Origin: Gracilinanus agilis
Taxonomy: Eukaryota
Direction of reading: 5' to 3'
Assembly (NCBI RefSeq): GCF_016433145.1
Contig: NC_058130.1
Coordinates: forward strand, 132,977,214-133,041,213
DNA length: 64,000 nt
How positions within the stretch are numbered: the first letter of the stretch is position 1; every line of letters begins with the position of its first letter. The notes beneath the pieces were generated by a model. That model was not told the DNA's origin, searched no databases, and worked only from the letters and a program-made list of their open reading frames with translations. The position numbers and the translations under genes are program-made. Shown in pieces: positions 1 through 64,000 of this stretch.

Positions 1-334
1 TTTATTTTGACTTGAAATATTAGTCATGATTTTAAATTTCTACTTTTTAAAACCCATGTTGCAATCATATGATATCACTAATATTAAGTCAATGTCAATA
101 TTACTCAGTAACAACTATATTTCTTCCTATATTTTAAGTGCTTATTATTATACAGGCTGTAGAAACATTTTATTGATACTCTCTAGTTGACTGACACCAC
201 TTTCATCATTTCACTCAAAAACTATCAATGAATCCCTGCTGTCTAAAGTCCAAATACCTTAGTCCGAGGTGCCCCATAATTTGGTTCCAATCTGTCTTTC
301 CAAGCTTGTCTCCCACTACTCCTTTTTACAAATT

Positions 335-2610
335 ATTATTAAGAATATTTTTCCATGGTTACATGATTCATGATCTGTCCCCCCCCCCCTGCTTTCTCGT
401 CCCCCCTCCCAAAGCCGACAAACAGTTTCACTGGGTTATACATGTATCATTGTTCAAAACCTATTTCCATGTTATTCATATTTGCAGTAGAATGATTGTT
501 TAACATCAACACCCTAATCACATTCCTATCACACTACATGGTCCATCATATATTTTTTTAACACATTTCTGGTTCCACAGTACTTTCTCAGGATGTGGAT
601 AGCATTCTTTCTCCCAAATTTCTCTGGATTGTCCCCAGCCATTGTATTGCTGCTAGTAAAGAAGTTTGTTATGTTCAATTTTTACCACAGTGTATTGGTC
701 TCTGTGTACAATGTTCTCCTGGTTCTGCTCCTTTCATTCTGCATCAATTCCTAGAGTTCATTCCAGTTCGCATGGAATCCCTCCAGTTCATTATTCCATT
801 GAGCACAATAGTATTCCATCACCAACAGATACCACAATTTGTTCAGCCATTCCCCAATCAATGGACACCCCCTCATTTTCCAATTTTTTGCCACCACAAA
901 GAGTGCGGCTATAAATATTTTTGTACAAGCCTTTTTCCTTATTATCTCTTTGGGCACAAACCCAGCAATGGTGTGGCTGGATCAAAGGGCAGGCATTCTT
1001 TTAAAGCCCTTCATGCATTGTTCCAAATTGCCCTCCACCAGTAGTGTATTGGTGCCCAAATTTTGCCACCAACATTTGTCACTTTCCTTTGCTGTCATAT
1101 TGGCCAATCTGCTAGGGATGAGGTGGTACCTCAGAGTTGCTTTAATTTGCATTTCTCTAATCAGGAGGGATTTAGAACACTTTTTCATGTGCTTATTGAT
1201 AGTTTTGATTTCATCCTGTGAAAACTGCCAATTCATATCACTTGACCACTTGTTGATTGGGGAATGGCTTGATTTTTTTGTAGATTTGACATAGTTTCTT
1301 ATATATTTGAGAAATTAAACCTTTGTCAGAGAGTTTTGTTATAAAAATATTCTCCCAGTTTGTTGCTTTCCTTCTAATTTTGGTTGCATTGGTTTTGTTT
1401 GTACAAAAACTTTTAAATTTGATATAATAAAAGTCATTCATTTTACATTTTGCAACTATCTCTTGCTTGTTCTCTACCACTTGCTTGGTTCTAAATTTCT
1501 TCCTTTCCCACAGATATGACAGGTATACTAATCTATGTTCATCTAATTTATTTATGATTTCACTCTTTATATTTAAGTCATTTACCCATTTTGAATTTAT
1601 CTTGGTATAGGGTGTAAGAAAGATGTTGATCTAAATCTAATTTCCCCCATACTGTTTTCCAATTTTCCCAGCAGTTTTTGTCAAATAGTGGGTTTTTGTC
1701 CCAAAAGCTGGGATCTTTAGGTTTATCAAACACTAGACTGCTGAGGTCATTTACCCTTAGTCTATTCCACTGATTCCCCCTCCTTCTATCTTTTAGCCAG
1801 TACCATATTGTTTTGATTACTGCTTTATAGTACAATTTAAGATCTGGTACAGCTAGGCCCCCATCCTTCACTTTTTTTCCCCTTATTTCTCTCGATATTC
1901 TTGATCTTTTGTTCTTCCAGATGAACTTTGTTATAATTTTTTCTAATTCTATAAAAATGTTTTTGGTAGTTTAATAGGTATGGCACTGAATAAGTAGATT
2001 AATTTGTGTAGGATTGTCATTTTTATTATGTTAGCTCGTCCTACCCATGAGCAATTAATGTTTTCCCAATTGTTTAGATCTAGTTTTAATTGTGTAAAAA
2101 GTATTTTGTAGTTGTGTTCATATAATTCCTGTGTTTGTTTTGGCAGATAGATTCCTAAATATTTTATATTGTCTAGAGTGATTTTAAATGGAGTTTCTCT
2201 GACTTCTGCTGATGAGTTTTGTTGGAAATATATAGAAATGTTGATAATTTATGTGGTTTTATCTTGTGCCCTGCAACTTTACTAAAGTTGTTAATTATTT
2301 CCACTGTCCTTTTAGTTGATTTTCTGGGGTTCTTTAAGTATACCATCATATCATCTGCAAAGAGTGATAGTTTAGTTTCCTCATTGTCTACTTTAATCCC
2401 TTCAATTTCTTTTTCTTCTCTAATTGCTACTGCTAGCATTTCTAGTACAATATTGAATAAAAGAGGTGATCATAAGCATCCTTGCTTCACTCCTGATCTT
2501 ATTGGGAAGGCTTCTAAATTGTACCCATTGCAGATGATACTTCTGGTGGTTTTAAATATATACTGTTTATTATTTTGAGGAATGACCCTTCTATTCCTAT
2601 ACTTTCTAGT
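335..2610 (-). mobile_element. 5'-truncated LINE-1 (3' part of ORF2 plus 3' UTR), degenerate
   Basis: Minus-strand ORF fragments translate to typical L1 ORF2 C-terminal peptides ([15 protein letters not shown]...[11 protein letters not shown] at 2173-2439; GGLAVPDLKLYYKAVI at 1578-1871; MKKCSKSLLIREMQIK at 982-1236; YPKE..KTCTKIFIAALFVVAKNW-like at 751-957), broken by stops and frameshifts. Boundaries approximate. Confidence 0.9.
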
Positions 2611-2724
2611 GCCCACTACTCCTAATTCACTGTCTCCCACCCTTTTGCCTATGATGCAAATGCCCTCTGTATTTCTCCCAGCTCTCTAAATCCTCCTCTT
2701 CCTTTAAAACTAAGTTCAACTTAG

Positions 2725-3068
2725 TTGTGTGATCCTGGGCAAGTCACTTCATCGCCATTGCCTAGCCCTTACCAGTCTTCTACTTTGGAACCAATACATA
2801 GTATTGATTCTAAGATGGAAGATAAGGTTTTGTTTTGGTTTTTTGTATTTTTTTTAATTAAGATAATTTTCCCAGGGTTACATGATTCATGTTCTTTCTC
2901 TCCCCTCTTTCCACCCCCCCCCCATAGCCAACACACAATTCCACTGGGTTTTACATGTGTCATTGATTAAGACCTATTTCCACATTATTGATATTTGCAT
3001 TGGCGTGATCATTTAGAGTCTACATCCCCAATCATATCCCCAGGAAGATAAGGGTTTTTAAAAAACCA
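2725..3068. mobile_element. Partial marsupial SINE whose tail is interrupted by an antisense L1 3' fragment (2828-3042)
   Basis: SINE body (gtgtgatcctgggcaagtcactt...ctaagatggaagataagg). GGAAGATAAGG is duplicated at 2817-2827 and 3043-3053 around a T-rich tract plus L1 3' end. Confidence 0.8.
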
Positions 3069-4034
3069 ACTAAGTTCAAGTTCTACATTCCATCCAGACC
3101 TTCCCTAACTATCTTAGTTCAAAGGGATTTCTCCCTATTTTGAAATCCTGTGCTATTTAATGCTCTACCATACACTTTACACTTATTCTAGACTGTCTTT
3201 GGTTGTATGTACTTTTTCATGTACATATATGTCAGTAGCATGCATATATGTCCCTAGAAGACTGAGATTTCATACGTTGCTGAATGGCTAATCTGAATTT
3301 AATTCTATACAAGGAAGAATGAATTGGTAAAGTGAAAGTGAGAATTCTAATCTTGGAGTTTAAAAGTGCGAAGGAAGGGGGAACATGTCATCCAAACAAT
3401 CAGTGGTTTATTCAGTGCATACTCCATGCCAGGCACTGTATTAGACACCAGGGATATAAGTACAAAGAAATAAATTTATATCAAAATTTATATCAAATGA
3501 ATTTATATCAAAATGAAATTTTAGAAAAGTAGATTTCAGAAAGTCCACAGGAAAAGATATGTAATTCCATGGACAAAGTGGTTAGTGGACAATAAAAGGG
3601 AATATGGGTTCATACAAGGTGAATAGTGCAACCTTGGATGTTATGATGTGAATGGAAAAGAAAGCCACAATCCGCTTCCCTACCACTCTTGCATTCTTGT
3701 GGAAACTGAGCAAACCATACTACTGTGATCAGAAACTGTTGTATTCTGTATTGTGATCTAGATTCTCCTAAAAAAAAAAGAATAAAATATCATTTCTATC
3801 CTTAAAAATTTCTCTAATAATAAACTCTAAATAAACTAAAAAACTCTCCAATAATAAGACTATGACAATCCAATACCACATAATCTGACAGGAGAGAAAA
3901 TTGGAAGAAGTCATTGTGGTTATCAATGAGGTGATATTTTACAAGAACAAGTTCAAAAGATGGAAGTTGGAAGAATACCTACAGGATTAAGGAAAAAATA
4001 GTCCTAGAAGAATGTGTCAGAAAAGCCAAAACTA

Positions 4035-4229
4035 GGGGACAGCTGGGTGGCTCAATGGATTGAGAGCCAAGACCAGAGATGGGAGATCCTATGTTCAAAT
4101 CTGACCTCAGATACTTCCTAGCTTTGTGACCCTGGGCAAATCACTTGACCCACATTGTTTAGTCCTTACCACTCTTCTACCTCGGAACCAATATTGATTC
4201 TAAGATGGAAGCTAAGGGTTAAAAAAAAA
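4035..4229 (+). mobile_element. Full-length CORE-type marsupial SINE (SINE1_Mdo-like) with TSD
   Basis: ggggacagctgggtggctcaatgg...gttcaaatctgacctcagatacttcctagc...A-tail. aaaagccaaaact occurs at 4021-4033 and 4226-4238. Confidence 0.85.
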
Positions 4230-4794
4230 GCCAAAACTCAAAATTTATGGTTGTTGAAAACAAGGAACAATAAAATGGCTTTTTTTTTTTAAGTTCTGTT
4301 TAGACCCATAAAAACAAGGAAGTGATAGGCCCTCTGCTTAGAGCTTATGGTGTAATGCTAACAGACAACAGAGAAAAAGAAGAATTACTCAATCTTATGT
4401 CACTTCTGTTTTTCTTTTTAATCAAGGAGAATGATTTTCAAGATGGAAATAGTGTGACATGTAGTAGAAAGAGTGCATGAACAATCATGGTTAAAGAGAA
4501 ATTAAAATTGTAATAGGCGAAGAGGACACTTAGCTGCTTTAAATGGGTTGAATTTTCCAAGCCCAACAAAATACATTTCCAGTACTGAAAGAAAGCCAGC
4601 AAAATCAGAACCACTTTGGGGAATTCTAGAGAATGGAAGTAGGTATCAAAAAATTGGAGAGGGCCAAGTGTTTCAATTTTTGAAAAGAGTAAATAAAGAA
4701 TAAAGACCAGTGAGTCTATTGTAAGTCTCTGGCAAAATTCTAGAGCAGACAATTGAACAGATGTTTTAAATTCACTTAGAAAAAGAAAGGGTAT

Positions 4795-4964
4795 GGGGCA
4801 GCTAGACAGCTCCATGGATAAAGAGCCAGACCTAGAGAGAGGGTCCTGGGTTCAAATCTGAGCTCAGATGCTTCCTAGATGTATGGTCCTGGGCAGGTCA
4901 CTTAACCCCCATTGCTTAGCCCTTACTGCTCTTCTGCTTTGGAATAAATACACAGTATTGACTC
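4795..4964 (+). mobile_element. Marsupial SINE ending in an (AAAGG)n tail
   Basis: ggggcagctagacagctc...gggttcaaatctg...cacttaacccccattgcttagcc. Confidence 0.8.
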
Positions 4965-5013
4965 AAAGGAAAGGAAAGGAAAGGAAAGGAAAGGAAAGGA
5001 AAGGAAAGGAAAG
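4965..5013 (+). repeat. (AAAGG)n pentanucleotide microsatellite
   Basis: About 10 perfect tandem AAAGG units read directly. Confidence 0.95.
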
Positions 5014-5577
5014 TGTTATCCCTAGAAATCATTGTAGATTCACTAAGTTATACTGAACTAAACTGATTTCCTTTTTTATCAGATTACTGGATTGGTAGAC
5101 CTGGAGAATGTGGTCATTCTCCAATGCTGTGGAAACAATATGTCTTGATTCTAGCAAGGGACATGAGAAAATATCTCAAGATATCCATGTGAACGAGGGA
5201 ACGAGATATGGTCTGGACAATGAATCATAAGTACAGCTAGGAATAGTCAGAGCTGGTTGAAAAATCATATTCAGAGTATCAACCTGGAGAGATGTTGCAG
5301 GCAGAGGTCCATCTTTGACTTTATCCTATTTGATGTGTATTTTTTTAAAACCCTTACTTTCTTTTTTGTTAACAAGCCTAAGAAAGAAGGGCAAAGACTG
5401 AGCAAATGGTCTTTAGACTTGCCTATGGAAGTCCTATGAAAAACTACTTAGGGACTTTATTTGACTGAAATTAAGAGTGAAAAATGAAATTAAGTGTCCC
5501 TGATAAGTCTATGTCCCAAAGAGATTAATTAATTTGATGAGCTTACTCCTCTTTAGCTAACTTATTGATGAAAAACA

Positions 5578-5780
5578 CTGGGGACAGCTATGTGGCACAG
5601 TGGATAGAGCACCAGGTCTGGGGTTAGGAGCACCTGGGTTCAAATTTGGTCTCAGAGACTTCCTAGCTGTATGAACCTGGGCAAGTCTATTTGCCCAGCC
5701 CTTACTGCTCTTTTTCTGCCTTAGAACCCATACTCAGTATTCTAAAGAAATAAGGTAAGAGTTTAAAAAAAAAAAAAAGA
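5578..5780 (+). mobile_element. Marsupial SINE
   Basis: gggacagctatgtggcacagtggatagagc...gggttcaaatttgg...A-rich tail. Confidence 0.8.
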
Positions 5781-5803
5781 AAAGAAACTATAAAGAGCAT
5801 TTT

Positions 5804-7188
5804 AATATTTTTTTTTAACATTTAATAATATTTATTTTTTAGAAAATTTAACATGGTTACATGATTCATGCTCTTACTTTCCCCTTCACCCCCCCCCCAA
5901 TAGTCGATGCACATTTCCACTAGTTTTAACTTGTGACATTGATCAAGACCTATTTCCAAATTGTTGATAGTTGCATTGGTGTGGTAGTTTCGAGTCTACA
6001 TCCCCAATCATGTCCGCCTCAACCCATGTGTTCAAGCAGTTGCTTTTCTTCTGTGTTTCCACTCCTGCAGTTCTTCCTCTGAATGTGGGTAGCGTTCTTT
6101 TCCATAAGTCCCTCAGAATTGTCCTGGTTCATTACTACTAGTACAGAAGTCCATTACATTCTATTTTACCACAGTGTATTGGTCTCTGTGTACAATGTTC
6201 TTCTGGCTCTGCTCCTTTCACTCTGCATCAATTCCTGGAGGTCTTTCCAGTTCACATGGAATTCCTCCAGTTTATTATTCCTTTGAGCACAATAGTATTC
6301 CATCACCAGCATATACCACAATTTGTTCAGCCATTCCCCAATGGAAGGGCATACCCTCATTTTCCAGGTTTTTGCCACCACAAAAAGTACAGCTATAAAT
6401 ATTTTTGTACAAGTCTGTTTATTTATGATCTCTTTGGGGTACAAACCCAACAATGGTATGACTGGATCAAAGGGCAGGCATTCTTTTATCGCTCTTTGGG
6501 CATAGTTCCAAATTGCCCTCCAGAATGGTTGGATCAGTTCACAACTCTACCAGCAATGCATTAATGTCCCAATTTTGCCACATCCCCTCCAACATTCATT
6601 ACTCTCTCCTTCTATCATTTTAACCAATCTACTAGGTGTGAGGTGATATCTCAGAGTTGTTTTGATTTGCATTTCTCTAATTATTAAAGATTTAGAACAC
6701 TTTCTCATGTGCTTATTGATACTTTTGGTTTCTTTATCTGAAAATTGCCTATTCATGTCCCTTGCCCATTTATCAATTGGGGAATGGCTTGATTTTTTAT
6801 ATAATTGATTTAACTCCTTGTATATTTGAGTAATTAGATCCCTGTCAGAGTTTTTTGTTATAAAGATTTTTTCCCAATTTGTTGTTTCCCTTCTGATTTT
6901 GGCTGCATTGTTTTTGTTTGTACAAAAGCTTTTTAGTTTTTAGATATAATCAAAACCATTTAATTTACATTTTGTAATTTTCTCTAACTCTTGCTTGGTT
7001 TTAAAATCTTTCCTTTCCTAGAGATCTGACAAGTATACTAGTCTGTGTTCACTTAACTTATTTATAGTTTCCCTCTTTATATTCAAGTCATTCACCCATT
7101 CTGAATTTATCTTGGTGCAGGGTGTGAGATGTTGATCTAAACCTAATCTCTCCCATATTGTTTTCCAAATTTCCCAGCAGTTTTTGTC
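5804..7188 (-). mobile_element. 5'-truncated LINE-1 (~1.4 kb) with 13-bp TSD
   Basis: ORF2 C-terminal peptides (MRKCSKSLIIREMQIKTTLRYHLTP; LGLYPKEIINKQTCTKIF). TAAAGAGCATTTT is present at 5791-5803 and 7189-7201. Confidence 0.9.
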
Positions 7189-8256
7189 TAAAGAGCATTT
7201 TATGATGAAGGAAGAGTTCTCTGAAGGTCTCAGAGAAACCTGTATAAACTTGTATGAACCGTTGTAAAATTAATCAAGCAAAACTGGGAGAACAATTCAT
7301 AAAATAACAGTATTATAAAGTCACATAACTTTGAATGGCTTAAAAACTCTGATCAACATAATGACCAACCCCAATTTCAGAGGACTCATGATGAAACATG
7401 CTACTTACCTCCTGATAGAGAAATGGAGAGATTCTTTTTTTGAATGTGGTTAGTATGGAAATTTGTTTTGCTTGATGATTCATGTTTATAAAAGAGATTT
7501 TTGTTTCTTTCTTTTTCAATGGGACATGGGAGGAAATATTAGGTAGGAGGGAGAGAATGAAGACCTGAAAGTAAAATAAAATTGAAATTTTAAAAATTAG
7601 TGTAAGCCATATAATGTACCTATCCCCCCCTCAAAAAAAATTGATTCAGTTTTTTTTTTTTTTTTAAACCCTTACCTTGCATCTTAGAATGGATGCTATG
7701 TGTTGGTTCCAAGACAGAAGAGCAATAAGGCAAGGAAATGGGGGTTAAGTGACTTGCCCAGGGTCACACAACTCAGAAATATCTTTTATCTTTAGGCGGG
7801 GCTCCCAATCCACTAAATCACCTAGTTGCTCCCAGCTAGTTTAATTTTAAGCTACATGAATAGTGTCTATGATAAAGAAATCCCTAATTCCCTGGTCAGA
7901 AAATATTTAGAGCAGTGTATTATGGTTCTGGAAGTTATAGTTTAAAAGGAACTTTTAAATAAATGGAGCAGATCTTGAAGTAAAACCAGATTTAGAGACC
8001 ACATCATATGAGAAATAGCTAAAGGAACTATGTTCGTTTATTTAACACAAAAAAATAGAAAGCTTAGGGGATGGGAAATTATTTGGCTGCAGAGTTCAAC
8101 ACTAATAGTAATAGGAAAACATTGGAGAGAGATAAATTTAGACTTAGCATAAGGAAAAGCTTGCTGTCCCCCCAGAAGCAGTAGATTCACCCTCATAGGA
8201 AGTCTTCAATCAACATCTGGATTATTATTTGACAGCTAAGTTGTAGGGTATTTTTG

Positions 8257-8259
<3 letters not shown>

Positions 8260-8289
<30 letters not shown>
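8260..8289. repeat. (TA)n microsatellite
   Basis: Perfect TA run read directly. Confidence 0.95.
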
Positions 8290-8296
<7 letters not shown>

Positions 8297-9439
8297 GGTT
8301 GAAAATCATAAAGGCTGATATTACTAGAGAAATTAATATTTTAATTAAAGCCATGTTGATAAAATAAATCTACCACGTGCCTGTAAAAAATTCAAATTCC
8401 CGCCTCTGCCATTTTCTTCCATGCCTTCCCTACTCCTCTCTGTCCCCCGGAGCCCACTCAGGTAGTAAATGAGACCATCTCAAGGCAGACCTCCAAATTT
8501 AAGCTGCCCTATACGTTGGTTCCCGTTGTCTCATGTTTAACCGGAAACTCATTGGATCACGGGGAATGTAGTCTCAAAGTCCCCCACCTGTCCACAGGAA
8601 GTTTGTAAGATACTTTTAAATGGCATCTCCCTGAATTCCAAACACACACAAGTCCTTGCACATAGTAGGCACCCAATAAATATAGGCATCCAATAAACAT
8701 CTGTTGACAGTAGTGGGAAGAGGTCCATATCTCTTGACAATGAATAGCTATACAACTGGGACAAATCATTCTATTTTTCTGGGCCACCTACAAAATTAAG
8801 AGATTGGGTAAGATGATTCATTTATTAATCATTTCTAACTTGTGGTTTCAGTTTAGGCCAAGGTCATATTCATTGGAGCTTAACCAGAATTCCTATGAAC
8901 TGTAGAACTAGAGAAAAGGGCTAAGTAGATTCTCTAATCAACACAAGCGCTTTCTTTTTGGTAAGGATTTTTTTTTTTAAATCTTGTTTTAAAATCTAAG
9001 CTATTGTTAAGTACATATTTGGGTTTTTAGTTTTGTTGTTGTTGTGGTCAACCCAAACCTTTTCCATTAGAAGTGGCCAAATTTAGAAATATCCCTGAAG
9101 GTACCAAGGCAAACAAAGGAGCATAATGAAATCATGTATTGGTATAAATACCAAGGCTGCTCAAGTACAGAAGGTCTAAATCCTCACAAAGGATTGTTGA
9201 TTTGGTAAAGACCTATGAACTGTAACAAGAACCCCATGGAAAGGACTTTACACAACATGGAAAGGGGGAATGCGAGATACTGAGAAAAAAAAACAGGAAA
9301 AAAGAAAATGCAATTGTTGCATTGAATTAGCTGCTGCCACTGGGAGCCATTCTAGATCCCAATAAAGATATCCAGAATTAGATATACAGGTCAGTGTACC
9401 CAAAGACACTTGGTGTAATTTTCTAGGAGGGAAATGTAA

Positions 9440-10680
9440 AAAAAAAAAAAAATTTTATTTTATTTTTTCCCCAATTACATGTAAAAACAGTTTCCAACTT
9501 TTTTCAAAGAATAGTCTAGAATTCTCTCCTATCCTTCTCCTCACTCCCCCTTGAGATGGTAAGCAATCTCACATATTTTACATATTCCATCATATAAAAC
9601 ATTTTTTCCTTATTAATCCTTTTGTGAAAATAAACTCAAATAGAAAAAAGCTAAGAAAGCGAAAAAGTTTGCTTAAGTTTGGAAGTAGATGGCATTTTTT
9701 TTTATCATAAGTCCTTTGGGATAGTTTTGGATCATTGTATTCCTGAGAATAGCTATAATTCACAGTTGTTCAATATGAAGTATTCCTGTCACTGTACAAT
9801 GTTCTCCTACTTCTACTTATTTCACTCTGCTTCAGTTCATGTTAAGTCTTTCCAGGTTTTTCTGAGCTCCTCCTGCTTGTCTCTTACAGCCCAATAATAT
9901 TACATTACAATCATATACTATAACTTAGTCATTTCCCAATTGTATCGCTTCACTTTCTAAATCTTTACCACCCCCCAAAAGAGCTGCTGTAAATATTTTT
10001 GTACATATAGGTCCTTCCCCCCCTCTTTTTTTTTAATCTCTTTGGGATACAAACTTACAAATGCTATTTCTTGGTTAAAGCATATGTAATGTTTTATAGC
10101 CTTATGGACATAGTCCAAATTGCTCTTCTGAATGCTTGAATCAGTTCACAACTCCCGTATCTGTGTCTCATATTTCCCACATTCCCTTCAAGTTTTGTCA
10201 TTTTCCTTTTCTGTCATAATAGCCAGCATGATAGGTGTGAGGTGGTACCTAAGAGTTATTTGCATTTTTTAATTAATAGCAATTTAGAGCATTTTTTGCA
10301 TGAGAATAGAGTTTTAATTACTTTGAGAACTGCCTATTCATATCTTTTGAACATGTGTCAATTGGGAAATGACTAGTATTCTTATATATTCAACTAATTT
10401 TTCTATGTATTTAAGAAATAACGCCTTTATTAGAGACCTGTAAAAAAATGTTTTGCACTATTGTGATTACTATGTATTACTTTCCATTCTATTTACCCCT
10501 GTTTAGTTTCTCCCCTCCCCTCCCCCAATTTGCCCTTTTTTCTATCAGTTCCACCCCCATTCTCTTATTCCCTTCCCCTCCTACTTTTCTGTAGTGTAAG
10601 ATAGCTTTCTATACCCATTTGATTCTGTATATTCTTCCCTCATTGAGCCACTTCTGATGAGAGTTAGGTTCACACGCTCT
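9440..10680 (-). mobile_element. Older degenerate LINE-1 3' region
   Basis: Diverged paralogue of the L1 copies at 335-2610 and 5804-7188 (e.g. ataggtgtgaggtggtacctaagagtt at ~10231, gagaactgcctattcatatc). Boundaries approximate. Confidence 0.7.
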
Positions 10681-13019
10681 AGGAGAGCAGATTTTTAACT
10701 GGGGAGGGGGAAATGTAGAGGACCAGCAGAAATGGCAACAATTGCAGACAGTATAAGAGCAGGAAAGAAATTCCTAGACAAACAGAAGAATTCTAGGATG
10801 GAAGGTTCTAGACAGGAAAGGAATTCCTAGACAATGCCAAGTCATTAGATAAAAGAGATGAAGGAGAATAAGACTAGAACAATGATGCTGAGAGAGCCCC
10901 CCCCCCCCCAGACCTTCCTTTTCACCAGTTCCATAAATGACAAGTGGATCAAATTTTGGCAGTGTTGTCAACCCTAAAGCTTTCTATTTTCTGGAGACTC
11001 CAACCAGAGTAGTTCTATAAGATCAGAGATGAAACGGATTTCTGGGAAGGTACAATTCACAGGAGCCACAGAGTGAATCAGGGTTGATTTTCTTGAGCCT
11101 AAATGCTTTGACTTTTATTGGGATGGAATGGGAGGGCCTCCACTCTTGAGGAATCCCTGGAGAAGTGGGAAAGAATCATTAGGTTTAGGATAGATAGAGT
11201 GGCAGGCCTAGACTCAGGAGGACCTGGGTTCAAATATGATCTCAGGTATTTCCTAACTATGTGAACCTGGGCAAGCTACTTAACTCCTTTTGCCTAATGG
11301 TTAGGCCCTAACCTCTGTCACTTTTCTGTCTTAGAATTCATAAAGACACAAGTTTTTTGTTTTTGTTTTTTAATTATCTTATCAGTATATGCATAGGCTG
11401 TGAGCCTTTTACAGTTTGTATTTTCCATCAAGTTAAATGAACTAATCAACAAACATTTATTAATAAATAATAATTAATTATTTATTAACTAAATAATAAT
11501 TTATTAGTTAAATGATAATTAATTACTACTCTGTGTCAAGCTTTGTTCTTGGCATTGGGGATACAGGTAAAAGTCATGCTTGGAAAATTTATCACTCTCT
11601 CTGGCTGGCTCTATGACATGCATTTTATCTCCTCAAAATGTCTACCTAGATCATCTTGTCATCTGCCCTCCTGCTCCACACTTAACCTCTCCATCTATTT
11701 TCATCTCCTATTCTGGGCAAAGTAATTAAATCAATACTGCCATTGCTTCTGGGTGAATGGGCTGCCCTACAGATCCGCTTACCATCATAGTGACTCCACA
11801 AACCAAAACTTTCTTCCCTCAAGAGGATACTCTTGTCAGAGCCTCCCCTCTCTGTGGTAGATAAAAGTGAGTGAAGAGACTGGTGGTGCCCTCCCTTTCT
11901 TGAACTTCCCTTTTTAACTGTTCCCTTTATAGAAGACAGACCAGTGCACAGCAGAGTGGACCTGATTTGGGGGGAAGGGAAGCCTAACTTCCCTATTCTT
12001 GTCAAGGATACCCAGGTTCATCATCTTTTACTCTATTTTTCTTCCTCTCCGAAGTCTAATCCATTATCAAGTCCTGTTTCTTCCTCCATAATGTCTCATA
12101 TTCATCCCTTTCTCTCCATACTATCACCGCCCTAGTTCAGGCCTTCATCAACACTTGCCTGAATTATTTAAAGAACCACCTAATCATCATCCTTTTCTGG
12201 AGTTTCTCCAGTTTCTGATCCATTCTCTTCTACACAGCTGCCAAAGTGGTATTCTTAATGCTTAGTTCTGATCTGATCACATCATTTTCCTACTGATGTT
12301 TCCGTGTTGCTTCTAGGATCAAATACAATTTCCTCTGCTTCATATTTAAAGCTTTTTGATATATGGTCCAGATTACTTTTCTAGACTTATTACACATTTT
12401 TCTTCTCACACACTTGACCTCACAGCTAAACTGGCTTTCTTACCAGGTAGTTGTCCTCCATCTTTAATCTCTGTTCCTTTGTACACGTTTTCTTCCCTGC
12501 CCAGAGCGTTCTCCCTCCCTCTTTTCTTCTGCCTTTCAGAATCTCTGGTTTCCTTCCAGACAGAACTCAAACACCACCTTCTGTTGGAGGTCCTCCCCAG
12601 GCCCCCTTGCTGCCAAGTGCCTCCTTTCTAAGGTTTCCATCCTTCTGTCCTGTAAGTATCTTATATGTACAACATCTGCTTACTCTTAGTCTCATGACTA
12701 TGGGGCAGATTTATAAGTATGGTTCAGAGTCATAGTAATTCTGTGCTTGGTAGTCTAGTCATTAAATGACTCATGCTTATGCCCCCAGTACAGCTCTCTA
12801 ACAGTGGGCCAAGGTTAAGCTCCCAGCCCGGTGCTGTGAGTGATCTTCTTTTCTGTATGGTACACTTTGCACTTTCATGTGGAACCTAAAGGGATGCAAA
12901 GCAACATAAAGGCAGAGGCAACCACAGGCACTGATGAGAAATAACATAAAATCTGCCATGTGCATCCTTTAACAGAATACAAAAAATTAAGCAAAAGTAA
13001 GGCAGGAGAGGACTAGGGA

Positions 13020-13020
<1 letters not shown>

Positions 13021-13050
<30 letters not shown>
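13021..13050. repeat. (CA)n microsatellite
   Basis: 15 CA units read directly. Confidence 0.95.
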
Positions 13051-13051
<1 letters not shown>

Positions 13052-13966
13052 CTCTTTCTCCTTGATGGGTGGTTTGTTTCTTTCAGAGTTCCTGATAGAG
13101 TGCCCAAGATAAAAACAGAGTGACAAGCCTTTCCACTTATCCATTTAGAAGTCATCTCTCTTGATCTTGACGGAGGTAACTGCAGATGGAGAGAGGAGCC
13201 ATTTTGCCATGGTCTGTTGCATTACTGTCATGGGACAACCACCACTTCTCCCTTCTTTCCTCCTCCTTAAGAGTCCCCAAACTCTCCAACCTGTCTAAAG
13301 ACTGATCTCATTTTAGTTTTCTCTCTTCCCAAACTGAGAAGGAATGCCAATTCTAGGGCTATCCAGAACTCTTGCCAGAGGTTATTACATAGGAACATAT
13401 TTATATACACATCAAATGCCACCTTAAAGTGTAAGCTCCTTGAAGAGAGAGAGACTTCTAGTTGTTGTGGCAACTTGTATCCCCAGGGTTTAGTGCCTTT
13501 TACATAGTTGGCATTGAATGAATTCTTGTGGCCTGGTTGTTGCCTGCAGTGCTCCTCTGGAATCATTCATGGATGCCTGGGAGCAGAGGCTCATGGGATT
13601 TGTGAGTATGTGCCCACCCAGCCTGGAAGAAGAGGGTAGGCTTTGGAGGGGACATGTAAAGAATGGATATGCACTTGCTCACTTGGCCAGAGAGGAGAAT
13701 TTATGGACAATGCTCCTGAACCCCAATTTGCTGAATAGAAGTGGGAGGATTTGGATTATCTGGGCAACATAATCCCAAATTTAACCTTCTTATAAAGAAA
13801 GGAGATTTCCTGAGCAGAACCAGCCTTATGAGTGACCCCCACTTAAAGTTTGTATTATTTCAAAAGATCAGGCATCAGATTTTTCTAAAGAAAAATCCTG
13901 AAAAGCATCCAGCTTTGTTGAAATAAGAGGATCACCCACTTGGCCTCAGAAGTTGAAGGTCTAAGG

Positions 13967-14157
13967 CAGTGGTTCCCAAATTTTTTTTCCTACTGCCCCC
14001 TTTCCAGAAAAAATATTACTTAGTGCCCCTGTCACATACTATCACCGCCCCCTTACAGTTATTCACTGCCCCCAAATGCACCTGTGGCCACCACCACCTC
14101 CCCTGGATCACTGCAGCAGCCACCAGGGGGTGGTGGCACCCACTTTAGGAATCATTG
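13967..14157. mobile_element. hAT/Charlie-type non-autonomous DNA transposon (MITE, 191 bp)
   Basis: TIRs CAGTGGTTCCCAAA / TTTAGGAATCATTG. 8-bp TSD GTCTAAGG at 13959-13966 and 14158-14165. Confidence 0.85.
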
Positions 14158-14176
14158 GTCTAAGGCATATCTTCTT

Positions 14177-14757
14177 CTTCTTCTTCTTTTTTTTTTAATA
14201 TAAAACCTTACCTTCCATCTTAGAAACAATACCGTGTATTGGTTCTAAGTCAGAAGAGTGTTAAGGGCTAGGCCAGTGATGGGCAACCTTTTGAGGCTGG
14301 TGTGTCAAAATTCACCAAAAAACTGAGCATAACTTGGGTGGTATGTCACTTCGAGAAAAAAAGCATAATTTTACAATATTTATAGTTTAAATAACAAAAA
14401 TGTATAATTGTAATATATAACTGTATTTAATAAACCAAAATAGGTAAATTAATATAGGTTGTCATCTATAGCACACAGAGTGTCTACACTGCACTATAGC
14501 AAATGTTTCATCCTTGGCATTGTGCGGCCCCATACTTCTCTGTATGCAGCCGCATGTGGCTGCCTGTCATCGAAAATGGCTATGCATGTCAGTACTGACA
14601 TGAATGTCATAGGTTTGCCATCACTGGGCTAGGCAATGGGAGTTAAGTGACTTGTTCAGGGTCGCACAGCTGGGATGTGTCTGAGGCTAGATTTGAACTT
14701 AGGACCTCCCATCTCTAGACTTGGCTCTCAATCCACTGAGCCACTCAGCTGCCCCAC
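14177..14757 (-). mobile_element. Antisense SINE1_Mdo-like SINE interrupted by a hAT MITE
   Basis: SINE halves rejoin at GGCTAGGC. 17-bp TSD CTAAGGCATATCTTCTT at 14160-14176 and 14758-14774. Confidence 0.85.
14274..14626. mobile_element. hAT non-autonomous DNA transposon (MITE, 353 bp)
   Basis: TIRs CAGTGATGGGCAACCT / AGGTTTGCCATCACTG. Perfect 8-bp TSD GGCTAGGC at 14266-14273 and 14627-14634. Confidence 0.9.
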
Positions 14758-17080
14758 CTAAGGCATATCTTCTTAACTTAATGTCTATAGCCCTCCAAGA
14801 GATCCAGGAATAGACTTCAGGGCTTTTATGAACTTTTATGGGGGAAAAAATCTTTATTTTCATCATCCTCTAACTGAAATTTTACATTTCCTTACATTAT
14901 GAATTTAAAAAAAAAGACAATATTCTCAGAAGGTGCATATTAGCTTTACCAGGCTGCTAAAAGCATCCTTGACACAAAATAGGATAAGAACCCTTGGAAG
15001 ACCAAGGATACAACTTTTAGACAACAATAGAAAAATATAGAGGTAGCACAGCTTCTCAAGGTCTTCTCGTTCGCCTGTGAAAAGATGTGTTCAATGTTCC
15101 CTAGTAGGAGGTGGCCTAAATGGAACTAGGAACTAAGAACAAAGAGGAGGGAGGGGAACCTAACATAGCAGGTGATGATTTACTTGAAGGCCTGGGCCAG
15201 AGGTCATCTTCCTAAGAGAAGTTCCCTATTGGTTCATGCTAGTTAACCTGTTTTTGTTGTTGAACCAAGTCATGTTGCCTAAGCCAACTCCTTGCCTACA
15301 ATACCTAAAAAGATCTGATCCTATCTCCAACCTTGCCCTAGAGTTCTGATCTCTATCTCCAACTGCCTTCTTTATAGCTTCACCTGTATATCCTACCAGC
15401 CTTTCCAACTAAATCAATTCAAAATGTAAAATGTGAAATAATCTTATTATTGCTGCCTCCAAACTTGCCCATTCCCCAGTTTCCCTTCCGGTTGCTGGCA
15501 TCACATTTCTCCACTTATTCAGGTACATAACCCCTATCTTTTCAACTCTTCCTTCTTTCTCCCCTCATATATGCCATCAGTTGCCACATCCTGTAGATTC
15601 TACCTTATCTACATATCTACCATCCATTCCCTCCTTTTAACTCCTACTACAATCATTCTAGTTCACGTTGTCATCCCCTCTCAATTAGATTATTATAATA
15701 GCCTCCTATCTGTTTTTCCTTTTATTCTATCCTGCCAAAGCAATCTTCCTAACGTACCACTTTTTTTTGTCATACCTCTACTCAGAAAATATTCAGGCCT
15801 TCTCTTCTGCCTACTCAGTTGAGTATAAACTGGCATCCACTCCCTATTCCCTGACCCCACCAAAACACACATATTCAGTATTGTTCCAACCTAGTTTTCA
15901 GTCTTATTTCATGTTCTTTCCCTTCACGTAGTCTATATTCCAGCCAGGTTGTATAGAGAGCCAGCTTTATATTTTTGGGGGTCCTGAGTGGCTTTTAGTG
16001 GTGTTGGATTGAAAAGACCAGAAACAGAAAACTGAAAACAGCCAGACTAGCGGTTAGCCTATAGCTGCTCCAACTGCTATGGAGTTTAGAGTTTATTATA
16101 TGCTGGTTTCAAACAAAGAACACAGAGAAAGAATCACAGCTGTGAAGGGGTTACAAATCACATAAAAGAAAATCCTTGGAGGCTTCAAAGTAGAGATGGA
16201 ACAGGGACCAAGGCCGAATTCCAACCACCAATTAATAAGAAGTTAATTCTGAGAGCAGAAATATATTTCATAGAGATTTTTACTAATTGAGTCCTGTACT
16301 CTTGATTTACAGGATTGCACCTGGTCAGATAAGGTCTTGTCTAGCTTTGTCTGTTTCTGGCCTTGATTGTCTAAGTAATATTTTTTTGGAGTTCAGGCTT
16401 CTTGATTATCAAGGAGAGAAATTGTTAACTCAGTAGCTGCTGGTCTGCTAAGGACTCAAAGCTTTTCAATAAGTCTATAATGTTTTTCCAATAAGAAAAG
16501 GTATGGATCATAAAAGGGGTCAAAAGAGGGGTCTCAGATTTTTATCTATTCTCTTATTGGCTTCCCACAAGGTTGCACTTTACTTCTGGATATAGGTAAG
16601 GTAGGGAACTGTTTCAAAAAAAGGAAAAATAGCATAAGATGTGTACAGGGGATGGCAAGTAGTCCAGTTTGACTGGAATATAGAGTACAAGGAGAAAAGT
16701 GTTATTATATAAGGCTGGAAAGCTGGGAAGATACCAGATTATGGAAGCCCTTGAATACCTAGAGAAGGAGTTTAGACTTTTATTTGGCAACCAGAAGAAA
16801 CACATGGAAATTTTTGAACAGAAGGGTTACAAGATCAGATCAAATCAGATTGATACATACTGATTTGAATCCTGTATAGAGATTTCAGTCTTGGGAGGTG
16901 GATAAGATAATCAAAGGAAAGAGCCAAAGATAAACTCTCTGAGAATGATTTTATTAAAGGCCTGGAAGAAGAAAGATCAGCCTGGGATAGAAGCAGAGAA
17001 GGAACAGTTAAAAGTAGAACCTAGAGAGTGCTGTGTCACAGAAGGCGAGGGAGTGTCAAGCAGGAGGATTCTTTTTCTCC

Positions 17081-17083
<3 letters not shown>

Positions 17084-17114
<31 letters not shown>
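17084..17114. repeat. (TG)n microsatellite
   Basis: Perfect TG run read directly. Confidence 0.95.
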
Positions 17115-17117
<3 letters not shown>

Positions 17118-18714
17118 CAATAAGACCATTTATTCAGAACATAAATGCATAATAAAGCACATTCCTAGTAAATTTAGTTTCAATTCCCTTCCCCCCAGAG
17201 CAGTTTGGGTTTTGAGTGCCATCGAAACTCATGACTAGGATAGGGAAAGGTGAACTAATACCTTTGTTCCCTGGATTGCCCCTTGCAAGAAGGAGGATTT
17301 TCAACAGCATCAAATGCCCCAGAGATCAGAGACAAAGAGGAGGAGCTGGAAAGAAGGAAAAGGAGGAAACTGAGTAGTTGTTCCTTGAGCTCTGTACTTG
17401 CACGGGGTTGGAAGTATATTTCCAGACCTCTTTATCACTTCTATTTTTAAAAATTCTTAGCTTCCTTCAAAGTTTGGTTTAGGTGTCATCATCTACTGGA
17501 AACTTCCTGATTCAAGCAGCTTCCTTGAATGTTATGTTGTAATTACATATTTGTATACTTGTTATAACCAGTTAAATATAAATCTACTTAGGGCAATGAC
17601 TTCTGTTTTTGCTTTTGTGTCCACAACAGTGTCATGTACATACAGTAGATGCATTAATAAATGTTTGTTGAAATTAATTTAATCTCTAAGATCTGTTCCA
17701 TCTCCAATTTCATGGCTTACTTAATAGGCTAAACTGGCCTCTTCCTACATGGAAGCTTCAGCCAGGAAATATCAATCATGAACACTAGGAAATGATTTTT
17801 AAAAACACTCCATGTGGCAAAATAATTGCAGTCTTAAATGACAAGCTATCATACACTAAACTTCCCTATGCTAGTAATATAACCCCCACCCATGGCTCAT
17901 AGCAGATCTCTATCTAGTATTTTATTGAGTCACTAGGTAATTGCATGAAGAAGTTTAGAAGGGGGAAAAAAAACCACTTATCAAATTAGTAAGGGTTACC
18001 AAAATCCTGCCAGGCCTGTTGCATGTTCTCTGGTGTCTATTATATTAGCACCTGAGCCATGCCACTCTGAATTAGTATATCTGATCCAGAAGCAAATTGT
18101 GAGGGTTTTTGGAATCATGAAATACTATTTTGCACAGTCTCTGCTTTAGCACAAGAGAAAAACTCTGTTCTTGGTCATTTGAATAAATAAAAAATAATTT
18201 ACAGAAGCCCTGCAGATATGTTTTTATAACCCTATCCTATTGTACACTATGTTTTTTTGCCCTTTCAAGGAATTCAATGATAGGGAACAGTAATGGATAA
18301 ATAAACTAGAAGAAGGCTTCCAGTGCATTAAAAAAGGGCTTCAAGGAAAGATATTGGAAAGCTGGGAATAAGATACATGCATGAAGAGAAAGAGAGGATA
18401 AGTTACTTTCTTTCTAATCTTTACCTTCCTGTAATATTAGGTATCAATTCCAAGAGAGAAGACTGGCAAGGGCTAGGCAATTGAGATTAAGTGACTTGCC
18501 CATTGTCATATAGCTAGGAAGTGTCTGAGACCAGATTTGAATCCAGATTTGAACTTTCATCTCCAGATCTGGTTCTTTCTCCATGAAACCACATAGTTGC
18601 CCCTATGGGTTGTTTTCCACACACATTCCATGACAAGGGAGCAGTAATAATCAATAATCCCATGTATCAGAGGAAATAGCTATGAGGGGAAAAAATAGTA
18701 CGAGGGGAAAATTT

Positions 18715-19010
18715 TTTTTTTATTTTATTTTTTAGAAAAATTTTCCATGGTTACATGATTCATGTTCTTACTTTCCCCTTCACCCCCAACCCCGCCCTCC
18801 CCATAGTCGACTGGAATTTCCACTGGTTTTAACATGTCATCAATCAAGACCTATTTCCATATTATTGATAGTTGTATTGGTGTGGTCATTTTGAGTCTAC
18901 ATCCCCAATCATATCCGCATCAACCCATGTGTTCAAGCAGTTGCTTTTCTTCTGTGTTTCTACTCCTGTACTTCTTCCTCTGAATGTGGATAGCATTCTT
19001 TTCCATAAAT
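18715..19010 (-). mobile_element. LINE-1 3' end fragment
   Basis: T-rich tract followed by ttttccatggttacatgattcatgttcttactttcccc..., near-identical to 5810-6110. Confidence 0.85.
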
Positions 19011-20199
19011 CTAGGGGGAAAAAAACAGGTTGTAACATTTTGCTGACTAATGACATTAATTCATGATTTCTGTCAGTCTCCAGGTTTTCTGGTCACCCAT
19101 ATAGTTGAGTAGCCATCTAGATCTTTAAAAAAATTATTTACCCTCTGCTATTTTAAATTCTCCTCTGTGCATCTCTCTCAGCTCAAACTGCTCAGGGGGT
19201 AAAAAGCAAATAGACTGAGCTGAGATAAATACATAGAAGACGATAGTTCTAAAAGCACATTGTTCAGCTGAGGGTTGGGTGATATCACCTCTCTCCCCTT
19301 ATTCAATAAACTCCAATGGCTCCCTATTGCTTCCTGGATCAGACATGAAACCCTCTGGTGATCAAACCACTTCATAACCTAGACCCTACCTTTCCAGTCT
19401 TTTGACTCCAGGCTTTTTCTCCAGCTGTGTCCCATGCCAGAAACATCCCTTTTCATCTCTACCTCCTGCCTTCTCTGGCTTCCTTCAAATCCCAACTAAA
19501 TTCCATCTTCTATAGGAACCCAACCCAATCTTAATTCTAATGCCTTCTCTCTCTTAATCACTTCCTAATTGTTCTGAACAGAGCTCATTTGTACATATTT
19601 GTTTGCTTGTGTCTTCCCCATTAGACTATGAACTCCTTGAGGATAGGGATTGTTTTTTGCCTCATTCCATCTCCAGCACTTAACATAATGTCCAGCACAT
19701 AGTAGGTGTTTAATAAATGTTTAATGACTGGGCTGGAAAATTTTGCCAGACACATTCATTTTATATCTATGAAAAACGATGTCCTTCCAAAGATGACCCC
19801 TCAGTCGACCTCCACTTGGCTACCGGTAAACTAGGTAATCTGGAGTCAAGAGCATGTCACCAAAATGTCATAGGTTCACAGATTTAAAGTTGGAGAAAGA
19901 CCTTAAGAGATCATGTCGTCCAGCAAGCCCATTTTGCAGGGGGTAGGGAAAGTGGGGAGAATTGAGTCCCAGACCCATTAGGTTGCTTGTCCTAGGGCCT
20001 AAATCATCCAAAGCTGGGTTTTGAACTTGACCCCCTCCCAGGGTTCTTTCCTAGGCTAACTCTCGAAGTGGTGGCCTGAGATGTGCCTTTGGTCAAAGCC
20101 CTGAACTCTCTGAACCCCGCGATCTGCCCGTAGGTATGGCTGGGAGAGAGCTTCGCAGAAATCTATGCAGTTTTGCTGCCCGAACAGGCCTCGCCCAAT

Positions 20200-20654
20200 G
20201 TCCCTCTCGTCGGAAGGGACTACGGAACCGAAGTCCGCAGAACACAAAGGGAGGCGACTCGCCCAGAGCCGCACGCAGCGAGCTCCTATTGGGAGCCTTG
20301 GCTCCAGCTTCCCAGTTTGTGATGTGGAATACTAACCTCTGGACAGCGCCCGTCGCCCCCGGGTGCTTCCCCTCCCTTCTAAGCTCCCCAGAGACCTAGG
20401 CTTGAGGTGGGGGCGGTGGCCCGCGCGTAAGCAGCGCGTTGGGGCGGAGGTGTAGAGCGCAGGCCGCGCAAGCGCAGGAGCCTAGCCTAGCTACCCTCGA
20501 GCCGGGAGTCGAGAGCCAGGGCCTGACTCGAGTTGAGGGGCGGCCCCTGCGTGGGGAGCGTGCCGTGAGCGGCGGAGTGACGTGAAGGAGGGCGGGGCCG
20601 TCGCGCGCCTAGGCGGGACCCCGGGCGGAGCCGCGGGGAGGGAGGGGAGTGGAG
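20200..20654 (+). promoter_or_regulatory. MAPK3: MAPK3 CpG-island promoter / 5' UTR
   Basis: CpG-dense. Several GGGGCGG GC boxes, TGACGTG at 20578-20584 and GCGCA-type NRF1-like repeats, directly upstream of the ATG at 20655. Confidence 0.75.
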
Positions 20655-26957
<6,303 letters not shown>

Positions 26958-27989
26958 AGCAAGGATCCTCTCCTTGTGAGGACCTGGTAAGTGCTTCTCA
27001 TCCAATCATATACTCCCATGTACACACATACATGCTGTATGTGAATATATATGCACACCAAAATGCTTACACACACCTAGGGACACAAAGATCTGCTTAT
27101 CTCAACCCTATGTGTATACAAACACATTCTCTTCCCACCCCAACTGTACACAAACCCATGCCAACACACACCCACTCCATCATACTTTTATATATTTAGC
27201 TCTTGACCTAGGTTTGCTTCCTCCAGCAAGACCCTGCTCTCCTCTACTTTCCTGTGATAATAAAGCTTGTTCACATTATATAACACTTCAGAGTTTACAT
27301 ATTACCCTCCTCACAGAAACTCTTGACAGGTGGATAGTACAAACACTGTAATTGCCATTTTAGATATGAGAACATTTAAGGGACAGATAGGTTAATGAGC
27401 CAGTAAGGAGCAGAACTGAGAAAGCCAGGTCCTTTGATGGCAGGTCCATGGTTTCTTCCACTAGATTGTTCTACCTCACCCCTTCTCTGCCTCACTGGCC
27501 CTACAAGATGGAAAAAGCCTAGTGTTTCCCAGGGCTAAATTTGCCCCTGTGAACCCCTCTATGAACCCTCTCTTGTTGTGCAATCTGACCCAATAGGGAC
27601 TGATGGTACCTCCAGTCTATGTTCCTTGGCCTCCTATGAGTTTGGAACAGTAACTTCCAGAAAAAAGATTATCTAAAGAGGCCTGACTTCTGTACCAGAA
27701 GGGCTTTTCCTCAAGCCTGAATAATGTGGTACAACCACACTTCTTGGCCTCCTTCAAACCCAAGAAGAGGGATATAAATATTTGGGGAGGAGGCCAACAT
27801 GCCTAAACATGCCCTAAGGCCCAAGCCAATCTTCTCTGACCCCTGTTATTCAGACCAACTATTCAGCCACAGTGTAATTCTGATTTTGCTAATCAGTTCT
27901 CAGTCTCTTTCCTTTGGTCTTTTGATCCCATGTTCTTTCTCTGTCTTCATAAATCTCTGAATTTGGGTCTTGGCCTCTTTTTTCCCCAG

Positions 27990-28770
27990 AAGCTGAATTC
28001 CACCTGCCCCTTTTCCTGCTGGACTGTTTGAAACTGGATGCCATTCACACCTTGGCCCCTCATTCCAGGCAGGGGACTGATGGGTGTGTGTGTGTGTGGG
28101 CCCCTCTGTCCTAACATGCTTTATCTCAGAGACAGCCTTTCATCCCTTTTACTTCAGGGGAAAACCATGACCCCTTTTGCAGCTAGGGGTTCTGGACCAA
28201 ACCTTTGCTCCCCTGGCTGGCTTACCACTGCCCCAGAAGCCTTCACTTTCCCCCCCAAACTCCCCCACTTCAGCCTGGCCTAAGGAACCCAAGGCTGCTT
28301 TTCCCTAGTCCCTTCACATGCTCCTTTTTGCAAGGGCTAGTGCTACTTCTCAGCCCCTAATTTCTATAAGGCACCTTGAAGATTGTGTTTGATGGGGGTG
28401 ATGGGGAGTGAGTTGGAAGGATTCTGGCTCTTTCACATGATTGACACCTCCCCCAGATTTTCTCTAACCTCTGTGGAACATTCCTGATTCTCAAGGGCTA
28501 GTTTTCAGATTAGGGAGAAAGAAAAAGGTCTGGAGGGTGGGACTGGAATCCTTCAGACCCCAGGCTGTGCCCCTGACGCTGCCATGTTTAACCCCATTTT
28601 CCCCTAACCCTTCCTGGAAGGGGTGCCCCTGCTGCTTGTGTGTATGAGTGTGTATGGGAGGGAAGGGCAGCCGGCCAGCTAACCCTGTGGTATGGTAGGG
28701 GAGGCCAGACCACTGTCTCCCAGCACCTGTATCTAATATATAAATATATAGATGTGTATCAGGATCCTCT
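27990..28770 (+). other. MAPK3: MAPK3 non-coding last exon (3' UTR)
   Basis: Donor CTG|GTAAGT at 26986/26987, 29 nt after the stop. Acceptor ctttttttccccag at 27989. AT-rich end TATATAAATATATAGATGTG at ~28737-28756. 3' end approximate. Confidence 0.6.
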
Positions 28771-29242
28771 GCCTCTGTGTCTTTGTTTGCTGCCAATCTC
28801 TTGAATGCTTCATCCCCTTACTTTTCTATTCTGGTCCTTCCTTGGAGCAGACTAACTCTAGGTCACTTCTGGGGTGGGGGATGGAAGTGTTTGAAAGGGC
28901 TTAACCACAAACCACCTCAGCCCTACCCAACTGCAGAGATCTTTGACCCCAGCCAGCCGGATTATTCTGCCTCCAGCATAGGAGAACAGGTTGGGCCTTT
29001 CCTGCCCAGAGGGGGGAGACTGGGTACTTAAAGGAGAGTGGGGTTATTTTTCCCTTTGAGGCTACCCTCTTTTCACCCTTTCCATTTCCTTTCAAACTGG
29101 AATTGAGGTGATTCAGGGCACCCCACATGCTCCCACGCCCTATGACTGGCCAGAGGGCAGTGGGTTCACCCTGAGCCCTGATGAGGGAGTGGGAGATGAG
29201 TTCTCAGCACTCCCAGCTGGAAGGCAGCAGTGAGCTTTAGAT

Positions 29243-29254
29243 CAGCAGGGGGCG
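29243..29254 (+). promoter_or_regulatory. CTCF-like motif between the MAPK3 3' end and GDPD3
   Basis: CAGCAGGGGGCG matches the CTCF core consensus. Confidence 0.5.
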
Positions 29255-29587
29255 ACAGCAGGAGAGGTAGAGTCAGCTTTCCTGTCCCTGCTCCTGGGTT
29301 TGTCTCTTGAGGATGGAGGACAGCATGAGTAGTACAATAAGCCTGAGGATGGGGGTGGGGACATGGCCCAGAGCTGTCCAGGTCCCTGGATGTCCCGCCC
29401 CAGCTCCTGCCCTGTCAGCTGGGCCTCCTGCCAGTGGCAGGCTCAGCAGGTCCTAGGGGTGTGGTGGTGCAGAGGCAGAGGGAACCCTCTGCAGCCTGAA
29501 AAGGAGCCAGAGAGCTAGCCAACCTGAAGGCTAGCTGGCAGAAGACAGAGACCCTTACACCTCGCCCTCTTAAGAACTTCGTCTTCC

Positions 29588-32500
29588 ATGAGCTCCCTGC
29601 TCTACTATGCCCTCCCTGCCCTGGGGGGCTATACTGTGCTTTCTTTCTTCTTCCTTCGCCGGCCCTGGCTGCTCCATGCTCCCCGGGAACCTGCCTTCAG
29701 ATGTCAACTTGCTGCTCACAGAGGGGGTGAGGACACTGCTTCAAAGAGACAGACATCGATGAGTTTGGGAATGGGAGACAAAAATGGAAAGGGAGGCTCT
29801 GGGATGTGTGGAGGAAATGAAATAAGAGACTACATTTTAATCTAAGTCAGTTTGTGGTCAGCACAGATCCTTATATACAGTTTAGTAACACCCTTCTCTA
29901 TTTGAAGTTGACACTACAGTAAAGGATGGATGGGATAAAATTGGGGAGAAGAAACAGGTCTTAAATGTATGGTAGATAGAGGCCTAGGGTATGAAGACAC
30001 ATTCCAAGGGATGAGATTGGGGAAGGGACACTGGTTCTAGGAAGAGGATTGAAGAGATGGCCGGGACTAGGGAGAGGAAACCAGTACTTGGGAGTGGAAT
30101 GGAATTGGTGAAAGGGGAAGCAGGTTTAAAAAAAAAAAAAAAAGAAATCAGGAGAATGGAGGAGTGTTATGGAGAAAGGAGAGAAGACCAGGGACTTGTC
30201 AGAGGGTCAGAGAGCAAAGAGGCACAAAGGAATAAAATGGGATTGAGAGACTAATTGGAGATGGAGCCCAGACTCATGTCCCATCTCTTCCCACAGGTTC
30301 TGGGGAACGACTTGAACATACCATAGAGGCCATGGAAAAGTGAGTCTGACTCTCTTTTGATCTCTGATCCCAGTATTTCCCTCGGAAGTGACCTGTACTC
30401 TGTCATTCCCACAGCGCCACAGCCCAACGATCAGACCTCTTTGAGTTGGACTGCCTTCTGTCTCGAGATGGCCAAGTTGTTGTCTCCCATGATGAGAACC
30501 TTTTTCGACAATGTGGCCTCAATAAGAACGTTGGGGATATAGATTTTGAGGTGGGGGTTCCCCTAAGTACTTCCCCACATTTAAGACTCTCCCATCTAAC
30601 CCCAGAACCTCCTTAAGGACCTGAGCCTTATACCCCCCACCCCATACACCAAAGTCCCTCAGATCTTTGCCCCTTCATTCTCTCTGCCAGTCTGGTTCTC
30701 CTATAACATTAATCCTTTCTCTCCCACACTTCCCCCAGGACCTGCCTCTTTACAGAGAGAAGCTGGAAGTATACTTCTCCCCAGGTGAGATAAAGAGGAG
30801 TCTTGGATTGGGGAGAAGTTATTAGAAAAGTTTCCATGACCCCTGGCCTTCCCTGGGAACTGCTATAGGAAAGGGAGGGAAAAATAAACCAACCTAGGCT
30901 CCTCAAACTGTGTGATGGGAAAGAGGGAGTCCTCCCTGCTCCTTTCCTAGACATATGCTTGACTTCTTGGTGACCTCAGCCATCTCTTTTACCATAGCCT
31001 TTACCCTTTTCTTTGACATTCCCCTCTCAAATATGATTCCACTCTTGACCTCTAGTTTCTCTGACCTCCAGTCTTCTTTGTACCCCCTTCCTCCTTATAC
31101 CTACTACTTCCCTTTGATTCCAGGCCAGTTTGCACGAGGATCAGACCGTAAGATGATTCGGCTAGAAGAGGTTTTCCAGAGGTTCCCTAGAACACCCGTG
31201 TCTCTGGAATTGAAATCAGGAGATGAGGAACTCATTAATAAGGTAAGGCTGCAGGCAGTTGGGAAGGCAGAGGAAGAGAAACTGAAGACATAGCCAAGTT
31301 GGCCTCTTGATGGGGGGGGGGGGGAGAACTGGAGACTAAGGAAGATTTAAGAGCCAAGAAAGCCTTTCTGACTTTCCCTCCATACTCCTAGATAGTTACC
31401 CTTGTCAAGCGCTTTGACAGAAGTGAAATAACCATTTGGGCTTCTGAAAAGAACTCCGTCATGAAGAAATGCCATGCAGCTGTAAGTTGCCCCATTCTGT
31501 TCTGGACCCCCTTTTCTTGTCCCACTTCCTATTGTTCCCTGGTTCTCCCACTATCCCAAGCCCCTGCTTTGGGTCTGTTCAGTCACCCATGGAAATCCAT
31601 TCTCTCCACTAGTCCTGAAAGTAAGGATCCCTCTGTTTCCTTCAAGAGACATCATATAACACATGGCTTGTCTACAGCAACTTCTTAGGTTTTATTCCTT
31701 TCGTTGGCCTTCAGTTTTTTTGTAGGGATTAATTCTAACTTATACGCATGTGTGGATCCTGAGAGGCCTCAAAGAAAAGCACTTTTGCTGTCTTTGGGGT
31801 GGGAAGTTAATCAGGGGAATATTTCATCAAGGGGAGGAGGGGTTGTTGAGTTAGACCTTAAAAGGTGACTTTAGAGTCAAAAATTGGGAGTTAGAATCCT
31901 GACTTTGTCATTTACTAGCTAGATGATCATAGTAAAAGTAATTTCTCGTTTCTGCTTCTGTTTTCTCATCCATTCAAATGAGGAGGTTGGACTGGACAAT
32001 CTTGGAGGTCTCATACTACTCTAATTTTTAATTCTATTTTGACAGAGAAGGGCATTCCAAGTAAAGGAAGCACTTTTGTGCTAAGCAAAGGAAGTTAGCA
32101 TGGCTTCTGAAGGGAGCATATTAAAACCTCTGGCTTATCTGGATTGGAGGGTATATAGTGGGGAACAAAGACCAGTCTATTAAATAGGACATAATATTGG
32201 GGCCATTTTGTGGAGGGTCTTAAATCTCAGGAGAGAAATTACATAATTGGGGTTTAGACTTTCATTCTGTAGATACTGGTAATCCCTGGAGCATCTTTTC
32301 TCCTATATTCTGGACCCTTAAACTCTGCACCTCTTCCCTGGAGAGCCTTGCTTGCCATTTTCCTTCAGATAAGCCTAGCCCCCCCCCCTCTACTCTACCC
32401 CAGCCTTCCTGAGACTGACCCTTCTGGCTCCCTTAGAATCCAGAAATGCCCATGTCTTTCACCACAATCAGAGTTGTTTGGTTGCTGTTCCTGTATTATG

Positions 32501-33781
32501 TGGGACTGTTGCCCTTCTTCACTCTACCTGAGAGATTCCTGCTTTGTTTCCTGCCCACCATCATTAACAGGTAATGGAGCTGTTAGGCTGGATCCTAGCC
32601 TTGGGAAAGGGACAGGGGCACAGTAAACAAAGGGCCAAGGAGTCTCTGGGGTCTCTTTCCTCCTCTTTTCTGATCTCTGTCATTAATAAGAGTTACAGTC
32701 ATGGGGTGACAGGGCCATGGAAGAAGACAGCAGGCAATATCTCAAAGCCAGTCCTAATTGTTGATCTTATTCCATCTATTGAACTAGGACCTATTTTCCA
32801 TTTTCCTGTTCTGCTTTGAATAGATTGGCGGCAGCCATTACTAAGAGGTGAGATGGGCAAGGAGGGAGAGTTGGGCATCCCTGGCTACCCTTGACCTCCC
32901 TTGTCTAATGATATTGTTTCTTCCTTTAGCCTAATCATGCGGAAAAGTCTAATCAGACACCTTGAAGAAAGAGGGATACAAGTGAGTTCAATCATTACCT
33001 GTCACTTAGAATTTTAGAATACATTATGTCTCTTCAGCCTTGTATTGGTTGCTAAGGGGGGAAGAGGAAGCAAAAAAAAAATCACTTCCATTTCTATTAT
33101 GTTTTACACTTTTCCAAGCCTTTTCCTCAGAAAAAAACCCCACAAGATAGGTAGTGATAAGTATTTATTCCCCTCTTCCTAGCTATGAGACCCTGCACAA
33201 GTCATTTAACCCCAATTGCCTGGCCTTTACTGCTCTTCTGCCTTGGAATTGATACTTAGTATCAATTCTAAGACAGAAGTAAGGGTTTTTAAAAAAAGTT
33301 AAAAAAAAAAAAGTATCATCCCAGTTTTACTAGATAAGGAACTTAAGATTTAAAGAGCTCAAAATGAGTTGTCCAAAATCATACATCTGGTAAACATTTG
33401 GCCTGAAGCCTCCCACCATGACTGGCTAGTCCCTACACCCAGCTCAGTCACATACGTGAAAAAATAAGATGTATTTTATTGTTGTCCAGTGGTATAGGCG
33501 GATGGAAATACTGTAGGAGTTCAGAGGAGGCCATGGGAAAATATATTCATGGAAGTGAGGAAGAGTTTAGATAAACAGAGAAGGGTTTCATGTGAGAGAA
33601 ATAAGAACAAAGCACTTCTCCAATTTTATCTACTCTTCAGGTGGTATTTTGGTGCCTTAATGAGGAATCCGATTTTGAAGTGGCCTATGGGCTAGGAGCC
33701 ACAGGGGTCATGACAGATTACCCCACAGCCCTCCGCCACTATCTGGACAACCATCCTCAGCAACCTGACAGGGGCAACTAA
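29588..33781 (+). CDS. GDPD3: Glycerophosphodiester phosphodiesterase domain-containing 3 (lysophospholipase D GDE7), 10 exons, 319 aa
   Basis: Exons 29588-29726, 30297-30339, 30415-30550, 30739-30784, 31124-31242, 31392-31481, 32437-32570, 32788-32847, 32930-32981, 33641-33781 (960 nt, frame intact). GDPD motifs AHRGG, ELD, VSHD, W-LNEE, GVMTDYP. Hydrophobic N-terminal segment. Syntenic position. Confidence 0.95.
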
Positions 33782-34799
33782 GATATCTCAGAGAGCTAAC
33801 TGGGTCATGGATATAGTTGTATTTTTTTTCTTTTAAAATGTTTTGTTGAAAAGATCATTTAATACATCACTGCCACTCCTCAGTGATTCTCTGTCCCCAC
33901 TCTTCCTAGAGTGGTCAAGCAAAGTTGATTTGTAATCAACCTACTGGCTATGTCTAGAAATGTATGCCTCCTTGTATCTATATGTTTAACATTTCTCTGT
34001 TGAGAAGCAAGAAGTATATTTTTAAAAGGAGTTCCCTTAAGCCACAATTGAACACAACTTCATTGATTAGTTCTTTAAATCCTTCAGATTGTGACCATCC
34101 TGTATATTTAATTCTGCTGATATTTCTCTGCATCAATTCATGCAAGTTTTCAAGATCTCCCTTAAAATGTTGCCCTTCACCAACCCAATTTACTCCTTTT
34201 CTCCCCTGCTTTTCATCGCTATCCCTCAATAAATGTTTTCTTACTGAGTCAAATGTCTTTATTGAGGAGGGGGCTGGGGATGAATGCTTGAGCCAGGGAG
34301 GAGAGTCCTGGGCTTCTGGTCTGGCCACATTCCTGGCCCTCAAACTAGTCTACTTTCTGGTGCCACTCCCAGCCTTTGTGACTCTACCCAGTCGAGTAAC
34401 TAATGCTTTCTTCCAGGAGAAGGGAGGCTCAGACTGGAGACGGATGGGGGTGGGGAAAGGGAGAAAAGTGGTCCCACAGGGCTAACTCCAAATTCCACTC
34501 CGAAGCCTTTTAGGATTAGCGCATCCACCTCAAGGCCTCAGACAAGGCTCCCGGGTTTTAGATTGGCGTCTCCAGGGAACCTGAAACGATGGATTACTAC
34601 CTCCTTGCAACCAGAGACCAGCCCTGGAGTGTCCCGGGGGCCTCGACCTGGCGGGGTGGAATGGGCGGGTGGAGATGTTGCTCCTTTGCCCCACAGATAC
34701 TTCAGGCCCTAGGTGGCCCAAAGGTCCTGGAGGCAGGACGGGCAGCTCCAGGCCTGGGACGGGGGCTCGCGGTCCGCGGGAGAAAGCAATCAAAGGGCA

Positions 34800-35291
34800 G
34801 GCTCTCCGGCCTTGGGGGCGGGTAGGGAAACTATTACCGAGCCGGGGAGACCGGGCGCCCAGGACCGCAGCAGATGCGGCGTGGAGTGGCGAAGTCCCGC
34901 CCGGCCTCAGGGCTCCTTTGTTTTCAGGGAGGTCCGCGGCCTTGGAACCCAACCTCCCCGGCGCCCTCACCCAGCCCTGGATTCCGCCGCATTTCCGGAG
35001 GCGACAGACCACCAGCTCGGAAGCCACCAAAGGGAGAGGAGAGGGCAGGAGGCTTGAATACTCCCGGATGCGTGACGCTCCCCGCTCATTTGCATAGAGC
35101 GCCCTGATTGGCCGCGGCGGCCGCCGGGAGAGTGAGGGAAGGGAGGGGGGGAGAACTCACAGCGGCAGCAGCTGGTCTCGGTGTAAACAAGTCGCGGCTT
35201 CGAACCCGGGGCGTGGGGACAGCGCCCCGGCTCCGGAGCGCCCCACCACCCGATCCCAGACCCCGGCGGACCGGGCCCCCCGCGCACCTAG
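34800..35291 (+). promoter_or_regulatory. YPEL3: YPEL3 CpG-island promoter and non-coding first exon
   Basis: CpG-rich. ATTTGCAT at 35088-35095, ATTGG at 35107-35111, GTAAACAA at 35183-35190, donor TAG|GTGAGG at 35291/35292. Matching acceptor ttttctag at 36008. Confidence 0.65.
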
Positions 35292-36074
35292 GTGAGGCTC
35301 ATCACCCTCGGAGCGCCCATTAGTCCCCTGAGCGATCTCTGCGCCCCCAGCCCCGCAGTCGGAGCTCCCAGGCTCCCTCCCTTCTGCAGTCCTTCCCCTC
35401 CCTCTCCCTGGACTGACCAGGGCCACCCCGAGGCCAGAACCCCCCAGGAACTTCCGACCTCCTGGGGCGCCCTCCCCTGCAGCTCCGGACCTTGTGCACC
35501 CCTTCCCCTCCCCCTCCCCAGCTGCGCAGCTTTTACAAAGCAAGACTACTTCCCCCCCACCCCCAGTGCCTCCCCTCCAGCTTATTCTTCCCTTTTGGGG
35601 CTCCCTGCTATATCTTGGCCCACCTTCCAGAGCCCATTGGATTGTCTGGGCCCAGGTGGAGGCGCTGAGTGGCTGAGTCAACCCTTCCCCTCCTAGCCTC
35701 AGTTTCCCCGGTGGTGCAACTTGAGAATCTCTTAAGGCAGTGAGTCAAATCGATGCTTTGACTGAATCCAGCCTGAGCAACATTCCTCCCCCTGGGAGGC
35801 AACCTGGCCCTAGGGAAGACAGAGACAACAACTAAGTATAACAGCTGATACAGCCCCAGCTCTGGGGAGAAGTCGGACACCAGCTAGAGAGGAGATGCTG
35901 GGACGGATTTTGCTACTGGGAGGGAATGAGAAACTGTCTGTGGAAAACTAGAGAATTTGGGATAGGAAAAGAGGGCCATGATGCTGATGCTTCTTCATGA
36001 TTTTCTAGGCTCTGGGCTCCCTTTGCTCACCGTGGTCCCCTCCTCGGGTGGGGCCACTGCCCCCAGCCCCCACC

Positions 36075-37363
36075 ATGGTTCGGATCTCCAAGCCCAAAAC
36101 CTTCCAAGCTTATTTGGACGATTGTCACCGAAGGTATAGCTGTGCCCACTGCCGGGCACACCTGGCCAACCACGATGACCTCATCTCCAAGGTAACCTGC
36201 TTAAGGATTGGGGAAACTCTCAGTCCCAGGGATTGTACCCTGGGAGTGAACCAAAAGGCCCCAGAAATGACAATGACTGTGATTCCCTTTCTTCTCTCCA
36301 GTCCTTCCAGGGAAGTCAGGGCCGTGCCTACCTCTTCAACTCTGTGTGAGTATCAGAGCTTCCTTGCTCTTTAGGGCTGGTAGTTGAAGACTCTTGGGGC
36401 AATCTCCCAACCTCCAGTGGCCTGTGACCTCTTCTTTCAACCCATACTTTCTTGTAGTGTTGGAGTTTCAGGGCCAACCAAGGGTCAGGTGGGATTGTGA
36501 CCCATCTGGGACTTGTGACCCTGGATTACTCTGGAGGGAAAATTGGGCCTCAGGCTTGGTGGGATGGGGTGGTGTTTGAGGCCCAGAGTCCCCTGAGGGA
36601 CTAGTCTCATTTGTGACAGCCTGGTGACCCACCCCACAGGGTGAACGTGGGTTGCGGGCCAGCTGAAGAACGTGTGCTACTAACTGGACTCCATGCTGTG
36701 GCTGACATTCACTGTGAGAGCTGCAAGACCACCCTGGGCTGGAAATATGTGAGTGTGACCTGTAGTCCTCCCATAGTCAGACTCGAGTGCTATGAAGAAT
36801 GCTAGGTTTGGAGTTTGAAGATCTGGGCTTAAATTCTGCCTCCAACACAAACCTTGGGCATCACTTCCCCACTGGGGGCCTCAGTTTCCTTACCTGTAAA
36901 ATGTTAAATGGTTAAACTAGATCACTTTTAAGGTCCTTTCTAGATCTAAGTACATGAGTCTTCTCATATCCCTCGTCAGGTCCCTTTTAAAAAAATAAGT
37001 ATTTATAGAGCCCTGAACTTCTTCAAAGCTGTTTCATATTTGTTATCTCATTTGATTCTCACCATCACATGAGGCAGGTAGCTTAGATATTACAACCCTC
37101 ATTTGACAAGTGAGAAAAACTGAAGACTCCACTTAAGCAAGTTCTTCCATGGGGAAGCCAGAAACAGACTTAAGTCAAAAACTTTCCAACATAATACTTC
37201 TCCCCAGAAGCAAGTCTGTTGGAGAGGAATACCCCTACTCCCCACCTCCAACTGACTCTTCTCTACCTTCCAGGAACAGGCCTTTGAGAGCAGTCAGAAA
37301 TACAAGGAGGGGAAGTACATCATTGAGCTCAACCACATGATCAAGGACAATGGCTGGGACTGA
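36075..37363 (+). CDS. YPEL3: Protein yippee-like 3, 4 coding exons, 119 aa
   Basis: Exons 36075-36191, 36302-36345, 36640-36748, 37274-37363 (360 nt). [26 protein letters not shown]...[14 protein letters not shown]...DNGWD*, with two CxxC zinc motifs. Confidence 0.97.
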
Positions 37364-37831
37364 CCGCTGACCTCCAACCCCAGCTTCATGATTCTCCCTG
37401 ATAAGATGATTCTGCTGCTCCCACCCCAGCCAGGCTGCTGGAGGAGGGGCACTAGTGGGAGAAACTACTACTTGCTTCCTCTCCAGGGACCCTGGGGGAA
37501 TGGCAAGTTCTCCCTCCTCAGGGCTTTGTTGGGTGATGGCTCCAAGCCCTTGTACATACATTTTATTATTTTATTGCATGCACTGTGACTTTTTTTGGGG
37601 GGGTGGGGGAAGAAATTTCCCTGTTCTGCTGCCTCCCATGATCTGGCTGGTTTGGATCTCATTTTTAACCCTCTCTTTGCCCCAGTTTCATTTGTAGATA
37701 TGCCCTTTGTTGTACATAACTCCCTGGCTTCCTCTCCATGGCGATCCCTTTTCCTCTTGCCTATATACCTCAAGCCTGTGCCACTCTTTCCCCAGAATTT
37801 CCTTACTCCTTCCTGGTCTGTAGCATCTGTA

Positions 37832-37837
37832 AATAAA
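37832..37837 (+). terminator. YPEL3: YPEL3 polyadenylation signal
   Basis: AATAAA ~470 nt after the stop. Confidence 0.7.
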
Positions 37838-38249
37838 ACTCCCAGAGATACCACCTACCTCTCTCTTTCTTGGAATCTCCTGGTTTTGGGAAGGAGACTC
37901 CTGTACTCAAGCACCCTCCCGAGACCCTCCAACTCTTCCCAAGTTCTGGATTTGCAAGGACTTTTCTAGTAATGGTTTCCTTTCTCATATAGAAGTTTGA
38001 ACAGGCTAGAAGCACGCACCCTCCATCCAACTATAGACAGGCTCGGTTCCGACACTGACTAGCTGTGTGGTGACCCTGAACCTCAGTCTCCTTATTGTAA
38101 AATGGGGACGGTCTTTGCACTGCCCACCTCATAAAGTGCCATAGAAATGAGCTACTGCTTTACTAGCCTCATCTGCCCATTGAGTCTCGGCCTGTCCTTT
38201 TTGAAAATGTCGAGGTTCTGGACCTGCTTTGATCTCCCAAAAGCAGCAG

Positions 38250-39200
38250 CAGAGACTGGGGCAGGAGTGATGGCACGCACAGCATCTCCTCCCGTCTGGT
38301 GAACATCTGCGTTGCGTGTTTTGGAGGCTATGGAGTCGGGACTACCGCTCCCAAGAAAAGTAGCGCGCATTCTGGGCTAGAACGCAGGCTGCGGCTGGCT
38401 CCGCCTCCCGGGAACTGTAGTTCCAAAGAGGCAGCCGCAGCCCTCCTTTACAGGGCGGAGCGGAAAAAGCTCCTGTACTATTTTTCCTGGGTAATGTAGT
38501 CCCGCGGAGTGTGGAGCATCTGACTAAAGTCCCGGGGCCTGGGGAGGCTGCGGGGGCTCCCGATGGACCACAGGCATCTTCCCGAAGTGGTAGTCTAGAC
38601 TGCTGAGTTCGGATTTCGGCCACACTCTTCCACGGGGAGCTCAGTGCTTTTCTCCATCCTTTCTCCGGACCCCTCTAAGGGAGAATTGGAAGAAGATAGT
38701 TCAGGGTCTCGGGGTCCGGGATATTGGTTTCTTGTCCAAGACCCCGCCCCAAGTTCCGGAGCCCCCGCCCCTATACCCACTGGCCCCGCCTCTCAGATTC
38801 TCCCAGGTTCCCTCGTGGGAACCCCGAACAGCTGGCAGGAAGCGCCAAACTGCTGCCCCGGCGCAAGCCCCCGGGGATCAATCAGGCCGAGGAGTTAATT
38901 ATGTAATTAGGGAGTAGGGGGCCTAGGCTAATGAAGCCAAGCCGTCGGGCTGGCTGGAGGGGACGAAGAGGAGGGGTGGCGGGGGGGAGGCGGACTGACT
39001 TGTTGGACAGATGGGACTGGGGAGGGGGGAGACCCAGGCATTCCCGTCTGGGCCCCATGGGCCGCTCCCCTCCTCCCCACCCCGACCTTTTCCCCCCTTT
39101 CCTACATCCTGCACCCCCAGCCCTGAAGGCCCCCGGGGGAGGAGGAGCTGTGACCAGGGGCCGAGGGGGCTGAGCCCAGGGCTATAGCTATAAAGGGGGC
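38250..39200. promoter_or_regulatory. TBX6: CpG island / regulatory region upstream of TBX6
   Basis: ACTACA/TCCC-type motifs at 38410-38421 and 38488-38500, CTTTGAT at 38227-38233, CGTGGGAA at 38814-38821, TATAAA at 39189-39194. Confidence 0.6.
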
Positions 39201-39267
39201 ATCACCTGGGCGGGTGGCTCAGTGCTAAGCAGACAGAACAGGACAGGAGGGGCTTGGAATCTGCCCT

Positions 39268-43248
<3,981 letters not shown>

Positions 43249-43753
43249 GTCTGAGGGAACATCTACCAGCCTTCCCTCTGGAGCCCAGGAGACTCTTTGG
43301 GGCCAACTCCCTCCCACACCAAATGGCTGCTTTGGCTTCCTTCATCTCAGCCAAGCCTACCCCCAACTCAGTTCACACTTCAGCTTTAGCTCACACCCCC
43401 CTCCTGCTTCAAAGCCTGTGGAGGTAGGCTTGGGGGTAGACCAGCTGCTCCGGCTTCCCCTTCCTGGGCTCTCACCTGGGTGTGAATGGAGGGTGGGGGC
43501 TGGGCCAGCAGGAGCCTGGGCCTCACCAAAAGGACGGGGTCAGGGGCCACCACCAAAAAATCAAGGGCAGCAACCCAACTAGGAGAATGTATCCTGAGCC
43601 TTTTCCCCACTTGACACCACTGTTTGCACCAGTTTACATCTATATCCCCTTACTTCCACGCTGGGACGCAGAGCAGACTATCTTCACCCCCACTGCCAAA
43701 TGGACAGTAATTATTCTCTCAAAACACCTTTGGGCTCCAGCCCCCCCCCCCCA

Positions 43754-43759
43754 AATAAA
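43754..43759 (+). terminator. TBX6: TBX6 polyadenylation signal
   Basis: AATAAA followed by GT-rich sequence (gcgtgtggtggt). Confidence 0.7.
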
Positions 43760-44273
43760 ATTTTCAAGTCAGCGTGTGGTGGTATACAAATCTTTGCAGA
43801 TGGGAAGGCAGCTGGGTTCCTGCTCCTCTAAGGCCATTTCAAAGGCCTTATTTTCATGAAATGTGCTTCCATTTCCAAAAGGGATTCTAATGCAGGGTTT
43901 CCTATCTTGGTTGCCTCCCAGAATCCTATCAGCCAGGTTTGTTTCTAGGCTCTAAGAGGTACTTGAGATATTGGGGGTACCCCCTGAGGGGGCTCCACAA
44001 GAATGGAGATAAAACAGCTGGGAGGCTGAAGGGCCCACCCAATCTAGCCCCAACAGAAAGATTTGCATTCAAATCTGCATGTTGCTACTGGAGAGCCCCT
44101 CTGGACCCACTTCGTGTGCACTGATAATGACTAGCAGCCTCTTTCATGGTGTGGTTTACAGGAAAGTAAGTATTCTGTGCAACGAAATAGGAACTGGGGC
44201 TACGCTTCTGTAGTATAGGGCAATTGCTCCTGCTGAGCCAGAGGGAGGTAAGAACAAAGGTCATTTTCTTTCT

Positions 44274-44279
44274 TTTATT
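44274..44279 (-). terminator. PPP4C: PPP4C polyadenylation signal
   Basis: TTTATT on + (AATAAA on -) ~380 nt past the stop. Confidence 0.7.
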
Positions 44280-44657
44280 AGAATTTTTTTTCATTTTTCC
44301 CCAAAGTTTTTATCTAAAAACAAACAAACAAAAAAGAGAAAACCAGAAAAAAAATCACCAGAAACTTAGAAACAAAGAATCTGGGGGAGGAGGAAATTGG
44401 ATCAAAGGTCGTCCTCCTTGCCCCCTGACCTCTGCCTAGGACAGAACACAGGATGGGAGAGGCTTCTCTGCTCTCTCAGTGCCCTCCGAGATCCTAGGGA
44501 GGAGAGAGGGGGAAAATGCCCCTGCCTTGGGAGACCCTGTCCTGCAGATAGATGGTGGCAATAGGAACAGCAGGGGACAGAATCACAGTGGTCCAAAGGA
44601 TGTTGAGGCCCGGGGAGAGGAGTGAAGGACGGGGGTGTGGGAGGGGCTTGGGTAGGG

Positions 44658-47600
44658 TCACAGGAAGTAGTCAGCCACTGGCTTCTTGGAAGGGATGCCC
44701 CGGGTTTCCTGGGGTGCAGCTTCAAAGATGATGAAGTCTTTCTGGAGGTGCTCATCCAGCTCCAAGATGGCTGCCACATTTCCGCAGCTGGGTCGAAAGG
44801 GAAATGTCAGTCATCGGAGGTACTAGAACACAGGAAATTTTCTCCAGGGCTCCCCTCCCAATTCCCACCAACTCCTGAAGGGATAGACCTCCCCTAGGCT
44901 TCTCCACCATAGAGCACTGAAGCTCACCGATAGCAGTAGTTGGGCGCTGACCACACGGTGAGCACAGTTTCGTTGAAGTGCCACTTGTAGCCTTCCATCA
45001 CCAGCTGGTGAGCCCGGCATATCATGTCAATGTCATTGGCGGCATTGAATTGGGCCACCACATCACTGCCAAACAGGTAGCCAGCTCCTCGGGGACTCAC
45101 CCCCCAGCCCGTCGTGTCTGTAGGGATGCAAATAGGACACATGTGGCCACCCCCTTCTCCTCCCCCCCAACTGAAATGGTAAAGTGGAAAAGGCCGAGGA
45201 TGGCCCTTGGCTACAATGTAACACTGGGGATGAAGTTCTACCTTTTTGGATCAGTTACAAGTAGGTTCAAATCCCATTGTTCATATTTACTTGTGTGGCC
45301 ATTTCATCTAAGCCTCAGATTGCTCATCCTTGATGCTGTCAGGGCCTGCCTCGCAGGGTTGTTACAGCAGCAACAAAAAGAATGTCATGTGCTTTGCAAA
45401 TCTTAAAAGACTAAATGCCAGATGGACTGTTTCTGCTAAAGGCACAGGGATTAGATGACAAGGTAGAAAGTTCCTGGGAGGCGCATCTTAGTTCAAAGAG
45501 AAGGAACTCCTTTGGGAATTAATAAGAATCCTGTCACTGGGAAAGCAGCAGAATGAAAACTTATGAGGAAGGATCCCTGGACTAGTTGGAAGGCTCGTGC
45601 GGATGGGCACTTGGAGGTTGTGACTGCTGGGTGGGTGTCGAATCCTCTACTTTACTTATTCTTCAAGTGTCCCTAGAGGAGTCACCATCTTTTGGGGCCT
45701 ATTTCCTTTATTTGCAAAGTGAGTTATTAGAACCTTCATGACCTTTAAGAAGCCTAGATGACCTCCACAGAGGCTTTCAATGTTAGCATTTAATTCTAAA
45801 CATCCCCCCTTATGGACTTGCTTGCTCTGATGGAAAGGTGTCTCTTATGATGCTGCAACCAACATGAAAATTCCTATATCTGTTATCCAGATGGGAAAGC
45901 TCCAGGTCCATGGTGTCCGATGTGATCAAGGCTGGCAAATGTACAATATCCTAACAAATGAAACTTTCCCAGTGCTGTTCCTCCTATGCTGCAAAACTGG
46001 GCTCCCCAAACTGACCACTAATGTTCCAGGAACCAAAAAATGAAAAGCCTTCTTTTGGTCTATTTTCTATTGGCTTGAATTACCTTTTCCCTGGACCCAC
46101 TAGTCCTTCCTACCAAACTCTTCTCCAAGTAAGGATGAAGCTCCCAACAAAACTTCATATGAAGGTGTGTTGCTCTTCCAACCCCACCTCACCTCCACCC
46201 CCAACACCTCACCTTCAGGGTCAGACCAGAGCAAGTCACACATGGGCCCATCATGAGGCACCTCCTGCTTCCGGTCAATTGTCCGGATCTGGTCCAAGGT
46301 CTGGATAGAGGGAGACAGGCCCCCATGCACGCAGAAGATCTGGGGAAGAAGGGAGAAGGAATGAGGTTCACCAATTCCTTTATTCCCAGATACACTCCGT
46401 GACCATTCACCATCCCCTTCCACCCCACAGCCCCTTCCTACCTTGCCATCGATGATGGCGGACAGGCTGAGGTAGTCAAAGATCTCAGTGCAGTAGCGCC
46501 ACACAGTCACTGAGCCATACTTTCGCAAACACTCATCATAGAAACCATAAACCTGTGTGATCTGCCTGCTCTCATGGTTCCCTCGAATCAGAGTGATGCG
46601 GTCAGGATACCGGACCTGGTGAGGGTAAGGATGCAGGAGGGATGGTAGTCACAACTGGCAGCCATGAGTACATGCTCATCTAGGGAAAACTGGCTACAGA
46701 ATGGGCATAGAGGGAGCTTGGAGAAGTCTCCAAGGAGGGGGACATCTAGGATAGTCTCAAGTATCTCCCAGCCTGGGCTGCCTCATTGTTTGGCAGTGCT
46801 ATAACAGTAGGGAGGAAAGTTTCTAGAGGTTGGGGTCCAAAGAATCTATTTAGGGAGCTGAGAGCAGGACCAAGGTCCCAAGAACAGTCTCACCTTGAGG
46901 GCAAGCAGCAGCAGGAATGTTTCAACGCTGTAGAAGCCTCTGTCCACAAAGTCCCCCATGAAGAGGTAGTTGGTCTCAGGGACATCGCCACCCACCTGTG
47001 GAAAGGAAGATGAGGCTTCATTTGTATTGCCTAGCTCACTACCCCAAATCCTCTTGAAAATCACATGTACAAGTCTTTTCCATCTACCCTGTCCAAATTA
47101 AAATCCCATTACATTTTGAAATATTCCTAATAACCCCTCTGAATAGGAACAGTATCATATCACTTATATCATATACTTATATCACAGTTTCCCTGTTAAC
47201 CCACATCTTCAGCAAGAAAGCTGAAAAAAGCTCCAAATTAAAAGCAGATGAAAGGAATTTTCCAGATGAGTTCCTTATGAACTTTTTTTGAGGGGCTATT
47301 AAATCCAAGAGTCAGAATGGTCCCTCCCAGCTTCTTCCCAACATATGCACACACTCACTCTGAACAGCTCCTTGAGATCATAGAATTGTCCGTGGATGTC
47401 CCCACACACCTGGGGTAGGAATCACAGAATGTTAGAGCTAAAAAGAACCTGAAAGAACATTTAGTCTAAGCCCCTCATATTAAAAAGAATCTGAGACCAA
47501 GAGAATTACCCCAAAGTTACAGTGAGAGAGCCAGAATTCAATCCAGCACTTCTTTCTTAAAATCAACGAGAAACCAAGAGGCTATGACAGGCGCAGAGGC

Positions 47601-50600
47601 TCTTCCTTTTACAGCAAAGGAGAGTTCTTTAACGATTGTAGGGTAACAGGGATAGATGATTTCCAATTTACTTTTTATCTGGGGATTTTTAATTTTTCTC
47701 TTTCTAGTTTTTTTAAGTTGCATGCCCAATTCATTGACTTCTTCCCTCTCTGATTTGTTGATATATGCACTCAGGAATACAAATTTTCCTGAGTTCTGCT
47801 TTGGCTGCATAACAGGGACAAATGACCTGGCCCAGCTTCCACATTGAGGTCCTTCCACCCTGCCCACAGGTTCCCATATATAGTTCCCATTCACTTGTGT
47901 GATGTTGCCTTAATAATGGCAATGGGAGTGAAACAAGGGCACACCAAGACTCTGTGAGGGAAACCCAATTCAATGTAGTGAGGACCAAAGTTGGACTCCA
48001 AATATGCGTATACCCATATGTAAAACCAGTTCAAATGAAGTGTGCAGAATAGTCTTTACAACCTGAAGGGACCTAGCAAAGAAGACCATCTAGTACAGTT
48101 TTTAACGTGGGAGTGGTGGCAGAAGTAGGTGTCCATAAATTTTAAAAGATTTATCTTGATAACTGTATTTCAGTGTAAAATAATTTTCTTTGTAAATCCA
48201 TGGATTTTAAAAGCACGGATTCACCAGTCTACTAAAGGGATCTATGTCAAAAAAAAAAAAAGTTTTAAGAACCCTTGAACTGGTCCAACTCCCTTATTTT
48301 AGGGGTGAAGGAACTGAAAGACATCTATAGTGTCTCGCTCACAGAATAATTAGTAGAGTCAGAATTCAAATCCATACCCCCTGACTCAGAGGCTAGCACT
48401 TTCCTATAACATACATATACATATGTATGAAAAAAGCCCAAACTATATATTGGAGTGTGTATGTGCAAGGTCAAGTATAATGGGACAGAAATATATGTAT
48501 ATAACCAGCTTGGGCTTGGGCTCAGGGGTAAGAGGGATAAGGCTTCACTCACCGTGACGGGGGAATCCACCCTCTGTACATTGCTCTCCTCCACCAAGAT
48601 CTCTCTGAAGACACAAGGAGATGGTTGTCATATCAAGAACAGGCCCCAGAGCAGCAACCCCAACCTCTATTCACAGCCAGGTCTGACCTTGCTTTACTGG
48701 AAGCCTACAGAGCTGGCCTGGAAAGACTTCAGGGATCGATGAGAGAAGCAGAAAGGGACTGGCACCCCGATAGGACTCATGAGTGGAGTGGATCAGAAGA
48801 CTCTCATGCTCTCTGTCCCCTATAATCTATGTTGTATCATGACAGCAATATTCCCATAAAGCACAGTTCTGAAGATGTCACTAGTTCCTTGTTCAAAAAC
48901 CTATAATGGCTCAATTCAATTCAATTCAATTCAATACTTATTAAATACCCACTATGTTCAAGATACTGTGCTAGGTGGTGGGGATACATAAATGAAAACA
49001 AAACAGTACTTGCCCTCAAAGAGCTTACATTCTACTGGGGAGACAACACATATACATATACATATACATGTACATATACATAAATACAAAGCATACAAAA
49101 TAATGCAAAGTAATCAAAAGAGAGAGTAATGTAACTGGAGAAGGGGAGAGAATCAGGAAAGTCCTTTTGTAGGAGATAGCATCTGAGTCTTGAAGGAAGA
49201 TGGGGATATAAGAAGAGATGGAAAGGGCACCTGTAGTACACCTGTGGGTCACCACTGCCTAAAAGGTGTATCCAAACTCCTCAGCTTGGCATTCAAGGAC
49301 CCCCACACTCAGGCTCCACAGAATGTTAGTCTTGAATCACAGAGATCATCTAAGTTCAACTCCTCTTTACACACATGAGGAAAACAGAGTCTAGTCAATG
49401 AGGGATAAAGAGACTTGCCAGAAGTCACAAAGTCTGTGCTAGAGATGAAACTTAAGTGTTCGACTTCTGACATCAAAGCCTAGTCACTGTGCTTTCTGTA
49501 CTATGCCTGCTCCCTGATCATTTCCCAGTACACTACTCTACATAATACACTGGTCAAACTTGGGACCTGCTCAATTCCCCCAAACATTTTTTGTTTCCTA
49601 CCAATCTACTCCATCTTGCTTTCAAAGGCTACTTCCAATGCCATCTTTTCTCCATGACATCTTCCCATATAACTCCAGCCCAAGCTTGTCTGTCCTCTGA
49701 AATCCCACAGTACTTCTGAGTAGCACATTCAACCTTTTATTCTGTATATAAATATGCAACTACACAACTGTCCCTCAAGTTCTATGTTCATTTGTGGCAG
49801 GAAATGCCTTGGTTTTTTTTTCCTCTTTGTGAGAGTGGGTATAGGAAAAGCATTTCTCATAGAATCCTTTGATAAATAAAAGAAAAAAGTTGCTCTTGGT
49901 TTCTAGGGACCACTAATAAAAAACATAAGAAAAGAGCAAGAAAAACCTGAGAAGGAAAGTTAGTCTGGGTCTTGTAGAAGTAGGGAAGGAGTCAGGGCAG
50001 AAGTATAAGGATAACTTCTCTCAAGGTCAAGCACCAAACCATTATTCTCATGGAAACAATGGGGCCAAACACTGTCTCATTTGGTGCTATACAAAAGGTA
50101 AGACTAAATGTCAAATGGGTTTCAAATGAGTAAAAGTAGTAGGGCTTGTGCCCTGTAAATTCTTGAGGATCACTAGGGCCAATGATATCAGCACAGGCCT
50201 TTTTATAAGCATTCCATCCATTGGAATACCAGGACAGTACTTTCCAATTTGGCTGCTAGGTATCACAGATACCCAAGCAAAACAGAATTAAATTCTACAA
50301 GACAATGGACCTGACCTAACTAAACTTGTCCTACTTTGGGTGGGGGGAGGGGGGGAATGGGACAGGACATGACACAGGGGCCTTAAATGGATTTCTCCTT
50401 TAGTCCTGGTCAATAAGATAGGCCACAATAACTCTAACTCATACCCAGCTTTTTTTCCCCCCCACTAAACTCTACCTCCCTCAGACACCTCAATGTTCCT
50501 TCTACTATAGACCCATCTTGCCCTAATTGTTCAACAAAACTTTTACTGTTACTCTTCTGCTCAAGAACCTTCAACTATGTCCTATGATATCAAGCCTACT

Positions 50601-51243
50601 ATCTGGCTTTCAAGGTCGCCCATAATTAAGAGGCCCTCTCACTGTTGTTCCTTGTCCATCTGAAGTTTATTCTTACCATGGTGCTGTGCTATTGCTCACA
50701 TTGCCCTCTTACCTCTCAAATTCTATCTTTATCAGTTTCAGCCTGATGTTATGGCCCAGCCCAAGTCTCACATGTTCCAAGAAGCCCTGACTGATGTGAT
50801 GATGACCCTCTCTGATCTTCTCTTTGACCTCCTCAAGTAACTTCCATCCCAATACAAAACCTAGCATTAACCACACTTTACTGTGTAGTGTGGACAGTGC
50901 TGTTTTGTTTGTATTGCTTATCTCAGGAGATGAGGGGCTCACTTTCTAAGGGGTGGGGCTTTTTTATTTATTCCTCCCAGGACTGTGCCCTCAACAGGAT
51001 CTCCCTAATGATTTTTACTATCATACAGTTGCCAGGGGCAACCTGGCTACCCCCTCCGTAAGCATTAAGCTTTATTCCCACAATGGACACCCTCGGACCT
51101 AGCACGGGAACTGTTGTCTACCTCTCGAGAGTCCTGGGGGCTCACCTGGCCTTGGCGCACAGAGCTTTGACCTCGCTCTCCTTGATGAGCTCGCAGCGGC
51201 GCAGCTGCTCGATCTGCCGGTCCAGGTCACTGATCTCTGCCAT
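44658..51243 (-). CDS. PPP4C: Serine/threonine-protein phosphatase 4 catalytic subunit, 8 coding exons, 307 aa
   Basis: Exons (5'->3') 51243-51146, 48604-48553, 47409-47359, 46995-46894, 46615-46442, 46339-46213, 45117-44928, 44787-44658 (924 nt). Starts [17 protein letters not shown] motifs GDIHG, GDFVDRG, RGNHE, SAPNYC. C-terminal DYFL*. Confidence 0.98.
48911..48935. repeat. (TCAAT)n short tandem repeat at the head of an L2-like remnant (~48935-49240)
   Basis: Five TCAAT units followed by the L2-type tail atacttattaaatacccactatgttcaagatactgtgctagg. Confidence 0.7.
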
Positions 51244-51299
51244 GGTCCCCCCGCCTCACGCGGCCCCCCCGGTGCGGGGGGCGGGGGGGGGAGACGCAC

Positions 51300-52100
51300 C
51301 CAAGGGGTCCGAGCCCCTCCCTACTCCGCCCGCCCGCACGGGTGTCTCCTGGAAACAAGGGTGGGGAGAAGACAGTCAGCGGGTCAGACACACAATGTGG
51401 CTCGCGCCACCTCGCACTAGCCACGGGCTCCCCAATCCCAAGGCTCCCCAGATTTCACCTCCCTACTTCCCACCGCCCGTGGGCCCTGGGCCCGGCCTGC
51501 CGCCAGGAATCTCCTGGAGGCCGGGGGTGGGGGTGGGGGGAACCCCAGCACGGCTGGGCCCAAGGGATAGCTGGAAGAGCGGGGACGGTAGCCCACGGGG
51601 GAGGGAAGGCTCCTGAGATTATTACCGACGCGGCGGCTCCTCGACCCCACTCTCGAGCCGCGGGCTCTGGGATCCACCTTTGAGCCTCCGTCCGCTCCCG
51701 GCCGCCGCCGCTGCCGCTACTTCCGGCCCCGCCGCGGAAGCCAAAGGAGACCACTTCCGTCGCGCAGCGGAAGTAGCGTCAGAGGTTCGACGCCCCACCC
51801 CTCCAATCTTCAGAAAAAAGAGGGCGGGAAAAAAAAAATCGGGCAAAGGAGCCGGATGTTGTCTTTGAGGGCGGAAGTAATCTCTAAAGTGCCAGTGTGA
51901 GGAGGGGCTTGGAATGCAAGTACTAGTTTAGGGCACGCCCAGAGTCCTGAGCTTTTCGCCCCTCCCCGAAGGTGCTACCAAGGATCTCTCCCTGGGGAAA
52001 AGCAGATTTTATTATTATTGTTTTAGGTAACAGTGCAGTTGTACGATGCGTGTTAGACGGGTGAGAAAAGGGGGTGCCTCAGAAAGCGGAAGTGATTTGT
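51300..52100 (-). promoter_or_regulatory. PPP4C: PPP4C CpG-island promoter and non-coding exon 1
   Basis: Donor AAG|GTGGAT at 51678/51677. Exon 2 acceptor at 51349. Multiple (C/G)CGGAAGT ETS/GABP motifs (51719-51726, ~51753, ~51767, ~51871, ~52085). Confidence 0.7.
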
Positions 52101-54947
52101 CCAAAGTCACAGCTAATTAGTGGTAGACCTTGGACTGAAAGCCAGAGCTCTAAGCGTGGCTGCTTTGCTTCTCTGGAATCCCGTCCAGTCTAGTTGATTT
52201 AGGGATGTGGGCGGGAAAATAGCATGATAGGTCTCTTGGCCCATCTTCTTAGACCTTCGGGTGGTCTAGAGCTCCGACTTCTTTGCTTTCTTGCCCCCAG
52301 GTTTTCACAGATCTGCCCTAGCCATTCTTTATCCTTTCAGCTTTGACATTTTTTCTTTCTCTCATTCAAGAAATACTGCAATGCTTCTATCAAAATCGTT
52401 CTAATCTTTTCAGGATGATCCCATTGGTCTTCCCTGAAACCAATAGCATTTTTCCTTATTGTTCAGTAGTTTTTCAGTCGTATACGACTCCATTACCCTA
52501 TTTGGAGTTTTCTTGGCAAGGGTAACTGGTTTGCAATTTCCTTCTCCAGCTCGTTTTCTTTTTTAACGGATTAGTAATTGAGGCAGAGTTAAGTGACTCA
52601 CTCAGGGTCACACATCCAGCAAGTGTCCAAGGCCAGATTTGAACTCAAATAGTTAAGTCTGATTCTAGGCCAGGCACTATCTACACCTTTTTTATGTCAT
52701 TTGCTAATGAACTAATGTAACAGCAATTAATATTTTACCATGTTTTTGTCCTTACAATGAGAAACTGAGGCAGGCTGTACAATGCGATTTCCATTGTACA
52801 GGTTTGAAAACCAAGGTTCAGAAAGCTTTAAATGATTTTCCTGGTCATAAAACTCATGGGTCAGCAAAAACATCTGGTAGTCCCAATTCCTATCTCCTTG
52901 AACCCCACCCCACCCCCAGTCTAAATTCTTGTTACACAGCCCAGTTACTTATATAACTTCCCCACTTAACTGTAAACCTTTTGTTCATCTTTACTATAGT
53001 GCTGGCATAAGGACTTGAATGGAAAAACCCTACTTTGAGACTAGAGGCCTGAACTCTACTTACTACTCCTTCCTGGAACTTGGCCAAACTTTCCCTCCCT
53101 GGGCCCCAAAGCAGAATTAAACTACTGTGATTTTATCATGTGGTCCAAATCCTGCCGGATCGGGAATTCCTTGTAAAAAATTCATGACAAATGTCAGCCT
53201 TCATCAGATTTTCAAATGCTAACGGAAACCACTACACTTCAGGAGACAGTCTCTTAAGGAAGAGTTAAGTGACTTGCCCAAAGTCAACATAGCTACTATG
53301 AGGCCAGATTTGGATGCAAGAAATCTTCCTGACTTCCCAATTCCCTACTTTTTAATAGTTTTAGTTAAAAAAAAAAGTTAAAGCTATAGTTATCAAAACT
53401 TCCACTACCCCTATTTCTGCCCTTGGAACCTCTTCTCTTTGAATTAAATATAGTTCAATTGATTTCAATTTCTAGTCTCACCACTTGCTTACTCAGTTGG
53501 TCTTTTATTAGTCTACCAGGTTGTGAGGCTCAAAACAGTATTCCAAATGTGTTGACATATTATAGATGTTGGTGAATGTGATTCTGAAAATTCTGTCAAG
53601 CCTAATAAAAACAAATGTTTACCTACAAATATGCAGACTTAAATTTGGCAAAAATAAACTTAAAAAAAATTTATCATGGAGCTTTTTTCTCGGATTCTAG
53701 GCAGAATGACAATGGATTTGTTACCAAAAAAAAAAAAATCATAGGAGGTAGGTTTTATAAGGACTGGAACAGGATCAACTTTAAAATGTGGGGGAAATGA
53801 GCTATTATTTTATAAATCAGGAAATCCTCTATACAGCATTTTAAGAAATGAATATCCTATCATAGTGCTAAAAGCCAAAGTGACAAACTCCAGTGTCACC
53901 TCTGTAAAATGAAGGGATTAGTCCAAGTGTTCTCCATAGTCTCTTCCAGAGAAGTCTATTCTGCAAAAGCCTTATTACTCAAGATCAGATAGATAGCAAG
54001 TGGCAAAGCCACTTCTTACAAATCTTTTTGTACTTTTTTTCTACCACATCAAATTGCCGCTTTTTCCATCCATTGGCAGAGAAGCTGATAGCAGCTCTCT
54101 CCTATTCACATGACCACTAATGTAGGAGGAAAAGGGTGGAAACTGGCTCAAAGATGTTTGGGAGCAAGTAACTGTTAAGAGAAAATTAACAAGAATTCTA
54201 CTATGGCAATCTGGAGGAATGAAAGGGGCAGACATCTGCCATCTAATTTGAGATGTTCCAAGTATGAACCTTGTTCACTTTGACATGGTTCCAAAATTCC
54301 CTGGTAATCTCATCTACCAGTATAAATCATGGTTATTGGGGGAAAACTCAAACATTATGGGGATATCTAAGGGCAGTGATTGGGAATACCTTTTGATGGG
54401 GGTGGGGGTGGGGGTGGAGAGAAGCTGAAAAAACTTTAGGATATATATCACCAACAAGTGACTTCTGGGGAGATCCATTATATTTATGCCCAAGGCAGTG
54501 CTGAGAACAAATCAGAATGTTTAGGAACAGCTCTCAGGTAGACAATAAATCCTTGAGAGCCCCCAAAACAGCAGTTCTCTCATGTGTGAGCCATATATCC
54601 AATATTCCCCCTTGTTTTGAGGGGGAAGGCTGACAAAATGAGTACTTACATGTATATACAAGCTTGGGGAGATTATATATAGTCTGACTTTTCCTCTTCT
54701 CAGCTAATTTAGAGTTTGTATTTGAACTATTAAAAACAGCCATTTTCTATTTACAACCCTCTTTCCCACCCCGCCTTCAGGGAGGTGAACCAAAATGAAT
54801 GACTTTCTTGTTGTTCAGGGCAGAGATTGGTTCCCCTTGCTCAGATAAGGCAACACACATCTATAAAAACTCAAGCAACCCATCAAAAGGAAACCATTAA
54901 ACTACCCCAGCCCCATCACAGGCATTAGACTCCTTGTTAAATAGTTG

Positions 54948-54953
54948 TTTATT
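54948..54953 (-). terminator. ALDOA: ALDOA polyadenylation signal
   Basis: TTTATT on + (AATAAA on -) ~170 nt past the stop. Confidence 0.75.
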
Positions 54954-55121
54954 GGAAAAAGTGGGCCGAGGAGGGGTCACTAGATTCACCACAGAGCAAC
55001 AACACCACACAAGTTAGGAGTGATGGGAGAGGTCAGCACAAAGCTCTGGGATCTCAGCCTCTTCCTGGACTGTGAGGGATGGCCTGGAGTGTTAGGGCAT
55101 ACCCAGATGGAAGGCCTTGAC

Positions 55122-58053
<2,932 letters not shown>

Positions 58054-59249
58054 GTTTTTTCTTTAGCTGTACTGGTAGTTTCCTGCGTGAAGATAAAGTA
58101 TAAGCTAGATCTTTCTGTAGTCATGGCATAAGTTTGTGTAATTCAAGGTCAGATCATTCTTGCTACCCAACTTCTCTTTCCCCCTAGTCCATGTATTTCT
58201 ATTTGGACTTCCCCATTTCTAAACTTCTCTCTACCTTTCCTAAATCTAGGGTGGAGACCTAAGACCAGGGTGTGGTTGCTAGAGCAGAAAACAAGAACTG
58301 ATTAGTCCAGAAAACAATGAAAAGGCCAGGAAAAATAGCCTGGGCCCCTCTAGCACATTCTTTGTCAGCTAGAAGGTCACCTTGCTTATATACCTAAACC
58401 GGACCAATTAAATATCTTCTCCAATCTTCTCATTTGTAAAGAAGCAGACTCAGGTTAAAAAAAACAACCCTACCCTAGATAAAACAGAAAAAGGTATTTG
58501 ATAGCAAAGGTTAGTCACCATCAAGCAGACAAATTCAAATTTCCAGATCTAGAACAGTTTTCCTAAACTCCTGGTCTGTTTTCTTCCTTTATATCCCATT
58601 TCCTCAGTATGTCCCTCAAGGACATTTCAAGGTCAGGCTGCTCTCCCCTAACTGCTTGGGGGAAACTTCCACATAATGCGCAGATGGTGATAAGAAGCAT
58701 TAGGCCTATGATCCCTATGAAGGGCAAGAATTCAGCCCTCCATTTTAGGAGCTTTTTTTGGAAGACATTTCTGCCTTCCATCATTCCCAGTCAGCTGACT
58801 CCTACAGGAGCTAAGAAGTGGGAAAGCAGGAAGATAGACACGTTCCGGGAGGAGGATCCCAGGCTGTTTCCCTCTAGAATGCTCCCTTCCCTTATTCCAA
58901 CCACAGCTGCAGGCTGGGTGGTTCAAGGTCACTCCGATAAGAAAAACTATAGGATCAAAAGGAAGGCATTTATGGGAGCCGATAGCAAACCTCGAAGGGA
59001 ATTCCCCTTCAGACAGGTTTCCCTCCACCCACCTCCTACATTTTCCGAAGAGAGTTATTGCCCGGGCATACCAGGGAAACATATCCATGCCCATAGTTGT
59101 GTCCCTTCGCATCCCACCCCTGCCATGGAGGGGGGTGGGCGCCCTCCTCCCACCAGCAGCTCGGGCTGGGCTCTAGAACCCCCCCTCCCCCACTATCCCC
59201 CACCCTTGCGGAGAGCTGCTCTCGGGCGCGCCTTCCCCCGCATGACTCA

Positions 59250-59900
59250 GCCTTCCTCCTCGGCTGTCGCATTGCGCAGAAAGCAGGACTGCAGGCTGGG
59301 GTTTAGACGGGAAGCGGGGTGAGGGGACCAGCGACCTGCCCATTCCCAGCACCGCACTTCGTCCGAGGGGCAGCACGGGCTGGGGCACGCGCGCGGGGTC
59401 CTGTCGGGCGCTCCTCCTTGCCTCCGAGCCCGAGCTCTCCCAGCCCCAGTAGCCACGCTCACCTGGCCTCAGAGGTGAACTGCCGGTCTTGATGGTGAGT
59501 TTACCGGCAGGAAGAAGACCACTTATGGTCGGGAGCCGAACTTCTGCGCTTTCCGAATGCGAACGTTGCCTATTGAGCTCAGGAGGGGGCGGAGCGAAGG
59601 CGGAGTCTGACCATTTAAAGAGACCGCGCCACCTCCGGGGGGGGAGCTGGGGTGGAGTGGAGGGGGTGGAGAAAGCTATTTTCACCCAATCAGCGAGCGA
59701 GGATGCTAAAGTCGGGGGAGAGCCTTTGACCATAGGCAGCAGGGGCTCAAAAAAAAGGGAGGGGGAGAATCGTCGGCTCCGGCTCCGGCCCCACCTTCGG
59801 ACGTGACTGGAACCACATCCCTCCGGTCGGACCCCCCCTCCCCCAAAGCAGCTGCTCCCACCCCAGTTTAAGACCGCGTGACTCAGCCCCTATTTTGGTG
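59250..59900 (-). promoter_or_regulatory. ALDOA: ALDOA ubiquitous (H-type) CpG-island promoter and non-coding exon
   Basis: Donor CAG|GTGAGC at 59463/59462. TTTAAA at 59614-59619, CCAAT at 59686-59690, RCGTG at 59801-59805. Three-promoter ALDOA architecture is established in eutherians. Confidence 0.65.
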
Positions 59901-60764
59901 TAGGACGAGGGGTTAGAAGATGGGGGAAGAGTGTATAAGCAACAGACAGGAAAAAAATGGATTAATATGGAAAGGTGATGGGGAGACTCCAGGAAAACGA
60001 GAAGCAAGTAGGCTGTAGGGGAGAGGAGGAAACTATGGATAGGGGTGATTTAACCAAGCATTATTTCCTTGGGATTTTCCCCTCCCGGATCCATTCTGTA
60101 GGACAGAAACTGCCTGGAGAAGTGCCCTGACTTGTCCCCACCACTATGCCCATCCAGTTTCCTCTCCTCTGCATATTGCTACCTACAATAATAACCCTTT
60201 CAAACAATCTGGATCTCCCCCCAAGCTCCGGTCTTTCTTAAAGCTCAGCTCAAGCCCCCTCCCCGCCACCTGCCCCCCAGGTTCTTTACAATCTTTACAA
60301 TCCTCCAGCTAGCCAGGTGACCGCGCCCAGTCTTGCCGCGGCCAGCAGCAACAGGCCTCTACTGGCTAGAATGCGGAAACCTTCGGCTCTAGCCTGAGGT
60401 TCGGTGGCCCCAAGCCCCAAAGCATTAGGTAAACCGCAAGGCAGGTCCAAGGCCGGCGGGAAGGGGAAGAGGAAGGTCATTTTGTCCTTTGGATAACACC
60501 CACATTCCTTTCCCAAATACTGCACCATCTGCCTGCCAATCCAGTTTCCAAATAATATGTCCCCTTTGCTTCAGAATCTAGATTTCCCTAACTGATATTT
60601 TATATCTTTCTCACTTTACACATTTCCCTTACTCTTCTTATTAACCACTTTCTGCTCACCAGGTCTCATTTTTTACACCCTTTCGTTATTTTCTCCAGCC
60701 CAAGAATCCTGCCCATCCCCCAGCCCTTTTTTATCTGCTCAGCTATCCCCCACATGATACTCGC

Positions 60765-60944
60765 CTGAAAGGAGTCTGGAGGGTTAGACTCAGGCCTAGG
60801 CAGTGAGTGGTCAGGCAGAGCCTGGTTGGGATTATATAGTACTAGCCCCCCTCCTCTTGGAATTTTCCCGACCTTCTCTTGTGACCCCTGCCCTTTCCCC
60901 ACCCTTGCTATTCTGGCAGAGAACTATTTTTAGGGGAAACCTGA
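60765..60944 (-). promoter_or_regulatory. ALDOA: ALDOA muscle-type promoter and ~40-nt non-coding exon
   Basis: MEF3 TCAGGTTTC at 60936-60944, MEF2 CTATTTTTAG at 60924-60933, TATATAA at 60832-60838, donor CAG|GCGAGT at 60765/60764. Confidence 0.7.
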
Positions 60945-61389
60945 AGCCCCTGACATTCAAGCCAGGATGGGGCTTGCCACAGGGGAGGAAAGAAATTAGA
61001 GGAGGGGGAGTGACCAAGGGAAAAGCTTCTGCTAGGAAAAGAGAAGGAGCCAGTTGACAGAGCTAAAGCAGGCTGAGAAGAGAGGCATATGTAACCAATT
61101 CCCACTCACCAGCAGTTCTGAGGTGCCATCCTTTTCTATGGAAATCAGTCTTGCTGTTCTGCCTGCCAAAGGAGATACAGAGCTGAAATCTCAAGGATAG
61201 GAGACTAGAAACTAATAGGTGTTAACTCTCTCTCCCTTCTCCCAACCTTAGGCTTCTCCTAAGAGAAAATATCTCTGGTCCTTAATAGTGTCAGATATAG
61301 GTACCTATTTCAAGGCTGGGTACACCTATCTCTTGAAAGAATGGGGAGTGGACAAGTGGAGGGGGATAAGCCCCCATCTATTAAGTTAC

Positions 61390-61585
61390 CCTGAGGCAGC
61401 TAGATGGGTCAGAAGATAGAGTGCTGGGCCTAAAGTCAGGAAGACCCGAGTATGTGTAGACCCCAGACAAGCCATTTAACCTGTTTGCCTTGATCCACTG
61501 GAGAAAGGTATAGCAAGCCACTCCAGTATTTTTGCCAATAAAATCCCATGAACAGTATGGTCAGACATGACTGAACAACAAAAGT
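61390..61585 (+). mobile_element. Mar1-like SINE with RTE/BovB-type 3' tail
   Basis: CORE-SINE head plus tail ccactccagtatttttgcc...cccatgaacag...gtcagacatgactgaacaacaa. Confidence 0.75.
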
Positions 61586-62008
61586 CACCCTGAAATCCCA
61601 ACAACTGACCCAGGACCAAACTCTGCCTTGAATTCAACCTCTTCTGAGGAGAAATGAATGCTATCAACCCTAACTTGAGCCATATCCTTCCCTCCTGTCT
61701 ACAAGTGGGGGTAGAGGTGAGGCAGAAAGCAAGAAGTTACCCCACATGAGAACTATCCTGTCCTGGGTTTCCTCCAAGGTGCTGAATGCTTCTAGGGGTA
61801 ACTACTCTCTGCATTTCCCTAGGAGAGCCTGGTTCTTCTATGCTTAGGTCCAATGAAGACAAAAGGATGAGCCAGTCCTTGGGGGCAGGTGGCAAGCCAT
61901 TTTGAGTTCCCCTGGGATGGTGGTCCAGTTTCTAGGAAATGCTTCTGGGTTCTTGGAGTAGGCAGGTCCTCCAGAAGGCAGTGTTCCAATATCTTGAGCA
62001 AATGACTC

Positions 62009-62122
62009 TCATCTGAGCTTGATTTCAAAACAAAGGCAATTGAGGCTTTGGCACTCAGGAAGCTGGCAGGCACAGGCACAGTCACACAATGGACAGCATC
62101 TGGGGCACTGGGGAGCCCAACC
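62009..62122 (-). CDS. Terminal coding exon of an uncharacterised cysteine-rich small protein upstream of ALDOA (partial; earlier exons lie beyond the window). Probable orthologue of human LOC112694756
   Basis: Strong acceptor tttctctcttctccttcag at 62123, then 37 codons GWAPQCPRCCPLCDCACACQLPECQSLNCLCFEIKLR and TGA. 10 Cys. Orthology is recalled from the human locus and not aligned here. Confidence 0.8.
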   Translation of the reverse strand, partial: GWAPQCPRCCPLCDCACACQLPECQSLNCLCFEIKLR

Positions 62123-62244
62123 CTGAAGGAGAAGAGAGAAAGATGAAATAGGGTGTCCATGGTGAAAGGAAAGAGGATAAAGGGTGATGAAAGTTCAGAG
62201 GGAAGAAGTTCCTAGGAAGCAAAGTATGAAAATAGCTCCCTCAG

Positions 62245-62452
62245 GGGGGCAGCTAGGTGGCTCAGTGGATTAAGAGCCAGGGCCAGAGACAGAAGGTCCT
62301 GGATTCAAATCTGACCTCAGATACTTCCTAGCTATGTGACCCTGGGCAAGTTGCCTAACCCCCATTGCCTAGCTCTTACCACTCTTATGCCTTGTTAGGA
62401 ATAATACACAGTATTCATTCTAAGACAGAAGGTAAAAGGGTTTTTTTTTTTA
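62245..62452 (+). mobile_element. Full-length SINE1_Mdo-like SINE
   Basis: ggggcagctaggtggctcagtggattaagagcc...ggattcaaatctgacctcagatacttcctagc...ctaagacagaaggtaaaaggg. Confidence 0.85.
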
Positions 62453-64000
62453 AAGCCTTCTTTACAACAACCCTGTAAAATTGACAGTATAAGCATTATA
62501 ATCTGCATCATACACATTAGGAAACTGGGGTTCAGAGAGGAAAAATGCCTTGCCCTTGCTTCTAGAAAAAAGCAATCTATAAGCAGGCCCCTCTACCTCT
62601 TCTTCCTACTTACCTCTCAATTGGTTCCAGTTTGGGCTTCTACCTTCCAAACTCAAGTAAAATGTCTTTTCTCCAGGGCAACATAACAATCATGGGGAAG
62701 TCTCCCAGACCTAATTTTACCCTAAGCTTCAGTCCAGCATCACCATTTGCTTGTTGGACATATCTCTAATTCTTTGTACTTTATGTCTCCCAACCTCAGT
62801 ACCTCTAAAACAGCATTCATTATTTCCCCACTAAACCAACCTCCCCCCACCGAAGCTTCACCATTTCTGTTGAGGAAACAATCACCTTTCCAATAATCTA
62901 GGTGTGCAACTTGGGTGTCATCCTTGACTCTTCCCTCTCCTTCAGCCCCTGTATCCAGTCAGTTGCCAATTCTTATTAATCCTACCTCCCCCTCTCATAG
63001 CTGTCCCCTTCCATTCCCCATATGGCCACAGTCTCACTTTAGGGCTTCTTCATTTGTCACCAGGACTACAGCAATAACCTGCTATTTGGATTCCCAGGAT
63101 ATCTCCTCTCCAATCTATGCTTCAAAGAGCTGCCAAATAATTTTTTAAAGCATAAGTCAGACCACATCACTGCCCTACTCAAGGACCTTCAGTGATTCCC
63201 TATATCCTTTTAGAGTAAAATGGAAACTCCTCAGGTAGCACCTTCAAGACCTTTACGACCTGCCCCTGCCCCCTACCTTTCTAGACTACTACCCGTTACT
63301 CTCTATTCTCTAACTGGCCAGCTTCCTTACTGTTCCTTCAACTCTGTGTCCCATCTGCCAAGTTTGTGCCTGGGTCCAGGCTCCCTATCTTAGCTAGAAT
63401 ACTTGTCTTCCTCACTTCTGCTTCTTCCTTCTCTTAGCTTTCCTCAAGGCTCATGTCATGAACAAGACATCTTCTATGGGAAATCATTCCTGGTTCTCCT
63501 AGGTGGTAGTGTTTTTTTCTCTTTCTCAAACCCATCAGGTATTACTTTTCTGTTTCCTCATCATTTCCCCTAAGCAGAGTATAAATTTCTTAAGGTCATG
63601 GACTCTTTTTTGTCTTTGTATTCTCAGCCCCTGGCATGGTGCTGTATAAAGCATCTATCACTCAGGCAGTTAACATTTGTTGGATTGGATACAATTGTAA
63701 GGAGGGTTAAGAAAACTGGACTCATATATTTTGATTTGAAGTCTAATGCTATTTCCTTTTTGCTATGGAGCTTTTAAAGGATGGTGGGGAGAGGAGAGTT
63801 GATATATATATAAAGACCAAAATAGCAATGTGTTCTTCCATGCCTATAGTTTTAAAAATAGATTCTCATGTATAATCTATATCAAATTACTTGCCTTCTC
63901 AGTATGGGTAAGAGCGGAGAGAGAGAATCTGGAATTGAACATTTTAAAAAACAAAATTTTTTACACATGATTTGAAAAAATAAAATATTTGAAAATAAAA

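What the first reader, a model, noticed from the sequence alone, without database searches (positions are those of the whole stretch)
62009..62122. Hidden cysteine-rich micro-protein exon immediately upstream of ALDOA
Seen: a long polypyrimidine tract and CAG acceptor (62123) opens a 114-nt exon on the minus strand. It encodes GWAPQCPRCCPLCDCACACQLPECQSLNCLCFEIKLR* (10 Cys in 37 aa, with CCxxCxCxCxC and CxxxxCxC clusters). The ORF track reports only a different, meaningless frame here (61819-62160). Recalled, not aligned: the human locus has an uncharacterised gene (LOC112694756), formerly treated as ALDOA 5' UTR, whose product ends in a nearly identical peptide after an N-terminal hydrophobic segment. 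Inference: conservation from marsupial to human implies a functional small protein, plausibly palmitoylated or metal-binding and membrane-associated, with no function known to me.
Basis: partly seen in the sequence, partly recalled or inferred. Interest (0 to 1): 0.85.

Follow-up and report, generated by a model that had tools for sequence, protein, structure and literature searches.

The report
Conserved cysteine-rich membrane microprotein exon upstream of ALDOA
This is a real protein-coding exon: the last coding exon of a small, very old, cysteine-rich membrane protein gene (human LOC112694756) just upstream of aldolase A, already in gene catalogues but with no known function.

Summary
Window 62012-62122 (minus strand) encodes 37 residues with 10 Cys, then a stop at 62009-62011. 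It follows a pyrimidine tract and an AG acceptor at 62124-62123.

- RNA contigs from two related species start exactly at 62122. They are joined in frame to an upstream exon ending DACCPQPMEA, which is the end of the preceding exon in marsupial orthologues.
- dN/dS against whale and mouse-like sequences is 0.03, with synonymous sites near saturation.
- The peptide is 100% identical to opossum, 89% to human (A0A2R8YDM7) and about 70% to turtle and gecko.
- A profile search finds the family in amphibians, fishes, sharks, amphioxus and an annelid, with conserved intron positions.

The protein has a short N-terminus, one transmembrane helix and a roughly 90-residue tail with about 20 Cys. It matches no Pfam family and no solved structure.

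- The exon is not 114 nt. It runs on to about 61757 and is spliced to a 53-nt exon (61162-61110) towards ALDOA.
- The gene is not "hidden". RefSeq models exist, often misnamed as keratin-associated proteins.

Its function is unknown. I infer an N-out membrane protein whose cytosolic tail binds metal and/or is S-acylated.

The parts
62123..62160 (-). 3' splice site of the intron before the exon: pyrimidine-rich tract and AG acceptor (AG = 62124-62123).
   Evidence: Read directly from the sequence. RNA contigs of four runs from two related species begin to match exactly at 62122. The whale orthologue has the same acceptor context.
62012..62122 (-). Last 37 codons of the Cys-rich membrane protein (orthologue of human LOC112694756). 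The preceding intron is phase 0.
   Evidence: Translation. 100% identical to the opossum protein P0087, 89% to human and 92-97% to eutherian representatives. dN/dS is 0.03 against whale and mouse-like sequences. The one listed difference from related marsupials, at 62030, is a synonymous TGT>TGC change.
62009..62011 (-). TGA stop codon.
   Evidence: Substitutions in related species resume right after it, at 62008 and 62007. Alignment with the mouse-like transcript ends at 62006.
61757..62008 (-). Non-coding remainder of the same exon, forming the spacer between the Cys-rich ORF and the ALDOA leader.
   Evidence: RNA contigs X4, X8, X11 and X16 cover 61757-62122 as one block with 16-21 differences in this part. 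There is no detectable similarity to the eutherian transcript. In the window the donor position reads CAG|GATAGT, which is not GT. The nearest GT donor-like site is at 61740.
61110..61162 (-). 53-nt downstream exon to which the Cys-rich exon is spliced in related species. It is an ALDOA 5' leader exon and contains an ATG at 61129-61127.
   Evidence: The loose end at 61757 in X8, X11 and X16 matches 61132-61161 with 2 mismatches; 0 matches are expected by chance. X4 shows a joint from 61161 to 61757. Acceptor ...tttggcag| and donor |gtgagt are read. The homologous small exon in mouse-like contigs L002/L003 leads into the ALDOA ATG.
58053..58082 (-). Start of ALDOA exon 2 (acceptor AG 58084-58083) with the ALDOA ATG at 58053. 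Given as context for the downstream cistron.
   Evidence: Translation reads [16 protein letters not shown].... Sequence. Downstream exons hit Pfam Glycolytic. The loose end of the abundant exon at 59462 matches the start of this exon.

Best explanation
Shown. Window 62012-62122 (minus strand) is the final coding exon of the marsupial orthologue of the gene annotated in human as LOC112694756 (mouse Gm57854, zebrafish si:ch211-198p11.6). The full protein is about 140 aa in marsupials and is built from three coding exons:
- exon 1: a short Ser/Thr/Pro-rich N-terminus plus one transmembrane helix;
- exon 2: a Cys-rich stretch ending ...LDACCPQPMEA;
- exon 3: the stretch in this window, carrying the family's most conserved motif (CP-x-CDCAC-x-CQ-x-P-x-C-x-S-x-NC-x-CFE-x-K) at the extreme C-terminus.
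Exons 1 and 2 lie beyond the window's end. The exon is transcribed and spliced at 62122 in related species, and it is under strong purifying selection at the protein level. In mammals the gene sits head-to-tail a few kb upstream of ALDOA (3-4 kb in the window, opossum and whale). Its last coding exon is spliced onward into ALDOA leader exons, so it is the upstream cistron of long ALDOA transcripts.

Inferred. By the positive-inside rule the N-terminus faces out and the roughly 90-residue tail, with about 20 Cys, is cytosolic. In that reducing compartment the tail most likely works in two ways. The Cys next to the membrane are S-acylated. The invariant C-terminal CxCxC/CxxxxCxC clusters hold metal ions (Zn or Cu) in a small metal-dependent fold that serves as a membrane-anchored binding or sensing module. 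I put about 0.95 on the identification and about 0.4 on this mechanism.
For: Identity and expression:
- Only proteins ending in this peptide are found among 1.84e9 representatives.
- Marsupial, monotreme, reptile and coelacanth orthologues align over the whole exon.
- RNA contigs of two related species join ...DACCPQPMEA in frame to 62122.

Selection:
- There are 15 synonymous against 5 non-synonymous differences to whale. dN/dS is 0.030 (whale) and 0.033 (mouse-like).
- Only 62122-62006 aligns with the eutherian transcript.
- Against related marsupials there are 1-3 differences in the 114 nt of CDS and 19-21 in the adjacent 252 nt. Fisher p is 0.002 for the listed sites and 0.05 in the worst case.

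Family depth:
- A profile search gives 117 hits, including amphibians, lungfish, sturgeon, teleosts, ray, chimaera, amphioxus (1.5e-24) and Capitella (1.5e-14).
- Intron positions are shared from amphioxus to mammals.

Synteny:
- Aldolase lies downstream on the same strand in the window, opossum, aardvark and whale.
- A TLC-domain gene lies upstream in turtle, matching the human order TLCD3B-LOC112694756-ALDOA.

Read-through:
- Junction from 61757 to 61161.
- Mouse-like contigs run from the CDS to the ALDOA ATG.
- There is no AATAAA/ATTAAA between the stop and the ALDOA ATG in the window or in whale.

Topology:
- The transmembrane helix is predicted with pLDDT 86-98.
- The N-terminal flank has 0-2 K/R and an R directly follows the helix.
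Against: - No RNA data exist for the window's own species. The splice evidence comes from relatives about 95% identical.
- In the window the donor after the exon is not GT (CAG|GATAGT), so the onward splice may differ in this species.
- Logan contigs are short-word assemblies and cannot prove that one molecule carries both cistrons.
- No proteomic or ribosome-profiling evidence was examined.
- The tail is predicted at pLDDT 41-51, and no metal-binding or acylation family matches. The mechanism rests only on composition, spacing and topology rules.
- The 91-aa isoforms that lack the transmembrane exon would not be membrane-anchored.
Confidence: 0.85

Rival explanations
1. The segment is a non-coding 5' leader exon of long ALDOA transcripts, and the Cys-rich frame is a chance ORF or a purely regulatory upstream ORF whose peptide does not matter.
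For: The exon is spliced on to ALDOA leader exons. No poly(A) signal lies before ALDOA. Some databases file the product under ALDOA.
Against: dN/dS is 0.03 with near-saturated synonymous sites. Amino-acid conservation reaches amphioxus and an annelid, where no aldolase gene is adjacent. In sturgeon the aldolase gene is convergent, so the ORF cannot be its leader there. Conservation stops at the stop codon.
Confidence: 0.03
2. It is a keratin-associated, SMCP-like or late-cornified-envelope-like soluble structural Cys-rich protein, as many automatic RefSeq names say.
For: Source names such as 'keratin-associated protein 10-10', 'sperm mitochondrial-associated cysteine-rich protein' and 'Mst84Db'. 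High Cys content.
Against: No member hits any keratin, SMCP or other Cys-rich Pfam model, even at E<=10. All full-length members have a confident transmembrane helix. The gene is single-copy with fixed synteny next to ALDOA, not in a KRTAP cluster. The names conflict with one another.
Confidence: 0.02
3. The protein has the opposite topology or is secreted-facing. The Cys-rich tail would then be extracellular or luminal and folded by disulfide bonds into a small knotted ligand or receptor-like domain, rather than binding metal or carrying acyl chains in the cytosol.
For: About 20 Cys with invariant spacing and conserved non-Cys residues would also suit a disulfide-rich mini-domain. AlphaFold gives a weak beta-hairpin at the C-terminal motif.
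Against: There is no signal peptide-like N-terminus ahead of the helix. The N-flank has almost no K/R, and R directly follows the helix in all lineages examined, which predicts N-out, C-in. The nearest feature-space neighbours are N-out small membrane proteins such as M2, NB, CoV E, SMIM5 and TMEM52, though this is a weak lead only.
Confidence: 0.1

Closest known systems
Human LOC112694756 (UniProt A0A2R8YDM7) and its annotated orthologues: mouse Gm57854, rat LOC103691235, opossum XP model named 'sperm mitochondrial-associated cysteine-rich protein', zebrafish-type si:ch211-198p11.6
   Same: Same C-terminal peptide (100% to opossum, 89% to human), same phase-0 intron before it, same position upstream of ALDOA, same exon plan.
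   Different: Nothing of substance; this is the orthologue. Only the last coding exon lies inside the window. No function is published for any member. The library holds the gene name only in lists of 16p11.2 genes (checked in one paper) and an expression table.
Small N-out single-pass membrane proteins with acylated juxtamembrane Cys (influenza M2 and NB, coronavirus E, SMIM5, TMEM52)
   Same: Short ectodomain without a signal peptide, one helix, a basic residue and Cys directly after the helix. They are the nearest named neighbours in language-model feature space.
   Different: Scores are only 0.5-0.76, below the level that indicates kinship, and there is no sequence homology. None has a 90-residue tail with about 20 Cys.
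Metallothioneins and I-mfa (MDFI/MDFIC) Cys-rich domains
   Same: Dense CxC, CC and CxxC spacing in a cytosolic, low-complexity, secondary-structure-poor segment. From my own knowledge, MDFI-type domains are Cys-rich and lipidated at membranes.
   Different: No Pfam hit to metallothionein or MDFI models. The Atlas MDFI score is 0.46-0.49. The family has its own invariant non-Cys residues (D, A, Q, P, S, N, F, E, K).
Mammalian dicistronic or read-through gene pairs in which a small ORF sits in the leader of a housekeeping mRNA
   Same: The stop codon is followed by splicing into the leader and start codon of the next gene. No poly(A) signal lies between them.
   Different: Single-molecule linkage is not shown. 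The family is far older than the arrangement: convergent in sturgeon and unlinked in amphioxus and Capitella.

Membership tests
LOC112694756 / si:ch211-198p11.6 family (no Pfam entry) | Extreme C-terminal motif CP-x-CDCAC-x-CQ-x-P-x-C-x-S-x-NC-x-CFE-x-K(L/M)(R/L) | tested here: met
   Every invariant column of alignment A1 is present in the window peptide.
LOC112694756 / si:ch211-198p11.6 family (no Pfam entry) | Phase-0 intron directly before this exon, joined to the exon that ends ...LDxCCPxPxEA | tested here: met
   The loose end at 62122 in four RNA runs of related species reads DACCPQPMEA in frame. Exon maps were made in whale, turtle and amphioxus.
LOC112694756 / si:ch211-198p11.6 family (no Pfam entry) | N-terminal exon with a single transmembrane helix, and a middle Cys-rich exon | not testable with these tools
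   tblastn finds neither exon in 62123-64000. The opossum gene spans 5 kb, so they lie beyond the window's end. They are present in all full-length marsupial orthologues.
LOC112694756 / si:ch211-198p11.6 family (no Pfam entry) | Position next to ALDOA (same strand, upstream, in mammals) | tested here: met
   The stop at 62009 lies 3.96 kb upstream of the ALDOA ATG at 58053. The spacing is the same in opossum (3951 bp). Also seen in aardvark and whale.
LOC112694756 / si:ch211-198p11.6 family (no Pfam entry) | Purifying selection in this reading frame | tested here: met
   dN/dS is 0.030, 0.033 and 0.066 in three pairwise comparisons.
Keratin-associated proteins (KRTAP5/10; Pfam Keratin_B2 models) | Match to the keratin-associated Cys-rich repeat models | tested here: not met
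   hmmscan of 14 family members at E<=10 gave no keratin family.
CYSTM (PF12734), MDFI/I-mfa (PF15316), metallothionein | Match to the family profile | tested here: not met
   No Pfam hits. Atlas feature scores are 0.46-0.59 only. A profile search of solved structures returned nothing.
Dicistronic / read-through unit with ALDOA | One mature mRNA carrying both the Cys-rich ORF and the ALDOA ORF | tested here: inconclusive
   The junction from 61757 to 61161 is seen in relatives. Mouse-like Logan contigs reach the ALDOA ATG. No poly(A) signal lies between. However, contigs are assembled from 31-letter words, and the window's own donor is not GT.

The most novel reading that the evidence does not exclude
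An ancient bilaterian membrane microprotein was captured in mammals (possibly earlier in tetrapods) as the upstream cistron of long ALDOA mRNAs. It would then be co-transcribed with a glycolytic enzyme and translationally coupled to it. Its Cys-rich cytosolic tail would act as a metal- or redox-sensitive membrane anchor or regulator linked to glycolysis. As a dosage-sensitive but overlooked gene in the human 16p11.2 deletion/duplication interval, it might contribute to that syndrome.
Probability: 0.12. Interest if true: 0.8.

Novelty: already known. Interest (0 to 1): 0.45.

Why it matters
The gene exists in RefSeq, Ensembl and UniProt, so finding the exon is not a discovery.
- The family has no Pfam entry, no solved or confidently predicted fold and no functional paper in the library searched.
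- Yet its C-terminal motif is kept from annelid and amphioxus to mammals, at dN/dS of about 0.03.
- In mammals it appears to ride on ALDOA transcripts.
- It lies inside the human 16p11.2 copy-number interval, where it is usually just a LOC number in gene lists.
- Many automatic names (KRTAP10-x, SMCP, Mst84Db, LCE-like) are wrong and hide the family.

It is a well-defined target for a first functional study.

Tried and rejected
- Pfam on the 37-mer and on 14 family members: nothing relevant.
- Profile search of solved structures: no hit.
- AlphaFold2 with 20- and 50-sequence alignments: only the transmembrane helix is confident and the tail stays at pLDDT 41-51. I ran no fold search, because matches to a low-confidence model would be meaningless.
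- ESM Atlas on the 37-mer, the full protein and the tail alone: only the family's own clusters score high. An arthropod cluster at 0.92 was not followed up. Named families score 0.76 or less.
- tblastn for the upstream exons in 62123-64000: absent, so they lie off the window.
- The first read-laying run was swamped by two repeats (62237-62433 and 61252-61645). A second call restricted to 61650-62236 gave the clean junctions.
- Genomic DNA for opossum and aardvark could not be fetched because the files were too large. Several RefSeq proteins were not on record. The codon analysis therefore rests on whale, a mouse-like transcript and turtle only.
- Literature searches for LOC112694756, ENSG00000285043, AC093512.2, Gm57854, LOC103691235 and ch211-198p11.6 gave gene lists or nothing. 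AC093512.2 is used inconsistently across papers, so I did not rely on it.
- An in-frame N-terminal extension of ALDOA from the ATG at 61129 was considered and rejected. A TAG lies four codons upstream of the ALDOA ATG in its frame.

Full report
**1. The observation**

Upstream lie a pyrimidine-rich tract and AG at 62124-62123.

The mechanical ORF list shows a 113-aa ATG ORF in a different frame (61819-62160) and only a 26-aa TTG fragment of the correct frame.

The frame is not a composition effect. It is the only stop-free 37-residue stretch with 10 or more Cys in all six frames of the window. None occurs in 30 block shuffles, where the maximum was 8 Cys.

**2. Is it an exon?**

No RNA run of the window's own organism was offered. 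The only full holder of the stretch, X7, is of unrecorded type and is probably the DNA run the assembly came from. RNA contigs of two related organisms, about 94-95% identical, were laid on the stretch.

In four runs one contig block covers exactly 61757-62122 and continues on both sides with sequence unlike the window.
- Beyond 62122 the extra letters, read on the minus strand, translate in frame as DACCPQPMEA directly followed by GWAPQ.... This is the end of the preceding coding exon in the Sminthopsis, Monodelphis and Petaurus proteins.
- The acceptor, the phase-0 intron and the reading frame are therefore confirmed by transcripts.

Within the 114-nt coding part only one difference from these relatives is listed. 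It is at 62030, a third-position TGT>TGC change (Cys to Cys). The remaining 252 nt of the block carry 16-21 differences, beginning at 62008 and 62007, immediately after the stop. Sites near block ends are not listed by the tool. Allowing for that, Fisher p is 0.002 for the listed sites and 0.05 in the worst case.

**3. What it belongs to**

A phmmer search of the 37-mer against 1.84 billion representatives returned 12 hits.
- Ten of the 12 were fetched, and in all ten the match ends within one residue of the protein's C-terminus. P0009 and P0011 were not examined; P0011 matches at residues 352-378 of a 1390-aa protein.
- Six hits are 92-97% identical (eutherians), two are about 73% (tortoise, gecko) and two are 60-71% (teleosts).
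- Cluster look-up gives the names 'LOC112694756 homolog', plain 'uncharacterized protein', and a scatter of misleading automatic names such as KRTAP10-x, SMCP, Mst84Db and 'elongation factor Tu'.
- Human A0A2R8YDM7 (87 aa) is a member. Its last 37 residues are 33/37 identical to the window peptide.

A word-indexed search added marsupial (Sminthopsis, Monodelphis, Notamacropus, Petaurus), echidna, alligator and coelacanth proteins. The window peptide is 100% identical to the Monodelphis C-terminus.

The gene list order TLCD3B, LOC112694756, ALDOA in a 16p11.2 paper (PMC11354020) matches what is seen here:
- aldolase exons on the same strand downstream in the window;
- an aldolase gene 3951 bp downstream in opossum;
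- a same-strand downstream aldolase in aardvark and whale;
- a TLC-domain gene upstream in a turtle.

**4. Protein-level selection**

Terminal-exon codons were taken from the window, a fin-whale genomic locus (L001) and a mouse-like transcript contig (L002).

| Pair | Synonymous | Non-synonymous | dN/dS |
|---|---|---|---|
| Window vs whale | 15 | 5 | 0.030 |
| Window vs mouse-like | 13.5 | 3.5 | 0.033 |
| Whale vs mouse-like | 9.5 | 3.5 | 0.066 |

The proportion of synonymous differences (pS) is 0.6-0.7 between marsupial and eutherian. A blastn of the mouse-like transcript against 9 kb of the window aligns only 62122-62006. That is the coding part plus three bases. The conservation is of the peptide, not of a nucleotide element.

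**5. Depth of the family**

A profile of 20 full-length members found 117 proteins. They include salamander, caecilian, frogs, lungfish, sturgeon, bowfin, many teleosts (named si:ch211-198p11.6), a ray and a chimaera. Amphioxus scores E 1.5e-24 and the annelid Capitella 1.5e-14. No bird sequence appeared among the hits.

The alignment shows a common plan: a short N-terminus, one hydrophobic helix followed by R-(Q/H)-C-L-L, a Cys-rich middle, and the C-terminal motif, which is the best-conserved part.

Exon maps show the same intron after the '...CLL' that follows the helix in turtle and amphioxus, and probably in Capitella, where the first block ends at the aligned residue. In whale the boundary was not resolved by this map; the skipped-exon isoforms place it there. 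The intron before the terminal exon is clear in turtle and consistent in whale. In amphioxus one more Cys-rich segment lies between the second block and the terminal exon.

Isoforms that skip the middle exon (87 aa, as in the human entry) or that start inside it and lack the helix (91 aa) are on record.

**6. Relation to ALDOA**

In the related marsupials the exon is internal. Its 3' loose end matches window 61132-61161 with two mismatches and no chance expectation. There a 53-nt exon (61162-61110) has a good acceptor and a GTGAGT donor. One run also shows the joint directly.

Mouse-like Logan contigs L002 and L003 contain the complete 176-aa ORF, its stop and about 390 nt of spacer. A splice then leads into a small exon that shares an 11-nt stretch (AGACTGATTTC) with the window's 53-nt exon, followed by a leader ending in CACC-ATG-CCCC. 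I read this as the ALDOA start, by position and from my memory of the mouse sequence, not from an alignment.

No AATAAA or ATTAAA lies on the gene strand between the stop and the ALDOA ATG, either in the window or in whale. The turtle has one 162 nt after its stop.

Four caveats apply:
- Contigs built from 31-letter words do not prove single molecules.
- The window's own donor position reads CAG|GATAGT rather than GT, and the relatives' sequence at that site could not be read.
- A stop codon 252 nt ahead of an exon junction would ordinarily invite nonsense-mediated decay.
- The arrangement is younger than the gene. In sturgeon the adjacent aldolase gene is convergent. No aldolase lies within 10 kb in amphioxus or Capitella.

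**7. How it probably works (inference)**

AlphaFold2 predicts the helix with confidence (residues 25-56, pLDDT 86-98). It gives nothing usable for the tail (pLDDT 41-51) with either 20 or 50 sequences.

The N-flank has 0-2 Lys/Arg and no signal peptide-like segment. An Arg directly follows the helix in every lineage checked except sturgeon, where it lies a few residues further on. The tail is 87-95 residues with 19-22 Cys. The positive-inside rule then puts the tail in the cytosol, where clustered thiols are either acylated or hold metals.

Invariant spacing, together with invariant non-Cys residues (D, A, Q, P, S, N, F, E, K), argues for a specific small fold or binding surface rather than a mere acylation patch. 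Failure to fold in silico is common for metal-dependent mini-domains.

My best guess is S-acylation next to the membrane plus a metal-thiolate C-terminal module. I give it about 0.4. A disulfide-knotted extracellular domain is the main structural rival, at about 0.1.

No Pfam, PDB or Atlas-named family supports membership anywhere.

**8. Novelty and verdict**

The exon is the orthologue of an annotated gene, including in marsupials, so the class is 'already known'. The library holds no functional paper. The name occurs only in 16p11.2 gene lists and expression tables.

The points worth carrying forward are:
- the bilaterian age of an unnamed family;
- its strong constraint;
- the apparent coupling to ALDOA transcripts in mammals;
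- the misleading names in public records.

Noticed in passing
window 61755-61758 (minus strand): Related species splice the Cys-rich exon to the next exon here, but the window reads CAG|GATAGT, so there is no GT donor. The nearest GT donor-like site (GGG|GTAACT) is at 61740. Either the relatives differ at this base or this species splices differently.
   Followed up: partly
window 61110-61162 (minus strand): The 53-nt ALDOA leader exon contains an ATG at 61129-61127 in good context (AAGGATGG). It cannot extend ALDOA in frame, because a TAG lies four codons before the ALDOA ATG, so it would be a short upstream ORF.
   Followed up: partly
window 58054-62008 (minus strand); L001 12782-16306: No AATAAA or ATTAAA lies on the gene strand between the Cys-rich ORF stop and the ALDOA start codon, in the window or in fin whale. 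A turtle orthologue has one 162 nt after its stop.
   Followed up: yes
window 62237-62435 and 61252-61645: Two interspersed repeats (SINE-like) sit in the flanking introns. RNA-run contigs pile up on them at word depths of thousands to over a million, and they swamped the first read-laying run.
   Followed up: no
window 60831-60837 (minus strand): A TATATAA box lies about 280 nt downstream of the 53-nt exon, in a stretch with low-depth RNA contigs (60460-61156). It may be an internal ALDOA promoter, such as the muscle-type one.
   Followed up: no
window 59462-59628 (minus strand): An abundant ALDOA first exon lies in the CpG-rich region, with depth 1409 in one run. Its loose end at 59462 matches the start of ALDOA exon 2 at 58082.
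   Followed up: partly
L007 (Acipenser ruthenus) 10001-23751: The sturgeon orthologue is next to an aldolase gene but tail-to-tail (convergent). The linkage with aldolase is therefore older than the same-strand arrangement seen in mammals.
   Followed up: partly
family-wide: No bird protein is among the 117 profile hits, although alligator, turtles and squamates are present. This could be a loss or a gap in GC-rich assemblies. An arthropod Atlas cluster scoring 0.92 was also not examined.
   Followed up: no
public records of orthologues: Automatic names for this one gene include KRTAP10-2/-10/-11, KRTAP5-x, KRTAP4-3, SMCP, Mst84Db, LCE-like proline-rich protein, delta homolog 2, agouti signaling protein, G-protein gamma 4 and elongation factor Tu. 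All appear spurious.
   Followed up: partly
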